64,000 nt of DNA from Eubacteriales bacterium. Its GTDB lineage: Bacteria > Bacillota > Clostridia > Oscillospirales > CAG-272. The translations under genes were made by a program, and so were the position numbers. Location: positions 8,668 to 72,667 of the forward strand of contig JAZNXW010000003.1 in the NCBI GenBank assembly GCA_045594085.1, read 5' to 3'. Positions 1 through 64,000 of this stretch are shown here, piece after piece. The stretch's first letter is position 1. Every line of letters starts with the position of its first letter. The notes under the pieces were generated by a model. It saw only the letters and a list, made by a program, of their open reading frames with translations, did no database searches and had not been told where the DNA came from.

Positions 1-2
1 TT

Positions 3-842
3 GAGGACGGCAAGGTCATTGCCGCGTGGAGTGAGGAGCTCATCGAATCTCCCGACGGCGGTCACACCAACCCCTCGAGCTATCCCTCAAACGCAAAATC
101 CAACCACTACATCGCCGAAGGCGTCTCCATCGGAGATTTCAGCATCTCCGCAGATCAGCTTCTTCAGCTTGAAAGCAAAACAAAGCTGACGTCGCTACCC
201 GAAATCGACGTAAGAGGCTACAAAACAGCGGGCGATTACATCACAAATTCCGAAAACCTCAATGATCCAAAGATAGGCGACGTCCGCATCCGCTATGAAT
301 ACGTCTCCATCGACAAGGCAACCTTTGCCGGCAAGCAGCGCTCGAACGAAATGACCAAGTACGCAAACTTCGAGGACGTTCCGATCTTCCTCTCCATTGA
401 TGGCGGTTTTGACAAATCGGGCGTGATCTCCGAGCTCCGCGCACGTGCAGAGCACGCTAACGTATGGTTGTTCGTTATTTCCGTCATCGCGACTCTCGCG
501 GGCGGATTCTCCTTCTTCCACTCGATGTGTGTGCTGACCGGATACAACCCCTCCCTCGACAAGCTGGGCAAGAAATTTGCGTCTGTGCCGCACGAAAAGG
601 TCGCGCTTATACATTCCGTGGTCTTTGCCGTTCTCGCGTTCGGACTTACATATTCGCTCATCTGGGCTGACGTTTACGAGATCGGCATTGCATTTTTCGG
701 TGTCCTCACACTGATCTATCTTGCTCTGCTCATTCCCGACATGATCGTTAATATGCCGCGCCCAAAAAAGAAGGAGGCGGAATACGTTCCGATCCTCATC
801 AAGCGCGACGAAGAACCTACATCAAAGAAAAATCGCAGGTAA
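3..842 (+). CDS. TMEM43/DUF1625-like integral membrane protein (tentative), 5' end outside window
   Basis: Frame 3 is open from the window edge to TAA 840-842; the track lists only the part from Met351. Text ...PKIGDVRIRYEYVSIDKATFAGKQ... is followed by hydrophobic helices, with a hairpin plus T-run directly downstream. Confidence 0.55.
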   Translation, partial: EDGKVIAAWSEELIESPDGGHTNPSSYPSNAKSNHYIAEGVSIGDFSISADQLLQLESKTKLTSLPEIDVRGYKTAGDYITNSENLNDPKIGDVRIRYEYVSIDKATFAGKQRSNEMTKYANFEDVPIFLSIDGGFDKSGVISELRARAEHANVWLFVISVIATLAGGFSFFHSMCVLTGYNPSLDKLGKKFASVPHEKVALIHSVVFAVLAFGLTYSLIWADVYEIGIAFFGVLTLIYLALLIPDMIVNMPRPKKKEAEYVPILIKRDEEPTSKKNRR

Positions 843-858
843 CACCTGCGATTTTTTT
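832..858 (+). terminator. Rho-independent terminator
   Basis: atcgcaggt-aac-acctgcgat perfect 9-bp stem followed by T7. Confidence 0.8.
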
Positions 859-897
859 GTTTTGTTATTCTGCCGCGGATTCGGCATACGCATCAGT

Positions 898-1155
898 TCA
901 CAGAGTACCGAGCGTATGATCGATGCGGAACTTGACGATTTCGTCAGGCTTCGTTTCCTTTTCTGAGATCTCATTTCTGATAGCGAGCACGAACGGATCG
1001 CTTTCGGTAAACGGATTCAACCGGACAAGCGGGGCACCGAAGTTGTCAACGCCGTTGGGATCACCCGTCTTTACGAAATTCGCCCAATAGGATGTGACCT
1101 TGCGGGTAAGGTCATAATGATGACCGCGGAACGGACGCCAGCTTCGCGCAAGCAT
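898..1155 (-). pseudogene. 3' remnant of a type-B carboxylesterase (para-nitrobenzyl-esterase-like)
   Basis: The 85-aa ORF carries the C-terminal signature ...YWANFVKTGDPNG... of roughly 500-aa carboxylesterases. Only about 80 bp separate it from the upstream LCP gene, so there is no room for the catalytic part. Confidence 0.6.
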
Positions 1156-1189
1156 GACAAAACAGAAAAGCGCATTTTGTACAACGTGC

Positions 1190-1226
1190 GCAAAACAAAA
1201 AGACCTCGCGGCGCGAGATCTTTTTT
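1190..1226 (-). terminator. Rho-independent terminator downstream of the LCP gene
   Basis: aaaaagacctcgcggcgcgagatctttttt; GC hairpin flanked by A- and T-runs. Confidence 0.65.
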
Positions 1227-1235
1227 ACTGTTTCA

Positions 1236-2342
1236 TTAATCGATGGGGAGATATTCCTCAACAAGAGCCTTACGGATCTTGGACGAATACGGAACGAGCA
1301 CCATCATTTTTCTGATCGTGGCGTTATAGTACTGTCCGTCGTCGGGAACATGATACTGCTCGATCTTCATTGACGTCATCATCGGCAGAAGGTCTGCGGC
1401 GAGCATAAATATGTCGGAGTTGGACATATCAGTCGTGAGGTAAGGGCAGATCTCGTCGATGAGATCGTAAAGAGTGCCGATCGGGAGCGTTTTCGCCTCA
1501 TTGAAGAGGGACATTATGATATTACGCTGTCTGTTTGTGCGTCCGAAGTCGGAATCAAGCTTACGGATACGCGCATACGCAAGTGCCTGCTTGCCGTTGA
1601 GTCTGTTTTCGCCCTCAACGAGTCCGCCGCCCATATGCTTTGCTTCCGCTTTTGTGAGGTTGATCGTTACGCCGCCCATAACGTCGATGATCTTCTGGAA
1701 GCCTGTAAAATCGACCTCTATGTTATAGTCAACGTCAACACCAAAGTTGAGAAGAAGTGTCTCATTAAGAAGCGAGAATCCGCCGTAAAGGTACGGAACG
1801 TTGAGTCTGTTATCGGAGTAACCGCCGGGGATCTGCACGTAAAGGTCGCGAAGGAAGGAAATGATCGAAACCTCTTTCGTGTCAGGGTTGATGCTGACGA
1901 GAATCATCGAGTCGGAACGCTGACGCTTTTCGCCGGGACGTTTATCCTGACCAACAAGCAGAATATTGATAAGTCCGTCCACCTCAATGGGATCGACGTC
2001 CTCGAATTTAACTGTCGTTTCAGGCTCGGGCGGTATCGTTTCGACAGGAACGATAATTACGTTGCCCTCCGAGTCGTATGCGGTTTCGGTTTCGGGCGGA
2101 GTGGAATCATCGATCCAGTCGGTTTCGAAAAATTCACTTTCCGGGGGGATCCAGTCGTCGGTTCCCTCAGGCTCAACTCTCTGTATTTTACTGAGCTGAT
2201 AATATACGGCTCCGTATGCAACGGAAGCAACGATTATCATAAACAAAACTATCATCGCAAGAACGCAAAGCAGTTTTTTTGCCCAATCCGGCATACCGCG
2301 GCGTTTGCTTTTCAGTTTTTGTTTTTTATCTTCACCCTGCAT
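1236..2342 (-). CDS. LytR-CpsA-Psr (LCP) family cell-wall polymer transferase
   Basis: N-terminal TM helix, then LLVGQDKRPGEKRQRSDSMILVSINPDTKEVSIISFLRDLYV, typical of the LCP domain. RBS GAGGTGAAAAATG. Confidence 0.85.
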   Translation of the reverse strand: MQGEDKKQKLKSKRRGMPDWAKKLLCVLAMIVLFMIIVASVAYGAVYYQLSKIQRVEPEGTDDWIPPESEFFETDWIDDSTPPETETAYDSEGNVIIVPVETIPPEPETTVKFEDVDPIEVDGLINILLVGQDKRPGEKRQRSDSMILVSINPDTKEVSIISFLRDLYVQIPGGYSDNRLNVPYLYGGFSLLNETLLLNFGVDVDYNIEVDFTGFQKIIDVMGGVTINLTKAEAKHMGGGLVEGENRLNGKQALAYARIRKLDSDFGRTNRQRNIIMSLFNEAKTLPIGTLYDLIDEICPYLTTDMSNSDIFMLAADLLPMMTSMKIEQYHVPDDGQYYNATIRKMMVLVPYSSKIRKALVEEYLPID

Positions 2343-2470
2343 TTTTCACCTCAAGGAAATTTATAATAGAAAATTACATTATATTATGCAACATTTTTGC
2401 CGTAATGTCAACCGAATTTTCGTTTTTGTCATTCTTACGGCAATATATGTTTATATTATAAAAAAAGATA

Positions 2471-2500
2471 TTGATTAAATGTTGTATCAAATGTTATAAT
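2471..2500 (+). promoter_or_regulatory. sigma-A-type promoter for the radical SAM gene
   Basis: TTGATT, 18-nt spacer, TATAAT, in an AT-rich divergent intergenic region. Confidence 0.5.
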
Positions 2501-2562
2501 ATTGTGATATTTTTATTATATTCAGTGAATTATACAATTGTCTGTTAACTTCGGAGAATCTT

Positions 2563-3504
2563 ATGCACTCGTCTTACAACATTTTTGACATATATCGCGC
2601 CTGCACGCTTTGTCCGCGCGGATGCGGTGCCGACAGAACCGCGCACAGACGCGGAGTCTGCGGAATGTCCTCGGATCTGTACGCGGCGCGTGCCGCGCTT
2701 CATTTTTGGGAGGAGCCCTGCATTTCGGGTGAGCGCGGATCGGGTGCGGTCTTTTTCAGCGGATGTCCTCTCGGATGCGTGTTCTGTCAGAACCGTGAGA
2801 TCTCATCGGATGGAGGCGGATATCCGATCACAACAAAGCGTCTTGCCGACATTTTTTTGCGTTTACAGGACGTTGACGGCGCCAACAACATCAATCTGGT
2901 CACCGCCGTTCATTATCTGCCGCACGTTATAACAGCGCTTGAGCGCGCAAAATCCCGCGGGCTTTCAATCCCCATCGTATACAACTCAAGCGGATACGAA
3001 TCCGTCAAGTCGCTGCGTATGCTTGACGGACTCGTGGACGTATATCTTCCCGATATGAAATACGTCTCCTCCGAGCTTTCAAAGCGATACTCGGGCGCGC
3101 ACAACTATTTTGAGGTTGCCTCATCTGCGATCGACGAGATGTTCCGTCAGGTCGGCTCACCCGTCTTTGCTGACGGTGACGGACTTGCCGAGGAGGGGAT
3201 CATGACTCGCGGTATGATCGTGCGCCATCTGATACTGCCGACATGCACGGACGACAGCCGCGAGGTCATCAAGTATCTTTTCGACAGATACGGACACGAC
3301 ATTTACATAAGCATTATGAATCAGTACACGCCGATCACGGGAGCGCCGCTTCCGTCGGAGCTGACGCGTCCGATCACGGATATGGAATACGCGAAGGTAG
3401 TCGGATACGCGCGTCGTATCGGTATCGAAAACGGTTTCATCCAGGAAGGCGGCACCGTTGAGGAGAGCTTTGTGCCGCTCTTCGACGGCGAAGGCATAAT
3501 TTGA
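2563..3504 (+). CDS. radical SAM protein, PflX/pyruvate-formate-lyase-activase-like (COG1313)
   Basis: CX3CX2C motif in FFSGCPLGCVFCQN; length and overall pattern match PflX-type activases. RBS GGAGA. Confidence 0.8.
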   Translation: MHSSYNIFDIYRACTLCPRGCGADRTAHRRGVCGMSSDLYAARAALHFWEEPCISGERGSGAVFFSGCPLGCVFCQNREISSDGGGYPITTKRLADIFLRLQDVDGANNINLVTAVHYLPHVITALERAKSRGLSIPIVYNSSGYESVKSLRMLDGLVDVYLPDMKYVSSELSKRYSGAHNYFEVASSAIDEMFRQVGSPVFADGDGLAEEGIMTRGMIVRHLILPTCTDDSREVIKYLFDRYGHDIYISIMNQYTPITGAPLPSELTRPITDMEYAKVVGYARRIGIENGFIQEGGTVEESFVPLFDGEGII

Positions 3505-3514
3505 CGGAGTTTTT

Positions 3515-4042
3515 ATGAGCATTATCGGCAAAAAGACGCTAATAATAGGTTGCGGCGGGTCGGGAAAGAGCTATCTTGCCTCGCGGCTCGGTGAGATGAC
3601 GGGCATTCCCGTGATCCATCTTGACCGTCTTTACTGGCTTCCCGGTTGGGTAACACGCGAAAAAGACGATTTCGAGGCTATCCTCGAGGAAGAGTACGCA
3701 CGCGACACGTTTATTATAGACGGCAATTTTATGAGGACGCTTCCCCGTCGTCTGCAGGAGGCAGACTCTGTGATATGGCTCGATTTTTCGACAGCGGCGT
3801 GCATCGCGGGAGTAATCTCGAGGGTAATAAAGAATCGCGGACGTGTCCGTCCCGATATGGGTGACGGCTGTCCCGAACGCTTCAGCACAGATTTTATCAA
3901 ATGGGTATGGAGTTTCAGAAAGCACACACGTCCGAAAATCGTTTCGCAGCTTGAAAAGGCAAAATCGCGCGGCGTGCGCGTGACTGTATTCAAGCGCAGG
4001 CGCGAGGTGAATGAATTTATCAGGTCCATGGAGGCAAAATAA
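3515..4042 (+). CDS. P-loop NTPase, adenylate-kinase-like / topology-modulation (FlaR-like) protein
   Basis: Walker A IIGCGGSGKSYLA near the N-terminus; roughly 175 aa, as in the FlaR/AAA-kinase family. Confidence 0.7.
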   Translation: MSIIGKKTLIIGCGGSGKSYLASRLGEMTGIPVIHLDRLYWLPGWVTREKDDFEAILEEEYARDTFIIDGNFMRTLPRRLQEADSVIWLDFSTAACIAGVISRVIKNRGRVRPDMGDGCPERFSTDFIKWVWSFRKHTRPKIVSQLEKAKSRGVRVTVFKRRREVNEFIRSMEAK

Positions 4043-4069
4043 AAAAGGCAGAAATTCTGCCTTTTTTTA
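4041..4069. terminator. bidirectional terminator between convergent genes
   Basis: aaaaaaggcagaaattctgccttttttt. Confidence 0.75.
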
Positions 4070-5143
4070 TTTCATTCTCACGTTGATCTCATCATATATT
4101 ACTTTTGTTGCATCCGCGGTCCTTCCGTTTATAACGAGTATCTTTTCATCAACGGTAATAACAACGGCAGCCCCACACGCCGTATACGAATAGAGCGTAT
4201 ATTTGCCGAATTCGTCATTTTCGAAGGTTCCGATCGAAAGTCTGGGCGAGCCGAATCCGTAGCATCTGAAGCCTGCATCGAAGGACTCTCTGTACTCTAT
4301 TGAATCGATCTCCGCATACGCAAGAGTCAGATCGTCCGAATACGAGGCCTCGACGGTGAACGATTCTTCGCCGTACTGCATTTTGATATTGCCCGTGAAC
4401 ATTATTGTCAAAACGATCAGAAGTATGATCGGCACTGTCACGAGAGTGATGATCTTTCCCGTTTTGCTTATATTGCTCTCGGGAGCATATTCCACTCCGT
4501 CCGCAAGCTGTTTTTTATAGAACAGATAAGAATACAAAAACGGAACTGCGACAGCCACCACAAACGAGATCAGCATCACCGTCACGGCAATATTGATCGG
4601 CAGAAACGCACAGATCAGCATCACGATACCGCACAAAACCCACGTTACTCCTGTAACACGGTGAGTTTTATTCCAGTTTTCCTCGTTACCGAGCGTCCAT
4701 TTGATCTTAACTCCGATAGTGTGATTCTGTCTGCACTTCGGCATATAGTTTCCCATAATAACGAACAGCACACCTATCAAAAGAAGCGTCCACGTATATA
4801 TATTAACGTCGATCTCAAGCGCATAAGCATACATAATACCGTTAACGAAGAACGACAGCGCAGGCATGATCCAGAGAACCATGGCAAAAACCTTTTTGCT
4901 CTGATTTTTGTTTTTCAAATCCTTCGCAGTTATGAAAATGCACAGCCAATGCAACAGAAGCAGTATGCAAGGCAAGCCGAGCACGGCAAAAACCTTGCCT
5001 GACGCTCCGTCTGCGTTTCCGTCGGCGCCGAAGTGGACCGTCATTGAATCGGGCAGTTCCCCCCAAAATACGATTCCGACGAGCATCGGAAGCAAAATAA
5101 GAACTGATGAAATGACGAATAAGAGCTTATTTGATTTAATCAT
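4067..5143 (-). CDS. SdpI/YhfL-family membrane protein (DUF1648 + SdpI) with C-terminal soluble PH-like domain
   Basis: Multiple TM helices with the W/K-rich SdpI pattern (IKWTLGNEENWNKTHR), followed by a roughly 110-aa beta-rich tail. Overlaps the upstream ArsR-family gene by 8 nt. Confidence 0.7.
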   Translation of the reverse strand: MIKSNKLLFVISSVLILLPMLVGIVFWGELPDSMTVHFGADGNADGASGKVFAVLGLPCILLLLHWLCIFITAKDLKNKNQSKKVFAMVLWIMPALSFFVNGIMYAYALEIDVNIYTWTLLLIGVLFVIMGNYMPKCRQNHTIGVKIKWTLGNEENWNKTHRVTGVTWVLCGIVMLICAFLPINIAVTVMLISFVVAVAVPFLYSYLFYKKQLADGVEYAPESNISKTGKIITLVTVPIILLIVLTIMFTGNIKMQYGEESFTVEASYSDDLTLAYAEIDSIEYRESFDAGFRCYGFGSPRLSIGTFENDEFGKYTLYSYTACGAAVVITVDEKILVINGRTADATKVIYDEINVRMK

Positions 5144-5411
5144 TGTCGGTATCTCCTTTCAGATCTGTGATCCAAAGCATAATTTCTTCCAAGACTGAGG
5201 CGTTCAGTTCATAAAAAATGAACTGTCCTTCCCTTTTGTCGCGCACCAGATCCGCATCCTTCAGCACGGAAAGATGTCGGGATATAGATGCCCCCGTGAC
5301 GGGGAAATGATCAGTGATCTCGCCCGCTGACATCCTGCCGTCCTTGAGCATATTGAGTATCTCACGGCGGATCGGATCGGAGAGGGCTTTAAGCGTTTGC
5401 TGCAATCCCAT
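5136..5411 (-). CDS. ArsR/SdpR-family transcriptional autorepressor
   Basis: ALSDPIRREILNML...GASISRHLSVLKDADLV winged-HTH pattern. RBS AGGGGTGA. Confidence 0.85.
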   Translation of the reverse strand: MGLQQTLKALSDPIRREILNMLKDGRMSAGEITDHFPVTGASISRHLSVLKDADLVRDKREGQFIFYELNASVLEEIMLWITDLKGDTDND

Positions 5412-5498
5412 TTTTGTTCACCCCTTAACATTTAACCTAATTGTTAAATATAGTATAAACCAAAAGATCCCCCTTGTCAAGAGGGGGATCCGAAATTT

Positions 5499-6143
5499 TT
5501 ATTCTTCATCCTCGGAAATTTCATCCGCAAGGCGTCGAAGCTCATCGGAAACCTTACGGTCACGGAAATAATATTCCCTGTCGTGCTCTCCGATAGGTCT
5601 GATGACGCGGCAGGGATTGCCGTACGCGACAACGTTTGCGGGAATATCGCGAGTGACGACGCTGCCCGCGCCGATAACGGTATTGTCACCAATGGTAACG
5701 CCCGGCATAATGAGCGCGCCCGCGCCGATCCAGCAATTTTCGCCTATCGTGACGGGCATATTGAACTGATACGCACGGCGGCGAAGCTCAGGCAGTATCG
5801 GATGCGCCGCCGTCGCAATGATTACGTTAGGGGCAAGCATCGTGTACGATCCTATCGTGATATACGTATCGTCAACAAGCGTGAGATTGAAGTTTGCGTA
5901 GACGTAATCTCCGAGTCTGACGTGATGTCCGCCCCAATTTGAATGAAGCGGCGGTTCGATGTAGCATCCCTCTCCGACCTCGGCAAACATTTCCTTGAGA
6001 AGTACGGCGCGCTTTTCTCCCTCACTCGGACGCGTAGCGTTATAATCGTAGAGCTTTTCGAGGCACGAGGTCTGTTCCGTCATTATTTCATCACCCGAGG
6101 GATAATATATATCGCCCGTGTGGAGCTTTTCTTTATCTGTCAC
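5499..6143 (-). CDS. maa: maltose/galactoside O-acetyltransferase (hexapeptide-repeat, Maa-like)
   Basis: Left-handed beta-helix repeats GENCWIGAGALIMPGVTIGDNTVIGAGSVV. The start is placed at GTG 6143, preceded by GGAGGAcaaaaac, rather than the upstream ATG in the track. Confidence 0.8.
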   Translation of the reverse strand: MTDKEKLHTGDIYYPSGDEIMTEQTSCLEKLYDYNATRPSEGEKRAVLLKEMFAEVGEGCYIEPPLHSNWGGHHVRLGDYVYANFNLTLVDDTYITIGSYTMLAPNVIIATAAHPILPELRRRAYQFNMPVTIGENCWIGAGALIMPGVTIGDNTVIGAGSVVTRDIPANVVAYGNPCRVIRPIGEHDREYYFRDRKVSDELRRLADEISEDEE

Positions 6144-6260
6144 GTTTTTGTCCTCCGACACTGTTATTACGGCAATTATATCACAGTAAAAATCGCAAAA
6201 CAAGCGCAGCGGTATTTATTTCCGACTGAATTTGTGGTAAAATGGGGATGAATATAAACG

Positions 6261-6776
6261 ATGCCTTTGGCGAGGTTGAGGAAAACAATGTCAGATATAC
6301 TTTTCAAAACCGACGATTACATCTTTTCGTACCGTGTCGGCGGTGTGCTTATACATAACGGAAAGGTGCTTATGCAAAATGCAGAGGGCGATGATGGCTA
6401 CGCCTTTATCGGCGGTCACGTTGCTTTTGGAGAAACGACCGATGAAACCCTTGTGCGAGAGTTCAGGGAAGAAATCGGCGCAGATATAAAGATCGAAAGA
6501 CTACTTATGGTAAATGAAAATTTCTTTCCGTGGGGGAATAAACCTTGTCAGCAGATCAATTTGTATTATCTGATCTCCTTGAAGGACGAAACGTAAATCC
6601 CCCTTGACAGAAATTTCAAGGCGCTTGATGACTTGAGCAACGAGCGAATTGAGCTTAATATGTGTTGGATACCGCTTGAAGAGATACCCAACAAGAGCAT
6701 ATATCCCCCACAGGCGAAGGAGTACATTATGAATCTGCCCGATGAGATCGTGTACTTTGTTTATAAGGAATCATAA
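6261..6776 (+). pseudogene. NUDIX hydrolase interrupted by an in-frame TAA (6594-6596)
   Basis: Nudix box GGHVAFGETTDETLVREFREEIG lies upstream of the stop. The same frame continues IPLDRNFKALDD...CWIPLEEIPNKSIYPPQAKEYI to TAA 6774-6776. A likelier start is ATG 6288 (RBS GAGGAAA). Confidence 0.7.
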
Positions 6777-6778
6777 CT

Positions 6779-7267
6779 ATGCAAACACAAGACGAGATCA
6801 ACGTACTTCAGATCGAAGAAACTCTACGACTCCGCCGTTTTGATGGCAATTATGATTTTGCGTTTGAGTGGTATCAGGCCCCCGAAACAGTACGTCTTGT
6901 TGACGGTGTGGCTGAACCGTATTCCTATGAAATCTTGACGAATATGTATAACTATCTTAATGGCAAAGGCGAGCTTTATTTCATTGAGATCAACGAAAAC
7001 GGGAAGTGGCTCCCTATCGGCGACGTTACCTTTTGGCAAGAGGATATGCCCATCGTGATTGGCGAGCGTGAATACCGTGGCAAAGGTATCGGAAGAAAGG
7101 TTGTGTCTGTGCTCGTCGAGCGAGGCAGAGCGATGGGATATGATAAGCTGTACGTTGGCGAAATCTACGATTTCAACGTCGGCTCACAAAAGTGCTTTGA
7201 AAGCGTAGGCTTTCGTGCATACGAAAAGACCGAGAAAGGCGCCCGGTACGTTTTGGAACTGAAATAA
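6779..7267 (+). CDS. GNAT family N-acetyltransferase
   Basis: Acetyl-CoA binding motif REYRGKGIGRKVV; roughly 160 aa. Confidence 0.8.
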   Translation: MQTQDEINVLQIEETLRLRRFDGNYDFAFEWYQAPETVRLVDGVAEPYSYEILTNMYNYLNGKGELYFIEINENGKWLPIGDVTFWQEDMPIVIGEREYRGKGIGRKVVSVLVERGRAMGYDKLYVGEIYDFNVGSQKCFESVGFRAYEKTEKGARYVLELK

Positions 7268-7290
7268 CACTAAATATTCGGAGAACAAAA

Positions 7291-8025
7291 ATGAAAAAGA
7301 CAGTAATAATCACAGGCGGAGCGCGTGGGATCGGAGCGTCCGCCGCACGGATATTCGCCGAAAACGGCTACGCCGTCATCATCAATTACCGTAAGTCGGA
7401 GGCTGCCGCCCAGGCGCTTCGCGATGAACTGCGCGCAGAAAATCCCGACATTGAGATCTTCCGTGCAGACGTATCCGTAAGTGAGGAAGCGGACGCGCTC
7501 GTGAGATTTGCCGTCGAGCGTTTCGGATCAGTGGACGTACTCGTGAACAACGCCGGCGTTGCCGATTTCGGTCTTTTCACCGATATGACCGACGCGGACT
7601 ACCGCCGCGTCATGTCCGTCGATCTTGACGGCACGTTTTACTGCAGCCGCGCCGCCGCACGCGAGATGATAAAGGCACACTCGGGCGCGATAATCAATAT
7701 TTCCTCTATGTGGGGGCTCGTCGGCGCGTCCTGTGAGGCGGCATATTCCGCGGCAAAAGCAGGAGTGATCGGACTCACGAAGGCGCTCGCGAAGGAGCTC
7801 GGTCCGTCGGGCATCAGAGTCAACTGCGTTGCGCCTGGCGTGATCGCGACGGAAATGAACTCACGGCTGTCGGAGGCTGATCTTTCCACTCTCGCAGATG
7901 AAACGCCGCTTTCGCGCATCGGTCAGCCGTGCGAGGTTGCCGAGGCAATTCTTTTCCTCGCGGACGAACGCGCCTCGTTCGTCACGGGACAGGTCTTGTC
8001 CGTTGATGGCGGATTCGCGGTGTAA
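7291..8025 (+). CDS. SDR family oxidoreductase, FabG-like 3-oxoacyl reductase
   Basis: TGGARGIGAS cofactor motif, NNAG, and catalytic YSAAK. Confidence 0.85.
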   Translation: MKKTVIITGGARGIGASAARIFAENGYAVIINYRKSEAAAQALRDELRAENPDIEIFRADVSVSEEADALVRFAVERFGSVDVLVNNAGVADFGLFTDMTDADYRRVMSVDLDGTFYCSRAAAREMIKAHSGAIINISSMWGLVGASCEAAYSAAKAGVIGLTKALAKELGPSGIRVNCVAPGVIATEMNSRLSEADLSTLADETPLSRIGQPCEVAEAILFLADERASFVTGQVLSVDGGFAV

Positions 8026-8038
8026 AAACAACAAAAAC

Positions 8039-8063
8039 GCTTGCCGTAAGGCAAGCATTTTTT
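8039..8063 (+). terminator. Rho-independent terminator
   Basis: gcttgcc-gtaa-ggcaagc followed by a T-run. Confidence 0.75.
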
Positions 8064-8069
8064 ATTATG

Positions 8070-8603
8070 TCAATGCGTTTCCGTGACTGCCATAAAGTAC
8101 GCGGCGACTGACTCGGGAGGCGTTTTCATGCCCTCCTTTATCCACCACATCACCGTTTCCGCGAAGCTTCCGACGAGATGATTGAGCAAAAACTCACGAG
8201 GAACGTCCGTTTTGAACACATCGATGAAGCCTTCGAACATAGTATGCAGATGACACTTGAAATACGTCATAAACAGCTCTCCCGAATCGGAGATCAATAT
8301 GCCGGAAAGGTCATTCTTCTCGTCACGTATATGCCAGAGGGTGTGCGAAAGCTTGCTTTCGAGATCGCGGTCCTTCCCCACCCACGGGCACGGATCATGC
8401 TCAAATATATGGAAGAAAAGCTCCTCGCACAGCGCATCGAGCAGAAGATCCTTCGTTTCAAAATGCGAATAAAACGTGCTTCTTCCGACGTCTGCCTCGT
8501 CAATTATCTCCTGCACAGTAATGTGATCGTAGCGTTTCTTCTCAAGAAGCGATCGAAATGCTCTGAATATGGCTTTTCTCGTTTTTTGTTGGCGTCTGTC
8601 CAT
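8070..8603 (-). CDS. TetR/AcrR family transcriptional regulator
   Basis: N-terminal HTH ITVQEIIDEADVGRSTFYSHF. The start is placed at ATG 8603 (RBS GAGAGGAAGG). Confidence 0.85.
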   Translation of the reverse strand: MDRRQQKTRKAIFRAFRSLLEKKRYDHITVQEIIDEADVGRSTFYSHFETKDLLLDALCEELFFHIFEHDPCPWVGKDRDLESKLSHTLWHIRDEKNDLSGILISDSGELFMTYFKCHLHTMFEGFIDVFKTDVPREFLLNHLVGSFAETVMWWIKEGMKTPPESVAAYFMAVTETH

Positions 8604-8650
8604 AATAGCCTTCCTCTCACGACGGCGCAAAATCCAAACAAATCGCGCAA

Positions 8651-8743
8651 AATGTTCGGTATCTTACATTACGCTTTCAATGATTGTTGTTTTATAGAAC
8701 GTGTGATTATATAATGATACCGTACTGAATGTTCGGTACCGAA
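8651..8743. promoter_or_regulatory. candidate TetR operator sites in the divergent intergenic region
   Basis: Perfect 12-bp palindrome TTCGGTACCGAA at 8732-8743. AATGTTCGGTA occurs twice (8651-8661 and 8729-8739), and TACCG-N11-CGGTA lies at 8718-8738. Confidence 0.45.
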
Positions 8744-8796
8744 TCAATTATGCACCACTTTCGTATATTTGTCAAGTCGGCGCAACGGAGGACACT

Positions 8797-10695
8797 ATGA
8801 TAAAAAAGATAATTTCCGTATTCAACAGCATCCCCGCAACAGTAGTGGCAGGTGTATTTTTACTTTTTGATCTGATCCCGCACGCAATCGAGGAATTTTC
8901 CGGTGCAGAGCCTGCCTTTTTTACCGCTATCCCGTTTGAATTTTCGTGGGTGACCGTCATCATATCGGGACTGCCGCTTTTATATCTCGCTGTGACACGC
9001 TTGATAAACAACCGCGGCATCTCAAAGATATCCTCGGCACTTCTCATTTCGATCGCAATGTTCGCCGCTATTGCAATCGGTGATATTTTCGCCGCAGGCG
9101 AGGTCGCGTTCATCATGGCGATAGGCGAGATCCTCGAGGATCTGACAACAGACCGCGCAAAAAAAGGACTCAAACAGCTCCTCAACCTCGTTCCGACGAC
9201 GGGCAGGCGCATCACCGATGCAGGCGAAGAGATCATCCCTGCCGAATCGATCAAGGTCGGAGACGTGATCCGCATCCTTCCCGGCGAGACAGTTCCCGTT
9301 GACGGAGTTATCACCGCAGGCGAGACCTCCATTGACCAATCTGTCATGACGGGCGAATCGCTTCCCATTGACAAATCAGTCGGTGACAGCGTATTCTGCG
9401 GCACAGTAAACCGCTTTGGCGCCGTTGACATAGTTGCATCAAAGATCGGCGAGGATTCCTCTCTCGGCAAGCTGATCCGCATGGTACGTGAGGCGGAGGA
9501 CAAAAAGGCGCCTATGCAGAGGATCGCGGACAAATGGGCAAGCTATCTTGTCCCCGTTGCGCTTCTGCTTGCGATCGTATTCGGTCTCATCAAGCGTGAC
9601 ATCGTCGTTGCCGTCACAATCCTCGTTGTATTCTGTCCGTGTGCGCTCGTTCTTGCGACTCCGACAGCAATTATGGCGGCGATCGGTCAGGCGACCAAGC
9701 ACGGCGTTATAATCAAATCGGGCGAAGCGCTCGAAAAGATGGGCAAGGTTGACACAGTTGCCCTCGACAAGACGGGCACGCTGACCTACGGCAAGCTTGA
9801 GGTTTCGGATGTGATCTCCGTTGAAGAAGGTCTCAATTCCCGCGCGTTGATCTCTCTTGTTGCGTCCGCGGAGGCGAAAAGCGAGCATCCGCTCGGCAAG
9901 GCGATCACAGCCTATGCGAGAGAGAACGACATAAGCATTTACGAAACCGAGGCTTTCTCGATGACATCCGGCAAGGGTGTTCGTGCCGATCTCGGCGGAG
10001 AGACGATCTTTGTCGGATCCGAAAAATATCTGAACGAAAACGGCTACGAAGTCACAGGAGAGGCAAGATCCGCGCTTGAAAAGTACCGTTCCGAGGGCAA
10101 AGCCGCCGTTATAGCGGCGAGTGAAGGCCGCATTTTCGGCGTTATCGCGCTTTCCGATACGATCCGTCCGAATGCTGACGGCATGGTACGCCGTCTCGAA
10201 TCCCTCGGTGCTGCGGCAGTTCTTCTCACGGGCGACAACAGAGCCGCCGCGGCTCATTTCGCCGAAAAAGCCTCCATTTCCGACGTTCGCGCCGAGCTTT
10301 TGCCCGAGGAAAAGGTATCCGCGATCGAGCAGATGCGCGAATCGGGCAGATGCGTTGCCATGATCGGTGACGGAGTCAACGACGCGCCCGCGCTCAAGAG
10401 CGCCGACGTCGGCATCGCGATGGGAGGCGTCGGCAGTGACATCGCAGTTGAAGCCGCCGACATCGCTCTGATCGGTGACGACATCTCGAAGATCCCCTAT
10501 CTTAAGCGTCTGTCCAATGCGACTATGCGCACGATCAAGTTCGGAATCTCGCTCTCACTTCTGATAAACTTAGCGGCGATCATTCTGTCATTTTTGCAGC
10601 TCCTCACCCCCACAACGGGAGCACTTGTACACAACGCAGGCTCATGTCTCGTTGTTTTGATCGCGGCTCTGCTCTATGACAGGAAATTTGAATAA
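8797..10695 (+). CDS. heavy-metal translocating P1B-type ATPase (Cd/Zn/Co-type), no N-terminal metal-binding domain
   Basis: CPC in FCPCALVLATP, DKTGTLT, TGDN, GDGVNDAPAL. Confidence 0.9.
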   Translation: MIKKIISVFNSIPATVVAGVFLLFDLIPHAIEEFSGAEPAFFTAIPFEFSWVTVIISGLPLLYLAVTRLINNRGISKISSALLISIAMFAAIAIGDIFAAGEVAFIMAIGEILEDLTTDRAKKGLKQLLNLVPTTGRRITDAGEEIIPAESIKVGDVIRILPGETVPVDGVITAGETSIDQSVMTGESLPIDKSVGDSVFCGTVNRFGAVDIVASKIGEDSSLGKLIRMVREAEDKKAPMQRIADKWASYLVPVALLLAIVFGLIKRDIVVAVTILVVFCPCALVLATPTAIMAAIGQATKHGVIIKSGEALEKMGKVDTVALDKTGTLTYGKLEVSDVISVEEGLNSRALISLVASAEAKSEHPLGKAITAYARENDISIYETEAFSMTSGKGVRADLGGETIFVGSEKYLNENGYEVTGEARSALEKYRSEGKAAVIAASEGRIFGVIALSDTIRPNADGMVRRLESLGAAAVLLTGDNRAAAAHFAEKASISDVRAELLPEEKVSAIEQMRESGRCVAMIGDGVNDAPALKSADVGIAMGGVGSDIAVEAADIALIGDDISKIPYLKRLSNATMRTIKFGISLSLLINLAAIILSFLQLLTPTTGALVHNAGSCLVVLIAALLYDRKFE

Positions 10696-10722
10696 CTTTT
10701 ACATATCACACGATCATTCATC

Positions 10723-10751
10723 TTGAAATCGTCACATTTTCGGTTTATAAT
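10723..10751 (+). promoter_or_regulatory. sigma-A-type promoter
   Basis: TTGAAA, 17-nt spacer, TATAAT, 38 nt upstream of the ATG. Confidence 0.55.
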
Positions 10752-10788
10752 GGTTGTATAAATCTCGTATTTTAAGGAGGACACGACT

Positions 10789-11739
10789 ATGCCCGGACCC
10801 GGAGGAGGATCACGAGGCGGAGGCTTCGGAGGAGGATCACGCGGTGGCGGCAGCTTTGGAGGCTCTCGTCCCGGCGGCAGCTTTGGAGGAAACAGACCCC
10901 CGATGGGAGGTTTGCATCACCGTCCCACTATCCACATCGGCGGTCACCGTCACCGTTGGAGTGTCGGTCGTCCCGGCTACGGCGGTTACGGCGGCGGTGG
11001 ATGCTCCGGATGTGCGTTTGTCCTCATTTTCATACTCATAATTATGATTATGATCTTCGGCTCGATCAGTTCAGCGATTTCCTCGTTTTTCAGCGGCGGC
11101 GATACTGAATACAGCGAGGAAAAACTCCAAGCATACGCAGATCAATGCTACGCTGAGGCGTTCGGATCGCTTTCATCCGCGTATGAGGACAACATTCTGA
11201 TCGTATTCCTCGTCAACGACGAATGTAACGATTTTTACACGATCGCGTGGGTTGGCGACAATATTCATACCGAAATAAACAATCTTTTCGGTGATGAGAC
11301 GACCGCATACGGCAACGCCGTCTTCTCATACGTTGACACAGGCTATTACGCGTACTCGCTCGACAGCGCGCTTGCATCCGTTATAGACACTATGGCAGAC
11401 GAGATTGGCGCGCTCGGTCTTGAATCCTCGTTCCGTGCAGAATCTGCAGGCGCGAAGGCAGATTCGCATTTCGTGAACAAAAGCGGACTTGCACTGACTG
11501 CGTCAACCGTTGACGCATCACTTGATGCGTTCACGGACGAGACAGGCATCCCCACCGTCATTGTCGTTGACACAATCGAGGACGTTTTCGGCAAAACGAT
11601 GTCATTCGGCACGATCTACACCGTACTCGGCGTATTTGCCGTGATCGGTGTTGTGATCTGGCTTATCGTGAGAAAAGCGAAGAAGAACACCGCCGATAAA
11701 GAAGACTCCTACATTGAAAGTGATTACGATGAAATGTAA
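10789..11739 (+). CDS. membrane protein with RGG/Gly-rich N-terminus and a weakly TPM-like external domain
   Basis: Strong RBS AAGGAGG. MPGPGGGSRGGGFGGGSRGGGSFGG... is followed by a TM helix, a roughly 190-aa domain, a second TM helix and a charged tail. Confidence 0.6.
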   Translation: MPGPGGGSRGGGFGGGSRGGGSFGGSRPGGSFGGNRPPMGGLHHRPTIHIGGHRHRWSVGRPGYGGYGGGGCSGCAFVLIFILIIMIMIFGSISSAISSFFSGGDTEYSEEKLQAYADQCYAEAFGSLSSAYEDNILIVFLVNDECNDFYTIAWVGDNIHTEINNLFGDETTAYGNAVFSYVDTGYYAYSLDSALASVIDTMADEIGALGLESSFRAESAGAKADSHFVNKSGLALTASTVDASLDAFTDETGIPTVIVVDTIEDVFGKTMSFGTIYTVLGVFAVIGVVIWLIVRKAKKNTADKEDSYIESDYDEM

Positions 11740-11767
11740 AAAAAGCACCCTTGCGGGTGCTTTTTTT
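11739..11767. terminator. bidirectional terminator
   Basis: aaaaaagcacccttgcgggtgcttttttt between convergent genes. Confidence 0.8.
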
Positions 11768-13280
11768 ATTGTAAATATTCAACGTATTCCTCAAGGCACA
11801 TGCCGAGAGTCTTCATTTGATACGCGTGATATCTGCCGACGTAGCGGTAATGCCACGGCTCAAACGTGATGCCGGTGATATTCGTTTTTCCGTCGGGGAA
11901 TCGGAGTACAAATCCGAATTTCCATGCGTTTTCGGTAAGCCACTCATATGCTTCCTCATTCTCAAACGCCCTCATCGCAGACGCGAGATTATGCATATCA
12001 ATGCAAAGACCTGTCTGATGCTCACTCGTACCGGGACGTGCGGAATACGTCTCCGTGATCGCTTCCGCTTCCGCTCGCGTAAGCGTAGGATCATCCTTCA
12101 TTTCCCTGTCCACGTACTGATTGAAAAGCTGACTCTGGTACGAATACGAGCGGTACGCGCTCGTAACGGATACGGGATATCCCGTAGGTCCGGGGTCATC
12201 GTATCCGCAGGCAAAGAGCTCAATAAAGAGCGCTTCGAGCGATTTTGCGGCATAAAGACGCAGCTTTTGCGCGTTTCTGCCGTCTTTTCTCGTATTCGTG
12301 ACCTCAATGAGGTCATCGGGGATATAAGTTTCGTCAAGCTTGCTCCACGCATTGACAAGCACAAGATACGCATCTCTGTCCGCAGGATTCATATACATCT
12401 CATATTCGGACAGATCGGACACAAACTCCGCGATCGGCACCTCAGGCTCGGGCTCGTCGCCCGTTTCGGTATCCGTAGACGGCTCTGTTGTATCGCCGTA
12501 ATCCGTTTCCTCGGAAACGGGAGGCACTATATCAGCCGGCTTGAGCACGAACGTGACCTCGCCCTTTTTTTCAAGAGCTACCGTATGTTTTTCCTCGTCG
12601 AGCGTTACGTTTACGCCTACAACGCATTCCGTGAGAAAGGAAAGCGGCACAAGTATCTCACTTTCCGACGAATAGACCGCGTCTGCCTCCATTCTGTACG
12701 AGAAAGAATTGACTGACAAAACGGACGTACCGACGGTAAGTGCTATCTCCTCTGCGCCCTCGGATGTAACGAATCTGCGTTCGTCTCCACTGCCTGTCAG
12801 CGTGAATCCCACAGCGTCTGCAAATTTCGTAAAATTCACGTACAATACGCCGTTGCGGACCGAATCCTCGGCGTTTTGCTTCCACGACGCTGTTTCTTCG
12901 CCGTCATCGATATACGTATACTTATATGAGTAAGGCGCGGCGCCCGCGTCCGGCGGGACCTTTGTGAGCCAGAACGAGACAGCCACGCACAAAAGCGCGA
13001 CCGCAAGTATGATTAGGAAAATGACGGCGAAAAGAATGAATCTTTGACCTAAGATTCGCGCTTCTTTTTGACGGCGACGCTTTTCGGCTGCTTTTCTGCG
13101 CCTTTCCTTTTCGGCATAGATGCGCTTTTGTGCCGCCAGCTTTGCCGCGCGCTCTCGTTCTGCGGCGAGTTTTGCCGCCTCTGCCTGACGTATACGTTCT
13201 CGCTCCGCGGCGGCCTTCTGTTCGGCAAAATACCTCTCGCGAGGAGTCATTCTGCCATTATTTCTGTTACCGTTATTCAT
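11766..13280 (-). CDS. VanY/M15B-family D-alanyl-D-alanine carboxypeptidase with coiled-coil N-terminus, TM helix and Cu-amine-oxidase-N-like stalk domain
   Basis: SAYRSYSYQ, SEHQTGLCIDM and EPWHYRYVG zinc-peptidase motifs in the C-terminal domain. Confidence 0.85.
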   Translation of the reverse strand: MNNGNRNNGRMTPRERYFAEQKAAAERERIRQAEAAKLAAERERAAKLAAQKRIYAEKERRRKAAEKRRRQKEARILGQRFILFAVIFLIILAVALLCVAVSFWLTKVPPDAGAAPYSYKYTYIDDGEETASWKQNAEDSVRNGVLYVNFTKFADAVGFTLTGSGDERRFVTSEGAEEIALTVGTSVLSVNSFSYRMEADAVYSSESEILVPLSFLTECVVGVNVTLDEEKHTVALEKKGEVTFVLKPADIVPPVSEETDYGDTTEPSTDTETGDEPEPEVPIAEFVSDLSEYEMYMNPADRDAYLVLVNAWSKLDETYIPDDLIEVTNTRKDGRNAQKLRLYAAKSLEALFIELFACGYDDPGPTGYPVSVTSAYRSYSYQSQLFNQYVDREMKDDPTLTRAEAEAITETYSARPGTSEHQTGLCIDMHNLASAMRAFENEEAYEWLTENAWKFGFVLRFPDGKTNITGITFEPWHYRYVGRYHAYQMKTLGMCLEEYVEYLQ

Positions 13281-13855
13281 TATTTCTTTTCAACAAGAGT
13301 AAAATACGGAGCTGTGGGCGAATTAACGATCTTGATCTCCGTACAGCAGATGGCGCGTCTGTCGAGCGTAGCGAAATATTCGCGGAGCTCCTGACCTTCA
13401 AGATCCCCCTCCGCGTGTCCGGGATAGACAGCCACGGTAAGCGCTCCGCCGTGATCGAGCATCTCGATCGCGGAGGCTACTGCGGGCATCGTTGTCTCTC
13501 GCATCGTGGTTCGGGATTTATCGCCGCCGGGCATAAATCCGAGGTTGAACATACCGACGTTGATCGGTTCCTTGACATATTCCGGTGCATTTGAATGCGA
13601 ATCGAGGATGAGCGTCACGTTATCGGGGCAGCCCTCCTTCTCAAGAGTCTTTTTCGTTGATTCGAGCGCCTCCGGTTGAATATCGAAGGCATAGACCTTT
13701 CCGTCGGGACCGACAGCATCGGAAAGGAATGCCGTATCGTGACCGTTGCCCATTGTAAAATCTACGGCAACGCCGCCTTTTTTGACGTGACGGAGCAAGA
13801 ACTCCTTCTGCGTCATCAAAAGGTCAAGCATTTCACCGAATTTTCCCATATACAT
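13280..13855 (-). CDS. class I SAM-dependent methyltransferase, YtqB/putative RNA methylase family
   Basis: VDFTMGNGHDT... pattern of PF06962-type methylases. The stop overlaps the vanY-like start (TAATG). Confidence 0.7.
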   Translation of the reverse strand: MYMGKFGEMLDLLMTQKEFLLRHVKKGGVAVDFTMGNGHDTAFLSDAVGPDGKVYAFDIQPEALESTKKTLEKEGCPDNVTLILDSHSNAPEYVKEPINVGMFNLGFMPGGDKSRTTMRETTMPAVASAIEMLDHGGALTVAVYPGHAEGDLEGQELREYFATLDRRAICCTEIKIVNSPTAPYFTLVEKK

Positions 13856-13874
13856 ACAGGTTACCTACTGTTTA

Positions 13875-14459
13875 TTATTTTGTTTTCGCCATTTTCTGCC
13901 CGAGACGGAATGCGGCGACGTTCAGATCGAGTGCTTTTTTGGGAACACACGCACACATAGAATCGAAGAGCTTATCCTCATCGAGTCCGAGCTCTGCGGC
14001 GGCAAGACCGATCATAACGACGTTGGACGCTTTGGTGTTACCGAGAGATTCGGCTGCAGAAAGAGCGTCGGCGGAGATGATCTTTGCTCCCGTAGCGGCT
14101 ATCTTTTCGATGATCGCTTCAGGATACTGCGTTGCGCCCGAAACGACGGGCATCGGATTGATCTTCTGTGTGGACGTAACGACAACTCCGTCGGGTGCGA
14201 GGTATTCGAGGTATCTTCCGGCTTCAAGAGTCTCGAAGCTGAGGATCACGTCCGCTTCGCCGCGGCAAATGATAGGAGAATGTACGTTTTCGCCGTAGCG
14301 GACGTACGTGATGACGGATCCGCCTCTCTGCGACATTCCATGGACCTCAGAGACCTTGACCTCATAGCCCGATGTGATGGCGGCACCGCCGATGATCCTT
14401 GCGGCAAGGAGAGTCCCCTGGCCGCCTACGCCTGTTATAAGTATGCTTTTAGTTTTCAT
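13875..14459 (-). CDS. iorB: indolepyruvate ferredoxin oxidoreductase subunit beta
   Basis: ILITGVGGQGTLLAARIIG. The start is placed at ATG 14459 (RBS AAGGGAGA), 13 nt after the iorA stop. Confidence 0.85.
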   Translation of the reverse strand: MKTKSILITGVGGQGTLLAARIIGGAAITSGYEVKVSEVHGMSQRGGSVITYVRYGENVHSPIICRGEADVILSFETLEAGRYLEYLAPDGVVVTSTQKINPMPVVSGATQYPEAIIEKIAATGAKIISADALSAAESLGNTKASNVVMIGLAAAELGLDEDKLFDSMCACVPKKALDLNVAAFRLGQKMAKTK

Positions 14460-14472
14460 TTTTGTTCTCCCT

Positions 14473-16200
14473 TCAGCCGATCGCATTGAAACGGCACATC
14501 TGCATGCAGAGCTCACAGCCCGTGCAGAGAGACGCGTCGATATGAGCTTTTCCGTCAGAGAAGCTGACAGCGGGGCACGCGATCTTCATGCACGCCTTGC
14601 ATCCGCGGCAAGCGTCGGGATCGATCGCAAGCGGCTTTTTCTTAGGCACGCTCTTGAGAAGCGCGCACGGACGGCGGCAGATGACGACGGAGGGCGTTCC
14701 GCTCGTGAGTTCGGCCTTGACGCTCTCTTCGAGCTCTTTCATATTGTTGGGATCGACGACCTTGATATGATCCTCGGGCACGCCGACGGCGGCACAAAGC
14801 TTTTCGAGGTCAAGTGAGGGAGCGGGATCGTTTTTGAGTGTGAATCCCGTACAGGGATTCTGCTGATGTCCCGTCATACCGGTGATATGGTTATCGAGGA
14901 TAAGCACGGTGGAGTTACCGTTATTATAAACGATATTGATGAGTCCCGTGATTCCGGAATGGACGAAGGTGGAGTCACCGATGACGGCAACGGTTGCGCT
15001 CTCATCACCTCTGACCTTATTTCTGCCGTGAAGTCCGGACACGCTTGCGCCCATACAGAGTGTTGTATCGACGCTTGCAAGAGGTGCAACTGCACCGAGC
15101 GTATAGCATCCGATGTCACCGATGACTGTCACTCCGAGCTTTTTGAGCGTATAGAACACGGGTCTGTGAGGACAGCCGGGGCAAAGCACGGGCGGACGCG
15201 GCGGCATCTTTTCGTCGAGCGATCTGCATTCTGGTGTGACACCGAGGATCGCCTTTTTAATGAGCTCGGACGAAAATTCACCCTCAATCGGCAGGATATT
15301 TTTGCCGTCGCACTCGATTCCGAGCGCCTTGACGTACGTTTCGATTACGGGATCAAGCTCCTCGACAACGATGACTCTTTCAACCGATTCCGCAAAGTCA
15401 CGTATGAGCTTTTCGGGAAGCGGATTGACAAGACCGAGTTTGAGATAAGAAACCGAATCTCCGAAGGCTTCCTTTGCGTATATGTAGGACGTTCCCGCGG
15501 TGATAATACCGATATTACCGTCCCCGCCGGCCTCGATTCTGTTAAGAGGAGTCGATTCTGCGTATTCGGCGAGCTCGCGGAGCTTGCCTTCAAGAACCGT
15601 ATGTCTGCCCTTTGCATTTGCAGGCATCATAACGTACTTTGCCGCGTTCTTTTCATAAGGAAGGACGTGGTGCTCGACGCGCTCGGAGAGCTCTACTGCG
15701 CTTTGAGAGTGAGCGATTCTTGTGGATGTGCGGAGAATGAACGGGATGTCGTACTTTTCGGAAAGATCGTAAGCGAGCTTGACAAATTCAAGGCATTCCG
15801 CGGAATCGGACGGCTCTACCATCGGGAGCTTTGCCGCCTGCGCGTAATGTCTGCTGTCCTGTTCGTTCTGCGAGGAATGCATACCGGGGTCATCAGCGAC
15901 GCCGATCACAAATCCCGCGTTGATGCCCGTATAGGACGATACGAACAGCGGATCTGCCGCCACGTTGAGTCCGACGTGCTTCATCGCGGTAAAGGCTCTG
16001 CCTCCGCCGATAGCGGCACCGAACGCCGATTCGAATGCAACCTTTTCGTTAGGTGCCCATTCTGCGTACATTTCGTCATAGGTTGCGGCGTATTCCGTTA
16101 TTTCCGTGCTGGGCGTACCGGGATAGCTTGAGATGAAGCGCACTCCCGCTTCATAAAGGCCTCTTGCGACAGCCTCGTTACCGAGCATAAGTTTTTTCAT
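14473..16200 (-). CDS. iorA: indolepyruvate ferredoxin oxidoreductase subunit alpha
   Basis: TPP motif GDSTFVHSG and a C-terminal 2x[4Fe-4S] region CRGCKACMKIACPA...CTGCELCMQMC. Confidence 0.9.
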   Translation of the reverse strand: MKKLMLGNEAVARGLYEAGVRFISSYPGTPSTEITEYAATYDEMYAEWAPNEKVAFESAFGAAIGGGRAFTAMKHVGLNVAADPLFVSSYTGINAGFVIGVADDPGMHSSQNEQDSRHYAQAAKLPMVEPSDSAECLEFVKLAYDLSEKYDIPFILRTSTRIAHSQSAVELSERVEHHVLPYEKNAAKYVMMPANAKGRHTVLEGKLRELAEYAESTPLNRIEAGGDGNIGIITAGTSYIYAKEAFGDSVSYLKLGLVNPLPEKLIRDFAESVERVIVVEELDPVIETYVKALGIECDGKNILPIEGEFSSELIKKAILGVTPECRSLDEKMPPRPPVLCPGCPHRPVFYTLKKLGVTVIGDIGCYTLGAVAPLASVDTTLCMGASVSGLHGRNKVRGDESATVAVIGDSTFVHSGITGLINIVYNNGNSTVLILDNHITGMTGHQQNPCTGFTLKNDPAPSLDLEKLCAAVGVPEDHIKVVDPNNMKELEESVKAELTSGTPSVVICRRPCALLKSVPKKKPLAIDPDACRGCKACMKIACPAVSFSDGKAHIDASLCTGCELCMQMCRFNAIG

Positions 16201-16236
16201 AGTAATTGTTCCCTTCGATTTGAATCTGAATTGATC

Positions 16237-17502
16237 TTACTTAACGAAATCGAACTCGAAATCGTATACGGAAACGGTGTCTCCGTTTTTGCATCCGTGC
16301 TCCTCCAGAAGATCGATGACTCCGTATTTATTGAGCACGCGTCCGAAATATGCGAGGGATTCTCTGTCATAGGGATTGACCTGACCGAGCAGATTGAAGA
16401 GCCACTCTCCTTCGACAACGTAAACGTCGCCCTCCTTGCGGACGGTCGTTTCGACACCCTTGATCTCGATCTCCTCCTCTTCCTCCGCTTCATATACGGT
16501 GACGGGAGGCAGGTCGCGGAGCTTTTCTCCGATGACGTTGACGAAGTTTTTCATATTTTCGCCCGTTGCGGCGGAAATATAGATGAGATCCCAGCCGTTC
16601 TCACGGACGTAAGCCTCGAATCGCTCAACGTCTACGATCTCGAGATCAAGTGCATCACATTTATTTGCCGCGATCATCTGTGGGCGCGATGCAAGCTCGG
16701 GAGAATAACGGCGGAGCTCTTCGTTGATCTTTTCGATATCATCGACAGGGTCTCTTCCCTCCGTTGACGCAACGTCAACGACGTGAACGAGCATGCGGCA
16801 ACGGTCGATATGACGGAGGAAGGAATGGCCGAGGCCGAGGCCGTCTGCGGCGCCCTCGATAAGTCCGGGGATATCAGCGGCGACGAATCCGTTTTCGCCG
16901 TAGGAGACAACACCGAGATTGGGCGAGAGTGTCGTGAAGTGATACTGCGCGATCTTCGGCCTTGCGGCTGAGATCTGCGCAAGGATCGAGGATTTACCGA
17001 CGCTGGGCATACCGATAAGCCCGACGTCTGCGATCATTTTAAGCTCGAGTGTGACCTCGCGCTCCTCGCCCTTTGTTCCGCTTTTCGCAAAGCGTGGGAT
17101 CTGACGCGTGGGAGTTGCGAAATGGCGGTTGCCCCAACCGCCTCTGCCACCTTTGCAGAGTGTGAACGGCTTGCCGTCCGACATATCGTGAATGACGGCG
17201 CCCGTTTTGGCGTTTTTGATTACGGTGCCGTGAGGAACGGGAATGACGAGATCGGGCGCGGTCTTGCCGTGCATCTTGCCGCCTTTGCCGTTTTCTCCGT
17301 TTTCGGCAATGAATTTCTTTCTGTATCTAAAGGCAAGAAGCGTATTCGTGCCCTCATCGACTGTGAAGACGATATTTCCGCCTTTTCCGCCGTCGCCGCC
17401 ATCGGGACCACCCTTGGAGACGTATTTTTCGCGATGGAACGAGACGGCACCGTTACCGCCGTCGCCCGCTTTGACATAAATCGTTACATTATCAACAAAC
17501 AT
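16237..17502 (-). CDS. obg: GTPase Obg/CgtA
   Basis: Gly-rich Obg fold (GGDGGKGG), G1 GMPSVGKSS, DIPGLIEGA, and a C-terminal OCT domain. Confidence 0.95.
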   Translation of the reverse strand: MFVDNVTIYVKAGDGGNGAVSFHREKYVSKGGPDGGDGGKGGNIVFTVDEGTNTLLAFRYRKKFIAENGENGKGGKMHGKTAPDLVIPVPHGTVIKNAKTGAVIHDMSDGKPFTLCKGGRGGWGNRHFATPTRQIPRFAKSGTKGEEREVTLELKMIADVGLIGMPSVGKSSILAQISAARPKIAQYHFTTLSPNLGVVSYGENGFVAADIPGLIEGAADGLGLGHSFLRHIDRCRMLVHVVDVASTEGRDPVDDIEKINEELRRYSPELASRPQMIAANKCDALDLEIVDVERFEAYVRENGWDLIYISAATGENMKNFVNVIGEKLRDLPPVTVYEAEEEEEIEIKGVETTVRKEGDVYVVEGEWLFNLLGQVNPYDRESLAYFGRVLNKYGVIDLLEEHGCKNGDTVSVYDFEFDFVK

Positions 17503-17635
17503 ATATACCTCACATTGATGCGCTCGTGGCGCACAATTATCCTATTTTAATATAATCAGTTTATTATAACACAGATTATCGGCAAATGAAAGCGTTTGGG
17601 GCAAGATTTTTCGGCACACGGGGATTTTTCGGCAT

Positions 17636-17665
17636 AAAAAAAGACTCCCGAGGGAGTCTTTTTTT
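17636..17665. terminator. bidirectional terminator
   Basis: aaaaaaagactcccgagggagtcttttttt. Confidence 0.8.
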
Positions 17666-17677
17666 ATTCAAGAAAGA

Positions 17678-18376
17678 TTAGTGCTTCTTTACGATGTAAG
17701 CGCCGGAGAGAACTGCTACTACAGAGAGGATAGCTGCTGCAACGCCGGTCTGAGGAGCGTTTTCTTCTTCCTCAGCGGGCTCATCGGGAGTTTCGGTGGG
17801 CTCGTCGGGAGTTTCGGTGGGCTCATCGGGAGTTTCTACAACGTCAGCTTCGGTGAGGTTCCACTCGAGGTAGAGAACGTTGATTGCCTTGTAGGTGCTG
17901 TTGTCGAAGTTTTCAACGTTGGTAAGAGTAACGGTGTGCTCGCCTGCGTCGAGGTGAACATTGATGGTAGCGAGAGCGTATACGCCCCAGTCACCGGTGT
18001 TGAGGTTTTCGAAGGTTTCTACTTCTTCGCCGTCAACGGAGATAACGAAGCATCTGTTCTGGCCTTCCTTGCCCTTTGCAGCGTAACGAACGATAACGTC
18101 GTAGTCGCCTGCGGTTTCAACTTCTACGGGGAAGGAGATGAAAGCATCGGAGAACGTGCCGTCACCATTGTCCTGCGGTCCGAGACCGAGAACGCCGCCG
18201 TTTTCGTCAGCTTCGGTGCCCTTACCGGTCTGGAGGCTCATGTTACCGAGTGCATCGTAATCGGTGCCGGAAACGAGGTCCTTAGCGTAGATCTTGCCAG
18301 TGTCTGCTGCGAATACAGAAACGGACATAACTGCGATCATCATAACAGCGATCGCGATTGTGAGAATCTTTTTCAT
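17678..18376 (-). CDS. secreted protein with a CBM6/35-like domain only, and a C-terminal APQTG + hydrophobic + KKH sorting-like signal
   Basis: Signal peptide ...SVFA/AD. CBM-like core YDVIVRYAAKGKEGQNRCFVISVDGEEV...TGDWGVY...LDAGEHTVTL, TPDEPTE x3 linker, then APQTGVAAAILSVVAVLSGAYIVKKH. Confidence 0.7.
   Translation of the reverse strand: MKKILTIAIAVMMIAVMSVSVFAADTGKIYAKDLVSGTDYDALGNMSLQTGKGTEADENGGVLGLGPQDNGDGTFSDAFISFPVEVETAGDYDVIVRYAAKGKEGQNRCFVISVDGEEVETFENLNTGDWGVYALATINVHLDAGEHTVTLTNVENFDNSTYKAINVLYLEWNLTEADVVETPDEPTETPDEPTETPDEPAEEEENAPQTGVAAAILSVVAVLSGAYIVKKH
17777..17836. repeat. 21-bp tandem repeat (about 2.9 copies) encoding the TPDEPTE linker
   Basis: gggctcatcgggagtttcggt / gggctcgtcgggagtttcggt / gggctcatcgggagtttc. 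Confidence 0.85.
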
Positions 18377-18448
18377 GATTTTCTCCTCATTTTAATAATT
18401 TTTTTATTTTCAAGCCTTATGGCTTTACTCATCATGGGTTTTTACCGA

Positions 18449-19204
18449 TTATTTACGGCGGATAAGTGCTGTTCCGAGAGTGGATACAAGTGCGAGAACG
18501 ACCGCAGTCGCGCCCATAGCGGAGCCGCATCCGGATTCTTCCTCTGCGGGAGTGTCTGTTACGGGACCGGTCGTTACAGCGGGGTCTTCCTCGGGAGCAT
18601 CCGTTACGGGATCGGTCTCGGGAGCGTCTGTCTCAATGGGAGCGTCGGTTTCGGGGTCCTTTTCGGGAACTGTCTCGTAATCCTCATAGAACATATTGAA
18701 CCAAATATAGTCAATGTTCGGAGTCTTGATCGTTTCGTTATCGAAATCTGCGGGGCACGCAACGCGGAGGACGTAGTCGCCCTTCTTAACGTTTTCGATA
18801 GTGATAACGTTTTCGTAGAAAATACCCCAATCTGCGGTGTTAAGGCAGTTTACGTGGTAGAGCTCGCCGTTAAAGGTGATGTCCATCCATCTGTTATCGC
18901 CCTTTGCAGCGCAGTTGAGAACGAGGTCGAGCTTTTTGCAGTCGCCGGGAATTGTGACTTCAAAGTCGAACCATGTGTTTTCTGCATCTTTTTCGTCAAG
19001 AGGCTTGAGTGCGATTGCAAACGCTGTTCCTTCGGAGTCCTTCTGGAGTGTATTGTTGATCGCATCGCCCCAATCGTCATAAAGGAACGCCTGGATCTCG
19101 ATAACATCGCTGGGCTCTTCTGTTGCCGCTTCATCAGCGAAAACAGTTACGGAAAGAGAAAGCATAAGCACGATCGCGATGATAGCGGTCAATGTCTTTT
19201 TCAT
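18449..19204 (-). CDS. secreted paralog with a CBM6/35-like domain only, and a Cys-containing C-terminal membrane anchor
   Basis: The start is placed at ATG 19204 (RBS GGAGA). Signal peptide ...TVFA/DE. The core aligns with the neighbouring gene (AAKGDNRWMDITFNGELY...TADWGIF...KKGDYVLRV). Tail is EEESGCGSAMGATAVVLALVSTLGTALIRRK. Confidence 0.7.
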   Translation of the reverse strand: MKKTLTAIIAIVLMLSLSVTVFADEAATEEPSDVIEIQAFLYDDWGDAINNTLQKDSEGTAFAIALKPLDEKDAENTWFDFEVTIPGDCKKLDLVLNCAAKGDNRWMDITFNGELYHVNCLNTADWGIFYENVITIENVKKGDYVLRVACPADFDNETIKTPNIDYIWFNMFYEDYETVPEKDPETDAPIETDAPETDPVTDAPEEDPAVTTGPVTDTPAEEESGCGSAMGATAVVLALVSTLGTALIRRK

Positions 19205-19357
19205 AATTATCTCCTTCTGATATAAGTCAGGGTAAATATGCGCAAAAAAAACACACCACCCTACCAATTTATTTAATTATATCTGCAAATCGTCTCATTG
19301 ACAATGTATGTTTGTTGAATTTGTGTGCGATTAGATGTATTTTTTTTAGGTTGAGTG

Positions 19358-19386
19358 TTGATTTTCAGCTTCGAGTTGTGTATTAT
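19358..19386 (+). promoter_or_regulatory. sigma-A-type promoter for the AraC-family gene
   Basis: TTGATT, 17-nt spacer, TATTAT. Confidence 0.45.
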
Positions 19387-19407
19387 ATAGATTAGAAGAT
19401 CATTATT

Positions 19408-20226
19408 ATGAAACGTTTCGCGTTCACTATGGAGAAAAATATGTCAGAGCTTGTTATAGATTACTTCCGATACCGCACCCCGTCTCCGGTCACGAACATC
19501 CCCGAGACCGTTCTTGACGCTGTTTATATGGTATTTATGCTTGAGGGCAGTCTCGATTACACCGTAAACGGAAAGTCCGTCACCGTCAGCGCCGGAGACG
19601 CGCTTTGCCTGCCCGTCGGCACAGTCCGCGAACGGCATCACAAGGATGGGGAGGCGAAGTACTATTCCTTCCTTCTGCGCGGCGCAGATGAACGCGATCT
19701 TGCCGCGATCCCGACGGTGTTCAATCACAGCAGAAACCACGAGATCCTCACCTGCCTCTGTGCGATCGAAAAGGCCTACATCGCGCGCTATTACTCGTCC
19801 GAAGCTTCACGTCCCGGTGACCGTAAATGCATTATTCTGACGGAGCTTCTCATCAACATATGTGCAAATCTTGCCGATTACGCAAACAAAAATCCCTACG
19901 TTGACCGCATCATTGAGTACATCCGCGACAACTACAAATCAAAGCTGACGATCGAAGCGATCGCAGATCACGTACATCTTAATCCATCGTATTGCTCGAC
20001 GCTCTTCAAGCAAGAGACAGGCGAAACCATCGGCAGCTTCATCAAAAATTACCGTCTTGAGCTTGCCAAGGACGAGCTTGCGCGCGGCAGCACGGTCAAG
20101 ACAACGGCTGACGCCGTCGGCTTTGCGGATCAGTACAACTTCAGCAAGTGGTTTTCCAAAAACGTCGGTATGTCACCGAGTGAATACCGCGGCAAATACA
20201 GCATCAAGCGTACTGTACTCGGTTGA
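19408..20226 (+). CDS. AraC family transcriptional regulator (cupin sensor + HTH)
   Basis: C-terminal HTH_18 pattern LNPSYCSTLFKQETGETIGSFIKNYRLELAKDEL. ATG 19441, preceded by GGAGAaaaat, is a plausible alternative start. Confidence 0.85.
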   Translation: MKRFAFTMEKNMSELVIDYFRYRTPSPVTNIPETVLDAVYMVFMLEGSLDYTVNGKSVTVSAGDALCLPVGTVRERHHKDGEAKYYSFLLRGADERDLAAIPTVFNHSRNHEILTCLCAIEKAYIARYYSSEASRPGDRKCIILTELLINICANLADYANKNPYVDRIIEYIRDNYKSKLTIEAIADHVHLNPSYCSTLFKQETGETIGSFIKNYRLELAKDELARGSTVKTTADAVGFADQYNFSKWFSKNVGMSPSEYRGKYSIKRTVLG

Positions 20227-20255
20227 TGTTTTACAATTGCATAATTCCCGAGTTA

Positions 20256-20299
20256 AAATCCGACGGTTGTTGCGCATCTGCATAACAACCGTCGGATTT
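20256..20299. terminator. long hairpin between convergent genes
   Basis: aaatccgacggttgtt, 12-nt loop, aacaaccgtcggattt (16-bp stem). Confidence 0.65.
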
Positions 20300-20319
20300 G
20301 TCAGTTATAGCTTGATTTT

Positions 20320-21057
20320 TCAGACCTCGACAAGCTCGCCGATCTCCGCGTTTTCCGAGTACGTAACCTTACCCGTATATTCCACGCGCTTTATTCTGCA
20401 ATCCTTGCCGATGTTGATATCGTTGCCGCGCACGACCCGCGCGTGAACGCTTTCGATATCGACCGTATCGCCCTCGATTTCGTCAACGGTAAAGACGGAA
20501 GGATTGCCGTTATTGAAGATCACGTTGAGGACGTTATTGAATATACCGAACTCACCTTCCTTGCGTATGATCTTGACGAGTGAGCCGCCTATCGAATCTG
20601 CGGAGCAGTTCGATGCACTCGCGGGCATTTCGCAGACGAAGCTGTCAGCGTTTATATTGCCTTTTACGCAGATCGCCCCCGTCACCTCGATATTTTCCGC
20701 GGTCAGATCACCGCCGATCTTGTTTGCACCCGAAAATTTCGCAATCTTTTTCGCCTTAACGGATGCGTCTGACGTGAACGCACCCGACGTATGGACGTCG
20801 CCGGCGGCGAGTCCGCCTACGTTTGTTGCACCGGAGCATTTGAAAAGCTCATCACATTCGACTTTGCCGATCACCTTTGACGCGCCCGATCCGCTGAACG
20901 AGACGCAGTTGAGGTTTCCCTCCACCTTTGACGCACCCGAGCATCTGAAGCTTTGACACTTCACGTGAGACGTGATCTTACATGCACCAGACATTGTTAC
21001 GTCCTTATATTCACCGCCACCCATTGTATTGGCGCCGCTTATGCACAGATTTTCCAT
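20320..21057 (-). CDS. bactofilin-like polymer-forming cytoskeletal protein (YhbE/YhbF-like)
   Basis: Reiterated SGA-x-K-[IV]-x-G beta-helix-type repeats. Lies directly downstream of a yhbD-like gene, as in the B. subtilis yhbDEF operon. Confidence 0.65.
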   Translation of the reverse strand: MENLCISGANTMGGGEYKDVTMSGACKITSHVKCQSFRCSGASKVEGNLNCVSFSGSGASKVIGKVECDELFKCSGATNVGGLAAGDVHTSGAFTSDASVKAKKIAKFSGANKIGGDLTAENIEVTGAICVKGNINADSFVCEMPASASNCSADSIGGSLVKIIRKEGEFGIFNNVLNVIFNNGNPSVFTVDEIEGDTVDIESVHARVVRGNDINIGKDCRIKRVEYTGKVTYSENAEIGELVEV

Positions 21058-21076
21058 AGTTTTTTATCCTTTTAGT

Positions 21077-21457
21077 TCAATTTTTGCCGAGCAGGGATGC
21101 GACGTCGGCAAGCTCCACGACCTTGTCTCCGTAAACGAGCTTCATTCCCGTCACGTCCTCTGCTAAAAATTCTTTTTTGCCGTATTTGGTTTCGATGACA
21201 AGCATCACCGAATTTTTCTTTTCTCCCACACGCTCCGCAAGCTCATCAAGCGACGCGAAATCCTTTTCCGACATAATGTAATTTACTCGTTCTGTTATAA
21301 GCTTGCGCGGAAAGAAGGTCTCCTGCCCGGTCGGCGTCGATTTACGGATAAACCAATCTTCGGGGATAAGTCCCGTTCGGCGCCATCTGTACAGTGTACC
21401 GTACGAAATGCCGTACATATCAAGCAGCTCCCGCTTTGACATTAATTCTTCACTCAA
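21077..21457 (-). CDS. YhbD-like DUF4004 MerR-type DNA-binding protein
   Basis: MSKRELLDMYGISYGTLYRWRRTGLIPEDWF. The start is placed at TTG 21457 (RBS GGAGAtgagacc); ATG 21442 is the alternative. Confidence 0.65.
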   Translation of the reverse strand: MSEELMSKRELLDMYGISYGTLYRWRRTGLIPEDWFIRKSTPTGQETFFPRKLITERVNYIMSEKDFASLDELAERVGEKKNSVMLVIETKYGKKEFLAEDVTGMKLVYGDKVVELADVASLLGKN

Positions 21458-21644
21458 GGTCTCATCTCCTTTCGTAACACTGTTACTATTGTAGCATAAC
21501 ATTGTTACTCTGTCAAGTGCCGCGACTAAAAAAGATTATTATTTTGTCGAAACATCAAAACGGGCAATTTTATGATTGCTAAATAATAAAATATGTGGTA
21601 TAATATTTGTTAGACTCCAAAATATCAAAACAATGAGGTTTATT

Positions 21645-22694
21645 ATGAAACGACTTCTCGCACTCATTCTGGGCATGCTTATGCTCGTTCTGCCTCTCGT
21701 CGCCTGCTCCGACAGCACTCCCAACGACACCGACACCGATGCGGCATCAGGCACCGAATCCGAAACAGAGACAGAAAAAGAAACCGAACCTATTGAAGAC
21801 GAGCCCGAATATTACGGCTACCTTTTCGCATATTTCACCGGTAACGATCCCACACAGGAGCGCATCTGCTTCGCACTTTCCACTGACGGCTACAAGTACA
21901 AGGCGCTCAACAAGGGTCAGCCCGTAGTTATCTCCAACTCCGGCACAAAATGTGTGCGCGACCCCTACATATTCCGTGGCGAAGACGGCTGCTACTATAT
22001 GCTTGCGACCGATATGAAATCCTCTCTCGGTTGGTCCAGCAACCGTCACCTCATCTCCTGGAAGTCCGAAGACCTCATCAACTGGACTGACGAAACGATC
22101 ATCGAGATCGACGGCACCTGCAAGACAACAAAGGGCACTACCCGTGCGTGGGCTCCTCAGGCGATCTGGGACCCCGAGCGCGGCGAGTATATGATCTACT
22201 TCGCTCTCTGTTCCAACGCAACAAACGGCGCGACAGTTATGTACTACGCATACTCTCCAGATATGAAGACCCTCTCCACCGATCCCCAGCTTCTCTTCGC
22301 TCCCTCCAACGGCAACTCCGCGATCGACGCTGACATCATCTATCACGAAGGCCTTTACTATATGTTCTACAAGGATGAGACCTCGGGCGGAATCAAGCTC
22401 ACAACCTCCGAAAAGCTCACCTCCGGATATTCCTACACAAAATCCAAGCTCGTATCTCCCGCAGGTCTTGCGGTTGAAGGCTCCTCCACTTTTGAGCTCA
22501 TTGACGGAAGCGGCTGGCTCCTCATCTCCGACGCTTACGCAAACGGATACTTCATTATGGCACATTCCGGCGACCTCAAGAATTTCACTCAGCTTGCTCA
22601 GAACGAATTCCGCTTCAACTTCACTCCCCGTCACGGCAGTGTAATTCCGATAACAAAAGAACAGTATAACGCACTTCGCGACGCATTCAAATAA
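21645..22694 (+). CDS. glycoside hydrolase family 43 lipoprotein (arabinofuranosidase/arabinanase-like)
   Basis: Lipobox LVAC at the start chosen at ATG 21645, an acidic T/E/D linker, then YLFAYFTGND...VRDPYIFRGEDGCYYMLATD, typical of the GH43 five-bladed propeller. Confidence 0.8.
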   Translation: MKRLLALILGMLMLVLPLVACSDSTPNDTDTDAASGTESETETEKETEPIEDEPEYYGYLFAYFTGNDPTQERICFALSTDGYKYKALNKGQPVVISNSGTKCVRDPYIFRGEDGCYYMLATDMKSSLGWSSNRHLISWKSEDLINWTDETIIEIDGTCKTTKGTTRAWAPQAIWDPERGEYMIYFALCSNATNGATVMYYAYSPDMKTLSTDPQLLFAPSNGNSAIDADIIYHEGLYYMFYKDETSGGIKLTTSEKLTSGYSYTKSKLVSPAGLAVEGSSTFELIDGSGWLLISDAYANGYFIMAHSGDLKNFTQLAQNEFRFNFTPRHGSVIPITKEQYNALRDAFK

Positions 22695-22734
22695 TTTTCC
22701 TTACGGTCAGCTTTGACCGATTCATCGAAAACAC

Positions 22735-23742
22735 ATGGATTTTATCAAACGATTTGGCAAACGTTATTTCATTGACGCTATGAGCGCGATGGCGCTTGGC
22801 CTGTTTGCATCTCTCGTTCTCGGCACGATCCTGAATCAGATCGCTCGCTTCGAGTTCCTCTCTTTCCTTTCGCCTCTCGGCGCGATTGCGACAAATTCCA
22901 ACATAGTCGGTGCCGCAATCGGCGTTGCGATCGCGTGGGGACTCAAGGAAAAGCCGCTCGTGATCTTCTCCTCCGCCGTGCTCGGCGCTGTCGGATACAC
23001 TTACGGCGGCCCTGTGGGCGCATACGTCTCTTCCGTTGTCGGCTCCGAGATTGCCTCGCTCGTCGCGTCAAAAACAAAGCTTGACATCCTCGTTACTCCG
23101 CTCACCGCCATCATATCAGGCGGAATGATCGGCATCTACGTCGGTCCATACATCAATGATATTATGTCCCGTCTTGGGGATTTCATCAATTCCGCGACGG
23201 AGTATTCGCCCGTTCCGATGGGCATCGTCATCTCAGTTGTTGTGGGAATGGTGCTTACGGCTCCCGTCTCGTCTGCCGCACTCTGCATTATGATCGGCAT
23301 CGACGGGATCGCGGCGGGTGCCGCCGCTGTCGGATGTTGCTGTCAGATGATCGGCTTCGCCGTTGCATCTCACCGTGACAACGACCTCGGCACAACTATC
23401 TCCATCGGCATAGGCACGTCGATGCTTCAGTTCCACAACATTCTCCGTCATCCGCAGATTTGGATAGCACCCACGCTTGCCTCCGCCGTACTCGGTCCCG
23501 TATCGACGGCGATCCTCGGTATGACGAACACCTCAACGGGTGCCGGAATGGGCGCGGCAGGTCTTGTCGGTCAATTCGGCGCGTTTGAGGCTATGTCGGA
23601 GCAGTACGGCACAGCCGTCACGCTCATCATTATCGCCGTGATGCATTTCATTCTTCCGGCGGTGCTCACCTTACTTTTCGATTTCGCGGGACGCCGCATA
23701 GGCTACATCAAGCCCGGCTATATGAGACTCGAAAAGCTCTGA
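22735..23742 (+). CDS. PTS EIIC-like permease family protein (PF13303-type), no EIIA/EIIB nearby
   Basis: About 10 hydrophobic helices. The N-terminus MDFIKRFGKRYFIDAMSAMALGLFASLVLGTIL resembles the PTS_EIIC_2 family. Confidence 0.55.
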   Translation: MDFIKRFGKRYFIDAMSAMALGLFASLVLGTILNQIARFEFLSFLSPLGAIATNSNIVGAAIGVAIAWGLKEKPLVIFSSAVLGAVGYTYGGPVGAYVSSVVGSEIASLVASKTKLDILVTPLTAIISGGMIGIYVGPYINDIMSRLGDFINSATEYSPVPMGIVISVVVGMVLTAPVSSAALCIMIGIDGIAAGAAAVGCCCQMIGFAVASHRDNDLGTTISIGIGTSMLQFHNILRHPQIWIAPTLASAVLGPVSTAILGMTNTSTGAGMGAAGLVGQFGAFEAMSEQYGTAVTLIIIAVMHFILPAVLTLLFDFAGRRIGYIKPGYMRLEKL

Positions 23743-23763
23743 AACACATAAAGAAGCAAGTTT

Positions 23764-23793
23764 CGCCCCTCTTCCTGTGCGGGAAGAGGGGCG
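23764..23793 (+). terminator. GC-rich hairpin after the EIIC-like gene (no clear U-tract)
   Basis: cgcccctcttcc, 6-nt loop, ggaagaggggcg. Confidence 0.4.
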
Positions 23794-23824
23794 AAGCAAT
23801 CTACAGAAACGGAGGACGTGACAA

Positions 23825-26425
23825 TTGAAAAAGCATTTGACAGTGGGAATCCTCGCGCACGTTGACTCCGGCAAGACCACACTCGCCGAGGCGATACTCC
23901 ATTTGACGGGCAGTATCAGAAATCCGGGCAGAGTTGACCACGGAAACACTCATCTTGACACTCACGAGCTCGAACGCGAACGCGGAATCACGATATTTTC
24001 GTCCGAGGCGTCCGTTTCGACCGATAATTATACACTTACGCTCCTCGATACTCCCGGTCACGTCGATTTTTCGGCGGAGACTGAGCGAACTCTTGCCGTA
24101 CTTGACGCGGCGATCCTTGTCATCAGCGGCAGTGAGGGAGTGCAAAATCACACGGAAACGCTGTGGAGCCTTTTGCGCCGCCACGCAATCCCGACATTCA
24201 TTTTCATAAACAAAACCGACATTCCTACCGTCGAGTGCGGATCGGTTTTCGCAGAGATCCAACGCCGTCTTGACGGAGGATGCACCGATATTGCACTTCC
24301 GTCAGACGAGCTCGTCGAGGCGGTCTCGCTTCTTGACGAGGATCTGCTCGAACGCTATCTGAGCGGCGGCGAGGTGACGGACGAGGATATCCGTAGACTT
24401 ATCGGAGAATGCCGTCTTTTTCCTTGCATTTTCGGCTCAGCGCTTCGTCACGTCGGCGTAAGCGAGCTTCTCAGCGTCATCGACAGTTACGCTCCTTCCA
24501 CTGCGTTCACGGAGGAGTTCGGCGCACGCGTTTACAAGATATCTCACGACGAGCGCGGCGGCAGACTCACTCACATCAAGCTTACCGGAGGCAGGCTCGC
24601 GGTACGCGAGTCGATCACCTACAGCGCTCAGGACGGCGAGCGGACGGAAAAGATCACGTCTATCAAAACTGCCGTCGGAGCGAAGCTTGAGGCAGTAACC
24701 GAAGCGCAAGCGGGAATGCTCTGTGCCGTTTCCGGTCTGTCCGCAACGTATCCCGGTCAGGGGCTCGGCATCGAAAGCGAAGCGTCCTCACCTACGCTTG
24801 AGCCCGTGCTCGAATACCGAATATTGCTTCCGTCGGGCTGTGACGTGCGCGAATATTATCCGAAAATCAAGGTACTTGAGGAGGAGGATCCTCAGCTTCA
24901 CATCACATATAACGAGCGTCTCGGTGAGATCTACGTCCGTCTGATGGGCGAGGTTCAGACAGAGATACTCAAGTGCATCATAAAGTCACGCATAGGCATT
25001 GAGGTATCGATCGATTCGGGACGCATAATGTACCGCGAGACGATTGCGGCGCCCGTCACCGGTGTAGGTCACTTTGAACCGCTCCGCCACTACGCGGAGG
25101 TACACCTATATCTTGAGCCGACAGGTCCCGGAACAGGACTCACATTCCGTTCATCGTGCAGCGTCAACGCGCTCTCAAAGCATTGGCAGAGGCTCATTCT
25201 CTCTCATCTGCGCGAGCGCACGCACAGAGGTGTTCTGACGGGATCTCCCATCACCGATATGCGTATCACTTTGATCGCAGGACGCGCTCACGCTAAGCAC
25301 ACGGAAGGCGGTGACTTCCGTCAGGCAACGTACAGAGCAGTCCGTCAGGCGCTTATGACGGCACGAAGCGTACTTCTCGAGCCGTATTACGCATACAGGA
25401 TCACCGTTCCGACGCATCAGATCGGCAAGGTCATCACTGACGTCCGCGCAATGTCGGGTACGTTCGGCGCGCCCGTCGAGGACGAAAACGGCTTTTCGAC
25501 GCTGACGGGACGTGCGCCCGTTTCCGCTATGCGCAACTACGCTTCCGAGATCATTTCATACACACACGGCGTTGGCAAATTCGCCTTTGAGGTCTGCGGC
25601 TACTATCCCTGCCACGATCCCGAGGCTGTGATAGCGGAGCGTTCGTACGATCCCGAGGCGGATCTTCTCCACACGCCCGATTCCGTCTTCTGCGCACATG
25701 GCGCCGGCTTCAACGTCAAGTGGGACCGCGTGCGCGATTATATGCACATCACGCCCGTTATCACCGAAAAAGCGGAATCCGTGCTTCCGTCGCCGCGATC
25801 TGTGGCGAAAAAGCTCAAGATAGACGAGCGCGAGCTTGAGGCGATCATGGAGCGCGAGTTCGGTCCCATCCGTCGCCGTCAGTACGGCGCTCGAAAGGTC
25901 CGCGACTACAGAGATCGGAGCTACACCGAGGTCAAAAAGAATCCCGACTACTACATCGTAGACGGATACAACGTAATTTTCGCGTGGGATGAGCTTAAAA
26001 ACGCCGCGGAAGCGGAAATCGATCTCGCGCGCTCGCAGCTTATCGCAACGCTTGCGAGCTTCCGTGCGTACAAAAACTGTGATCTTCTGCTCGTTTTCGA
26101 TGCTTACAACGTCAAGGACGGCGTCGAGCGGCGCTACACCCACGAGGGCATTGACGTCGTTTACACAGGCGAGGAGGAGACCGCGGACGCATACATCGAG
26201 CGTCTGATCCACGAGATCGGAAAGAGCTATTTCGTCCGCGTTGTGACATCGGATGCGCTTTTACAGCTTTCCGCATTGTCAGGAGGCGTTATGCGTATGT
26301 CCGCGCGCGAATTCCGCGCAGAGGTCACTGCCGTTTCGGCGGAAATAACGGCATTTATCGAGTCGCTTGATGCGCCCATGCCGCGCGACGAGATCAAGCG
26401 CGACATTTCACTTACGGAAATATAA
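23825..26425 (+). CDS. TetM/EF-G-like translational GTPase fused to a C-terminal YacP/Rae1-type NYN ribonuclease domain
   Basis: TTG start with RBS GGAGGAcgtgacaa. G motifs are AHVDSGKTT, RGITI, DTPGH and NKTD. The C-terminal roughly 158 aa (nt 25949-26425) read YYIVDGYNVIFAW...LLLVFDAY...EETADAYIERL...VRVVTSD, like B. subtilis YacP. Confidence 0.85.
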   Translation: MKKHLTVGILAHVDSGKTTLAEAILHLTGSIRNPGRVDHGNTHLDTHELERERGITIFSSEASVSTDNYTLTLLDTPGHVDFSAETERTLAVLDAAILVISGSEGVQNHTETLWSLLRRHAIPTFIFINKTDIPTVECGSVFAEIQRRLDGGCTDIALPSDELVEAVSLLDEDLLERYLSGGEVTDEDIRRLIGECRLFPCIFGSALRHVGVSELLSVIDSYAPSTAFTEEFGARVYKISHDERGGRLTHIKLTGGRLAVRESITYSAQDGERTEKITSIKTAVGAKLEAVTEAQAGMLCAVSGLSATYPGQGLGIESEASSPTLEPVLEYRILLPSGCDVREYYPKIKVLEEEDPQLHITYNERLGEIYVRLMGEVQTEILKCIIKSRIGIEVSIDSGRIMYRETIAAPVTGVGHFEPLRHYAEVHLYLEPTGPGTGLTFRSSCSVNALSKHWQRLILSHLRERTHRGVLTGSPITDMRITLIAGRAHAKHTEGGDFRQATYRAVRQALMTARSVLLEPYYAYRITVPTHQIGKVITDVRAMSGTFGAPVEDENGFSTLTGRAPVSAMRNYASEIISYTHGVGKFAFEVCGYYPCHDPEAVIAERSYDPEADLLHTPDSVFCAHGAGFNVKWDRVRDYMHITPVITEKAESVLPSPRSVAKKLKIDERELEAIMEREFGPIRRRQYGARKVRDYRDRSYTEVKKNPDYYIVDGYNVIFAWDELKNAAEAEIDLARSQLIATLASFRAYKNCDLLLVFDAYNVKDGVERRYTHEGIDVVYTGEEETADAYIERLIHEIGKSYFVRVVTSDALLQLSALSGGVMRMSAREFRAEVTAVSAEITAFIESLDAPMPRDEIKRDISLTEI

Positions 26426-26444
26426 ACAAAAATCGGAGACATAA

Positions 26445-28649
26445 ATGGCAACACTTATAATCGCCGAAAAGCCCTCGCTCGGCAGAAACATCGCCGCGGG
26501 CATCGGAAAGATGCAAAAGCACGACGGTTACCTCGAGGGCGGCGGCTATATCATAACGTGGGCGTTCGGTCATCTTTTTTCGCTTTGCGACATTGAGACC
26601 TACACCGGCAGTCCGAGCAAGCGTTGGCGGCTTGAGGGACTTCCCTGCATCCCGCGTCAATTTAAATTTGAATTGAAGCACGACGGCGACGGCAAGATTG
26701 ATCCCGGCGTCAAAAAGCAGTTTGCGATCATCAAAAGTCTTTGCAGACGCCCCGACGTTGACACGGTCGTAAACGCCGGTGACGCGGACCGCGAGGGCGA
26801 GATCATTGTGCGTCTGTGCGTCGGCAACGCGCTCGGCGCGAAGGGACTCGCGGAAAAGCAATTTATGCGTCTGTGGCTGCCCGATCAGACGCCGCAGACG
26901 GTACGTGCCGCGCTTGCGGAGATGAAGCCAGAGACAGAATATGACCGTCTTGCAAACGAAGGCTACGCCCGCACCTACATCGACTGGCTGTACGGTGTCA
27001 ATCTGACGCGATACGCGACGATACGTGCAGGCTCGCTACTGCGAGTCGGGCGCGTCATCGTGCCGATTGTGCGCGCCATTTACGAGCGTGATATGGAGAT
27101 CCGCAATTTCGTTCCGGAAAAGTATTATTCCGTCACGTCAAAGACCGAGCACGACGGCGTACCGATCGAGCTGACCAGCAAAAAGAAATTTCATCCGAAC
27201 GAATACGAAAAAGCGCTCGCCTATGCCGAAAGTCTGAATGCGGTTCCCGCGAGAGTCAAATCCGTCTCCGAAAAGCGCGAAACTCTTAATCCGGGCAAGC
27301 TCTATTCTCTGTCGAAGCTACAGAACGTGCTCGGCAAAAAGTACAAGATGTCAATGAAGGAATCGCTTGACATCGTGCAGAGCCTTTACGAAAAGGGGTA
27401 CCTTTCATATCCGCGTACAAACTCGGAATATCTCGCAACGGCTGAGCAATCCAAGGTCAAGGACATCATCGCAATTTGTAAAAATCTCGGCTACAACGTC
27501 GAGTTCAAATTCAAAAAATCCATCTTCGACGATGCAAAGATCGAATCCCACTCGGCGCTGACGCCGACGTACAAGATCCCCGACAAAACAAAGCTGACCG
27601 AGCGCGAGATGCAGGTCTATTCGACCGTTTTCAGGCGCTTTGTCGCCGTATTTTGCGCGGAGGAATGTGTCGTAATGAAAACGACTGTCAAGCTCGACTG
27701 CGGAGACGGCACGGAGTCATTCACGCTCAAGGGCACCGTTATGCTTGAAAAGGGATGGACGCGTTACGACGACTACACGACCAAGGACAAGCTTTTGCCG
27801 AAGCTATCCGAGGGTGACGAGATCGCAGTCGCGTTTGCTCCGACGGAAAAGGAGACGCAGCCGCCGAAGCATTACACGATCGAAACGCTCAACGCGTATT
27901 TGAAAAATCCGTTTCGCGATGATAAAAAGTCGAAATCGTCCAAAAAGCACGACGAAGAAGAGGAAGAAGCTGACACTCCCGAAAACGATGACGCTGAGTA
28001 CAAGGCGATGCTTTCCGGACTTGAGCTCGGCACGGAAGCAACGCGCACGGGCATCATCGACAACGCGCGCAAATCCGGATATATCGCGCTGACAAAGGAC
28101 GTATACACCATTCTTCCGATGGGAGAATATATGATCGAATCGCTCTCCCGCATGGGCATAGGTATGGACAAGTACAAGACCGCAGAGGTCGGTATGTCGC
28201 TGAAAAAGGTCTACCGCGGCGAATGCGAGATCGCAGACAGCGTTGCCGTAGCGGAGCGCGAGATCAGGAGCATATTCGAGTCAAACACCGAATTTACGCC
28301 GTCTCCGCCGCCCGGTGCAGTGAAGGACAATCCCGAGGAGGGCTCGGGTGTTGAGGTCGGCAAATGTCCGCTTTGCGGATGTCCGGTAACACACCGCAAA
28401 TTCCGTTTCGCCTGCGAAAAACACGGTGACGGATGCGATTTTTCCATCGGAGGCAAGATCTGCGGTGTGACGGTGACAGACGAGATGATGTCTCGGATGC
28501 TCACGACGGGCACGTCGGGGCTAATCAAGGGATTCACGTCTAAAAACGGCAAGCTCTTCGATGCAGAGCTGCAGCTTGAATCGGGAAAGCTCAAATTTGA
28601 GTTTCCTAAGACCTCTCCTGCCGCAAAAACAAGCGTCAAACAGGAGTGA
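26445..28649 (+). CDS. topB: DNA topoisomerase III (type IA)
   Basis: Toprim start ATLIIAEKPS, active-site region LSYPRTNSEYL, and a C-terminal CxxC...C zinc-ribbon/topo-C repeat. Confidence 0.9.
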   Translation: MATLIIAEKPSLGRNIAAGIGKMQKHDGYLEGGGYIITWAFGHLFSLCDIETYTGSPSKRWRLEGLPCIPRQFKFELKHDGDGKIDPGVKKQFAIIKSLCRRPDVDTVVNAGDADREGEIIVRLCVGNALGAKGLAEKQFMRLWLPDQTPQTVRAALAEMKPETEYDRLANEGYARTYIDWLYGVNLTRYATIRAGSLLRVGRVIVPIVRAIYERDMEIRNFVPEKYYSVTSKTEHDGVPIELTSKKKFHPNEYEKALAYAESLNAVPARVKSVSEKRETLNPGKLYSLSKLQNVLGKKYKMSMKESLDIVQSLYEKGYLSYPRTNSEYLATAEQSKVKDIIAICKNLGYNVEFKFKKSIFDDAKIESHSALTPTYKIPDKTKLTEREMQVYSTVFRRFVAVFCAEECVVMKTTVKLDCGDGTESFTLKGTVMLEKGWTRYDDYTTKDKLLPKLSEGDEIAVAFAPTEKETQPPKHYTIETLNAYLKNPFRDDKKSKSSKKHDEEEEEADTPENDDAEYKAMLSGLELGTEATRTGIIDNARKSGYIALTKDVYTILPMGEYMIESLSRMGIGMDKYKTAEVGMSLKKVYRGECEIADSVAVAEREIRSIFESNTEFTPSPPPGAVKDNPEEGSGVEVGKCPLCGCPVTHRKFRFACEKHGDGCDFSIGGKICGVTVTDEMMSRMLTTGTSGLIKGFTSKNGKLFDAELQLESGKLKFEFPKTSPAAKTSVKQE

Positions 28650-28665
28650 CGGAATATACGCACAA

Positions 28666-28696
28666 GAAAAAGCCTTGCTTTCGCAAGGCTTTTTTG
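28666..28696. terminator. bidirectional terminator
   Basis: aaaaagccttgctttcgcaaggctttttt. Confidence 0.8.
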
Positions 28697-30085
28697 TTAT
28701 ATTTCCAGCACAAATTCGGTTTTGTCCGCGATTCCGTTTGCGATCTTATACGGAAGAGGGGTGCCTGACATATCGTAATACGTCAGAATCACTCGCCCAC
28801 GCTCCACAGTCGCGACAAGTCCATAATACGGCGCGACCGTCCGCGCCGCGTCGTACATAGCGCCGTGGCTGGAGTACGTGAAGCCGATGACGGCTCTTGC
28901 GCCCGTTTCGTAATCATAGAGGAGCTCGTCTCCTCGTGTCAGTATTCGTCCGTAGCCCGTTTCGAGATGCTGACCATGGTTATGTCCCCACAGAAAGATC
29001 ACGTTTGGATAACCGTTAAGGAGGTCTATCAAACCGCGCGCTCCGTCCGGATGCGGACGCGTTTTGAGCGCGTGAAGCGGATAATGCGAATTGACAAAAA
29101 CGGGAATATCGGCAGGCACGCCCGCGAGCCACTTTGCAAGCTCTTCCGTGCGTTCGGCGGGAAAATGTGATTGAAAATCGTTATGATCGAATTCGGATGC
29201 GCCGTAGTTATACACGGCGTAATTATCTTCTGTAAAACCTCCGAAATCGACTGTGTCGGGATAGACGTCGCTGACGCTTCTTCCTTCCCAACGATACTCG
29301 TACTCACGCTCGTGATTACCGACAGTCACAATCGGCGGCGCTGACGTATATTTTGCAACGATCTCGCCGACGGATGCGTGTGCCGCCTGTTGTGAGGCGA
29401 TGGATTTGACGTTACCTGCGGTGATATCTCCGCCGAAAACACATCTTTCGAGCGTGACGGGCAGATTTTTGAGCCAACGGTCGAGGCGCTTCGGCAGATT
29501 GTGCACGTCGGAAATGAAGGAAAGACGAGATCTGCCATCCTCGTTCGGAGCGAGGTATGTGACTGCTTCGTATGCTTCTTCGGCGGGCGTCACGGCGTAA
29601 AATTCCGCGTCCGCGGACTCAGTGATGCTCGACACCCAATTATTCGCGGGAGCTATGAATCCGTGAGATGACATAAAAATGAGCTTAAATTCGGTATCTG
29701 AATCGTTAAAAGCGATCCACCCCTCGTTTGTGAGATGAAATTCCGTCGCATCGCCGTATTCGACGGATACGATCTCGCGGCGGTGATGCTCGCCGTATTC
29801 ATACCTTCCGTGCGCATTCAAATATATGTCACGGGCAAGACTTTTGAGTCGGAAGCAATCTTCTGCACCTTCAAAAATCCACAGCATATCGGCGCTGACC
29901 GCAGTTTTCCACTCGGGTGAAAAATCGCACGAAAAAAGACCTTTCACATCAGGATCGGTTCTATGTGCGTACGGACCGGAAGCCAACAGCGGACGGTGAC
30001 CGACGGTAATGACGTAGATATGTCCGTTTTCGGGCTTTGACTGTATATATCTCGCAGGTGTTCCCTCTTTGACCGTAGTGTACAT
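28697..30085 (-). CDS. metallophosphoesterase with an uncharacterised roughly 190-aa N-terminal domain
   Basis: Calcineurin-like motifs GDITAGN, VGNHE and WGHNHG in the C-terminal two thirds. The start is placed at ATG 30085 (RBS GAGAGGA). Confidence 0.75.
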   Translation of the reverse strand: MYTTVKEGTPARYIQSKPENGHIYVITVGHRPLLASGPYAHRTDPDVKGLFSCDFSPEWKTAVSADMLWIFEGAEDCFRLKSLARDIYLNAHGRYEYGEHHRREIVSVEYGDATEFHLTNEGWIAFNDSDTEFKLIFMSSHGFIAPANNWVSSITESADAEFYAVTPAEEAYEAVTYLAPNEDGRSRLSFISDVHNLPKRLDRWLKNLPVTLERCVFGGDITAGNVKSIASQQAAHASVGEIVAKYTSAPPIVTVGNHEREYEYRWEGRSVSDVYPDTVDFGGFTEDNYAVYNYGASEFDHNDFQSHFPAERTEELAKWLAGVPADIPVFVNSHYPLHALKTRPHPDGARGLIDLLNGYPNVIFLWGHNHGQHLETGYGRILTRGDELLYDYETGARAVIGFTYSSHGAMYDAARTVAPYYGLVATVERGRVILTYYDMSGTPLPYKIANGIADKTEFVLEI

Positions 30086-30247
30086 GACACGTCCTCTCAA
30101 TGTTTACTGATAATATTGTAGCAAAATCAGCCGCACGTTTCAATAGCGAAAAAAATATATTATTTTGCGCTTGTGTCTACAAATAACGTCTGATTTGTGA
30201 TAAAATAAAAACGGTACAACACAAACAAATAGAAACAGAGGCAGGTT

Positions 30248-30676
30248 ATGATCGATTTTTCCCGATATTTTCATCCCGATCACAAAATTTATCTTGAAAA
30301 CGTAAATTACGAGCACATCAAGGCGCCTGCGGGCAAGCTTCGGATGAACTGCAAGGACACTATAGTTGCGCATCTTGCGGAGCCCGTCGGAATCAAGGTA
30401 ACCTTCAACCGCACGGTATCATTTGAACCGGAGGGACTTTTTTATCTGTCCGTTTCATTTTCCGCTATCATGAGATTCAACGAAGAGACGAAAGACGAGA
30501 TAAGCTGGAAAGGTCTTGACATTGCGTCCGAGTTCCGTCAGAACGGCGGCGCTGTACTGCACAATCTCTCCTCGCGCGCTGCGCTTCTGATCGCGGAGCT
30601 TACGTCCGCGTCCGGTCAATCGCCTCTCATCACTCCGACAGGCACGGCAAAACAACCGCCCAATCACGAAGAATAA
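30248..30676 (+). CDS. hypothetical protein (possible SecB-like fold)
   Basis: 142-aa ORF with a weak RBS and a hairpin plus T6 downstream. It is divergent from the phosphoesterase gene. No motif was recognised with certainty. Confidence 0.5.
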   Translation: MIDFSRYFHPDHKIYLENVNYEHIKAPAGKLRMNCKDTIVAHLAEPVGIKVTFNRTVSFEPEGLFYLSVSFSAIMRFNEETKDEISWKGLDIASEFRQNGGAVLHNLSSRAALLIAELTSASGQSPLITPTGTAKQPPNHEE

Positions 30677-30680
30677 TCCC

Positions 30681-30720
30681 CTTCCCCCAACGTTCGAGAC
30701 GGCGTCGGGGGAGCTTTTTT
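30681..30720 (+). terminator. Rho-independent terminator
   Basis: cttcccccaacg...cgtcgggggag followed by T6. Confidence 0.6.
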
Positions 30721-30746
30721 GTTTACATTTTCACCCAAAGAAAAAT

Positions 30747-30800
30747 AATTTGTTAATAAATCAATTTGTTATTGACACGTCTTCTTACAGATGATATACT
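30747..30800 (+). promoter_or_regulatory. sigma-A promoter with direct repeats (candidate MarR operator)
   Basis: TTGACA (30772-30777), 17-nt spacer, TATACT (30795-30800). AATTTGTTA is repeated at 30747-30755 and 30763-30771, abutting the -35. Confidence 0.55.
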
Positions 30801-30851
30801 GTAAGCGTAGATAATTTATGAATAAACTATTTTTGGCACGGAGGTAACTAA

Positions 30852-31367
30852 ATGAGCACACGAAGAGGAAGCTACAAAAACAACAAGCCCCTCCACAACA
30901 ACATTTTCGAGCCGAACGCAAGTCCGACTCCCCCGCCCAAGCCCAAACTCAATCCTATCATGCTCGTGAACGAGATCGGCAGACTCTGGCACCGTCTTGT
31001 TGAAAACGACGCTCCCGAGGAATTCCGTCAGAAGAGCAACCGCGCGATCCTGCGCGAGCTTTCGATAAGGGACGGTGTTTATCAGCTTGATCTTGCGGAA
31101 AGCACACATCTCAAGCCCCCCACCATCAGCGTCACTCTCGGCAAGCTTGAGGCAGACGGTATCATCTTCCGCACGGTCGATCCGATGGATCTGCGTGCAA
31201 CGAAGGTGTATCTCACCGAAAAGGGTCGTGAGATCAACTCAAAGCTTCATTCCCGTCTAAAAAATGCGGATGAGGTTGCACTTCGCGGGCTGTCTGAGGA
31301 AGAGACGGAGTTGCTCCTTTCTCTTCTTTACAGAATAAAGGACAATCTTGCCGAATCAGACGAGTAA
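30852..31367 (+). CDS. MarR family transcriptional regulator
   Basis: Winged-HTH core LDLAESTHLKPPTISVTLGKLEADGIIFR...DLRATKVYLTEKG. Confidence 0.85.
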   Translation: MSTRRGSYKNNKPLHNNIFEPNASPTPPPKPKLNPIMLVNEIGRLWHRLVENDAPEEFRQKSNRAILRELSIRDGVYQLDLAESTHLKPPTISVTLGKLEADGIIFRTVDPMDLRATKVYLTEKGREINSKLHSRLKNADEVALRGLSEEETELLLSLLYRIKDNLAESDE

Positions 31368-31385
31368 AGCGAGGAAATACACCGA

Positions 31386-33149
31386 ATGAAACATAAAAAA
31401 CTGACTTCATACTTAAAGCCGTACTGGCTTCCTGCGATAATCTCACCCCTTTTTATGATAGGCGAGGTCATAGCAGACCTTAATCTGACAAAGAAAATGT
31501 CGCTTATCGTCAATGACGGCGTACTCAAAAACGATATGTCTGCGATCATCGAAATCGGACTTACGATGCTTGCCATTGCCGCTGTCGGCGGATTTATGGG
31601 CATTTTTTGTGCGTGGACGGCAAGTGTTGCCGCACAGGGCTTCGGCAACGATCTTCGCTGCGATATGTTCCGACGCGTAATGTACCTTTCCGAAGAGCAG
31701 ACGGACAAATTCACGACAGGCTCTCTTGTTACGAGAATCACAAACGATATCACGGCGCTTCAGGATCTTGTCAATATGATCCTGCGTATGTTCGTGCGTG
31801 CGCCTATCTTTTTCATCGGCGGCATTTACTTCACACTGACACTGAATCTGCGTTTCGGCACCGTTGTACTGTTCGCACTCCCCTTCGTTATCATATGCGT
31901 TATCGTGATGCTGAAGCTCGTTAACCCAATGTTCTTGAAGGTACAGACAAAGCTTGACCGCGTCAACGCTATCGTTCAGGAAAACGTATCCGGTGCGCGC
32001 GTAGTCAAGGCATACACCCGCGAGGATTACGAGATCAACCGTTTTGACGGTGCAAACACAGATTTCAGAGACACTTCGTTCAAGGTGTTCAAGACGATGG
32101 CGTTCCTTTGGCCGTCGCTCGGTCTCGTTATGAACGCTGCTGTCATCGCCATCTATTGGATCGGTGCTCAGCTTGTCGATCTGTCCGCGCTGAACGACAC
32201 GCTCGAGGAGTTCTCTGTAGGTGACGTTATGGCGGCGGCAAGCTACATCACGCAGATCCTCTCCTCCATTATGATGGTTTCGATGATGTTCCAGCAGCTC
32301 GCGCGCGGCAAAGCAAGTGCAGGACGCGTACGCGAGGTGCTTTGGTCCGATCCCGTTATCGTAGGCGGTGAAAAAACGGACGGCGAAGACAAGGACATTG
32401 CAGTTGAGCTTCGCGGAGTATCCTTCCGTTACCCCGGCTCACAGGGCGATGACGTTCTCTCCGGAATCGACCTCAAGGTAAGACGCGGCGAGACTGTCGC
32501 CATCATCGGTGCGACGGGATCCGGAAAATCCTCTCTTGTTTCGCTCCTCCCGAGATATTACGACGCCACGGCGGGCGAAGTCCTCGTCGACGGAGTCAAC
32601 GTGCGTGATTACGATCTGCACGCGCTCCGTGAAAAATTCGGCTTCGTTTTACAGAAATCCGAGCTTTTCTCCGGTACAATAGCGGACAACATCCGTTGGG
32701 GCAATGAGGACGCCACGGACGAAGAAGTCGTGCGTGCGGCAAAGATCGCGCAGGCGGACGATTTCATTATGGGCTTCAACGACGATTATGAAACCATGGT
32801 CTCCGAAAAGGGAGCTTCCCTCTCCGGCGGTCAGAAGCAGAGAATGTCCATCGCGCGTGCTATTGTGCGCAACCCCGAGATCATCATCTTCGACGACAGC
32901 ACTTCTGCGCTTGACCTCGGAACCGAAGCACGCTTGCAACGGGCTCTCCGCGAAAATCTCGACGGAACGACCGTCATTATGATCGCGCAGCGTATCGCAA
33001 GCGTCAAAAACGCTGACAGAATCGCCGTGCTTGAGCAGGGCACTGTCACAGCGTTTGCTCCTCACGACGAGCTTATGCAAACGAGCGAGACCTACCGCGA
33101 CATTTACAATTCTCAGATGAAAAACACGGAAGGAGGTAACGAGCAGTGA
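31386..33149 (+). CDS. ABC exporter fused permease/ATPase (heterodimer partner 1)
   Basis: 6-TM domain, then Walker A GATGSGKSS, signature LSGGQKQR and Walker B IIIFDDSTSALD. Confidence 0.9.
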   Translation: MKHKKLTSYLKPYWLPAIISPLFMIGEVIADLNLTKKMSLIVNDGVLKNDMSAIIEIGLTMLAIAAVGGFMGIFCAWTASVAAQGFGNDLRCDMFRRVMYLSEEQTDKFTTGSLVTRITNDITALQDLVNMILRMFVRAPIFFIGGIYFTLTLNLRFGTVVLFALPFVIICVIVMLKLVNPMFLKVQTKLDRVNAIVQENVSGARVVKAYTREDYEINRFDGANTDFRDTSFKVFKTMAFLWPSLGLVMNAAVIAIYWIGAQLVDLSALNDTLEEFSVGDVMAAASYITQILSSIMMVSMMFQQLARGKASAGRVREVLWSDPVIVGGEKTDGEDKDIAVELRGVSFRYPGSQGDDVLSGIDLKVRRGETVAIIGATGSGKSSLVSLLPRYYDATAGEVLVDGVNVRDYDLHALREKFGFVLQKSELFSGTIADNIRWGNEDATDEEVVRAAKIAQADDFIMGFNDDYETMVSEKGASLSGGQKQRMSIARAIVRNPEIIIFDDSTSALDLGTEARLQRALRENLDGTTVIMIAQRIASVKNADRIAVLEQGTVTAFAPHDELMQTSETYRDIYNSQMKNTEGGNEQ

Positions 33150-35077
33150 ACGAAAGACGTCCTCATCCCGATAAAATGCCTCCCGAAGGGGCTCCCGCAA
33201 AGAAAAATCTGATCAAAACAGAGAAAAAAGAAGTGAGCATGGATGAGCTCCGTGCCGCTGCCGCAAAGCGCGGCGGTCCCGGCGGCAGAGGCGGTATGAT
33301 CCGTGAAAAGCCGCAGAACACCAAGGAAACGCTCAAAAAGCTGATTCGCTACATCGGAAAAAGCTCGCATCTTCTCGTTATTCTCGTTGTCATTATGCTG
33401 ATGACAACTGCCACATCTCTTATCTCCCCCGCAATTCAAGCCAAAGTCATCAACTGCATCACGATCGACAAATCTCAGCTTCGCGTTGATTTTGACGGAC
33501 TCAAATTATATCTGATGCTTATGGGCATCATCTTCATACTCAACTGCGTGCTTTCACTCGTACAGTCGCTCGTTTCGGCTCGTCTGTCACAGTGGACGGT
33601 ATACAATCTGCGACGCGATCTTTTTAACAAGATCGAATATCTGCCGATCAAATACACCGACACCCACAAGCACGGCGATCTTATGAGCCGTATGACCAAC
33701 GACGTAGACAACGTATCCAACGCGATCTCCTCATCGATCACCTCGCTCATCTCAAGTGTACTGACGTTGATCGGTTCGTTTGCGATGATTATCAAATTCT
33801 GCTGGAAAACCCCCGTGATGCTTTTCGTTTCGATATGCACCATTCCTCTTACGTTCTTCCTCTCCGCTATGCTCGGAAAGCTGATGCGCAAATACTTCGT
33901 TAAGCGTCAGATACTTCTCGGCAGTCTGAACGGTCAGGTCGAGGAAATGGTAACGGGCTTCAAGACCGTTATGGCATACGGCAAAGAGGATATGGCGATC
34001 GATGCATTCAACGAAACAAGCGAAGAATTCAGACGCTGCAGCATCAAAGCCAACGTATGGGGCGGAATCATGGGTCCCGTTATGAACGTCGTCAACAACC
34101 TTAATTACCTTCTCGTTGCTGCGTTCGGCGGTTATTACTGCATCACGGGAGCGCTTATCGTAGGTGACATTCAGGCAATTCTTATGTATTCGCGTCAGTT
34201 CTCGATGCCGATCTCGCAGATCGCGAATCAGTACGCGACGATCCTCACCGCCATTGCGGGTGCGGAGCGCGTATTTGCGATCCTTGATTCACCGAGCGAG
34301 CCCGACGAAGGCAAGAGTGACATCACCGTAGACGACATCAAGGGCAACATTGAGATGCACGCCGTTGATTTCTCCTACAAAGAAAGTGAGCCTGTACTCA
34401 AGAAGCTCGACCTTTCCGTCAAGGCGGGACAAAAGATCGCCATTGTCGGTGCGACGGGATCGGGCAAGACCACGATAGTAAATCTGCTCACGCGATTCTA
34501 CGACATCGACGGCGGCACCATCACCGTAGACGGCGTCGATCTTTACGACATCCCGAAAAAGACGCTCCGCTCCGCGATCGCTATCGTTTTGCAGGACACT
34601 GTTCTCTTCTCCGATTCGATCGGTGCCAACATCCGTTACGGCAAGCTTGACGCAACGGACGAGGAGGTAAAGGAAGCTGCCAAGACCTCGAACGCTCACA
34701 GATTCGTTTCGCGTCTTCCGAATGGATACGAAACGGAGCTTACAGAATCCGGATCCAACATAAGCCAGGGACAGCGTCAGCTTCTCTCCATTGCACGCGC
34801 TGTACTCGCAGATCCGAAGATCCTCATCCTCGATGAGGCTACGTCAAGCGTAGACACTCGAACGGAAATGCACATCCAGGAGGCGATGCTTCACCTGATG
34901 AAGGGCAGAACGTCCCTTATCATCGCGCACCGACTCTCCACGATCCGCGACGCAGACAAGATCGTTGTCATTTCAAACGGTCAGGTTGCCGAGGCGGGCA
35001 ATCACGAAGAGCTCCTCGCCGCAAAGGGCGAATACTACAAGCTCTATCAGACACAGTTTGCGGGCTTTGCGACCTAA
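33146..35077 (+). CDS. ABC exporter fused permease/ATPase (heterodimer partner 2)
   Basis: GTGA overlap with the upstream gene. GATGSGKTT, ISQGQRQL, ILILDEATSSVD. Confidence 0.9.
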   Translation: MNERRPHPDKMPPEGAPAKKNLIKTEKKEVSMDELRAAAAKRGGPGGRGGMIREKPQNTKETLKKLIRYIGKSSHLLVILVVIMLMTTATSLISPAIQAKVINCITIDKSQLRVDFDGLKLYLMLMGIIFILNCVLSLVQSLVSARLSQWTVYNLRRDLFNKIEYLPIKYTDTHKHGDLMSRMTNDVDNVSNAISSSITSLISSVLTLIGSFAMIIKFCWKTPVMLFVSICTIPLTFFLSAMLGKLMRKYFVKRQILLGSLNGQVEEMVTGFKTVMAYGKEDMAIDAFNETSEEFRRCSIKANVWGGIMGPVMNVVNNLNYLLVAAFGGYYCITGALIVGDIQAILMYSRQFSMPISQIANQYATILTAIAGAERVFAILDSPSEPDEGKSDITVDDIKGNIEMHAVDFSYKESEPVLKKLDLSVKAGQKIAIVGATGSGKTTIVNLLTRFYDIDGGTITVDGVDLYDIPKKTLRSAIAIVLQDTVLFSDSIGANIRYGKLDATDEEVKEAAKTSNAHRFVSRLPNGYETELTESGSNISQGQRQLLSIARAVLADPKILILDEATSSVDTRTEMHIQEAMLHLMKGRTSLIIAHRLSTIRDADKIVVISNGQVAEAGNHEELLAAKGEYYKLYQTQFAGFAT

Positions 35078-35083
35078 ACAAAC

Positions 35084-35122
35084 AAAAAACGGTTCTTCCC
35101 AATCGGGAAGAACCGTTTTTTT
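35084..35122. terminator. bidirectional terminator
   Basis: aaaaaacggttcttcccaatcgggaagaaccgtttttt. Confidence 0.8.
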
Positions 35123-35130
35123 CGGTTTTC

Positions 35131-35721
35131 TTACTTATTCTCAAGCTTTTCGAACAGCTCGTCGGAATGCTCACGGATGATCGCGGCATAGCGCGCTATG
35201 ATAATGACCTCAAGCGCAGAAACGAGGCGCTCCTTCGCATCGGAGATGTTCGGGTTAAGATCGCTTGCATCGATGAGAGATTCGATCAGCTCGTGAAGCT
35301 TAGCATCATCGCAGAAGGCATCGTCATCAAGAAGCCTGTCCGTGATCTTACAAATATAATCGTACAGCTTGGACTCAGGGATAATGTCGTCTGCCCTGTC
35401 ATTTACGCTTCCGTTGATGTAGGAAAGAATAAACGATATTCTCGAAAGCTGCATAGTGTCGCGGAGCATATTGATTATAATGATTCGCGCAAACGTGTTG
35501 ATCGGGTAAAGCTTATTCACCGTGTTGGCGATCCAACCGCGCTTGACCCAGTTCTGGAGCGTCGAGCTGTCGAGGCCGGAAATATCTCTGACGAGCGAAA
35601 GCGGGATTCCCTCCTTCAAAAAGAAGATCTTTTTAAGGAATTCGAGCCCCGTTGAGCCGTCCATATCCTTTTTATATATAACAGTTCCGGGAATTTTATC
35701 GTCATTGATCGCAAGATACAT
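35131..35721 (-). CDS. DUF1836-like putative DNA-binding protein
   Basis: LDSSTLQNWVKRGWIANTVNKLYPINTFARIIIINMLRD resembles the DUF1836 core. RBS AAGGAGA. Confidence 0.5.
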   Translation of the reverse strand: MYLAINDDKIPGTVIYKKDMDGSTGLEFLKKIFFLKEGIPLSLVRDISGLDSSTLQNWVKRGWIANTVNKLYPINTFARIIIINMLRDTMQLSRISFILSYINGSVNDRADDIIPESKLYDYICKITDRLLDDDAFCDDAKLHELIESLIDASDLNPNISDAKERLVSALEVIIIARYAAIIREHSDELFEKLENK

Positions 35722-35810
35722 ATTGATTCTCCTTTTCTGTTTTTATTCAGTATTATGCTGTAACAGCATTATATCACGCAATCCCGTGACTGTCAAGCGG
35801 CATCTTCGCA

Positions 35811-35850
35811 CAAAGAAAAATAGACCCCCGAGGGACTGCGCCTCGGGGGG
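35811..35850 (-). terminator. Rho-independent terminator after the lipoprotein gene
   Basis: cccccgagg...cctcggggg, followed on the minus strand by TCTATTTTTCTTTG. Confidence 0.7.
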
Positions 35851-35864
35851 ATTTATATTATTCA

Positions 35865-36830
35865 TTATTTTTCTTCGCTATCAACGCTGATATAAAAATA
35901 CGTTTGATCGACGAACTTTTCCGCGCCGTCCACAGTGACGTTACCTTGCTTCATCTTAACGCAGAGGTAAAGCTGATCCGCATACTCGCAAAGATACGAA
36001 TCTGCCAGCTCGTAGCCCTCGATTCCGAGTCCTGCAAGCTTTTCCTTCAGGTGAGTGATATATTTATTTTCCACCGTTGACGTAAACGAATCTGCCACGT
36101 CATCGAATCTGCCGAGATTTTGTGCGCTGAAGCTGTAGACCTCGTGGTCGGAGTTGATGAAGACGAGAACTCTGTCCAGATTATCCACGCCGTCCATTTT
36201 CAGCTGATATATGACCAAGCAGTATCCGGTATGATACTGAACAGAATAAAATTCGTACTTATCCGCACGTTCTCCGAGCAATTTCGCGATATAATCATCC
36301 GCAATTTTGCGCGCGTCTTCTTCGGAAATTTCAACCTCTACCAAATCGGGAATTCCTTTATGCATATGTACGACCTCGCCGTCCGAACGAACATGATAAG
36401 TCGTTATTTCATCGTCAATATATATGTCGTACGAATCGTATATGCCCTGTACTTCATCCGAAACGATTTTTTCACTGCGCACATATTCAACCGATTTTTT
36501 CTCACCCGCAACGATAATTTTTTGCTTTTTTTCTTCATCGTGGGTGTATTGAGCAAAGGTTTTCAGATTAAAATAGTCTGCCATATCTCCGCTTTCCGAC
36601 ATAGCTTCGGGAAACATATCGAGCGATAATTTCTCCGTCTCTCCGCCGGTGTCACTTCCAAGTAACGCGTCAGAGAAAAAGAACACGGTCGGAGCAAAAT
36701 CCGAAGCGTCCTCTCCGGTATCGGTCGTATCTGCGGAAGTATCTGCAATTTCGCCCTCGTTACATCCCGACAGAACAAACAATACGGAAAGTATCAAAAT
36801 CACCGTTATCAAAAATAAAATCTTTTTCAT
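35865..36830 (-). CDS. hypothetical lipoprotein
   Basis: The start is placed at ATG 36830 (RBS GGAGGTatat). Signal plus lipobox MKKILFLITVILILSVLFVLSGC. The gene is visibly more AT-rich than its neighbours. Confidence 0.7.
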   Translation of the reverse strand: MKKILFLITVILILSVLFVLSGCNEGEIADTSADTTDTGEDASDFAPTVFFFSDALLGSDTGGETEKLSLDMFPEAMSESGDMADYFNLKTFAQYTHDEEKKQKIIVAGEKKSVEYVRSEKIVSDEVQGIYDSYDIYIDDEITTYHVRSDGEVVHMHKGIPDLVEVEISEEDARKIADDYIAKLLGERADKYEFYSVQYHTGYCLVIYQLKMDGVDNLDRVLVFINSDHEVYSFSAQNLGRFDDVADSFTSTVENKYITHLKEKLAGLGIEGYELADSYLCEYADQLYLCVKMKQGNVTVDGAEKFVDQTYFYISVDSEEK

Positions 36831-36850
36831 ATATACCTCCATATTATTTT

Positions 36851-36896
36851 TCAAAACCTAAAATGCGCACAGATCCCCTTTGAACCTGTGCGCATT
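36851..36896 (-). promoter_or_regulatory. terminator-like hairpin inside the 5' leader of the lipoprotein gene (candidate attenuator)
   Basis: On the minus strand, AATGCGCACAG-N13-CTGTGCGCATT is followed by TTAGGTTTTG. It sits between the predicted promoter (36982-37010) and the RBS. Confidence 0.45.
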
Positions 36897-36981
36897 ATTT
36901 AATTAAGATTAGCTTCACCCGTGTCATAATAACCCCGCTTTCTTCTAAGAACGGATAAATCTTACAACATCTTGCAATATT

Positions 36982-37010
36982 ATTATACTGTGCAAACGGC
37001 ATATTGTCAA
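36982..37010 (-). promoter_or_regulatory. consensus sigma-A promoter
   Basis: On the minus strand, TTGACA, 17-nt spacer, TATAAT, about 150 nt upstream of ATG 36830. Confidence 0.6.
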
Positions 37011-37026
37011 CACCGAAAATCCGACC

Positions 37027-37063
37027 AAAACGCCCCGCAAGGGCATCGCGGGGCGTCTTTTTT
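37027..37063 (-). terminator. terminator after mreB
   Basis: acgccccgc...gcggggcgt flanked by A- and T-runs. Confidence 0.75.
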
Positions 37064-37070
37064 GCTGTAA

Positions 37071-38105
37071 TTACTGAAGTCCGAACTGCTCGGTGCGGTA
37101 ACGTGAGAGGTTGATCGCCCCCTCGGGGATCATCGCGATATGGTCGAGCGATTTACCCGTACCGAGAGCCACGCACTGTATAGCTTTATCGGCAACGCGA
37201 GTGGGAATTCCCGTAACGTTGGAGATGAGGTAATCGAGACCGTAAAGCAAGCTTCCGCCGCCCGTCATAACGATGCCGTTTGCAACGATGTCTCCGATAA
37301 GCTCGGGCGGTGTACGCTCGATAACGGAGCAGACTGCCTCAACGATCGTGGTGATCGGCTCGTCGAGCGCCTCGATCATTTCGTCTGACCAGATGCGGAT
37401 CATCTTGGGAAGTCCCTGAATGAGACAGCGTCCCTTTACGTCTATGTATTTGCGCTCCTCGCGCGTCCATACGGATCCGATCGCGATCTTGATATCCTCC
37501 GCAGTACGTTCACCGATAAGGACAGCGTACTTCTTGCGGACGTATCTGATGATCGCTTCGTCAAATTTGTCGCCCGCAATCTTGATCGATTCGGATACGA
37601 CGACGCCTCCGAGCGAGATAACGGCGATATCTGTCGTTCCGCCGCCGATGTCAATGACCATATTTCCGTTCGGAACGGAAATATCGATTCCCGCGCCGAT
37701 CGCAGCCGCAACGGGCTCCTCGATGAGGTACGTCTTTTTCGCGCCTGCCTGAGTTGCCGCGTCAACGACAGCTCTTTCCTCAACCTCGGTAATGCCCGAG
37801 GGGACGCAGATCATAACTCGCGGCTTAAACACGATGGGACCGCTTGCCTGACGAATAAAGTGCTGTATCATACGGAGCGTGATCTCGTACTGACTTATGA
37901 CGCCGTCGCGGAGCGGACGGAGCGCAATGATATTACCCGGAGTACGTCCGAGCATTTGCTGTGCTTCCCTTCCGACCTTCAAGATGCGGTCCGTGTTTTT
38001 ATCTATCGCAACGACCGAAGGCTCCTTGACTACGATGCCTCTACCTTTTACATAAACAAGCACCGTCGCCGTGCCGAGGTCGATACCTATATCCTTACTG
38101 AACAT
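37071..38105 (-). CDS. mreB: rod shape-determining protein MreB
   Basis: IGIDLGTA and DIGGGTTDIA actin-fold motifs; 344 aa. Confidence 0.95.
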   Translation of the reverse strand: MFSKDIGIDLGTATVLVYVKGRGIVVKEPSVVAIDKNTDRILKVGREAQQMLGRTPGNIIALRPLRDGVISQYEITLRMIQHFIRQASGPIVFKPRVMICVPSGITEVEERAVVDAATQAGAKKTYLIEEPVAAAIGAGIDISVPNGNMVIDIGGGTTDIAVISLGGVVVSESIKIAGDKFDEAIIRYVRKKYAVLIGERTAEDIKIAIGSVWTREERKYIDVKGRCLIQGLPKMIRIWSDEMIEALDEPITTIVEAVCSVIERTPPELIGDIVANGIVMTGGGSLLYGLDYLISNVTGIPTRVADKAIQCVALGTGKSLDHIAMIPEGAINLSRYRTEQFGLQ

Positions 38106-38161
38106 TGTTATCCTTTCGATGAAAATCTATATAACACACATATGCATAATAATCTATAATG

Positions 38162-38190
38162 ATTATACATTAATCGCGTCGCCTTTGCAA
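38162..38190 (-). promoter_or_regulatory. sigma-A-type promoter for mreB
   Basis: On the minus strand, TTGCAA, 17-nt spacer, TATAAT. Confidence 0.5.
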
Positions 38191-38213
38191 GTCCAATTTC
38201 CGACAACATCGCA

Positions 38214-39002
38214 TCAAGTTGATTTTGTTTTTGCAAGTGTGCACACGATCACGTCGGATGCGCCGAGGTCGCATAGCTTTCCCACGCAAGCGGCAAGCGT
38301 TGCTCCGCTTGTGAGGATGTCGTCGAGGACTACGTAGCGTTTACCGGCTATATCTTTTTCTGCGCGCTTTTTCACTTTGATCGATCGCTCCGCCGCATCA
38401 AGACGGGATTCGGCGTTCTTTTTCTTTTGCGCGGTACGAGCCGTATTGACGAGCACGGACTCGAACGGCAATCCGAGCAGCTTTGCCGTCAGCTTCGCTG
38501 TTTTTTCCATATGATCCGCGCCGTTTTCGCGTACGGCGCGTCTGCGTCTCGGAGCAAATGTGACTGTACATCCATCAAGATCAAAGTCCGAGGTCAGCGC
38601 AGCTTTTTCAAGTCTGCGAGCGAAAAGATGCGCACAGAATCGCGTAACGTCGTTGCTTTTTCCGTCCTTCAGTTTATAAATGATCGCGGACGAGGCGCTT
38701 TTACGCTTCATTTTGTCATAGGCAAAGCTCGCGTAAGCACGGTCGATGCCCACGCACGAAAGTGCGTCGGGTACGCACTCGCAAACGGCGTACGTTTCAC
38801 CGCACACGGGGCACATCTCGCGCACAGACCGCACAAAATCCGACATACAAGCGTCGCAAAGGCAGCCTTGCGCGTCTGCATACGAGGATTCTCTGTCGGG
38901 CGGCAGCACACATCTGCACGCCGCGCAGCACGGCGGAAACAAAATCGCGCGAATCGCCCTTGATGCAACGGCAAAAATGCCTGTTTTCTTACGCTTTTTC
39001 AT
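38214..39002 (-). CDS. comFC: ComF family protein (ComFC, phosphoribosyltransferase-like)
   Basis: N-terminal Cys-rich zinc finger and PRT motif VVLDDILTSGATL. The start is placed at ATG 39002, overlapping the recD2 stop by 14 nt. Confidence 0.8.
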   Translation of the reverse strand: MKKRKKTGIFAVASRAIRAILFPPCCAACRCVLPPDRESSYADAQGCLCDACMSDFVRSVREMCPVCGETYAVCECVPDALSCVGIDRAYASFAYDKMKRKSASSAIIYKLKDGKSNDVTRFCAHLFARRLEKAALTSDFDLDGCTVTFAPRRRRAVRENGADHMEKTAKLTAKLLGLPFESVLVNTARTAQKKKNAESRLDAAERSIKVKKRAEKDIAGKRYVVLDDILTSGATLAACVGKLCDLGASDVIVCTLAKTKST

Positions 39003-41256
39003 TGAAAAATTCTCCAAGCATAACGGACAGTCCCGTATATTTGAAATCCTCGCGCGCACATTCCACCATTCTGCGGACGAGATCCTCTCTGCCGACGATG
39101 ATGAGCATCTTCGATGCTCTTGTAACGGCAGTATAGAGCAAGTGACGCGTCAGAAGCTGAGGCGCACATCCGTACACGGGAATGATCACGACGGGATATT
39201 CGCTGCCCTGACTCTTATGAACGGTCACGGCATATGCGTGATCGAGCTCATCAAGAAAGGCAAAATCGTAGTAAACGTATCTGTCGTCGAAATGGATCTT
39301 CATTACCTCGCGGTCCTCGTCGATCCCGTCGATGACACCGATATCGCCGTTGAAAACGCCGACTCCGTCGGGCTTTTCCTCGCCCGTCAGGGTGACGTAT
39401 CCGTCGCGGTACCACTCGATCTTATAATTATTCTTTGTCTGCATCACGCGGTCGCCCTCGCGGAATATCATCTCGCGTGATTTGCGCTCCTTCTTCCCTT
39501 TTGTGGGTGGATTGAGCACACGCTGAAGCGATGCGTTGAGTGCTTCTGTGCCCGCGGCACCGCGTCTTGACGGAGAAATGACCTGTATTCCCGACGCGAT
39601 CTCATCTCCGTATGCGGCAGGCAAGCGCTTTGAACACAGATCGACGACTGTTGCGGCGATGGAATCGTCGTAGTTACGTCCCATGAAGAAAAAGTCGCTC
39701 TTTTTCTCTGTAAGCACGGGCATTTCACCCTCTATGATACGCGACGCGTTTGTGACTATGAAGTTTTCCTTCGCCTGACGGAAGATCTCCGTCAGCTCGA
39801 CTGTTCTGACGACGCACGAATCGATCATATCCCAAAGGACGTTGCCTGCGCCCACAGACGGAAGCTGATTCGAGTCGCCTATCATAATCAGACGCGCACC
39901 GGGACGGATCGCCTTGAGAAGCGCGTTCATCAGCATAATATCCACCATAGACGATTCGTCGATGATGACGACCTCGGCATCGAGACGATTTGTCTCGTCG
40001 CGTGTGAAGCGAGGATACGAGCTGTCGTTATACTCCATCTCAAGCAGACGGTGGATCGTTCTCGCCTCGCGTCCCGTCGCCTCCGCCATACGCTTGGCAG
40101 CGCGTCCCGTCGGCGCGGCAAGCTCGATATCCGTGATGCCAAGCTTCTCGAATATGCTTATAAGCGCACGCACAACAGTCGTTTTTCCCGTTCCGGGACG
40201 TCCCGTCAGCACCATTACGCCTCCGACGAGCGCCTCCGTTATCGCGCGCTTCTGCTCGGGCGCGTAGCTGATGCCGTCGCGCAGCTCAAGCATATTGATA
40301 AATCGCTCCGCGTCGCCCGCAGACAACGCCGCGCAGGAGCGCTCGAGTCGGCAGAGCGCTTCCGCGACGCCGAGCTCGGCTTTATAGTAGGTATCAAGAT
40401 AGCACGCGCTGTACGTTGTCTCACCGAGCTTCACGGGCTTACAGTAGAGCTTACCTGACACGATGAGTCTTTTCACGGCGCTTACCGCTGTTTCCGTATC
40501 GACGGAGATGAGCTCCGCAGTACCTGAAACAAGCTTTTCAAACGGAAGAAAGACGTGACCGTTCGTACTTGCGTTATATGTCAAAAGGTACGTGACAGCG
40601 CCCTCGACGCGTTCGCCGCTCGACGGATCTACGCCGAGCGAAAGCGCGATCTCGTCGGCTTTGGCAAAGCCGACGCCGCCTATCTCGCCGCAAAGACGGT
40701 AGGGATTTTTCTTGATGATATCAACCGCCGCCGCGCCCCACGCTTTATAGATGCGCATAGACGTTGACGGTCCGAAATAATCGCGGCAGAACATCATCAC
40801 GCTTCGCGAGCCCGTATGCTCGACGAAGCTGACCTGTATCTCCCTCGCCTTGCGCTTCGAGATCCCCGAGATCTCCGTGAGCCAATCGGGATGCTTTTCG
40901 ATGACCTCGAATGTGTCCTCGCCGTATCTTTCAACGATCCTGCGCGCGATGACGGGGCCTATGCCCTTGATCGCGCCCGACGAGAGGTAACGCAGTATCT
41001 CCGTTGCGTCTACGGGAAGGCAAGCCTCCGCGCTTTCGACCGCGAACTGACGGCCGAAGCTTGCGTGAAGCGTCCACGAGCCGTATACCTTGACAGCTTC
41101 TCCCTCCGAAAGGAACGGCATAATTCCGACAGCGGTGAAAAAATCCCCGTCATCGGCTTCTATATCGCAGACGGTATAGCCGTTGTCTTCGTTTTTATAT
41201 ATTATTTCGTTTACTACACCGCTTATGACGGTCAGATCCTTTTTTTCCTCTGCCAT
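38989..41256 (-). CDS. recD2: ATP-dependent RecD-like DNA helicase (RecD2, SF1B)
   Basis: Walker A GRPGTGKTT, VIIDESSMVD, and the C-terminal AVTVHKSQGSEY motif. Confidence 0.9.
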   Translation of the reverse strand: MAEEKKDLTVISGVVNEIIYKNEDNGYTVCDIEADDGDFFTAVGIMPFLSEGEAVKVYGSWTLHASFGRQFAVESAEACLPVDATEILRYLSSGAIKGIGPVIARRIVERYGEDTFEVIEKHPDWLTEISGISKRKAREIQVSFVEHTGSRSVMMFCRDYFGPSTSMRIYKAWGAAAVDIIKKNPYRLCGEIGGVGFAKADEIALSLGVDPSSGERVEGAVTYLLTYNASTNGHVFLPFEKLVSGTAELISVDTETAVSAVKRLIVSGKLYCKPVKLGETTYSACYLDTYYKAELGVAEALCRLERSCAALSAGDAERFINMLELRDGISYAPEQKRAITEALVGGVMVLTGRPGTGKTTVVRALISIFEKLGITDIELAAPTGRAAKRMAEATGREARTIHRLLEMEYNDSSYPRFTRDETNRLDAEVVIIDESSMVDIMLMNALLKAIRPGARLIMIGDSNQLPSVGAGNVLWDMIDSCVVRTVELTEIFRQAKENFIVTNASRIIEGEMPVLTEKKSDFFFMGRNYDDSIAATVVDLCSKRLPAAYGDEIASGIQVISPSRRGAAGTEALNASLQRVLNPPTKGKKERKSREMIFREGDRVMQTKNNYKIEWYRDGYVTLTGEEKPDGVGVFNGDIGVIDGIDEDREVMKIHFDDRYVYYDFAFLDELDHAYAVTVHKSQGSEYPVVIIPVYGCAPQLLTRHLLYTAVTRASKMLIIVGREDLVRRMVECAREDFKYTGLSVMLGEFFNEKA

Positions 41257-41283
41257 ACCGCTCTCCTTTCGTTAGTTTTATAA

Positions 41284-41314
41284 ACGGGGGCGCCGATCCT
41301 ACGACTGCCCCCGT
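41284..41314 (-). terminator. terminator after metK
   Basis: acgggggc...gcccccgt hairpin, followed on the minus strand by TTTATAAAA. Confidence 0.6.
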
Positions 41315-41335
41315 CACGGTTGTTTTGTTTTTTGA

Positions 41336-42523
41336 TTAAAGCGCGAACGCCTTCTTCATTTCCTCCGCGAGATCAAGCGCCTCCCACGGAGCGTTGAGAT
41401 CTTCTCTTCCCATATGGCCGTACGCTGCGAGGCGGCGGTAGATGGGACGTCTGAGACCGAACTTTTCGATGATCGCCGCAGGGCGGAGATCGACGTTTTC
41501 GGAAACGTACGCGGAGATCTTCGCTTCCTCAACCTTTGCGGTGCCGAAGGTATCGATCATAACGGAAACAGGGCGTGCAACGCCTATCGCGTATGCGATC
41601 TGGATCTCGCACTTGTCGGCAAGTCCTGCCGCAACGATATTCTTTGCTACGTATCTTGCCGCATAAGCCGCAGAGCGGTCAACCTTTGTCGGGTCCTTGC
41701 CTGAAAAAGCGCCGCCGCCGTGACGTGCGTATCCGCCGTACGTATCGACGATGATCTTTCTGCCTGTAAGTCCGGAGTCGCCGTTCGGTCCGCCGATAAC
41801 AAATCTGCCGGTGGGGTTAACGTAGATCTTTGTGTTCTCGTCCATCAGTCCCGCGTCAACTGTAGGCATAATAACATGCTCAATAACGTCGCGTCTGATC
41901 TCTTCGATCTCGACATCGGGGGAATGCTGAGTGGAGATAACGATTGTATCCACTCTTACGGGAGTATTGCCGTCATATTCAACGGTTACCTGAGACTTTC
42001 CGTCAGGTCTGAGGTAAGAAAGTGTTCCGTTCTTTCTGACTTCCGTGAGTCTCTTTGCGAGTCTGTGAGAAAGACTGATCGCAAGAGGCATATATTCGGG
42101 AGTCTCATTGCAGGCGTAGCCGAACATCATACCCTGGTCGCCGGCGCCCGTATCATATTTGTCTGTCATTTCACCGGATTTTGCTTCCGCCGCTTTATCA
42201 ACGCCGAGAGCGATATCCGCGCTCTGCTCATGGATGGAGCTGATGACGGCGCAGGTGTCGCAGTCAAAGCCGTATTTTGCTCTGTCGTAGCCGATCTCGC
42301 GCACTACGTCACGAACTACAGACTGAATATCAACGTAAGCAGAGGTCGTTACCTCGCCCATTACCATAACAAAGCCTGTCGTGCAGGAGGTCTCTACAGC
42401 CGCACGGGACATAGGATCCACCTTGAGCATTTCATCGAGGATCGCGTCCGAGATCTGGTCGCATATTTTATCGGGATGGCCTTCAGTGACCGATTCCGAC
42501 GTGAAGAATTTACGTTCTGCCAT
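41336..42523 (-). CDS. metK: S-adenosylmethionine synthetase
   Basis: [33 protein letters not shown]. Confidence 0.97.
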
Positions 42524-42585
42524 TATATTTTTCTCCGTTTCAAATTTATGTATTTATATAATCTTCCGCTACGGGAATGTGATTA

Positions 42586-43050
42586 TCAGAAAAGTAAAAA
42601 GTCGAGGAATCCGAGAAATCCGTATGAGATTCCCGACATAATGAAGCCTGCGACGACAACACCGCCGAACACGCTCAGCATTGCGTATCTGAATCTCATA
42701 TTGAGAAGAGCCGCGATAAGCGCGCCCGTCCACGCTCCCGTACCGGGAAGCGGAACGCCGACAAAGAGGAAAAGTCCCCACGTGGCATATTTGGTAACCG
42801 AATCCGTGCGCTTTGCGGCACGGTCAAGTACCCAGTTCGCAATCGGTGCAAGACGTTCCTTTGTTTTCATAAAGAAAAGGATCTTTCTTATGAAAAGCAG
42901 GATAAACGGTATCGGCACCACATTTCCGATCACGCTGACAGCGAAGCACTCAAGCCAAGGCACACCGAGCGCGGCGCCCACAGGTATTGCTCCGCGGAGC
43001 TCGATCAGCGGTACCATTGAAATAAAAAAGAGGTAAAACAGATTTTTCAC
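42586..43050 (-). CDS. small membrane protein, COG2426 / small multidrug export family (PF06695-like)
   Basis: GTG start with RBS AAAGGAA. SMVPLIELRGAIPVGAALG... and VGVPLPGTGAWTGAL are typical of the family. Confidence 0.7.
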   Translation of the reverse strand: MKNLFYLFFISMVPLIELRGAIPVGAALGVPWLECFAVSVIGNVVPIPFILLFIRKILFFMKTKERLAPIANWVLDRAAKRTDSVTKYATWGLFLFVGVPLPGTGAWTGALIAALLNMRFRYAMLSVFGGVVVAGFIMSGISYGFLGFLDFLLF

Positions 43051-43086
43051 TTGATAATTCCTTTACAAAATCAGTCTGACGTCGGC

Positions 43087-43225
43087 AAAAAAATAACACC
43101 CGTCAACCGACGGATGCGACCTTTTCCCGATATTTATCACACCATCGGTCAGACTTTGGCACCTTGCCGCATAAGCAGGTTGCCGGATGGTCACAGGGTC
43201 TGTCCCTCGCATCACTCTTTATAGC
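43087..43225 (-). promoter_or_regulatory. SAM-I (S-box) riboswitch with intrinsic terminator
   Basis: Minus-strand RNA AAGAGUGAUGCGAGGGACAGACCCUGUGACCAUCCGGCAACCUGCUUAUGCGGCAAGGUGCCAAAGUC matches the S-box core (AGAG..GAGGGA..CCC..GA..CC.GGCAACC..AAGGUGCCAA). The terminator is CAUCCGUC-GGUU-GACGGGUG plus a U-run. P1 pairing was not resolved by eye. Confidence 0.75.
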
Positions 43226-43232
43226 ATTTGGT

Positions 43233-43261
43233 ATTATATCGCGACTTTTTTATTTTGTCAA
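43233..43261 (-). promoter_or_regulatory. consensus sigma-A promoter driving the riboswitch
   Basis: On the minus strand, TTGACA, 17-nt spacer, TATAAT. Confidence 0.65.
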
Positions 43262-43380
43262 CAGTTTTTATTCATTTGAGAAAAATTTAATATTTCGCGG
43301 AATAATTCCGACTCCGATCAGACAAATTATTATTGCATAACATATTTTTTCGCCGCACGTGCGGCAGAACGGAGACTGAG

Positions 43381-44013
43381 ATGCTTACGGTTGCCCTGCG
43401 CACTCTGATTTTGTACGGAGTACTTGAGCTGTCAATGAAGCTGATGGGAAAGCGTCAGATCGGTGAGTTTGAAATGGGTGAGTTCGTCACGACGCTTTTC
43501 GTGTCGGAGCTTGCTGCCCTCCCCATAGGAAACCCCGAAATTCCGCTTTTACGCGCACTTGTTCCGCTTGGTATAGTTGTCGCCCTGGAGCTGTTGATGT
43601 CGTTTATGGCACTCAAAAGCAAGCTTGTGCGGCGTTTTTGCTCGGGCAAGCCGAGCCACCTCATCACTCGCGGCACGCTCGATCAAAAAGAGCTTTTACG
43701 TCAACGCATAAGCTGCTCGGAGCTGCTCGCTCAGCTTCGTCAAAAGGGCGTGACGGACATCTCCGACGTCGCTTATGCCATCATCGAGGACGACGGAATG
43801 CTGTCCGTTTTCACAAAGGATGCCGCACCGAACGGACTCACTCATTCCCTCATCGTAGACGGAATGATCATAAAGGAAAGTCTGTCCGCGGCGGGCAAGG
43901 ATGAAAATTTCGTAGAGATCGAGCTCAAGCGCCGACATCTTAAGCAAAAGGACGTATTTCTTCTCACAGTTGACGATAAGGGCAAGGTCAACGTAATTAA
44001 AAGAGCGTACTGA
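43381..44013 (+). CDS. DUF421 (YetF/YkjA-like) membrane protein
   Basis: The start is placed at ATG 43381 (RBS GGAGA). MLTVALRTLILYGVLELSMKLMGKRQIGEF is the typical family N-terminus. Confidence 0.75.
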   Translation: MLTVALRTLILYGVLELSMKLMGKRQIGEFEMGEFVTTLFVSELAALPIGNPEIPLLRALVPLGIVVALELLMSFMALKSKLVRRFCSGKPSHLITRGTLDQKELLRQRISCSELLAQLRQKGVTDISDVAYAIIEDDGMLSVFTKDAAPNGLTHSLIVDGMIIKESLSAAGKDENFVEIELKRRHLKQKDVFLLTVDDKGKVNVIKRAY

Positions 44014-44047
44014 AAAAGCCGTGAATCAAATGATTCACGGCTTTTTT
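44013..44047. terminator. bidirectional terminator
   Basis: aaaaagccgtgaatcaaatgattcacggctttttt. Confidence 0.8.
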
Positions 44048-44048
44048 G

Positions 44049-44750
44049 TCATCTGAAGGTTTTTCCGTTTGCGCCGAGCACGTCCACACGCATAATGGAG
44101 TGGCCGTCACATCCGGGAGCAATATTCTCCTCGTAGTCAAGGAGCGCCTTGACCGCTGTGACTATATACTCGGGATTGAGGTAATGCTCGGGGTCGGCGG
44201 CAAGCGTAACGTCGAGCTTCAGCTCGCCGTCTGTGCCCTCAACAGAAATTGACTTAATGAACGGACGTATATCACATTCCGTTTCGCCCGATTTCGTACG
44301 TTTCGTCACCACGACGGGAGCTTTCATCATCGCGCCTACGGCATCTGCGGATGCGGCATTAATGGCACTCGCGTGCATCTCGATAAGATAGCGCGAATGT
44401 GCGATATCGCGGAACTTCGTTTCGGGAACGTACACGTCCTTGATCTCAATTTCGGGGACTGTCGCATCAATGAGGCGACGTTTTATCTCGTCAACATCGA
44501 GCACCTGATCGTACACCTTGAGATCAACAAGCTCAAGCTCGCTTTCAGTGCCAACCGAAAGCGGAAGCGCGAACACGAGCTTGGGCTTCGGGTTGAAGCC
44601 CTCGGTGTAATACACATTGATGTTCGCTCTGACCACGAGCTTTGTCATGGTTCTCATCAGATCGAGATGCGAAATGAACTGAAGCGCACCTTTTTTGGAG
44701 AACACGACTCTGACAGGTGTCGGCTTGATTTTTATCTCTTTTTCCTGCAT
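44049..44750 (-). CDS. TIGR03936-family radical-SAM-associated protein (DUF2344)
   Basis: VVFSKKGALQFISHLDLMRTM...GFNPKPKLVFALPLSVGTESE. Overlaps the upstream radical SAM gene by 19 nt. Confidence 0.8.
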   Translation of the reverse strand: MQEKEIKIKPTPVRVVFSKKGALQFISHLDLMRTMTKLVVRANINVYYTEGFNPKPKLVFALPLSVGTESELELVDLKVYDQVLDVDEIKRRLIDATVPEIEIKDVYVPETKFRDIAHSRYLIEMHASAINAASADAVGAMMKAPVVVTKRTKSGETECDIRPFIKSISVEGTDGELKLDVTLAADPEHYLNPEYIVTAVKALLDYEENIAPGCDGHSIMRVDVLGANGKTFR

Positions 44751-46594
44751 AATACGTCTCCTCCGAATTTATTTGCACCGCAAGCCTCGCAGCCCTCGCG
44801 GCAGTTGCGAGTCGTGCGGCTCTTCTTCGCCAGATCATACTCGCGCTTCATAAACGTTTTTGTAACGCCGCAATCGATAACATCCCACGGAAGGACCTCG
44901 CTCGCATCGCGGTCGCGGTTTGCATAGAAAGCAGGATCGATGCCTGCCGCACGGAACGCCTCGTGCCAGCGATCGTAGCTGAAATGCTCATCCCACGCAT
45001 CGAAGCACGCGCCGAGGCGGTGCATCTCGAGCATAACGGCTGAGAGCTTTCTGTCGCCTCGCGCAAGAACCGCCTCGATCTCGGACACCTCAGAGTCGTG
45101 GAAGTCATAGCGGATGCGTCTGTCGCGGATATTATCCGCGATGAGGCGCTGACGGCGGCGGAATTCATCTCTGCTGATCTGCGGGAACCACTGGAACGGA
45201 GTGAACGGCTTCGGGATGAAGCACGCGGTCGAAATCGTAACCTTGGGAGAAAGCTTTCTGTTGCGTTCGGGAGTATTGTAATACTCCTGAACGACGCGCT
45301 CGGCAAGCCTTGCGATACCGATGACGTCCTCGTCCGTTTCTGTGGGCAGACCGATCATAAAATAGAGCTTGACCTGCGATTTGCCTGCGGCAAATGCGAT
45401 ATGGACCGCGTTCAGAATGTCCTCCTCGCGGACGTTTTTGTTGATCGCGTCGCGCAGGCGCTGTGTGCCTGCCTCGGGTGCGAACGTAAGTCCCGACGAG
45501 CGGACGCGGCTGATCTTTTCCATCAGCTCGGGAGTGAAGCTGTCCGCACGGAGCGACGGCAACGAAAGCGAGATCTTGCTGTCCGTAGTCCAATCTATAA
45601 GCTCGTCCGTTAGTCTGTCAACGCAGGTATAGTCGTCGATAGCGAGGGACGTGAGCGAGATCTCGTCATATCCTGTATTTTCGTACATCTCCTTTGCCTG
45701 ACGGCAGAGAGTTTCAACGCTTCTGTCGCGGACGGGGCGGTATATCATACCCGCCTGGCAGAATCTGCATCCGCGAATACATCCGCGGAAAACCTCGAGC
45801 ATTATTCTGTCGTGAACGACCTCTGTGAAAGGCATAACGGGCTTTGTCGGGAAATAGGATTTATCGAAATCCTCGACGATGCGCTTAATTACACGTGCGG
45901 GCACATTCTCGTCTGCGGGTATATAAGACGCGACGGTACCGTCAGCGTTATATTCAACGTTGTAAAGCGACGGGACATAGAAGCCCTCGAGCTCTGTTGC
46001 CGCCGCGTAAAGGAACGCCTTTTTCGTATACGTTCCGTCTTCCTTCATACGAATGTAAAGACGTGCGAGCTCCGGGAGCGCTTCCTCGCCCTCTCCGATC
46101 GAGAAGATATCGAAAAAGTCCGCCATCGGCTCCGCATTGTACGCGCACGGACCGCCGCCGATGACAACGGGATCGTTTTCATCACGTTCGGATGCGAGAA
46201 GCGGGATACCGCCAAGCTCAAGCATTTTGAGGACGGTCGTATAGCACATCTCATACTGAAGAGTGAATGCAACGATATCAAAATCCTTGATCGGATCGCC
46301 GCTTTCGTGCGCCCAAAGCGGAATATCGTACTCCTTCATCCGCTCCTGCATATCTGTCCAAGGTGCGTAAACGCGCTCGCACCACACGCCCTCGCACTCA
46401 TTGAGCGCACCGTACAGGATGCGCACGCCGAGATTGGACATACCTATTTCATATGTATCCGGAAAGCAGAATGCGAATCTGCATTTTACCTCCGCCTTAT
46501 CCTTTATTACCTGATTGCGCTCTCCACCCGTATATCTGCCGGGCTTCGTGACGCTTTTAAGGACGCTTGCGTATTTTTTGTAATCCATTATCAA
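44732..46594 (-). CDS. TIGR03960-family B12-binding-domain radical SAM protein
   Basis: N-terminus KPGRYTGGERN...FCFPDTYEIGMSNLG and cluster motif CIRGCRFCQAG. Confidence 0.85.
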   Translation of the reverse strand: MIMDYKKYASVLKSVTKPGRYTGGERNQVIKDKAEVKCRFAFCFPDTYEIGMSNLGVRILYGALNECEGVWCERVYAPWTDMQERMKEYDIPLWAHESGDPIKDFDIVAFTLQYEMCYTTVLKMLELGGIPLLASERDENDPVVIGGGPCAYNAEPMADFFDIFSIGEGEEALPELARLYIRMKEDGTYTKKAFLYAAATELEGFYVPSLYNVEYNADGTVASYIPADENVPARVIKRIVEDFDKSYFPTKPVMPFTEVVHDRIMLEVFRGCIRGCRFCQAGMIYRPVRDRSVETLCRQAKEMYENTGYDEISLTSLAIDDYTCVDRLTDELIDWTTDSKISLSLPSLRADSFTPELMEKISRVRSSGLTFAPEAGTQRLRDAINKNVREEDILNAVHIAFAAGKSQVKLYFMIGLPTETDEDVIGIARLAERVVQEYYNTPERNRKLSPKVTISTACFIPKPFTPFQWFPQISRDEFRRRQRLIADNIRDRRIRYDFHDSEVSEIEAVLARGDRKLSAVMLEMHRLGACFDAWDEHFSYDRWHEAFRAAGIDPAFYANRDRDASEVLPWDVIDCGVTKTFMKREYDLAKKSRTTRNCREGCEACGANKFGGDVLCRKKR

Positions 46595-46670
46595 AACGCC
46601 TTTCTTTATGTAACCGTTATTTTACGATGATGCGGGTGAAGAGACTCGCCCTTCACCCGCGTTGTTTGTA

Positions 46671-49337
46671 TTAAATTATCATCTTGGACACGATGAACAT
46701 GGGAACGATCCAAACGAGCGCGTACAAGGATATGAATATGGGTGTGAGCGTGAGTGCGCCGAAGAGAAGCGCGAGCGCTGCGATCACAAGGCTGACGAAG
46801 AGCGAAATGATAACGAGCATCGTATTCACGCTACGTGCGTGGAGCACTTTTTCACAAAGCGCCACCGTCTGAATGACGGACTTGGGCGAATCCTTGGAAA
46901 CGAGGCCGCTTCCGGTCGTTTCTCCGACCTTGGTTTTGTCGTCGAGGCTCTTGCATCTGATGATGCGGATGGGATAATCCGCGAGCTTGATCTGCGCGCC
47001 GAGGAACTGCTCGGTGATGTTGGGATCAAACGTCTTCAGACCGATGAACATACCGCCGCGGTCAAGCTGCTTGAGAATGAACTCGAAATCAGCATCGACA
47101 ACGTAGGATATGAGCATACGGGAGATGAATTTGCCGTCCTTGACCATATACATAACGCTTACGACGGGCTCGAACACGTCATTTCTGTGAGGCTCAAGCG
47201 GTGCGGGGATCCTTACGCCTGCGGCTTCGAGCGCATCGATGGTACCGAAGGAGATCACGGATCCGTCAACCTCTGCTTCAAGCAGACCGGGAAGCGTACG
47301 GAGGAGCTTGACGTTTGAAGAATATCCGATATCGCGGGTAGCGATATCAAACACGTCTGAGAGCGGGCCGCCGACTGTGCAGAACACACTTGCCGCATAG
47401 TAAAGCACGTCATCGATACGGTTATTGCCGAACACGTTGATCGCACGAACGTTGACTCCCGTAGACGGGAACACGTTGTTGTCATCAAAAGAGATAATTG
47501 CCGCATCCGCATACTCTTCCGCGGAGCTTTCACCGATGATGGTGCTTTCATCCTCGTACGCTTTCTGGTTAGCCATATAGAAGGGGTGCGAAAACATATA
47601 GAACACGGACAGCGGCATGCATACAAGTGCCGTTGAGATTGCCGCCTTCATTCCTCCATAGAGAGTTCCTGCATCGTTATAGCTGAACGCAAAGAACGCG
47701 GCGGCGATAACGATAGCGGCGGGCACGATGAATCCGATGAACTTTCTGCCGTTCGGATAGCGGTTCGTGCGGAGGAAATAGTCGTTTACAAAGTCTGCAC
47801 ATTCGACTCTGAGAACGCCGATATCGTCGGCGTCATCGTCCTCGTCCATCATATCGGAGAATGCCTCGTGCTCGAGATGAGACTCGGACATTGTGAGATT
47901 TTCAAGCGCAAACTTCGACTTTTTCGACGAAATAATGCTGAAGCTGAGTATCTCGCGGCGAACATTGATATAATCGCTGACATACAGCACGATAAACATC
48001 ACAGCAACGGGAAGGTTGAATGTAACGGGACCGCCTTCCTCATACACGTGCACGAAGGAGATCACAACGCTGTAAAGCGCGTTGAGAATAAGCGCGAATG
48101 CGGCGATGGACTCGGGCGCGGGCTTCGCGCCGAAGAAATCGCGCAGTCCGGACCAAACGGACTTATACGCGGGAGCCGCGACAAGAAGCAGGAGCTGAAG
48201 TCCCACCATAATGAACACGACAGGATAGAGCGTAGGCGAGAAGGCTCCGCCGAGTGTTATACCGAATGCGGAGTGGCATTCGAAGATTGCAAGGATCAGC
48301 GTGAGGACGGTCGCATACAGAATCTTGACACCGGAGAGCTTTCTTGCGGCGGCATATGAGTCGCGGACCTCTCGGGTCTGAGTCTTGCTTGTGTATTCAT
48401 ATTCGAGACGGGATCTTTCGCGGTTGAGATTTTCAACGCGTTCGATATCGCCCTGCTGTTTTTCAACGTATGCGGTGACGTTTTTCTCACCGATGGATTC
48501 GTGGAGCTCATCCTCCATGCCGAGCGCAAGCATAATGTTCACGTCAAAGTCATCGACGTCGCTTTGCGGCTTATCTGTGGGGGAACCGAGCGCGGAGAAA
48601 TCCTCTTCATCGTCTCCTGAGACCGCGTCAAAGACGATTGTACCGTCTTCTTCAGCGGATTCGGACTCTTCTTCCGACTCCACGGGAGCCTCGACAGCTT
48701 CTTCTGTCGGTTCTGCCGTTTCTTCATCATCGGAGCCGTAAAGCTCGTCCTCGGGCTCCTCAAATTCAGCGAAGATGTCAATGTCATGATCGAAGCTCTT
48801 TGCGCCGGGCTCGACAAAATCGAACACGTTCGTTGCTTCATCCGGTGTCTCATTCTTCGCGCCGTCTTCGGATTCGTACTCTTCAACGCTGTCAAAGATA
48901 CTGAGATCTTCGTCCTCTTCTTCACTTTCCGCATCAAAGGACACGGCGTCAAACACAGCGGTACCCGCCTCAAGCTCGTCTATCACGGACGCACGTGCTG
49001 TATTTTCCGCAATTGCTTCTTCAATTGTGTCAGGCTCAGATTCAGCTTCGCTGACTCCGTGCATTCTGGCAGCCGTCATACGTCTTCTGCGTAACGGCTT
49101 GACCTCCGCTTCCGCAGAAACGGACGTGCCGTATTCCTTTACGTCATCGTCGTTTTCGGCGACAGCGGGATCGGTTGCGTCATCCGCGATCTGCGCAGAC
49201 GCTTCGTCCGCGAAATCCTCGTCCATATACTTGCGCAAAAGCTCAGTTATGTCGAGTTCGCTTTCCTTAGTCGGCTTATTGCCGTTGTTTTCGATCATAG
49301 CTTTCTCCAAAATTGATTTATCGTAATTTGGTGTCAT
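46671..49337 (-). CDS. membrane protein resembling a catalytically degenerate P1B-type ATPase, with a long acidic N-terminal region
   Basis: The TM and cytoplasmic-loop order parallels heavy-metal ATPases, but CPC becomes MPL, FDKTGT becomes FDDNNV, and TGDN becomes TFDPN. The first roughly 300 aa are D/E-rich. The ATG overlaps the rlmB stop (ATGA). Confidence 0.6.
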   Translation of the reverse strand: MTPNYDKSILEKAMIENNGNKPTKESELDITELLRKYMDEDFADEASAQIADDATDPAVAENDDDVKEYGTSVSAEAEVKPLRRRRMTAARMHGVSEAESEPDTIEEAIAENTARASVIDELEAGTAVFDAVSFDAESEEEDEDLSIFDSVEEYESEDGAKNETPDEATNVFDFVEPGAKSFDHDIDIFAEFEEPEDELYGSDDEETAEPTEEAVEAPVESEEESESAEEDGTIVFDAVSGDDEEDFSALGSPTDKPQSDVDDFDVNIMLALGMEDELHESIGEKNVTAYVEKQQGDIERVENLNRERSRLEYEYTSKTQTREVRDSYAAARKLSGVKILYATVLTLILAIFECHSAFGITLGGAFSPTLYPVVFIMVGLQLLLLVAAPAYKSVWSGLRDFFGAKPAPESIAAFALILNALYSVVISFVHVYEEGGPVTFNLPVAVMFIVLYVSDYINVRREILSFSIISSKKSKFALENLTMSESHLEHEAFSDMMDEDDDADDIGVLRVECADFVNDYFLRTNRYPNGRKFIGFIVPAAIVIAAAFFAFSYNDAGTLYGGMKAAISTALVCMPLSVFYMFSHPFYMANQKAYEDESTIIGESSAEEYADAAIISFDDNNVFPSTGVNVRAINVFGNNRIDDVLYYAASVFCTVGGPLSDVFDIATRDIGYSSNVKLLRTLPGLLEAEVDGSVISFGTIDALEAAGVRIPAPLEPHRNDVFEPVVSVMYMVKDGKFISRMLISYVVDADFEFILKQLDRGGMFIGLKTFDPNITEQFLGAQIKLADYPIRIIRCKSLDDKTKVGETTGSGLVSKDSPKSVIQTVALCEKVLHARSVNTMLVIISLFVSLVIAALALLFGALTLTPIFISLYALVWIVPMFIVSKMII

Positions 49338-50137
49338 TCGTGCAGTTGTCTTGCCGCTTCAAAAAGAAGCACTGCGCCTGCGCACGAAACATTAAGTGAA
49401 TTAACGTGGCCGTACATCGGTATCGAAACGACGAAATCGCTCGCTTCACGGAGCACGCGGCTTACGCCCTCGCCCTCGCTTCCGAGGATTATCGCTGTCG
49501 CCGAATCGAATTTGGTTTTGTAATAGGGCTCGCCGTCCGCCTCGGCTGTATAGACCCAGACTCCTCTTTCCTGAAGCTCCTTGACAGCGGCGGCAAGATT
49601 CGGGACCTTGACTATCGTCAAGTGCTCGATCGCTCCCGCAGATGATTTTGAGACAGCCGGTGTAAGACCTGCGCTATGGCGCTTGGGAATAATGAGTCCG
49701 TGCACTCCCGCACACTCCGCCGATCTGATGATCGCGCCGAGATTGCCGGGATCCGTTACGTCATCCGCAATGACGATGAAGGGCTTTTCGCCGCGCTCGC
49801 GGGCGACGTCAAAAATGTCATCGATGGTACCGTAATCCTTTTCGGCAGCCATTGCAATGATGCCCTGATGGTTCATTCCGCCGGCCATAAAGTCGAGCTT
49901 TCCGGGATCAACCTCGACGGTGGGAATCTTCATACGTCCCGCTTCCGCGATGAGAGCTGTTATACTTCCCTCTTTATCGCCTCTGCGGACGAAAATCTTA
50001 TCTATACTGCGTCCGCTTTTGAGAAGCTCGCGGACTGCGTTGCGTCCTATAACGGCGCCCTCAACAGGCTCCTTGGGAATCTGTCTTTTCTCGCCCGCGG
50101 ACGACTGTTTTGTGTATCTTTTTTTATCGTTTGCCAT
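49334..50137 (-). CDS. rlmB: 23S rRNA (guanosine-2'-O)-methyltransferase RlmB (SpoU/TrmH family, YacO-like)
   Basis: N-terminal substrate-binding domain (VIGRNAVRELLKSG) and SpoU motifs NLGAIIRSAE and IILGSEGEGVS. Confidence 0.85.
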   Translation of the reverse strand: MANDKKRYTKQSSAGEKRQIPKEPVEGAVIGRNAVRELLKSGRSIDKIFVRRGDKEGSITALIAEAGRMKIPTVEVDPGKLDFMAGGMNHQGIIAMAAEKDYGTIDDIFDVARERGEKPFIVIADDVTDPGNLGAIIRSAECAGVHGLIIPKRHSAGLTPAVSKSSAGAIEHLTIVKVPNLAAAVKELQERGVWVYTAEADGEPYYKTKFDSATAIILGSEGEGVSRVLREASDFVVSIPMYGHVNSLNVSCAGAVLLFEAARQLHE

Positions 50138-50241
50138 ATAAATCTATCAAAACCTATACTTCGAGAAATACATTCATAACATTATATCACATTTATTTCG
50201 TTTTGTATATATTTTTAGCGATTTTTTTGATTGGCAAACAC

Positions 50242-50278
50242 AAAAAACGAAGCCGTGCAACAGCACAGCTTCGTTTTT
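50242..50278. terminator. bidirectional terminator
   Basis: aaaaaacgaagc...gcttcgttttt. Confidence 0.7.
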
Positions 50279-50301
50279 CGGACAAATATTATTATGTAAT
50301 A

Positions 50302-50556
50302 TCAGTGTCTCTTTCTTGCCGCATAGCATTCGTTGCAATATACGGGTCTGTCGCCGGAGGGCTCAAAGTTCACCTTGCAGGCTTTGCCGCATTCAGCGCA
50401 AACAGCATCATGCTTTGCTTTTCTTGCGTCCTTGCAGGACTTGCAATGCTTAGGCTCATTCATAAGGCCTTTTTCGGCAAAAAATGCCTGTTCGCCGGCA
50501 GAAAAAGTGAATTCCTTGCCGCAGGTAACGCAAACCAGCGTCTTGTCTTCGTACAT
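50302..50556 (-). CDS. zinc-ribbon domain protein (4 CxxC pairs)
   Basis: CVTCGKEF...HCKSCKD...CAECGKAC...YCNECY. RBS AAGGAGA. Confidence 0.75.
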   Translation of the reverse strand: MYEDKTLVCVTCGKEFTFSAGEQAFFAEKGLMNEPKHCKSCKDARKAKHDAVCAECGKACKVNFEPSGDRPVYCNECYAARKRH

Positions 50557-50691
50557 GGGGGTTCTCCTTGTAATATAAATAGAAAATGTGCCCTCGACGG
50601 ACTTTGACCGTCATCTTTGTTTTTTTGACAATGCTCTAATTAAGCTATACGGGCATTTATGCATAACGGGACAAGTCCCTTTACACCGATA

Positions 50692-51273
50692 TTACTGCGT
50701 GATGAGCTTTTGAAGCTTACCGCGCATTCTGTAAAGTGCGTTTTCGACCGTTTTGACGTTCACACCGAGTGTGTCCGCGATGGTGGACGGCTTGGCACCG
50801 TCAACGTAAAGGTCGTACACCTCATACTCAAGCGGAGACAAGACGGCTTTGATCTTATAATCGAGCTCCTGCTCGCTTTCCATATTGAGCAACATCTCCG
50901 ACGGATCGGGATCGAGAGATACGCCGTCTTCAAGATCAAACGCGTCCTCATCGACGGCGGTAAACACACCACTGTGACGTCTGATAAGGGAGATCATACG
51001 ATTTTTAATGCAGATCTTTGCATAAAGACCGAAGCTGACGTCCTCTTTGGCAGGATCGTATCGGAGTGCGGACTGATAAAGCTTAATGACCGCCTCCTGG
51101 CGGAATTCTTCCTCATCGGTGCGTGTCACATCAGACATAAGCGACGCTGCGCCGATAACTGAGGAGTCGATAAGCGGGGCGTATCTGCGGAGAAGCTCCG
51201 CGCACGCGTCATCATCGCCGGACTTGACTGCCGATATCAATTCATCAACTGAAAATTTGTCGTAATTTATCAT
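50692..51273 (-). CDS. sigma-70 family RNA polymerase sigma factor (SigH-like size and architecture)
   Basis: Region 2 (EEFRQEAVIKLYQSALRYD) and region 4 HTH (LSPLEYEVYDLYVDGAKPSTIADTLGVNVKTVENALYRMRGKL). Confidence 0.75.
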   Translation of the reverse strand: MINYDKFSVDELISAVKSGDDDACAELLRRYAPLIDSSVIGAASLMSDVTRTDEEEFRQEAVIKLYQSALRYDPAKEDVSFGLYAKICIKNRMISLIRRHSGVFTAVDEDAFDLEDGVSLDPDPSEMLLNMESEQELDYKIKAVLSPLEYEVYDLYVDGAKPSTIADTLGVNVKTVENALYRMRGKLQKLITQ

Positions 51274-51362
51274 ATTTTCACTGCCAAAAACACTATACCT
51301 TGTGTATTATATCACATTCAGGCGATTTGTCAACATATTATGAACAGATTTTGAAATATTTT

Positions 51363-51920
51363 TCAAAATATTAAATTCACATCTCCGGAAAGAAGTGCGA
51401 GCGAGCCGCGATATATAACCTCGGGATGCTCACGGAAATTTTTCCTGATCATTTCGGCACGTGCGGGCGAATCAACCTTAACGGTAACGGAACACACGGG
51501 ACGCTTTTTTTCGCGGATCGTACAGGTGACGAGCAATCCGCCGCCTTCCTCCTCGGGGATCTCTTCCTTTTTGAAATCAAGATCCGCCTCGCGTTCCTTA
51601 AAGGAAACAAGCCGCAACGCAGTCTTGAGGCTTCGCGATCTTATCTCGGCAAAGATATCCTCGGACAGTCCGTCCGCAACATTGACGCCGCGAGGCGTGA
51701 TGCAATACGTATCAAGCTCGCCCTCTCCGCCCTTGATCTCCGCGAGCAATCCGTCGTCAAGGAGCTCGGAAAAACACGTGGCAAAATCGATATATTCAAC
51801 GTATCCGTCGTAAAGCGCAACGTCATTTATTATGTTGTAATCGAGCGGTCTGTCGAGGTTTTTCATCAAAAAAAGAATGAAGACCTTGACGTAATTTTTG
51901 TCGCTGACGGGAGATCTCAT
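51363..51920 (-). CDS. DUF4364 family (PadR-like) protein
   Basis: KVFILFLMKNLDRPLDYNIINDVALYDGYVEYIDFATCFSELLDDGLL matches the family pattern. Confidence 0.55.
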   Translation of the reverse strand: MRSPVSDKNYVKVFILFLMKNLDRPLDYNIINDVALYDGYVEYIDFATCFSELLDDGLLAEIKGGEGELDTYCITPRGVNVADGLSEDIFAEIRSRSLKTALRLVSFKEREADLDFKKEEIPEEEGGGLLVTCTIREKKRPVCSVTVKVDSPARAEMIRKNFREHPEVIYRGSLALLSGDVNLIF

Positions 51921-52002
51921 AAGAACCTCGTTTTCCGTAAAATTTGCAAGGGGTGAAAGAACGCAAGCGTTCCTTCACCCCGAGCGTGTTATAAGTTACC
52001 TA

Positions 52003-53805
52003 TTATTCAGCAGGCGCAGCCTGAGTGGTATCGAACAGAGGCTTCCATGCCATGTAGTTGGACATCTTTACTCTGTCGAGAATGCTTGTTCCGAAGTAGT
52101 CAAGCTCGAAGCCGTCAACAACGTTGGAGTTGGTCATATATGCGTTCTGGTTGAACACGATCGGAACGATGGGCATATCTTCCATAAGAAGCTGTTCTGC
52201 CTCGCGGAGGATAGTTGCTCTCTTTGCAGAATCAACCTCAGCGTATGCACGTTCGATGATCTCGTTGTAAGCTTCGCTGTTGTAGCCGGTGAGGTGACCT
52301 ACGAAGGAGTAGTCGTTGCTGTCCATAGAAAGGTTGATACCGTTGCCGGAGAACTCAAGCGCGAAGGGAGCAAGGGCGGAGAAAGCTTCCTCAGAAAGTG
52401 CCTGATAGTCGATTGCGAGAACGTCCCAAGTGAGACCTTCGGCTCTGGATACGTTGTACATAGAGTTGAATACGTCGGTGTAGAGCGTGGAGTCTTCGCT
52501 GTTAACAGCTGCCTTGGAGGCAATGATCTTAACGTTGAAGCCAAGCTGACCCCAAGCGGTTGCAACGTAGGAAGCGATAGCTCCGCTTACGTCGTCATCT
52601 GCATAGTAGTTGATCTTGATATCGCCGCCGTTTACGCCTGCTTCCTTAAGAAGAGCCTTTGCAGCGTCAAGATTTGCGGTGGTAGCGATGAGCGCTTCAC
52701 CGGAGTCTCTCCAGGATGTGCCGGGTTCGCCGTTTGTTACGCCGTACGGAATGAAGCCCGTAGCAGCCTTAGCAAATACAACGATCTCATTTGCGATATA
52801 TTCGCGGTCGATAACAAGGGAAAGAGCCTTGCGCACTCTTGCATCCTTGAAGAGCTCATTATTGAGGTTGAAGTAGTAGCAGTGCGTGGACATAAGGTCG
52901 GCAGTGGTGATAGCCTCGCTGTACTGTTCCTTATATGCCTTACGCTGATCGAGCGGGAGCTCGTTCAAGTAGAAGAGATACTGTCCTGTGAACTTGCTGA
53001 GCTGAGCAGAAAGATTCTGGGAATAGTCCGTCTCAATTCTGTACGGGATAACGTACTTATCCATATACTCGTTCTTTTCGCTGTCGAGGAAGTAATAGTT
53101 GGAGCGTTCAAGTCTGAGCACGCCGCCGTATGTAACTGCCTTGATGGTGAAAGGACCGCTCGTTACCATCGTGGAGGGTTTCTTTGCCCAATCTGCGGAC
53201 TTGGAAACGATATCCTCACGGAGAGGAACAAGCGCAGGGCTTGCGAGATTGCGGAGGAACTGTTCGTAGTCGATGGAGCGTTCGAACTCAACTTCAACAA
53301 CGAGTGTTTCGGGAGCAGTGAGACCGAGGTCATCGATCGTCATATCACCGGCCTTTACAGCGCGAGCGTTTTTGATGTCGTAAAGAAGAGCAGCCGCTTC
53401 GGAGTCAAAGTCAACGTCAAGGATACGCTTCCAAGCGTAAACAACGTCCTTTGCGGTTACAGCGGTACCGTCACTCCACTTGGTGTTCTTGAGAGTGATC
53501 TGCATCTTATATTCGCCGTATCTGTTACCGTCGATGATCTCATAAGAATCGATAAGGGAAAGCTCGAGCTTACCTTTTTCATTAATATCGGTAAGACCTT
53601 CGTAAAGAAGGCTGAGTATCTTCACGTTGGAGTCGTTAAGATATGCGACAGCGGGGTCGAAGTTGTACATCTGTGTTCCCAAATACATGGGAATGATCGC
53701 ACCCTTGTCGTACTCGCCGGTTTCGTCTTTCTCAAGCGTCGTGCATCCGCAGAGAGCGGTGAGAAGCATTACGGCACACAGGATAAGTGACAATGCTCGT
53801 TTCAT
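52003..53805 (-). CDS. ABC transporter substrate-binding lipoprotein, family 5 (OppA/DppA-like), orphan
   Basis: Lipobox LTALCGC and a roughly 600-aa SBP_bac_5 pattern. No permease or ATPase genes are adjacent. Confidence 0.85.
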   Translation of the reverse strand: MKRALSLILCAVMLLTALCGCTTLEKDETGEYDKGAIIPMYLGTQMYNFDPAVAYLNDSNVKILSLLYEGLTDINEKGKLELSLIDSYEIIDGNRYGEYKMQITLKNTKWSDGTAVTAKDVVYAWKRILDVDFDSEAAALLYDIKNARAVKAGDMTIDDLGLTAPETLVVEVEFERSIDYEQFLRNLASPALVPLREDIVSKSADWAKKPSTMVTSGPFTIKAVTYGGVLRLERSNYYFLDSEKNEYMDKYVIPYRIETDYSQNLSAQLSKFTGQYLFYLNELPLDQRKAYKEQYSEAITTADLMSTHCYYFNLNNELFKDARVRKALSLVIDREYIANEIVVFAKAATGFIPYGVTNGEPGTSWRDSGEALIATTANLDAAKALLKEAGVNGGDIKINYYADDDVSGAIASYVATAWGQLGFNVKIIASKAAVNSEDSTLYTDVFNSMYNVSRAEGLTWDVLAIDYQALSEEAFSALAPFALEFSGNGINLSMDSNDYSFVGHLTGYNSEAYNEIIERAYAEVDSAKRATILREAEQLLMEDMPIVPIVFNQNAYMTNSNVVDGFELDYFGTSILDRVKMSNYMAWKPLFDTTQAAPAE

Positions 53806-54122
53806 AGTTTGGAAATTCCTCCTTTATGCGAATGGCATAAATTATAAATCTTTCAGGCATGCGTCTTTTCGCAAAAAAGCGAAAGGGGGGCACAATGCTT
53901 ACTCTATTATATCACTAAACTTTCCGAGAATCAATCAAATATTTGCGATATTTTTGCAGTTTCAGTTGTATGCACAACAGATTTGCATTTTTTTGTGCAA
54001 AGATACCAACAAAAAGCGCACTTTGTGAACTCGGTGTGAACAAGCGATATTCCTATGTATATTATAACATCTTTTTTGGCAGAATAAAAGTCCAAATTAA
54101 TTTTTTTTAACGGAGATTCCGA

Positions 54123-55025
54123 ATGTTTTCCAATGAAAAAAGATATTCCCGCACAGACCTTGCGTGCGAAATCATCACCTCCGACGCCGCCGAGGCTGAC
54201 GCAGAGCTCACCGAATACGAGCGCGACGGATTCCGTGTATCAATCACGCAGATCAAAAGCGAAGCCGCCTCCCGTCGGCTCGGCAAGCCGTGCGGCATCT
54301 ATCACACGCTTTTCACAGGAAAAACACGAACACTCCCGGACGAAAAGCGAAAGGCACTCATCGCGCTCATTGCGGAAATCTTGAAGGATTGTGTGTGCTC
54401 CGCAACGAACAAACATGACATACCGTCTGCGACAATCCTCGTCGCGGGCATAGGAAACAGGAATCTGACCGCAGATGCGGTCGGTCCGCTCGTAGTTGAG
54501 AAGCTGACAGTGACTCGCGAACTGAAATTCTCAAATCGCGATCTTTTCACGCGTCTTGAATGTGCCGACGTATCAGCAATTGCGCCCGGAGTTGCCGCAG
54601 AAACGGGAATCGAAGCCGCCGACATTATCAGAGCCGCCGCCGAAGCTGTCGACGCGGACGCAATAATTCTGGTAGACGCGCTTGCGGCACGCTCTTGCCA
54701 CCGTCTTGCCGCTACCGTGCAGATCACGGACACGGGCGTAAGCCCCGGATCCGGCATCGGCAATACGCGCACTCCCATTGACAGCGAGACGATGCACGTC
54801 CCTGTTGTAACCGTCGGCATCCCCACCGTCGTTGACTCATCGACACTCGTTTACGAGGCACTCACAGAAGGCGACGTCGATCCCGATTCCCTCGGCGGTA
54901 AACTCGATGAGATACTGTCAAGCGGTCGTTCGTTTTTCGTTTCGCCGCAGGATACCGACGTGATAGTCGAGGATATGTCCGCGATTGTCGCGGAAGCTAT
55001 CGACACCTTTTGCGGCACACGTTGA
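54123..55025 (+). CDS. gpr: GPR endopeptidase (spore germination protease)
   Basis: RTDLACE near the N-terminus, VAGIGNRNLTADAVGP, TDTGVSPGSGIGN. Followed by spoIIP, as in Bacillus. Confidence 0.85.
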   Translation: MFSNEKRYSRTDLACEIITSDAAEADAELTEYERDGFRVSITQIKSEAASRRLGKPCGIYHTLFTGKTRTLPDEKRKALIALIAEILKDCVCSATNKHDIPSATILVAGIGNRNLTADAVGPLVVEKLTVTRELKFSNRDLFTRLECADVSAIAPGVAAETGIEAADIIRAAAEAVDADAIILVDALAARSCHRLAATVQITDTGVSPGSGIGNTRTPIDSETMHVPVVTVGIPTVVDSSTLVYEALTEGDVDPDSLGGKLDEILSSGRSFFVSPQDTDVIVEDMSAIVAEAIDTFCGTR

Positions 55026-55089
55026 TGTTCTGAATTCCTTTGCATAATCATAGACTTAACCAAAGAAGTCTTACGGCAAGGAGTTCCAA

Positions 55090-56310
55090 ATGAACACAAC
55101 AAGCGAAATTCAAAGCTCATACGTCAGCGACTCGCCTTCCTTCAGCATCATAGAGGTCACGGATTATGCCGAAAAAACGGACGCCCCCCGCCCAACGTTA
55201 TCTTCCCCTCGGATACAAAGACGATATTTTCGGAGTTTCGTATCCGTCGTCAGCGTCACGGTAGCTATTCTCTTCATCGCATATAGTGCGGTCCCAATAA
55301 TTGCCGCCGGAGCGGCATTGATCGACCGCGATCTTCTCGCACTTGCCGTTTTCGGCTCCGTCGCACAGCTTGAGTCTTTCGTCGAGTCAGACGAACCCTC
55401 GTCGTCGCTTCCGCCGCTGTCACATTCGATCGGAAGCGCACCTCCGCTCGGAACGTTCGACGACGATGCACTCCGTCACATACTGTACGAATCCGCTCTG
55501 CCCGACTGCGGCGCAGACGAATATCCGATCAAGCCCGTCGATCTTTCCGTCGACGCGGAGTACGGACTTCTCGCAAGCAATGAGACTGCATACGAGATCG
55601 ATCTGCCATCTTATCTTGACGACGATCTGGGCATTGAATCCGTCGGCGCGCTCGCAGAGCGCTACGGCGCGGACTCGCCCGTTGTGCTGATCGTCCACAC
55701 GCACGGAACTGAGGCATATGCCGAAAACAGTGCCGACTCCTATTCAAAGAAAGACAACTGCCGAACCACCGACGTGAGCAAAAACGTAGTCGCGGTCGGT
55801 GCAGTGATGGCGGAGTATTTCAACTCTGTCGGCATCCCCACACTGCACTGTACAGAGATGTTTGATGCCGACTCGTACATAGACGCATACGACAAATCCT
55901 CCGCCGCAGTGCGCGAATTTACGGCAATTTACCCATCGATCCGATACGTTTTCGACCTGCACCGTGATTCTGTGATAGAATCCGACCTGACAAAGCTACG
56001 CCCCCTCACCGTGATCGACGGGGAATTGACAGCGCAGTATATGTGCGTCATCGGCACCGACGAGCGCGCGGGATATCACACAGAGTGGGAACGAAATTTG
56101 GCACTTGCCTGTCAGCTTCAGTCGCGACTATGGCAAAAGAGCAATTCCCTTACGCGCAGGATGTCGATACGCTCCGCCTCCTACAATCAGCTTTGGGCGC
56201 CCGGTTCTCTTCTGCTCGAGATCGGATCGTGCGGTAACACGCTCGACGAAGCCAAGGCGTGCGCTAAGACAGTTGCCGAACAGCTCGCCGCGATAATACT
56301 TGAGCAATGA
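55090..56310 (+). CDS. spoIIP: stage II sporulation protein P
   Basis: TM anchor, then VLIVHTHGTEAY...FDLHRDS, characteristic of the SpoIIP amidase/peptidase. Confidence 0.8.
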   Translation: MNTTSEIQSSYVSDSPSFSIIEVTDYAEKTDAPRPTLSSPRIQRRYFRSFVSVVSVTVAILFIAYSAVPIIAAGAALIDRDLLALAVFGSVAQLESFVESDEPSSSLPPLSHSIGSAPPLGTFDDDALRHILYESALPDCGADEYPIKPVDLSVDAEYGLLASNETAYEIDLPSYLDDDLGIESVGALAERYGADSPVVLIVHTHGTEAYAENSADSYSKKDNCRTTDVSKNVVAVGAVMAEYFNSVGIPTLHCTEMFDADSYIDAYDKSSAAVREFTAIYPSIRYVFDLHRDSVIESDLTKLRPLTVIDGELTAQYMCVIGTDERAGYHTEWERNLALACQLQSRLWQKSNSLTRRMSIRSASYNQLWAPGSLLLEIGSCGNTLDEAKACAKTVAEQLAAIILEQ

Positions 56311-56341
56311 AAAAAAGCACGCACATAAGTGCGTGCTTTTA
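56310..56341. terminator. bidirectional terminator
   Basis: aaaaaaagcacgcacataagtgcgtgctttt. Confidence 0.8.
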
Positions 56342-56369
56342 TATTTAGACTTGTTTTGCCGTTGTGTAA

Positions 56370-56714
56370 TTAGTCAACGAGCTTAATGAGTGCCATTTCA
56401 GCAGCGTCTCCGCGTCTCGGTCCAAGCTTATAAATCTGAGTGTATCCGCCGGTTCTTCCTTCGTACTTAGGTGCGATTTCGTTGAAGAGCTTAGATACAA
56501 CGTCTTCCTTGGTTATATATGCAAGTGCAGCGCGGCGGCTGGCGAGAGTGTTGGTCTTTCCGAGAGAGATCATTTTTTCAGCGAGACTGCGAACTTCCTT
56601 TGCGCGAGTCAGCGTTGTTTCGATGGATCCGTTTTCGAGAAGATATGTCACCATGCCTCTGAGCATTGCCTGTCTGTGAGCGGTAGGTCTGCCAAGCTTT
56701 CTGGTTCCGGGCAT
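56370..56714 (-). CDS. rplQ: 50S ribosomal protein L17
   Basis: [21 protein letters not shown]...; lies downstream of rpoA. Confidence 0.97.
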
Positions 56715-56744
56715 TTTCAGTTACCTCCTTCGGTGTTTTACGAC

Positions 56745-57719
56745 TTATTCGTCTTCCTTTTTAAGTTCAAGACCTAAAGATTGCAGCTTCTGTCTTACTT
56801 CATCAAGCGATTTCTTACCGAGATTACGTACCTTGATCATATCTTCCTCAGTCTTGCTGATAAGAATCTGAACGGTATCTATTCCTGCGCGCTTCAAGCA
56901 GTTAAAGCTTCTTACGGACAGGTCAAGGTCCTCAATGGTCATCTCAAGGATTTGTTCCTTCAAGGTCTCTTCACGTTCAACCATAATCTCTGTTTTCTTC
57001 GCTTCATCGGAAAGATTTACGAAGAGGTTGAGATGCTCGTTGAGTATCTTGGCTCCAAGGGAAACCGCTTCTCTTGCCGATATGGTTCCGTTTGTAAGAA
57101 CGTCGATTGTAAGCTTATCGTAGTCCGTAATGTTTCCTACGCGGGTATTTTCAACCGTGTAGTTGACATTGTAAACGGGTGTATAGATCGAATCGGTATA
57201 GATGAGTCCGATGGGAGCAGACGTGCCGGATGCGAGCTGCGCGTTATGGTTCTGCTTGTTCTTTTCCTGGGACACGTATCCGCGGCCGTAGTCAAAGGTG
57301 ATCTCCATATAGAAGCGAGTGTTCTCTCCGACGGTGCAGATGTGAAGATCGGGATTGAGAATCTCAATATCAACGTCCTGCTTGATGTCACCTGCGGTAA
57401 CGTCGCAAGCGCCGGTTACGTCGATAATACAGGTCTTCGGGCCGTTGCAATGAAGCTTAGCTACGATTCCCTTAACGTTGAGAACGATCTCGGTTACATC
57501 TTCTCTGACTCCGTTTATAGTGGATATCTCGTGAAGCACGCCGTCGATTTTGATCGACGATACGGCATATCCGGGAAGGCTCGAAAGAAGAACTCTGCGA
57601 AGAGAGTTGCCGAGCGTTACACCGTAACCGCGTTCAAGGGGCTCTACGATAAAGCGACCGCTTGTTCCGTCTTCACTTGTGTTTTCGATCGTGATGTTCG
57701 GCTTTTCTATTTCTATCAT
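56745..57719 (-). CDS. rpoA: DNA-directed RNA polymerase subunit alpha
   Basis: MIEIEKP...[28 protein letters not shown] and C-terminal domain [16 protein letters not shown]. Confidence 0.97.
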
Positions 57720-57872
57720 TTAATAACCCTCCATAATCCGTTTTATGCAAATTTGATTCTTTTTAGTTCGACACCCCGTCGGTGCCTGGGACAATACATC
57801 AAATTTTTATCTACGAGGCTCTCCGTGCGTATCACGCACAAAGAGCGTCCGCAGTAAAACAGGAGTATGTTA

Positions 57873-58499
57873 TTATTTGGAATAGAGCTCGACGATGAGC
57901 TGCTCGTTGAAATCAAAGTCGATGTCTTCGCGTGCGGGAGCGGTGAGCACCTTTGCGGTAACATTTGCCTTGTCGATTTCAAGCCATTTGGGAGTTGTTG
58001 CGGACTGTGCGCGTTCGATGAGACCCTTGATCTTATCGGAGTCGCGGCTGGAGTCCTTAAGAGAGATCACATCGCCCGGTTTTACGAGAATGGACGGGAT
58101 GTTGACCTTCTTGCCGTTGAGCTGGAAATGAGCGTGAAGCACGAGCTGACGAGCTTCTTTACGGCTGGAAGCCATACCCATTCTGTATACAACGTTGTCA
58201 AGACGGGTTTCGAGGATGGAGAGAAGGTTTTCACCGGCGATGCCGGGCTTCTTCTCAGCCTTAGCGTAGTACATTCTGAACTGCTTTTCCTGAACGCCGT
58301 AGTAACGTCTTGCGGTCTGCTTTTCACGGAGCTGACGTCCGTATTCCTCTACCTTCTTGCGGGAAGTGCCGTGCTGGCCGGGAGCGCCTGTTCTTCTTAC
58401 CATAGCGCACTTATCGGAAAGGCAACGGTCACCCTTAAGGAAGAGCTTTTTGCCTTCTCTGCGGCAAAGGCGGCACGAAGGTCCTGTGTATCTTGCCAT
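57873..58499 (-). CDS. rpsD: 30S ribosomal protein S4
   Basis: [26 protein letters not shown]. Confidence 0.97.
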
Positions 58500-58522
58500 G
58501 TGGTTTATACCTCCTAAAATGA

Positions 58523-58918
58523 TTAAACGCGTCTGCGCTTAGGCGGTCTGCAGCCGTTGTGGGGGATCGGAGTCACGTCCTTGATAAGGGTGATCTGAAG
58601 TCCTGCTGCTGCGAGCGAACGGATCGCGGCTTCACGTCCGGATCCGGGTCCGCGAACATATACTTCAACGGTACGGAGGCCGTGGTCCATTGCGAGCTTT
58701 GCTGCATGTTCTGCTGCCATCTGTGCTGCGAAGGGAGTGGACTTTCTGGAGCCCTTGAAGCCGAGTTCGCCTGCGGATGCCCATGCGATCGTGTTACCCT
58801 GAAGATCGGTAAGCGTTACGATCGTGTTGTTGAAGGTGGAGCTGATATGTGCTGCACCGGATTCAATATTTTTACGTTCGCGGCGCTTTTTTACCACTTT
58901 CTTGGTTGTCTTAGCCAT
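58523..58918 (-). CDS. rpsK: 30S ribosomal protein S11
   Basis: [18 protein letters not shown]...[14 protein letters not shown]. Confidence 0.97.
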
Positions 58919-58937
58919 TACGATTTACTCCTTTACC

Positions 58938-59306
58938 TTACTTCTTCTTGTTAGCAATCGTCTTTGCGGGACCCTTACGAGTTCTCGCGTTAGTCTTTGT
59001 GCGCTGTCCTCTTACAGGAAGGCCTTTTCTGTGTCTGATGCCACGATAGCAGTTAATCTCAACAAGACGCTTGATATTAAGCGCGACGTCACGGCGGAGG
59101 TCACCCTCAACAGTGTAGTTCTCTTCGATCTCGTCACGGAGCTTTGCTACTTCGTCCTCAGTGAGGTCTTTCGCACGAGTATTGGGATTAATTCCCGTTG
59201 TTTCACAAATCTTTGTTGCGCTTGTCTGGCCTATTCCGTAGATATAGGTAAGAGCGATTTCAATGCGCTTATTGTTGGGGATGTCAACACCAGCTATACG
59301 AGCCAT
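58938..59306 (-). CDS. rpsM: 30S ribosomal protein S13
   Basis: [26 protein letters not shown]. Confidence 0.97.
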
Positions 59307-59337
59307 TTAGTTTTTCACCTCTCTTGTTACTTGAGCG

Positions 59338-59451
59338 TCAGCCCTGTCTCTGCTTGTGCTTGGGATTCTCGCAGATGACCATTATACGCCCTTTTCTTTT
59401 GATGATCTTGCACTTTTCGCAAATCTTCTTAACGGAAGGTCTTACTTTCAT
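59338..59451 (-). CDS. rpmJ: 50S ribosomal protein L36
   Basis: Below the ORF-track cutoff. Manual translation of the minus strand gives [37 protein letters not shown], then a stop. Confidence 0.95.
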
Positions 59452-59560
59452 TTTATTTGACCATACCTTTCTTTATAGTTTTGGAACGTTTGTTGCCTCG
59501 GCATCTGCCGAAGCAGAACTTATGGTTTGATGCGGGCATTTTCAAGCCGCGTTCCGAGTT

Positions 59561-59779
59561 TTATTTGGATCGCCAGGTGATACGGCCCTTGGAAAGGTCG
59601 TAAACGGAGACTTCAACAGTCACCTTATCGCCGGGCAAAATACGGATATAATTCATTCTGAGCTTTCCGGATATCTTGGCTGTTACAAGATGATCGTTCG
59701 GGAGCTTTACTCTGAACGTTGCGTTCGGGAGAGCTTCCGTAACGACGCCTTCAAACTCGATTACGTCATCCTTCGGCAT
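59561..59779 (-). CDS. infA: translation initiation factor IF-1
   Basis: [26 protein letters not shown]...GRITWR. Confidence 0.97.
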
Positions 59780-59803
59780 TTTTTCCTCCTATAAGCTTTC
59801 GGA

Positions 59804-60130
59804 TCAGCACTTTTCGTCTTCCGAATTTCGTCTTTTTTGATTTATCATTTTTCTTACGATACCGTCCGTTGCGTTACCGCTTCGGATCAGTTCTGCCGCA
59901 GTTTCGTCGACTCCGAGAATCGTCAGATGCTTCAGACTTTTGCGCTTTGGCAGCGCGATGCGTCTGTGCTTGCCGTCTGCAACGAGGACGAATCCGTCCC
60001 CCGATGCGCCGAGGACGATGAACATCCTTCCCGCATAGCGTCCGTTATTCGAGATCGCATAGCATCCGGTATAATACGACTCTGTTTTGGGAGCATAGAC
60101 AACTGCTTCCGGCTTTTTCTTTCGCTTCAC
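59804..60130 (-). CDS. KOW-domain RNA-binding protein (clostridial map-infA spacer gene)
   Basis: GRYAGRMFIVLGASGDGFVLVADGKHRRIALPKRKSLKHL; sits between map and infA. Confidence 0.7.
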   Translation of the reverse strand: MKRKKKPEAVVYAPKTESYYTGCYAISNNGRYAGRMFIVLGASGDGFVLVADGKHRRIALPKRKSLKHLTILGVDETAAELIRSGNATDGIVRKMINQKRRNSEDEKC

Positions 60131-60133
60131 GTT

Positions 60134-60883
60134 TTACACCTTTGTGAGAAGCACGGGACCGTTATCCGTGATCGCCACGGAATGCTCATAATGAGCCGAG
60201 AGCGATCCGTCACGTGTCTTTACAGTCCAACCGTCGGGCATTTCGATGACCTCGCCCGTTCCGATGTTCACCATCGGCTCGATCGCGATCGTCATACCCT
60301 TGATAAGACGAACTCCGCGTCCCGGGGTTCCGAAATTCGGGACTTCGGGATCCTCATGAAGGTCCGCACCGACACCGTGTCCGACGTAACGTCTGACAAC
60401 GCTGTAGCCGTAAGCCTTGACGTGAGATTCAACGGCGTGTCCGATATCTCCGACACGCGCGCCGTCGGTGATAGCTTCCACAGCCTTGAAGAAGCTTTCC
60501 TCCGTGACACGAATAAGACGTTCAGCCTCCGGCGAGATCTTGCCGACAGCGAATGTTCTTGCGCTGTCGCCGTTATAGCCGCGGTAGTTCGCACCAACGT
60601 CAATCTTTACGATATCACCCTCCATCAGCACCCGTTTATTTGACGGTATACCGTGGATGACTTCATCGTTGACGCTGACGCAAGCCGACGCCGGGAAGCC
60701 GCCGTATCCCAAAAACGTAGGATACGCACCGTTTTTTTCAATGTGTTTTCTGATAACTCTGTCAATCTCCGCTGTCGTGATGCCGGGCTTAATGATCTCA
60801 CCCGCGGCGAGGATAGCCTCGCCCGTGATCCTCCCGGCATCGCGCATAAGCGTGAGTTGACTCTCATTTTTGAGACGAATCAT
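60134..60883 (-). CDS. map: type I methionine aminopeptidase
   Basis: The start is placed at ATG 60883, just after the adk stop. Metal ligand regions DIVKIDVG, VGHGVG and EPMV. Confidence 0.93.
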   Translation of the reverse strand: MIRLKNESQLTLMRDAGRITGEAILAAGEIIKPGITTAEIDRVIRKHIEKNGAYPTFLGYGGFPASACVSVNDEVIHGIPSNKRVLMEGDIVKIDVGANYRGYNGDSARTFAVGKISPEAERLIRVTEESFFKAVEAITDGARVGDIGHAVESHVKAYGYSVVRRYVGHGVGADLHEDPEVPNFGTPGRGVRLIKGMTIAIEPMVNIGTGEVIEMPDGWTVKTRDGSLSAHYEHSVAITDNGPVLLTKV

Positions 60884-60890
60884 AAATAAT

Positions 60891-61562
60891 TCATTCAGTG
60901 CCGAGGTACTTTTCAATTACCCCGAGCGTAAGTGCAGTTGTATCTTCGAGCTTTTCCTGTCCTTCCACAACGGAAAGAACACCTTTGCCTGCGTAGTAAT
61001 CACGCAGGGGCTCGGTCTCCTTGTGATAGGTATCAAGGCGATGAGCAACAACGGAAGGCTCGTCGTCGCGGCGGCACATAAGCTCCGCACCGCAAGCATC
61101 ACAATGTACATTGTCTGCTGTGGGGTTATAGAGCGTATGGTACGTCGCACCGCAGGACTTGCAGACACGTCTGCCGCCCATACGAGCGATGATGCGTCCA
61201 TCTTCAACCTCGATGTCTATTACCATAGAGATCTTGATGCCGGTTTCATCAAGTGCGCTTGCTTGAGCGAGCGTTCTCGGAAAACCGTCAAGGATGAAGC
61301 CGTTCTTGCAGTCGGGCTCTTTGAGGCGAGCACGCATAATTCCGACGATAACCTCATCGGGCACGAGCGCACCTGACTCAACGTAGCCCTTGGCAAGGAC
61401 ACCAAGCTCCGTGCCGGCTGCAATAGCTTCGCGAAGCATAGCACCGGTGGAGATTGTGGGAATGTTATACTTCTCTGCGACTATTTCAGCCTGAGTGCCT
61501 TTACCTGCACCGGGCGCGCCGAGAAAGATAAGATTAAGTGTTTTTGTCACGTTATTCGCCAT
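60891..61562 (-). CDS. adk: adenylate kinase
   Basis: P-loop LGAPGAGKGTQA and zinc lid CKSCGATYH...CDACGAEL. Confidence 0.97.
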   Translation of the reverse strand: MANNVTKTLNLIFLGAPGAGKGTQAEIVAEKYNIPTISTGAMLREAIAAGTELGVLAKGYVESGALVPDEVIVGIMRARLKEPDCKNGFILDGFPRTLAQASALDETGIKISMVIDIEVEDGRIIARMGGRRVCKSCGATYHTLYNPTADNVHCDACGAELMCRRDDEPSVVAHRLDTYHKETEPLRDYYAGKGVLSVVEGQEKLEDTTALTLGVIEKYLGTE

Positions 61563-61577
61563 GACTTTATGCTCCGA

Positions 61578-62873
61578 TTATTCAAGGAAGCCCTTGTATC
61601 CGCGCATAGACATCTGAGCGGTGATCTCTCTTGCAGTCTCAAGTGCAACGCCGACAACGATGAGGAGCGACGTACCGCCGAAGGCGATACCTGCAACAGC
61701 ATTGTTGGAAACGAGGTTCGCGATGATCGGAACGATAGCGATCACGGAGAGGAAGAGCGCACCGATAAGTGTGATCTTCGAGAGAACCTTGGTGATGTAA
61801 TCTGCGGTAGGTTTACCGGGACGGAAGCCGGGAACGGAACCACCGTTCGTCTTAAGATTGTTGGATACTTCGATGGGATTAAAGGAAATCGTTACATAGA
61901 AGTAAGCAAAAGCAATGATAAATACGAAGAGGATGAAGGGATAGAACCAAGATCCGGAAGAGAGGAAATTAACGGTCTTTTCCCAGAAGGATCCCGACTT
62001 GGGAGCAAAGATGAGTGCGAGAGTCGAGGGGATGGCGAGAATGGAGTTAGCGAAGATGACGGGCATAACGCCGGACATATTCAGCTTGAGCGGGAGATTT
62101 GTGCTCTGACCGCCGTACATCTTGCGTCCTACGACCTTCTTTGCGTACATAACGGGGATTCTGCGTTCAGATTCCGTTACGAATACGACAAAGTATACCA
62201 TTGCGAGAGCGATTACAACGATTACAACAGGGATGATGTAACCTGCAACTGTGCCCTTCTTGAAGAAGTTGATGATGGTGCTAACGGAGTTAACGCCGCC
62301 TGCAACGATGTTAGCGAAGAGGATGATAGAGATACCGTTGCCGATACCGTTTTCATTGATCTTTTCGCCAAGCCACATAACGAGGGACGAGCCTGCGCAA
62401 TAGCATGCAATGATGACGATTGCTGCGAAGAATCCGTTATCGGTAAGCATACCCTGATTCTTCATCAGCATATAGTAACCGTAGCTCGTGATAAGAGCGA
62501 GTGCAACGGTCACATAACGTGTGATCTGAGTGATCTTCTTCTTGCCTTCTGCGCCGTCCTTGGATATTCTCTCAAGAGCAGGAATCGCAACGGTAAGAAG
62601 CTGCATAACGATGGACGATGTGATATACGGGGAAATACCGAGAGCAAAGAGAGTTGCGCTCGAGAATGCATTACCGGAGAGTATATCGAGGTACTGGAAC
62701 ATCGATCCGTCGGTTGCGTACATATAATAGTTAAGGATATCTGCGTTTACATAGGGTACGGGAATCGCAACACCTACTCTGTAAAGCAGGATAATGAATA
62801 ATGTGAAGAGAATCTTCTTGCGAAGATCGGGCAGTTTGAATGCGTTTACTAACGGCTGAAGCCAGTTTTTCAT
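61578..62873 (-). CDS. secY: preprotein translocase subunit SecY
   Basis: 10-TM protein with typical N-terminus ...LRKKILFTLFIILLYRVG; lies between rplO and adk. Confidence 0.97.
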   Translation of the reverse strand: MKNWLQPLVNAFKLPDLRKKILFTLFIILLYRVGVAIPVPYVNADILNYYMYATDGSMFQYLDILSGNAFSSATLFALGISPYITSSIVMQLLTVAIPALERISKDGAEGKKKITQITRYVTVALALITSYGYYMLMKNQGMLTDNGFFAAIVIIACYCAGSSLVMWLGEKINENGIGNGISIILFANIVAGGVNSVSTIINFFKKGTVAGYIIPVVIVVIALAMVYFVVFVTESERRIPVMYAKKVVGRKMYGGQSTNLPLKLNMSGVMPVIFANSILAIPSTLALIFAPKSGSFWEKTVNFLSSGSWFYPFILFVFIIAFAYFYVTISFNPIEVSNNLKTNGGSVPGFRPGKPTADYITKVLSKITLIGALFLSVIAIVPIIANLVSNNAVAGIAFGGTSLLIVVGVALETAREITAQMSMRGYKGFLE

Positions 62874-62874
62874 T

Positions 62875-63315
62875 TTAAACTACCTCGGTCTTTCCGCCGG
62901 CTGCTTCGATCTTCTCTTTCGCAGAAGCGGAGAATACCGATGCAACAACGGTTACTTTCTTAGAAAGTTCGCCGTTGCCGAGCACCTTAAGACCGTCGTA
63001 CGGCTTGCGAATGATTCTCGCTTCAAGAAGTGCTGCGAGGTCAACGGTTGCGCCGTCCTCAAAGCAATTGAGATCTGCAACGTTTACGATAGCGTATTCC
63101 TTACCGAATCTGTTGTAGAAACCTCTCTTGGGCAGCTTTCTGTAGAGCGGGAGCTGACCGCCTTCAAATCCGGGTCTTACGCCACCGCCGGAACGGGCAT
63201 TCTGACCCTTGTGTCCCTTACCTGCGGTTTTTCCGTTTCCGGATCCGGGGCCTCTGCCCTTACGGAACGACTTCTTGGCAGAGCCTTCTGCCGGTGAAAG
63301 TTCATAAAGCTTCAT
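62875..63315 (-). CDS. rplO: 50S ribosomal protein L15
   Basis: [12 protein letters not shown]...[19 protein letters not shown]. Confidence 0.97.
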
Positions 63316-63354
63316 GGTTCTTCCTCCTTACAAGTATTATGCGTCACAAAACGC

Positions 63355-63534
63355 TTACGCCTTTTCCACCTTGACGAGGTGGGAAAGAACCTTGACCTTG
63401 CCCTTTGCAGCGGCGTCGTCGTCAAGAATTATGCTGTCACCGATTTTGCGGAAGCCGAGAGAAGCTGCTGTTGCGCGCTGATTGGGCTTCGTGCAAATAA
63501 GGCTTTTTGTAAGTGTGATCTTAATCTTTTCCAT
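63355..63534 (-). CDS. rpmD: 50S ribosomal protein L30
   Basis: Below the ORF-track cutoff. Manual translation gives MEKIKITLTKSLICTKPNQRATAASLGFRKIGDSIILDDDAAAKGKVKVLSHLVKVEKA, then a stop. Confidence 0.92.
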   Translation of the reverse strand: MEKIKITLTKSLICTKPNQRATAASLGFRKIGDSIILDDDAAAKGKVKVLSHLVKVEKA

Positions 63535-63545
63535 CGTAGTCCTCC

Positions 63546-64000
63546 TTAACCCTTGAGGGCATCGACTGCGATGCCGCGGCTCTTTGCAACTTCCTCAGCA
63601 GATCTGAGAGCCTTGAGGCCTTCAAATGTTGCCTTAACAACGTTGATGGGGTTGTTGCTGCGCAGACACTTAGCTCTGATGTTCTTTACACCTGCGAGTT
63701 CGAGTACGGCTCTTACAGTCTTACCTGCGATAATACCGGTACCGGGAGCGGCGGGCTTGAGAAGAACTCTGCCTGCACCAAACTCACCGAGAACTTCGTG
63801 GGGAATGGTTGTATCCTTGAGGGATACGGTAATCATATTTTTCTTAGCGTCCTCAACAGCCTTGCGGATCGCTTCGGGAACCTCTGCTGCTTTTCCGAGA
63901 CCGTAGCCAACGTGGCCTTCGCCATCGCCTACAACCATAATAGCTGCGAATCTTGCGACACGACCGCCTTTAACAGTCTTGGATACACGGTTCAGGGCGA
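63546..64000 (-). CDS. rpsE: 30S ribosomal protein S5 (N-terminus beyond window end)
   Basis: ...[17 protein letters not shown]...; the frame stays open to the window edge, and the track Met at 63938 is internal. Confidence 0.93.

Follow-up and report, generated by a model that had tools for sequence, protein, structure and literature searches.

A TetM-like translational GTPase fused to a Rae1-type nuclease is widespread in two orders of Clostridia

Results

One gene for a GTPase and a nuclease

The window investigated in this study is a contiguous stretch of 64,000 nucleotides from the genome of a clostridial bacterium. Positions 23825..26425 of its plus strand hold an open reading frame of 866 codons followed by a stop, which starts with a TTG codon located 9 nt downstream of a Shine-Dalgarno sequence (GGAGG, 23811..23815, plus strand) and which contains no internal stop according to the ORF list and the translation. 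The encoded protein carries the motifs AHVDSGKTT, RGITI, DTPGH, NKTD, YYIVDGYNVIFAW, LLLVFDAY, ETADAYIERL and VRVVTSD, and its N-terminus (LKKHLTVGILAHVD) pairs with the equivalent region of TetM (MKIINIGVLAHVD) starting at residue 3. An initial annotation, made from the sequence, had described this region as a single unbroken frame that joins a translational GTPase to a Rae1/YacP-type NYN endoribonuclease. Both the frame, with all motifs quoted for it, and the assignment of its two halves stand up to closer analysis, and each of the profile families named in that context (GTP_EFTU, EFG_III, EFG_IV, EFG_C and NYN_YacP) finds its match in the protein.

The architecture is reproduced wherever its relatives were inspected. 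Both halves are present in all of the 120 best database relatives, whose lengths range from 844 to 891 residues, and the 80 retrieved GTDB loci, which were drawn from at least 591 matching stretches, all match the protein through to at least residue 834. A contig from ENA with the same gene order, which was obtained independently, encodes an 868-residue frame of 86% identity, and RefSeq records of isolates (Monoglobus, Agathobacter) show the same unbroken arrangement. Since the architecture recurs in all of these relatives and loci and in the independent syntenic contig, it is not an artefact of assembly, and the proposal that adjacent genes were joined by an error in sequencing or assembly is refuted, with a negligible residual probability. 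As a possible start of a separately translated nuclease, we considered Met675, which is preceded by only a weak GAGG and is replaced by Phe in 51 of 98 family members, and we thus rejected this candidate. The fusion is therefore confirmed as one real gene encoding a GTPase and a Rae1-type nuclease.

Architecture of the GTPase half

The G domain (residues 2-225, 23828..24499, plus strand, as are all segments of the protein described below) is detected by the Pfam family GTP_EFTU with E=9e-53 and contains the G1 motif AHVDSGKTT, the switch I sequence RGITI, the G3 motif DTPGH with the catalytic His79 and the G4 motif NKTD. It is followed by domains II and III (residues 232-396, 24518..25012), which are covered by the families EF-G_D2 (232-307) and EFG_III (327-396) and predicted by AF2 with pLDDT values mostly above 85, by domain IV (residues 399-513, 25019..25363; EFG_IV, E=2e-20) and by domain V (residues 516-598, 25370..25618; EFG_C, E=6e-16). 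Hence, the G1-G4 motifs, the histidine of the DxxGH sequence and domain II, which define the superfamily of translational GTPases, are all found in the protein, and the intact motifs and TetM/TetO/EF-G-like character that had been ascribed to its first approximately 640 residues are reflected in matches to five Pfam domains. The fold of this half is EF-G-like (Foldseek, E=5e-53), and its score of 285.6 bits against the EF-G equivalog model TIGR00484 stays below the cut-off of 659.4.

Among 98 diverse full-length members of the family, the cores of G1, RGIT and DTPGH are invariant or nearly so. His79 is found in 97 of the 98 proteins, K130 and D132 of G4 are retained and N129 of the same motif is found in 80. 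Domain IV, which we have aligned with TetM, TetO, TetQ, TetB(P), an OtrA-like protein and one EF-G-like protein, is distinguished by two family-specific signatures, GVGH[FY]EPLRHYAEV (413-426) and GRAHxKHTEGGDFR (486-499). As judged from these sequence features, residues 2-598 constitute a complete, five-domain translational GTPase of the EF-G/TetM type that is predicted to be catalytically competent.

Domain V is succeeded by a C-terminal extension module (residues 599-641, 25619..25747), which was delineated by alignment, conservation and AF2 prediction. In alignments, its YDPxxD sequence pairs over a short stretch with the extension found after domain V in tetracycline ribosomal protection proteins, and it precedes the family-specific motif SVFCxHGAGxxVxW..MH. 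In the 98 members, Y608, S620, F622 and G626 of this module are invariant and D613 and W633 nearly so. The model shows a helix, a beta-hairpin and a second helix with block-mean pLDDT values of 78-89. The family also includes unfused relatives, which terminate just past this module and which appear to be the result of secondary losses of the nuclease.

Tether and nuclease

The two halves are connected by a tether of 67 residues (642-708, 25748..25948), which was defined by predicted disorder, its length across the family and its charge. AF2 assigns pLDDT values below 50 to residues 647-666 and 679-704, which leaves a short helix at 668-679 in the region of the conserved motif ELExIxxRxFG (670-680). 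Across the family, the tether varies in length between 60 and 192 residues, with a median of 74, and its segment adjacent to the nuclease carries a median net charge of +5. No Pfam family matches this region, and no match to a PDB sequence is better than E=0.3. The linker, described earlier as basic and about 60 residues long, is basic in the stretch just before the nuclease and mostly disordered. The model of the full protein (pTM 0.62), with its disordered linker, carries no information on the mutual placement of the two halves.

The nuclease comprises residues 709-850 (25949..26374), of which residues 711-848 match the Pfam family NYN_YacP (PF05991) with E=2.8e-40 and 138.4 bits compared to a cut-off of 24.6. 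This half aligns with the crystal-structure sequence of B. subtilis YacP/Rae1 (5MQ8/5MQ9) over residues 2-151 of the latter (E=6e-22), and a tblastn comparison, in which all residues of the active site are aligned, gives 37% identity to Rae1 over 121 residues. Proteins of the NYN_YacP group are characterised by a GYN motif following the first aspartate and by an active site with at least four aspartates (Matelska 2017, PMC5499597), and both features are present in the sequence D713-G-Y-N716 together with D759, D788 and D810. The four aspartates and N716 are invariant in 98 of 98 members, confirming the acidic active-site residues that had been claimed for the domain. Its block-mean pLDDT is mostly 84-94 and decreases to 55 in a single loop block near residue 815. 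The pattern of conservation in the catalytic centres of both the GTPase and the nuclease argues for strong purifying selection.

Genomic context and distribution

A topoisomerase III-like gene (topB, 26445..28649, plus strand; Pfam Topoisom_bac, Toprim and Toprim_Crpt) starts 19 nt downstream of the fusion gene, and the sole terminator-like site on this strand is located at 28666-28695, past the end of topB. Both genes are probably co-transcribed in this organism. As a conserved partner, topB was rejected, since the same order is found in the relative of 86% identity, yet none of the 80 GTDB loci has the two genes side by side. A homologue of ylmH (YlmH_RBD and S4 domains) follows the fusion gene directly on the same strand in 17 of the 80 loci; its B. 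subtilis counterpart is a factor of ribosome-associated quality control (RQC, PMC11317155). Besides ylmH, no neighbour recurs in more than about ten of these loci, and the neighbourhood is otherwise unconserved. Matelska 2017 mentions HTH neighbours; in the window, an AraC gene and a DUF4004 gene are found upstream of the fusion, but genes for GH43 and EIIC proteins lie in between. The window also contains a gene for a germination protease, and the host is a spore former.

In the typical arrangement of Firmicutes, a single-domain YacP is encoded in the cluster cysS-mrnC-rlmB-yacP-sigH, and C. difficile keeps its canonical form (cysS-mrnC-thyX-rlmB-NYN-sigH). The fusion departs from this arrangement. 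The rlmB gene of the window (49334..50137, minus strand), located 23 kb away, is flanked by a sigma-factor gene and by an 888-residue frame without family match, in line with the earlier remark that it lacks its yacP neighbour, and no YacP-like sequence other than that of the fusion was found in the window. A second rlmB, in the retrieved locus L023, is likewise devoid of an adjoining NYN gene.

The initial annotation had left the spread of the fusion to a survey, and its answer is reflected in the same 120 relatives and 80 loci that establish the architecture. The latter represent 80 species genomes from Oscillospiraceae, Ruminococcaceae, Acutalibacteraceae, Lachnospiraceae and related groups, and the fusion is also contained in one Monoglobus record. 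A query with the tether and the NYN domain retrieved 289 clusters at 50% identity (E<=1e-30). The gene is chromosomal and widespread over two orders of Clostridia. We have also considered free-standing proteins consisting of linker and NYN domain, for which a representative search yielded 72 short matches. These mostly start inside the fusion at scattered offsets and are therefore most likely gene fragments, leading us to dismiss this candidate.

Discussion

The domain composition described here is not new in itself. It was listed for ten species by Atkinson 2015 (BMC Genomics, PMC4342817) and reported as a TetM-NYN_YacP fusion in some Clostridia by Matelska 2017 (NAR, PMC5499597), with the function left open in both studies, and the protein of the window is a member of this family, with identical architecture and taxonomic group and without structural difference. 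In the literature covered by our search, we found no functional study of the family. The earlier remark that no characterised example was known thus holds for function within this literature, but not for the fusion itself, which had already been published as a domain architecture.

With respect to its function, we lean towards the view that the gene product is a ribosome-targeted mRNA endonuclease contained in one polypeptide. We count in favour of this assignment its architecture, the conserved active sites, the broad and fixed occurrence of the fusion, the disordered tether that is basic near the nuclease, the presence of ylmH downstream in part of the loci and the empty yacP slot after rlmB. 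The best hypothesis that we infer for its mechanism is a GTP-gated delivery of the nuclease to stalled ribosomes. In such a process, the GTP-bound form would dock at the factor-binding site of a ribosome with a free A site, which would either be stalled or part of a collision queue, and, in the manner of TetM, the decoding centre would be probed by domain IV and the C-terminal extension. Docking would keep the tethered nuclease in reach of the mRNA, either at the docked ribosome itself or where this ribosome meets its neighbour. The nuclease would then cut the message, and the factor would be released by GTP hydrolysis on the sarcin-ricin loop. The truncated message would then route the ribosome to rescue by tmRNA or RQC, as shown for the free-standing Rae1 of B. 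subtilis.

[quoted passage not shown] The initial rationale for the fusion, according to which Rae1 cleaves in the ribosomal A site where EF-G and TetM dock, is outdated, as the model was withdrawn by its own authors. The current view positions Rae1 12 nt upstream of ribosomes that have stalled or collided, with its cleavage site on the mRNA-exit, or tail, side of the stalled ribosome instead of the A site. Since Rae1 cuts at the tail side, an anchor at the factor-binding site does not obviously coincide with its place of cutting, unless the fusion acts from the trailing ribosome or by means of its long tether.

An alternative role was suggested by Atkinson 2015, who proposed a ribosomal protection protein against tetracycline, or another A-site antibiotic, that has gained an RNase domain. 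It draws on the fact that tet_protect is the best NCBIfam model and that TetM and TetO are the best sequence matches in the PDB, on the position of the family as sister clade of the protection proteins, with which it may have the C-terminal extension in common, and on automatic annotations, several of which imply protection, with PGAP and JGI giving part of the family names such as TetM/W/O/S-family protein or ribosomal protection protein. The scores themselves argue otherwise, as the fusion reaches 430.9 bits with tet_protect (NF012153) compared to a curated cut-off of 775, 266.5 bits with the TetM/W/O/S model (NF033148) compared to a cut-off of 1100, and an identity of only 28-35% to TetM, TetO, TetQ, TetB(P) and OtrA-like proteins (about 29% to TetM and TetO). 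A further difference concerns loop III of domain IV, which is responsible for the displacement of tetracycline (Tet(M) L505-Y-Y-S508-P-V510...ADFR). In protection proteins, this loop reads YYSPVSTPADFR, with the pattern [YF][YFA][SG]P.S..[AG]DFR found in all five aligned proteins, whereas the fusion contains RAHAKHTEGGDFR, retained in 98 members, and its family consensus RAHxKHTEGGDFR is equally conserved but different. At the C-terminal extension, a short similarity is seen, with YDPEADLLHT of the fusion, where AF2 places short helical turns, aligning with YDPLNKKEYLLHK of TetB(P), PYDRDRYMLHT of the OtrA-like protein and RIDKVRYMFNK of TetM. Moreover, the gene is chromosomal in hundreds of species and shows no conserved context of mobile elements or resistance genes and no tet(M)-type leader. 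A role in antibiotic protection thus appears very unlikely, and the sequence relationships place the GTPase in a lineage of its own, as a sister of the tetracycline ribosomal protection proteins and not one of them.

The question of the substrate raises another alternative, in which 16S rRNA, or else tRNA, would be cut instead of mRNA by an NYN domain that the GTPase brings close to the decoding centre. Such cleavage would serve to inactivate or turn over ribosomes in starving or sporulating cells, or it would act in rRNA maturation or in the quality control of newly made subunits. With its anchor near the decoding centre, the tether would have helices of 16S rRNA in reach, YacP genes are classically found beside the rRNA and tRNA processing genes mrnC and rlmB, which led to rRNA/tRNA maturation as their first predicted role, and a sporulating host would be compatible with this purpose. 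In light of the described 37% identity to Rae1, with its aligned active-site residues, and of the lack of evidence of any kind for rRNA cleavage, we consider this alternative unlikely. An anti-phage or toxin-like abortive device that shuts off translation once triggered, one form of the stress or defence device contemplated in the initial annotation, would find a parallel in the speculation of a Rae1 preprint that stall-triggered cleavage might hit phage transcripts, and a BrnT/CopG toxin-antitoxin pair adjoins the gene in Agathobacter rectalis. However, no PADLOC family was matched at E<=0.001, recurrent defence neighbours were not found over the 80 loci, and 2.9 million viral contigs contained five matches, four of which were located at or running off a contig end and four of which were unfused forms. 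The gene instead spans whole bacterial families, as is the case for housekeeping genes, which leaves the defence proposal without support and extremely improbable.

The proposed mRNA endonuclease can be placed next to several known systems. With B. subtilis Rae1 it shares the NYN_YacP fold, the D-GYN motif, the four aspartates and the presumed substrate, mRNA on stalled ribosomes. Rae1 is a free-standing protein of approximately 170-180 residues (181 in the chains of the crystal structures), its gene follows rlmB, and its contact with the ribosome is transient. In contrast, the nuclease of the fusion forms the C-terminus of an 866-residue GTPase whose gene is distant from rlmB, and its recruitment would proceed via the factor-binding site. 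Among characterised proteins, the N-terminal 640 residues are most closely related to Tet(M), Tet(O), Tet(Q), TetB(P) and Otr(A), which also consist of a five-domain EF-G-like GTPase with a possibly equivalent extension after domain V. Unlike these mobile resistance genes, the fusion is a chromosomal core gene, and its product contains the additional SVFCxHGAG..W module, the tether and the nuclease. The proposed logic is analogous to that of SmrB in E. coli and Cue2 in yeast, where a nuclease at stalled or collided ribosomes generates truncated mRNA for rescue, although their SMR fold is unrelated to NYN and their recruitment proceeds via contacts at the collision interface instead of a GTPase module.

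The putative nuclease is probably the resident equivalent of Rae1 in Oscillospirales and Lachnospirales and not an accessory protein. A more far-reaching proposal, which we regard as possible but doubtful, describes the fusion as a native, GTP-lockable version of the Rae1 stall/collision nuclease that has replaced the free-standing protein in both orders and that would act in a rescue operon with ylmH in part of the clade. Rae1-type nucleases would then work from the side of the factor-binding site and the decoding centre, perhaps on the trailing ribosome of a collision, where the entrance for the mRNA adjoins the tail of the stalled ribosome. If this were true, a GTPase that can be frozen with non-hydrolysable GTP would offer the first means to trap a Rae1 domain in its ribosome-bound state, for which a 2026 preprint states that no structure exists because the contact is transient.

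Compared with the reports from 2015 and 2017, our study enlarges the family to at least 80 species genomes in which the fusion was verified, with a probable extent of more than 590 matching stretches, and describes a separate sister lineage of GTPases with its own signatures in domain IV and at the C-terminus and with unfused members. Few uncharacterised translation factors of the dominant Clostridia in gut and rumen are as widespread as this family. The evidence argues that its occasional automatic annotation as TetM/W/O/S is wrong, which could inflate resistome counts in gut metagenomes. With respect to the recognition of stalled and collided ribosomes by Rae1, the covalent link of its domain with a GTPase of the factor site hints at the place of action of such nucleases and offers, in combination with GDPCP and a nuclease-dead mutant, a complex that may be trapped experimentally.

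A single polypeptide with two catalytic centres

The translational GTPase and the Rae1/YacP-type NYN nuclease that the initial annotation had placed in one gene are indeed joined in a single ORF of 866 aa (23825–26425, + strand), whose translation is free of internal stops and contains all motifs quoted there. Its TTG start, taken from the ORF listing, is preceded by a GGAGG at a distance of 9 nt and is likelier than the GTG six codons downstream chosen by the gene caller in an 860-aa database entry, because the N-terminus of the protein aligns with TetM from residue 3. A Pfam profile search confirmed the assignment of both halves, with GTP_EFTU (residues 2–225), EF-G_D2 (232–307), EFG_III (327–396), EFG_IV (399–513) and EFG_C (516–598) followed by NYN_YacP (711–848, E = 2.8e-40), and the sequence of the B. 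subtilis YacP/Rae1 crystal structures (5MQ8/5MQ9) can be aligned over its residues 2–151 to the C-terminal part of the protein at E = 6e-22. In an alignment of 98 diverse, full-length family proteins, of which 78 are representatives at 50% identity and 20 are closer, D14, G16 and K17 of the G1 motif A-H-V-D-x-G-K-T are invariant and its remaining positions are found in 91–97 of the 98 proteins, with similar conservation in switch I (R-G-I-T, 96–98/98), G3 (D-T-P-G-H, 97–98/98, His79 in 97/98) and G4 (N-K-x-D, K130 and D132 in 98/98, N129 in 80/98). The claimed acidic residues of the nuclease are equally present: D713, N716, D759, D788 and D810, each found in 98/98 members, make up the D-GYN motif and the aspartate quartet by which the predicted active site of NYN_YacP is defined (PMC5499597). 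The aligned sequences show one polypeptide with two conserved, predicted catalytic centres.

An assembly join or two separate genes are refuted by the integrity of the fusion in all 120 best relatives from a collection of 5.8 billion proteins (844–891 aa, both halves present), in all 80 loci retrieved from a GTDB scan, where the match extends to residue 834 or beyond, and in an independent ENA contig, which encodes an 868-aa ORF of 86% identity and shares with the window the gene order AraC, DUF4004, GH43, EIIC, fusion, topB. The survey of its spread proposed in the initial annotation revealed that the fusion is not rare: the GTDB scan, using one genome per species, found at least 600 matching stretches, of which at least 591 were confirmed as relatives. 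The 80 loci span Oscillospiraceae, Ruminococcaceae, Acutalibacteraceae, Faecousia, Flavonifractor, Intestinimonas and Ruminococcus flavefaciens, with about 17 from Lachnospiraceae (Blautia, Dorea, Roseburia, Coprococcus, Herbinix and others), and the fusion is likewise present in RefSeq entries from isolates of Monoglobus pectinilyticus and Agathobacter rectalis. The gene is distributed like a core gene. A query of linker and nuclease (residues 599–866) against 1.84 billion cluster representatives matched 289 clusters at E ≤ 1e-30; 78 of the best 150 reach full length, with 800 aa or more, and the shorter matches mostly have scattered internal starts and resemble fragments.

A sister lineage of tetracycline ribosomal protection proteins

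The best NCBIfam model for the fusion is tet_protect, at 431 bits far under the curated cut-off of 775, and its scores for EF-G models are likewise below their cut-offs. We compared the GTPase half with Tet(M), Tet(O), TetB(P), Tet(Q), one Otr(A)-like and one EF-G-like protein from annotated plasmid records. Identity to the five protection proteins is 28–35% over 591 columns, and in neighbour-joining trees 192 of 200 bootstraps recover the fusion family as a monophyletic group outside the clade of protection proteins, itself monophyletic in 199/200. The two groups differ in loop III of domain IV, the element credited with tetracycline displacement (PMC4750697), which reads YYSPVSTPADFR in protection proteins and SYHDVDSSEMAFK in EF-G, whereas the fusion family carries RAHxKHTEGGDFR at this site. 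This motif and a second family signature, GVGH[FY]EPLRHYAEV, are each almost invariant. In the domain IV tip (residues 412–427 and 486–499; 25058–25105 and 25280–25321), His and Glu residues that are invariant or almost so (H416, E418, H422, E425, H427, H489, H492) form a cluster; EF-G and protection proteins lack this cluster, which might contact RNA or bind a metal. A C-terminal extension may be common to both groups, as a short stretch of similarity aligns YDPEADLLHT of the fusion with YDPLNKKEYLLHK of TetB(P) and RIDKVRYMFNK of TetM; it is followed by a module particular to the fusion family (SVFCxHGAGxxVxW..MH), whose region is predicted by AlphaFold as helix, beta-hairpin and helix (block-mean pLDDT 78–89). 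As judged from these comparisons, the GTPase half represents a sister lineage to the protection proteins and does not belong among them, and the score, divergence, separate clade and distinct loop III weaken the view of a tetracycline protection protein to which an RNase was added. Public annotation pipelines label some members as 'TetM/TetW/TetO/TetS family tetracycline resistance ribosomal protection protein', including Agathobacter rectalis WP_306784676.1 (L091 2643–5444), the database relatives P0042, P0077 and P0096, and the L. salivarius megaplasmid locus L082, an annotation likely to lead to false resistance-gene calls in gut metagenomes.

The tether and its loss in unfused relatives

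Past residue 641 the chain is predicted to be disordered (pLDDT <50 at 647–666 and 679–704), with the exception of one conserved short helix (ELExIxxRxFG). Across the family this region comprises 60–192 residues (median 74), and its segment adjoining the nuclease is basic, with a median net charge of +5; searches with it gave no Pfam family, and no PDB sequence at an E-value under 0.3. These features describe a flexible tether, anchored behind a putative TetM-like C-terminal extension. Five unfused relatives, a 639-aa protein adjoining an ISL3 transposase on a Ligilactobacillus salivarius megaplasmid (L082 3998–5917) and four of 719–753 aa on IMG/VR contigs (L093, L095 and L096 from position 4, L094 from 4689), all stop just past the ..MH motif of the SVFCxHGAG module, and no NYN gene is found in the vicinity of any. 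Since in the neighbour-joining trees they are nested within the fused clade and basal to all fusions in 0/200 bootstraps, although their own monophyly is weak (97/200), they appear to have lost the nuclease secondarily.

Genomic context

Upstream of the fusion are a PTS EIIC gene and a GC-rich hairpin; downstream, a topoisomerase III-like gene (topB, 26445–28649, + strand) starts 19 nt past the stop, followed by the sole terminator-like site on this strand. Since topB adjoins the fusion in none of the 80 GTDB loci, this arrangement is not conserved. The first 415 residues of the topB product match the PADLOC DpdF model (188 bits), which probably reflects generic topoisomerase-domain homology and not a Dpd system. 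The only recurring neighbour among the 80 loci is a ylmH homologue (YlmH_RBD and S4) immediately 3' on the same strand, found in 17, all Oscillospirales-type (L001, L003, L005, L006, L008, L010, L013, L015, L023, L026, L031, L036, L042, L053, L062, L071, L075; for example L013 8567–9313), a position occupied in the window by topB, with no ylmH. B. subtilis YlmH is a ribosome-associated RQC factor (PMC11317155).

The noted absence of a yacP neighbour next to rlmB (49334–50137, − strand) held: the gene lies between a sigma-factor gene (50692–51273, −) and an 888-aa ORF (46671–49337, −), and the window contains no second YacP. In contrast, C. difficile has the order cysS-mrnC-thyX-rlmB-NYN-sigH. 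The 888-aa ORF, which overlaps by 4 nt with the stop of rlmB, fills the slot held by yacP in C. difficile and B. subtilis; it has neither a Pfam nor a PADLOC match, and its product begins with an extended acidic stretch, behind which lie several hydrophobic segments. In L023, a rumen Oscillospiraceae MAG locus, rlmB (3536–4249, −) is located 1.7 kb upstream of the fusion (6001–8511, +) on the opposite strand, with ylmH downstream and no free-standing NYN gene in the locus of 14.5 kb. Close to rlmB in the window are also a DUF4364 gene (51363–51920, −) and a germination protease gene (Peptidase_A25, 54123–55025, +), the latter of which suggests a spore-forming Clostridium-type host. A SAM riboswitch (RF00162, 43139–43227, −; 52 bits, above the gathering score) is the only Rfam match, and no tRNA genes were found in the window.

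Mechanistic implications

The GTPase–NYN_YacP architecture itself is not new, having been published twice (Atkinson, 2015; Matelska et al., 2017), and full-text searches of the accessible literature found no functional study. Within a large family that was described yet never characterised, the window gene is unexceptional. GTP-gated delivery of a nuclease to ribosomes, as proposed initially, is reasonable: docking of the protein at the factor site would depend on GTP and take place on ribosomes whose A site is free, the tethered NYN domain would cleave mRNA, GTP hydrolysis would release the factor and tmRNA/RQC would then rescue the ribosome. The underlying rationale of A-site cleavage by Rae1 is, however, outdated by later work on the free-standing enzyme, now placed 12 nt upstream of ribosomes that have stalled or collided. 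Rae1 is needed for tmRNA tagging following collisions in a pathway named CART, and, owing to transient binding, there is no ribosome-bound structure for it (PMC13622287). A factor-site anchor could be reconciled with the current Rae1 model in two ways: the protein might operate on the trailing ribosome, where the mRNA entrance adjoins the tail of the stalled ribosome, or the tether of 60–190 residues might reach round the 30S subunit. As a rival to mRNA cleavage, the NYN domain may target rRNA or tRNA. The suggested defence device, or a role as toxin, is weakened by the lack of any PADLOC match of the fusion and by the scarcity of relatives in 2.9 million viral contigs, where only five were found, four of them unfused forms and four at or running off a contig end.

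The family is useful for learning how Rae1-type nucleases engage ribosomes, and a second value of the finding lies in correcting its annotation as tetracycline resistance genes.

Follow-up and report, generated by a model that had tools for sequence, protein, structure and literature searches.

A probable pseudo-ATPase of the CopA type encoded behind rlmB across an order of gut Clostridia

Organization of the locus

The window analyzed here, a 64,000-nucleotide stretch of an Eubacteriales genome, carries on its minus strand the gene rlmB, directly followed by a gene for a membrane protein that we term the pseudo-ATPase (Table 1). A sequence-only reading of this DNA had proposed an intact 888-codon frame (46671..49337) whose ATG overlaps the rlmB stop codon as ATGA (49334-49337), and had taken the two genes to be translationally coupled through this overlap. 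The frame check bore out the intact frame, and the ATGA is present in the DNA; the coupling did not hold up, the likely start being 39 nt further downstream by its Shine-Dalgarno sequence and by the family alignment. As read from the sequence, the overlapping ATG has no Shine-Dalgarno sequence, and the ATG at 49298..49296 is preceded by GGAGA with a 5-nt spacer. In 76 of the 80 other aligned family members the first residue is a Met aligned to the latter ATG, so that the 13-codon extension upstream of it is missing from these proteins. The database call for the protein has 875 aa, and in an orthologue with 93% identity the gap between rlmB and the gene is 36 nt, the same distance at which ATG 49298 follows rlmB here. 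The true start is most likely ATG 49298, which would give a protein of 875 codons. Given the missing Shine-Dalgarno sequence and the starts of the orthologues, the ATGA overlap is probably incidental and translational coupling finds no support.

The pseudo-ATPase gene is probably co-transcribed with rlmB from the promoter-like site upstream of the latter. In a consensus scan, no terminator-like site was found on the minus strand between the two genes.

Table 1. Features of the rlmB-pseudo-ATPase locus. Positions refer to the window and residues to the 888-codon frame.
Feature	Residues	Position	Strand	Remarks
Corrected pseudo-ATPase CDS		46671..49298	-	875 codons and stop; start is M14 of the 888-codon frame
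In-frame upstream extension, 13 codons, probably untranslated		49299..49337	-	ATG overlaps rlmB stop (ATGA 49334-49337); no Shine-Dalgarno sequence
Shine-Dalgarno sequence GGAGA for ATG 49298		49304..49308	-	Direct sequence read
Acidic disordered N-terminal region	14-255	48573..49298	-	pLDDT <50; 82 D+E vs 14 K+R; four [VI]FD.V repeats
Tip motif SELDITELLRKYM, short predicted helix	26-38	49224..49262	-	Consensus S-[IL]-D-[DE]-[LI]-L-x-[EK]-[LYF]
Conserved juxtamembrane helices, DVNIMLALGMEDEL..., E314-Y315	256-335	48333..48572	-	Helices 263-310 and 318 onward; pLDDT 80-90
TM helices MA, MB, M1, M2	336-469	47931..48332	-	MB-M1 loop KPxPES corresponds to PNMDxL loop of CopA (hhalign vs the genome's own CopA)
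Reduced A (actuator) domain	470-528	47754..47930	-	~60 aa vs ~120 in CopA; strands 475-480 and 507-517; hhalign gaps
TM helices M3, M4	529-595	47553..47753	-	M4 broken at M574-P575-L576 (former CPC); P575 codon 47613-47615
Remodelled P/N-like head	596-817	46887..47552	-	SFDDNNVFPS 47463-47492; GGPL 47361-47372; TFDPN 47019-47033
Stalk and TM helices M5, M6	818-888	46674..46886	-	Model helices 818-859 and 866-887
rlmB, 23S rRNA Gm2251 2'-O-methyltransferase		49334..50137	-	TIGR00186, E 8e-65, 218.6 bits vs cut-off 160
Promoter-like TATACA-17-(TG)TATAAT upstream of rlmB		50181..50209	-	Consensus scan, 10/12; pattern match only
Terminator-like hairpin after upstream zf_Tbcl gene		50252..50264	-	Separates zf_Tbcl from rlmB and the pseudo-ATPase gene; consensus scan; pattern match only
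TIGR03960 B12-binding radical SAM gene and DUF2344 partner, downstream		44049..46594	-	Neighbours conserved in the window's clade only

Relationship to CopA-type ATPases

That the order of TM helices and cytoplasmic loops tracks a heavy-metal P-type ATPase, as noticed from the sequence alone, was borne out by hhalign, an AlphaFold model and Foldseek. By sequence, profile and fold comparison, residues ~336-888 have the fold of a CopA-type P1B ATPase, comprising (i) eight TM helices (MA, MB and M1-M6), (ii) a reduced A domain between M2 and M3, and (iii) P and N domains between M4 and M5; the positions of the domains follow from hhalign and from the secondary structure of the AlphaFold model.

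In a phmmer search of PDB the protein matches Legionella CopA (3rfu) at E 0.008, and the family profile reaches the same entry at E 8e-5. By hhalign the family profile matches the genome's own CopA (L005:817-3027) over 482 columns, MA through M5 (probability 90%, E 1.4e-6). The profile also cross-matches canonical CopAs of other orders, with E-values of 1e-8 to 3e-20 overall and ~1e-11 for the MA-M2 region, and in these CopAs the CPC, DKTGT, SEHPL, TGDN and GDGINDAP motifs are all intact. In the AlphaFold model, pLDDT exceeds 90 for residues 260-888, and the top 11 Foldseek matches of this model in PDB are all P1B ATPases (CopA, ATP7B, ZntA; E down to 3e-16, ~690 columns); a second model, built for the most divergent family of the order, matches 4bbj at E 1e-16. 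No Pfam family at E<=1 and no NCBIfam family at E<=10 is matched by the pseudo-ATPase, the E1-E2_ATPase, Hydrolase and P-type models included, and a divergent family member reaches PF00122 at E 0.028 at best. Neither a Pfam or NCBIfam model nor a publication was found for the family.

Comparison with known P-type ATPases places the protein closest to the CopA-type P1B-1 Cu(I)-ATPases (L. pneumophila CopA 3RFU/4BBJ, ATP7B and the genome's CopA), which are its best sequence, profile and fold matches and have the same 8-TM topology, the same A, P, N order and the same proline break in M4. The ZntA/CadA-type P1B-2 ATPases (4UMV/4UMW, 7QBZ) have the P1B fold in common with it (Foldseek E 4e-13 to 2e-11). 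A canonical CadA-like pump encoded in the window (8797..10695), with all catalytic motifs intact, is more distant than CopA and aligns by hhalign only at E 0.006, with a probability of 6%. Fold similarity extends to KdpB (P1A, KdpFABC; E about 1e-11), a P-type ATPase that works only inside a larger membrane complex. Unlike the pseudo-ATPase, KdpB is fully catalytic (DKTGT, TGES), and no Kdp partner genes lie near the pseudo-ATPase gene.

Former catalytic and metal sites

Alignment to 3rfu by phmmer confirmed the motif substitutions named in the sequence-only reading; their coordinates were also verified. The CPC slot reads MPL, in which the lone Pro is left; the DKTGTLT slot reads DDNNVFP (FDDNNVFP against VDKTGTLT of Legionella CopA); in the SEHPL/EHPL slot, which reads GGPL, the nucleotide-binding Glu and His are both replaced by Gly, invariant in the close clade; and the TGDN slot reads TFDPN, with T, D and N kept, Gly lost and a Pro inserted. 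The GDGxNDxP hinge had been described as unrecognisable. It is indeed absent; the description is corrected by hhalign, according to which a ~37-residue segment containing the hinge is missing relative to CopA. The HAD motif III Lys and the acidic Mg2+ ligands of motif IV belong to this deleted segment, and no conserved acidic pair was found downstream of TFDPN.

The loss of DKTGT, GDGxND and CPC extends over the 465 family proteins. Neither DKTGT in the phosphorylation slot nor GDGxND occurs in any of them, and a CPx-like triplet is present in only one; the M4 proline P575, by comparison, is kept in 452 members, D771 in 463 and N773 in 435. The column tallies contain no conserved TGE column, and the A domain, at ~60 aa, is half the size of that of CopA. 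No HMA domain is detected by Pfam at E<=1, the N-terminus being an acidic disordered region in place of an HMA domain or a His-rich tail, and the CopA metal ligands YN and MxxSS are not evident in M5 and M6 when the sequence is read by eye. Relative to CopA, the family adds a disordered N-terminus of 100-650 aa with a tip motif, and its gene accompanies rlmB instead of copper genes. The loss of the metal ligands, DKTGT, the nucleotide-binding His, TGE and the GDGxND segment would make an E1/E2 pumping cycle impossible, and from these substitutions we infer that the pseudo-ATPase is non-catalytic.

Invariant residues of the family's own fill the former motif slots. The head contains nearly all positions at which 80% or more of the members agree (F623, R640, D642, G656 to L659, F663, G698, Y730, Y745, D771 and N773); those outside the head include the M4 proline P575, P585, and R461 at the end of M2. 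In the C-terminal part, W876 and P879 are invariant, though only within the close clade. In the model, DSSP assigns two helices to M4 (559-573 and 577-595) with the break exactly at the proline, and the positions flanking this residue are occupied by small or hydrophobic residues. At the former phosphorylation site, nearly all of the 465 members have an acidic residue at 618 or 619, as D-x-x-D in 138 and as x-D-x-D/E in ~58. Compared with HAD motif I, DxDx(T/V) after a hydrophobic strand, the window's clade has D-D-x-N, many other families have x-D-x-[D/E]-h-F-P, whose D-x-[D/E] resembles the motif, and in the most divergent family of the order D-x-D-L-F-P is invariant.

Distribution and selection

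The family belongs to a large order of gut Clostridia (Oscillospirales-type), among whose cultured members are [Eubacterium] siraeum (orthologue EUBSIR_02271), Ethanoligenens harbinense (ADU27562.1) and [Clostridium] cellulosi (CCDG5_1306). Of 201 genomes sampled over the order, 192 have matches at E<=1e-15, in 187 of them below 1e-22, beyond any cross-match to CopA. The matches cover 117 of 121 genera, nearly always as a single copy, and an internal stop codon occurs in only one among the matches listed for the 201 genomes. A representative library contains at least 2,447 clusters (50% identity) at E<=1e-30. Sequence identity falls to about 15% between families within the order. Outside the order, the best matches in a 250-genome sample of the class were canonical CopAs. 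A search for Rosetta-stone fusions revealed no extra Pfam domain in eight of the longest members (1,046-1,294 aa). A sporulation-specific role was considered and is unlikely, the gene being near-universal in the order, which presumably includes non-spore-forming taxa.

The gene had been regarded as maintained and not decaying, and the near-universal intact copies, the family's own invariant residues and dN/dS values far below 1 agree with that view. In comparison with the 93%-identical orthologue, dN/dS is 0.022 for the P/N head, the most constrained part of the protein, 0.039 for the TM region, 0.038 for the core and 0.12 for the disordered tail, all values being approximate with dS near saturation (~1). 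The N-terminal region is the least constrained part (0.12-0.37).

N-terminal region

The length and charge of the tail vary over the order; one family has two members that lack it, and a few other members have a net basic tail. The absence of the tail from some members indicates that it is not essential to the function of the core. The tip motif is found in 113 of 122 family members outside the close clade, with a median start at residue 20, and in the model it forms a helix (residues 30-37, pLDDT ~64) within disordered surroundings. In the juxtamembrane helices, E314 is kept in 418 of 465 members.

The tip motif SELDITELLRKYM resembles the C-terminal peptide of the genome's FtsZ, DDDFDDLMSILKKTR, both having a D-I-h-x-x-F flavour (20 genomes). 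Mimicry of the FtsZ tail is unsupported: a matrix derived from the pseudo-ATPase tips scores the FtsZ peptide at only 11.9, compared with 17-21 for many unrelated acidic helices.

Association with rlmB

Conservation of the linkage to rlmB had been proposed as a check on the sequence-only reading. The gene rlmB lies directly upstream on the same strand in all 36 loci compared over the order, which represent ~28 families, and is also upstream in every close-clade locus with enough upstream sequence. The TIGR03960/DUF2344 pair is directly downstream in the close clade and is not so placed in the order-wide sample. No metal-homeostasis genes were found in the neighbourhood of the pseudo-ATPase gene in the loci examined.

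Two broader interpretations of the gene context were rejected. An ancestral cluster of rlmB, the pseudo-ATPase gene, a gene for an EF-G-like GTPase and rae1 is not supported: the EF-G-like gene is downstream in just 6-8 of 23 diverse loci, the gene that follows it encodes DUF4830 and not YacP/Rae1, and in E. siraeum the downstream gene encodes PPDK. The association of the locus with translation genes is thus partial. Charge pairing between a basic N-terminal extension of RlmB and the acidic tail was also tried. RlmB extensions in some lineages carry a net charge of +3 to +24, and no correlation with the tail was obtained in length or charge (rho -0.02 and -0.13, n=112). Inertia of the operon, without any functional link, may explain why the gene stays next to rlmB.

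Possible roles of the pseudo-ATPase

The family shows two features by which pseudoenzymes are recognized: (i) it is homologous to an enzyme family and has lost residues essential for catalysis, and (ii) it is under purifying selection, with frames intact over lineages. Membrane pseudoenzymes include the iRhoms and derlins, which are dead rhomboid proteases, and pseudokinases are likewise dead enzymes. In all of these the enzyme fold is kept under purifying selection and the region of the former active site is re-used for binding or scaffolding; the analogy is conceptual, as their folds are unrelated to that of the pseudo-ATPase.

On balance, we consider it probable that the protein is a catalytically dead descendant of CopA-type (P1B-1) ATPases, encoded by an order-wide core gene behind rlmB, and that it serves as a membrane scaffold or receptor. 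A scaffold or sensor/receptor role would be consistent with the pattern of conservation. The fossil pump would act as a membrane-anchored scaffold or receptor that has kept the 8-helix core with the M4 proline break; the constrained P/N cleft (D618/D619, F623, R640, D642, GGPL, F663, Y745, D771, N773) would bind a protein or a small ligand; and the tip helix, displayed by the long, mostly acidic and disordered N-terminus, could recruit a cytoplasmic partner. Nearly all members retain the former phosphorylation Asp or the residue beside it, D771 and N773 are almost invariant, and the cleft may therefore support some phosphoryl or metal chemistry.

The head could still be an enzyme or a phospho-switch, which we regard as unlikely. 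It would contain either a HAD-like phosphatase site formed by the Asp pair with D771 and N773, or a receiver-like site that is phosphorylated by small phosphodonors or a kinase and thereby switches the conformation of the membrane domain. The near-constant acidic residue at 618 or 619, the invariant D-x-D-L-F-P of the most divergent family, the retention of D771 and N773 and the strong constraint on the head all point in this direction. However, the Mg2+-binding GDGxND segment is deleted together with the conserved Lys that precedes it, the window's clade has N and not D/E at the second acidic position, both nucleotide-binding residues are Gly, and no Pfam HAD or hydrolase model matches at E<=1.

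A function as a transporter or channel, in which the P1B core conducts or binds a substrate passively or with external energy and the head serves as a gate, seems still harder to accept and is given a low probability. All eight TM helices are kept, the M4 proline is nearly invariant with the helix broken there in the model, the TM region is under purifying selection, and some pipelines label members 'cation transport ATPase' or 'Cu+-exporting ATPase'. On the other hand, the column tallies reveal no conserved residue within the membrane that is polar or charged across the order, and the 80% mark is passed only by P575, P585 and, where M2 ends, R461; the cysteines of CPC are gone from both sides of the proline, which small or hydrophobic residues now flank; and the neighbourhood holds no genes of metal homeostasis.

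Pseudoenzymes often modulate their active paralogues, and a dead paralogue could form heteromers with an active P-type ATPase, such as the genome's CopA, and regulate it in this way. Five canonical P-type ATPases are encoded in the genome, CopA among them, and CopA is the nearest active relative. This explanation is likewise improbable, as the pseudo-ATPase gene is never beside copA, copZ or csoR in the loci examined, its constant neighbour being rlmB, and an interface with a pump that evolves slowly would hardly allow identity between families to fall to ~15%.

The view of the gene as a decaying pseudogene or an artefact of annotation, suggested by the loss of all catalytic motifs and the missing Pfam and NCBIfam matches, is effectively refuted by the low dN/dS values and by frames open in hundreds of genomes (one internal stop among the matches listed for 201), together with the family's own invariant motifs and a confident fold prediction.

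Returning to the membrane scaffold or receptor, a bolder and rather doubtful extension can be proposed: the pseudo-ATPases would be the first recognized natural non-catalytic P-type ATPase family, order-wide and single-copy, in which head and tip together form a membrane hub for the machinery of translation or ribosome maturation. Its partners could be RlmB or pre-50S particles at a late stage, with the downstream EF-G-like GTPase as a further candidate in some families. Such a hub, if real, would account for the gene having stayed joined to rlmB through the history of the order.

Significance

Few membrane enzymes are as well understood as the P-type ATPases. No natural family of pseudo-P-type ATPases was found in the searchable literature, and locus-tag searches likewise returned nothing relevant; nor did we find any description of a natural lineage that retains the entire P-type fold but has given up the entire catalytic cycle. 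In the case described here, the gene is present, as a single copy, in nearly every genome sampled from an order to which many dominant gut anaerobes belong. Pipelines sometimes mislabel the family as a copper exporter, and its right annotation would prevent false calls of metal resistance. With rlmB as a constant neighbour, one hypothesis can be put to a direct test in cultured members of the order such as [Eubacterium] siraeum, Ethanoligenens harbinense and [Clostridium] cellulosi. The family can be seen as a natural experiment on what a P-type scaffold is capable of without phosphorylation, and we infer that it marks a conserved function of a non-pumping kind in these important commensals.

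Homology to CopA

The predicted membrane protein encoded 3' of rlmB is almost certainly a dead pump that derives from CopA and is kept under selection. Searches of Pfam (E<=1) and NCBIfam (E<=10) with the 888-aa product returned no match, and a plain phmmer search of the PDB matched Legionella CopA (3rfu) at E 0.008; with A1, an alignment of 81 sequences of the close clade, CopA was the sole PDB sequence found (E 8e-5). The five canonical P-type ATPases of the genome were used as internal controls. The genome's own CopA (locus L005) and the CadA/ZntA-like pump of the window both carry the canonical P1B signature motifs, which in the latter (632 aa) are CPC, DKTGTLT, SEHPL, TGDN, and GDGVNDAP. 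By hhalign, the match between A1 and this CopA extends from MA to M5 and spans 482 columns (probability 90%, E 1.4e-6), whereas the CadA-like pump was only weakly similar (E 0.006); thus, the nearest active relatives are of the CopA type. The family profile also matched canonical CopAs of other Clostridia (E 1e-8 to 3e-20) across both the MA-M2 and the P/N regions, and CPC and DKTGT were intact in the five of these CopAs inspected. Directly 3' of the CadA-like pump gene lies a 316-aa ORF with transmembrane (TM) segments and a Gly/Ser/Arg-rich N-terminus (PGPGGGSRGGGFGGGS...).

The AlphaFold model obtained from A1 (pLDDT >90 for residues 260-888, with residues 1-256 disordered; numbering follows the 888-codon frame) comprises eight TM helices, an A-domain remnant of ~60 residues, and a P/N head, and helix M4 is interrupted at residues 574-576, precisely the M-P-L found in place of CPC. 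In a Foldseek comparison with the PDB, the top 11 matches were all P1B ATPases (4bbj at 3e-16, 3rfu, ATP7B, 7r0g, and ZntA), followed by KdpB, CadA, HMA4, and P2/P3 pumps. The model for A5, the most divergent family of the order, was again CopA-like (4bbj, E 1e-16). The hhalign, model, and Foldseek results bear out the sequence-only reading that the order of TM helices and loops tracks a P1B ATPase.

Loss of the catalytic motifs

The phmmer alignment to 3rfu pairs CPC with MPL, (V)DKTGTLT with (F)DDNNVFP, EHPL with GGPL, and TGD with TFD, placing in the CPC, FDKTGTLT, and TGDN slots the residues that had been read there from the sequence; the window coordinates of each slot were confirmed by re-reading. 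Across the 81 A1 sequences the slots hold fixed residues of the clade's own: [LMI]-P575-[AVM]-S577 for CPC, S616-F-D618-D619-x-N621-V-F-P-S625 for DKTGTLT, G656-G-P-L659 for SEHPL, and K768-T-F-D771-P-N773 for TGDN. A gap of ~37 residues in the hhalign alignment falls where CopA has the conserved Lys and GDGxNDAP; judged from this alignment, the GDGxND segment is deleted, so that the hinge earlier described as unrecognisable is indeed absent, but by more than erosion. The A domain is half-size, and no conserved TGE was found in its alignment columns.

A broader profile was used to align 465 family proteins. In this set DKTG never occupies the phosphorylation slot (four DKTG strings all lie elsewhere), GDGxND is absent throughout, and a CPx-like triplet occurs in a single protein, while P575, D771, and N773 are kept in 452, 463, and 435 proteins, respectively. 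Since metal ligands, phosphorylation loop, nucleotide pocket, Mg2+ site, and dephosphorylation loop all appear to be missing, the protein is presumably unable to pump.

Start codon and local gene order

The coordinates of the gene and of other features of the window are collected in the table. The frame is uninterrupted, and its first ATG does overlap the rlmB stop, as was reported previously; however, no Shine-Dalgarno-like site was found 5' of this ATG in the window sequence. The ATG of M14 lies 39 nt 3' of it and is preceded, with a 5-nt spacer, by the GGAGA site. Because of this site, of a first Met aligned with M14 in 76/80 other A1 sequences, of the 875-aa database product (P0002), and of a 36-nt gap after rlmB in a 93%-identical orthologue, the coding sequence most likely has 875 codons. 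The 888-codon start is thereby set aside, and translational coupling via the ATGA is left without support; in all other respects the earlier observation was confirmed, and the pseudo-enzyme reading is supported.

Features of the window
Feature	Position	Strand	Remark
Canonical CadA/ZntA-like P1B ATPase	8797..10695	+	
316-aa ORF	10789..11739	+	
EF-G-like GTPase fused with NYN_YacP	23825..26425		present in this genome instead of an EF-G-like GTPase gene after the pseudo-pump
TIGR03960 B12-binding radical SAM gene and DUF2344 partner			downstream of the pseudo-pump gene; Pfam/NCBIfam
Pseudo-pump, open frame	46671..49337	-	888 codons
Pseudo-pump, most likely coding sequence	46671..49298	-	875 codons
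ATGA overlap	49334-49337		
GGAGA	49308..49304	-	
rlmB		-	upstream of the pseudo-pump gene; 267-aa SpoU-family methyltransferase; NCBIfam equivalog TIGR00186, E 8e-65, 218.6 bits (cut-off 160)
Promoter-like site	50209..50181	-	pattern match only
Terminator-like hairpin	50264..50252	-	after the zf_Tbcl gene preceding rlmB; pattern match only
Sigma-factor gene	50692..51273		193 aa
Extended sigma-70 consensus	51306..51333	-	TTGACA-16-TG-TATAAT, 12/12, perfect; just 5' of the sigma-factor gene

The pattern scan found no terminator-like site between rlmB and the pseudo-pump gene, which lie close together; as pattern matches only, the promoter-like site and the hairpin after zf_Tbcl would fit an rlmB-pseudo-pump transcript. 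The conserved block in the window's clade is SBP_bac_5/DUF4364/sigma factor/zf_Tbcl/rlmB/pseudo-pump/rSAM(+DUF2344)/DUF421. Order-wide, rlmB is the sole constant neighbour, immediately 5' on the same strand in 36/36 loci (~28 families), which answers positively the earlier question of whether the linkage is conserved. The genes 5' of rlmB differ between loci, and those 3' of the pseudo-pump include a full-length EF-G-like GTPase (~690 aa) in 6-8/23 diverse loci (L100, L106, L114, L121, L127, and L128) and PPDK, Lon, RNase H, and others elsewhere. An rlmB-pseudo-pump-GTPase-Rae1 cluster found no support: the gene after the GTPase encodes a DUF4830 protein in the three loci looked at. In Ethanoligenens harbinense (L097) and [Clostridium] cellulosi (L098), ftsZ lies only ~4-5 kb 5' of the pair, in the same orientation and separated from it by two or three genes.

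Distribution and selection

A word-indexed search returned more than 327 relatives, each of them a 'hypothetical' protein of a Clostridia MAG, and a species-representative scan found 227 genomes with relatives. With A2, a broader alignment including deeper branches (~15% identity between branches), matches at E<=1e-15 were obtained in 192/201 genomes of the window's order (165/170 high-quality genomes, 117/121 genera), nearly always as a single copy and with an internal stop in one of the matches listed. The score is below 1e-22 in 187 of the 192, past the best canonical-CopA cross-match (3e-20). When 250 genomes of the class were sampled, all matches outside the order were much weaker, and those inspected were canonical CopAs. 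In an exhaustive search, the representative library yielded 4,644 clusters at E<=1e-3, of which 2,447 also passed E<=1e-30.

Exact look-ups identified cultured carriers: E. harbinense (ADU27562.1), [C.] cellulosi DG5 (CCDG5_1306), and [Eubacterium] siraeum DSM 15702 (EUBSIR_02271), whose entries are labelled 'hypothetical' or bear the automatic names 'E1-E2 ATPase', 'Cu+-exporting ATPase', or 'cation transport ATPase'. Judging by these carriers, the order would correspond to Oscillospirales of GTDB. Protein P0413 (locus L124) is called 'procyclic acidic repetitive family protein' by NCBI, evidently from its acidic repetitive tail. All these functional names are misleading. Neither an account of a natural family of P-type ATPases without catalysis nor any text naming the locus tags turned up in the literature searches.

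By the Nei-Gojobori method, comparison with the 93%-identical orthologue gave a dN/dS of 0.038 over the whole core. The P/N-like head was lowest (0.022), the TM and mini-A region came next (0.039), and the disordered tail was highest (0.12). These values are approximate, as dS is ~1, yet far below 1, and the ranking was unchanged in more distant pairs. The most constrained part is the former catalytic head.

The N-terminal tail

Ahead of the first TM helix lies a cytoplasmic extension; the medians are ~295 aa for its length and -26 for its net charge. Residues 14-255 of the window's protein contain 82 D+E vs 14 K+R and four [VI]FD.V repeats, which are specific to its clade. The extension is net basic in a few other members and absent from two of one family (L122 and L126; 543-548 aa), in which only ~20 residues precede the first TM helix. 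A tip motif, S-[IL]-D-[DE]-[LI]-L-x-[EK]-[LYF], occurs in 113/122 non-close members (median start, residue 20) and reads SELDITELLRKYM in the window's protein (residues 26-38). Docking peptides that sit on flexible tethers typically look like this.

Mimicry of the FtsZ C-terminal peptide by the tip was tested and found no support. The FtsZ peptides of the order (L133-L153) lack the canonical Pro of D-I-P-x-F-L, e.g., EYFDIMSIFNRRK or DDLMSILKKTR. Several lineages (L036, L037, L055, L070, L107, L119, L130, and others) have a K/R/N/G-rich N-terminal extension of RlmB (30-340 aa, net charge +3 to +24) that is missing from the window's RlmB; charge-matched co-evolution with the tail showed no correlation. 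No informative domain fusions were found in the longest family members.

Possible roles

Constraint is concentrated in the cytoplasmic head and, within the membrane core, at structural sites, and the alignment columns show no polar intramembrane residue that is conserved; therefore, a binding or scaffolding head is favoured over an ion pathway. The head would be the binding or scaffolding part and the membrane domain its anchor, and through its tethered tip motif the protein may recruit a cytoplasmic partner. As a mechanism, this scaffold or receptor is tentative; taken as a whole, a dead pseudo-pump in such a role is the explanation we lean towards.

Residual phosphoryl chemistry is kept in consideration mainly because of an Asp pair: many families of the order have hhhh-x-D-x-[D/E]-h-F-P in the phosphorylation slot, D-x-D is invariant in A5, and position 618 or 619 is acidic in nearly all members. 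A HAD-like or receiver-like phospho-switch in the head nevertheless seems unlikely to us. A passive transporter or channel, against which the constrained head and the membrane columns speak, is more doubtful, and regulation of the active CopA paralogue slightly more so. Decay into a pseudogene, already disfavoured by the sequence-only reading, is effectively refuted by the low dN/dS and the single intact copy in nearly all 201 genomes, with orthologues far from full of stops. The unbroken rlmB linkage and the frequent EF-G-like neighbour lend the gene, by guilt by association only, a translation-related flavour.
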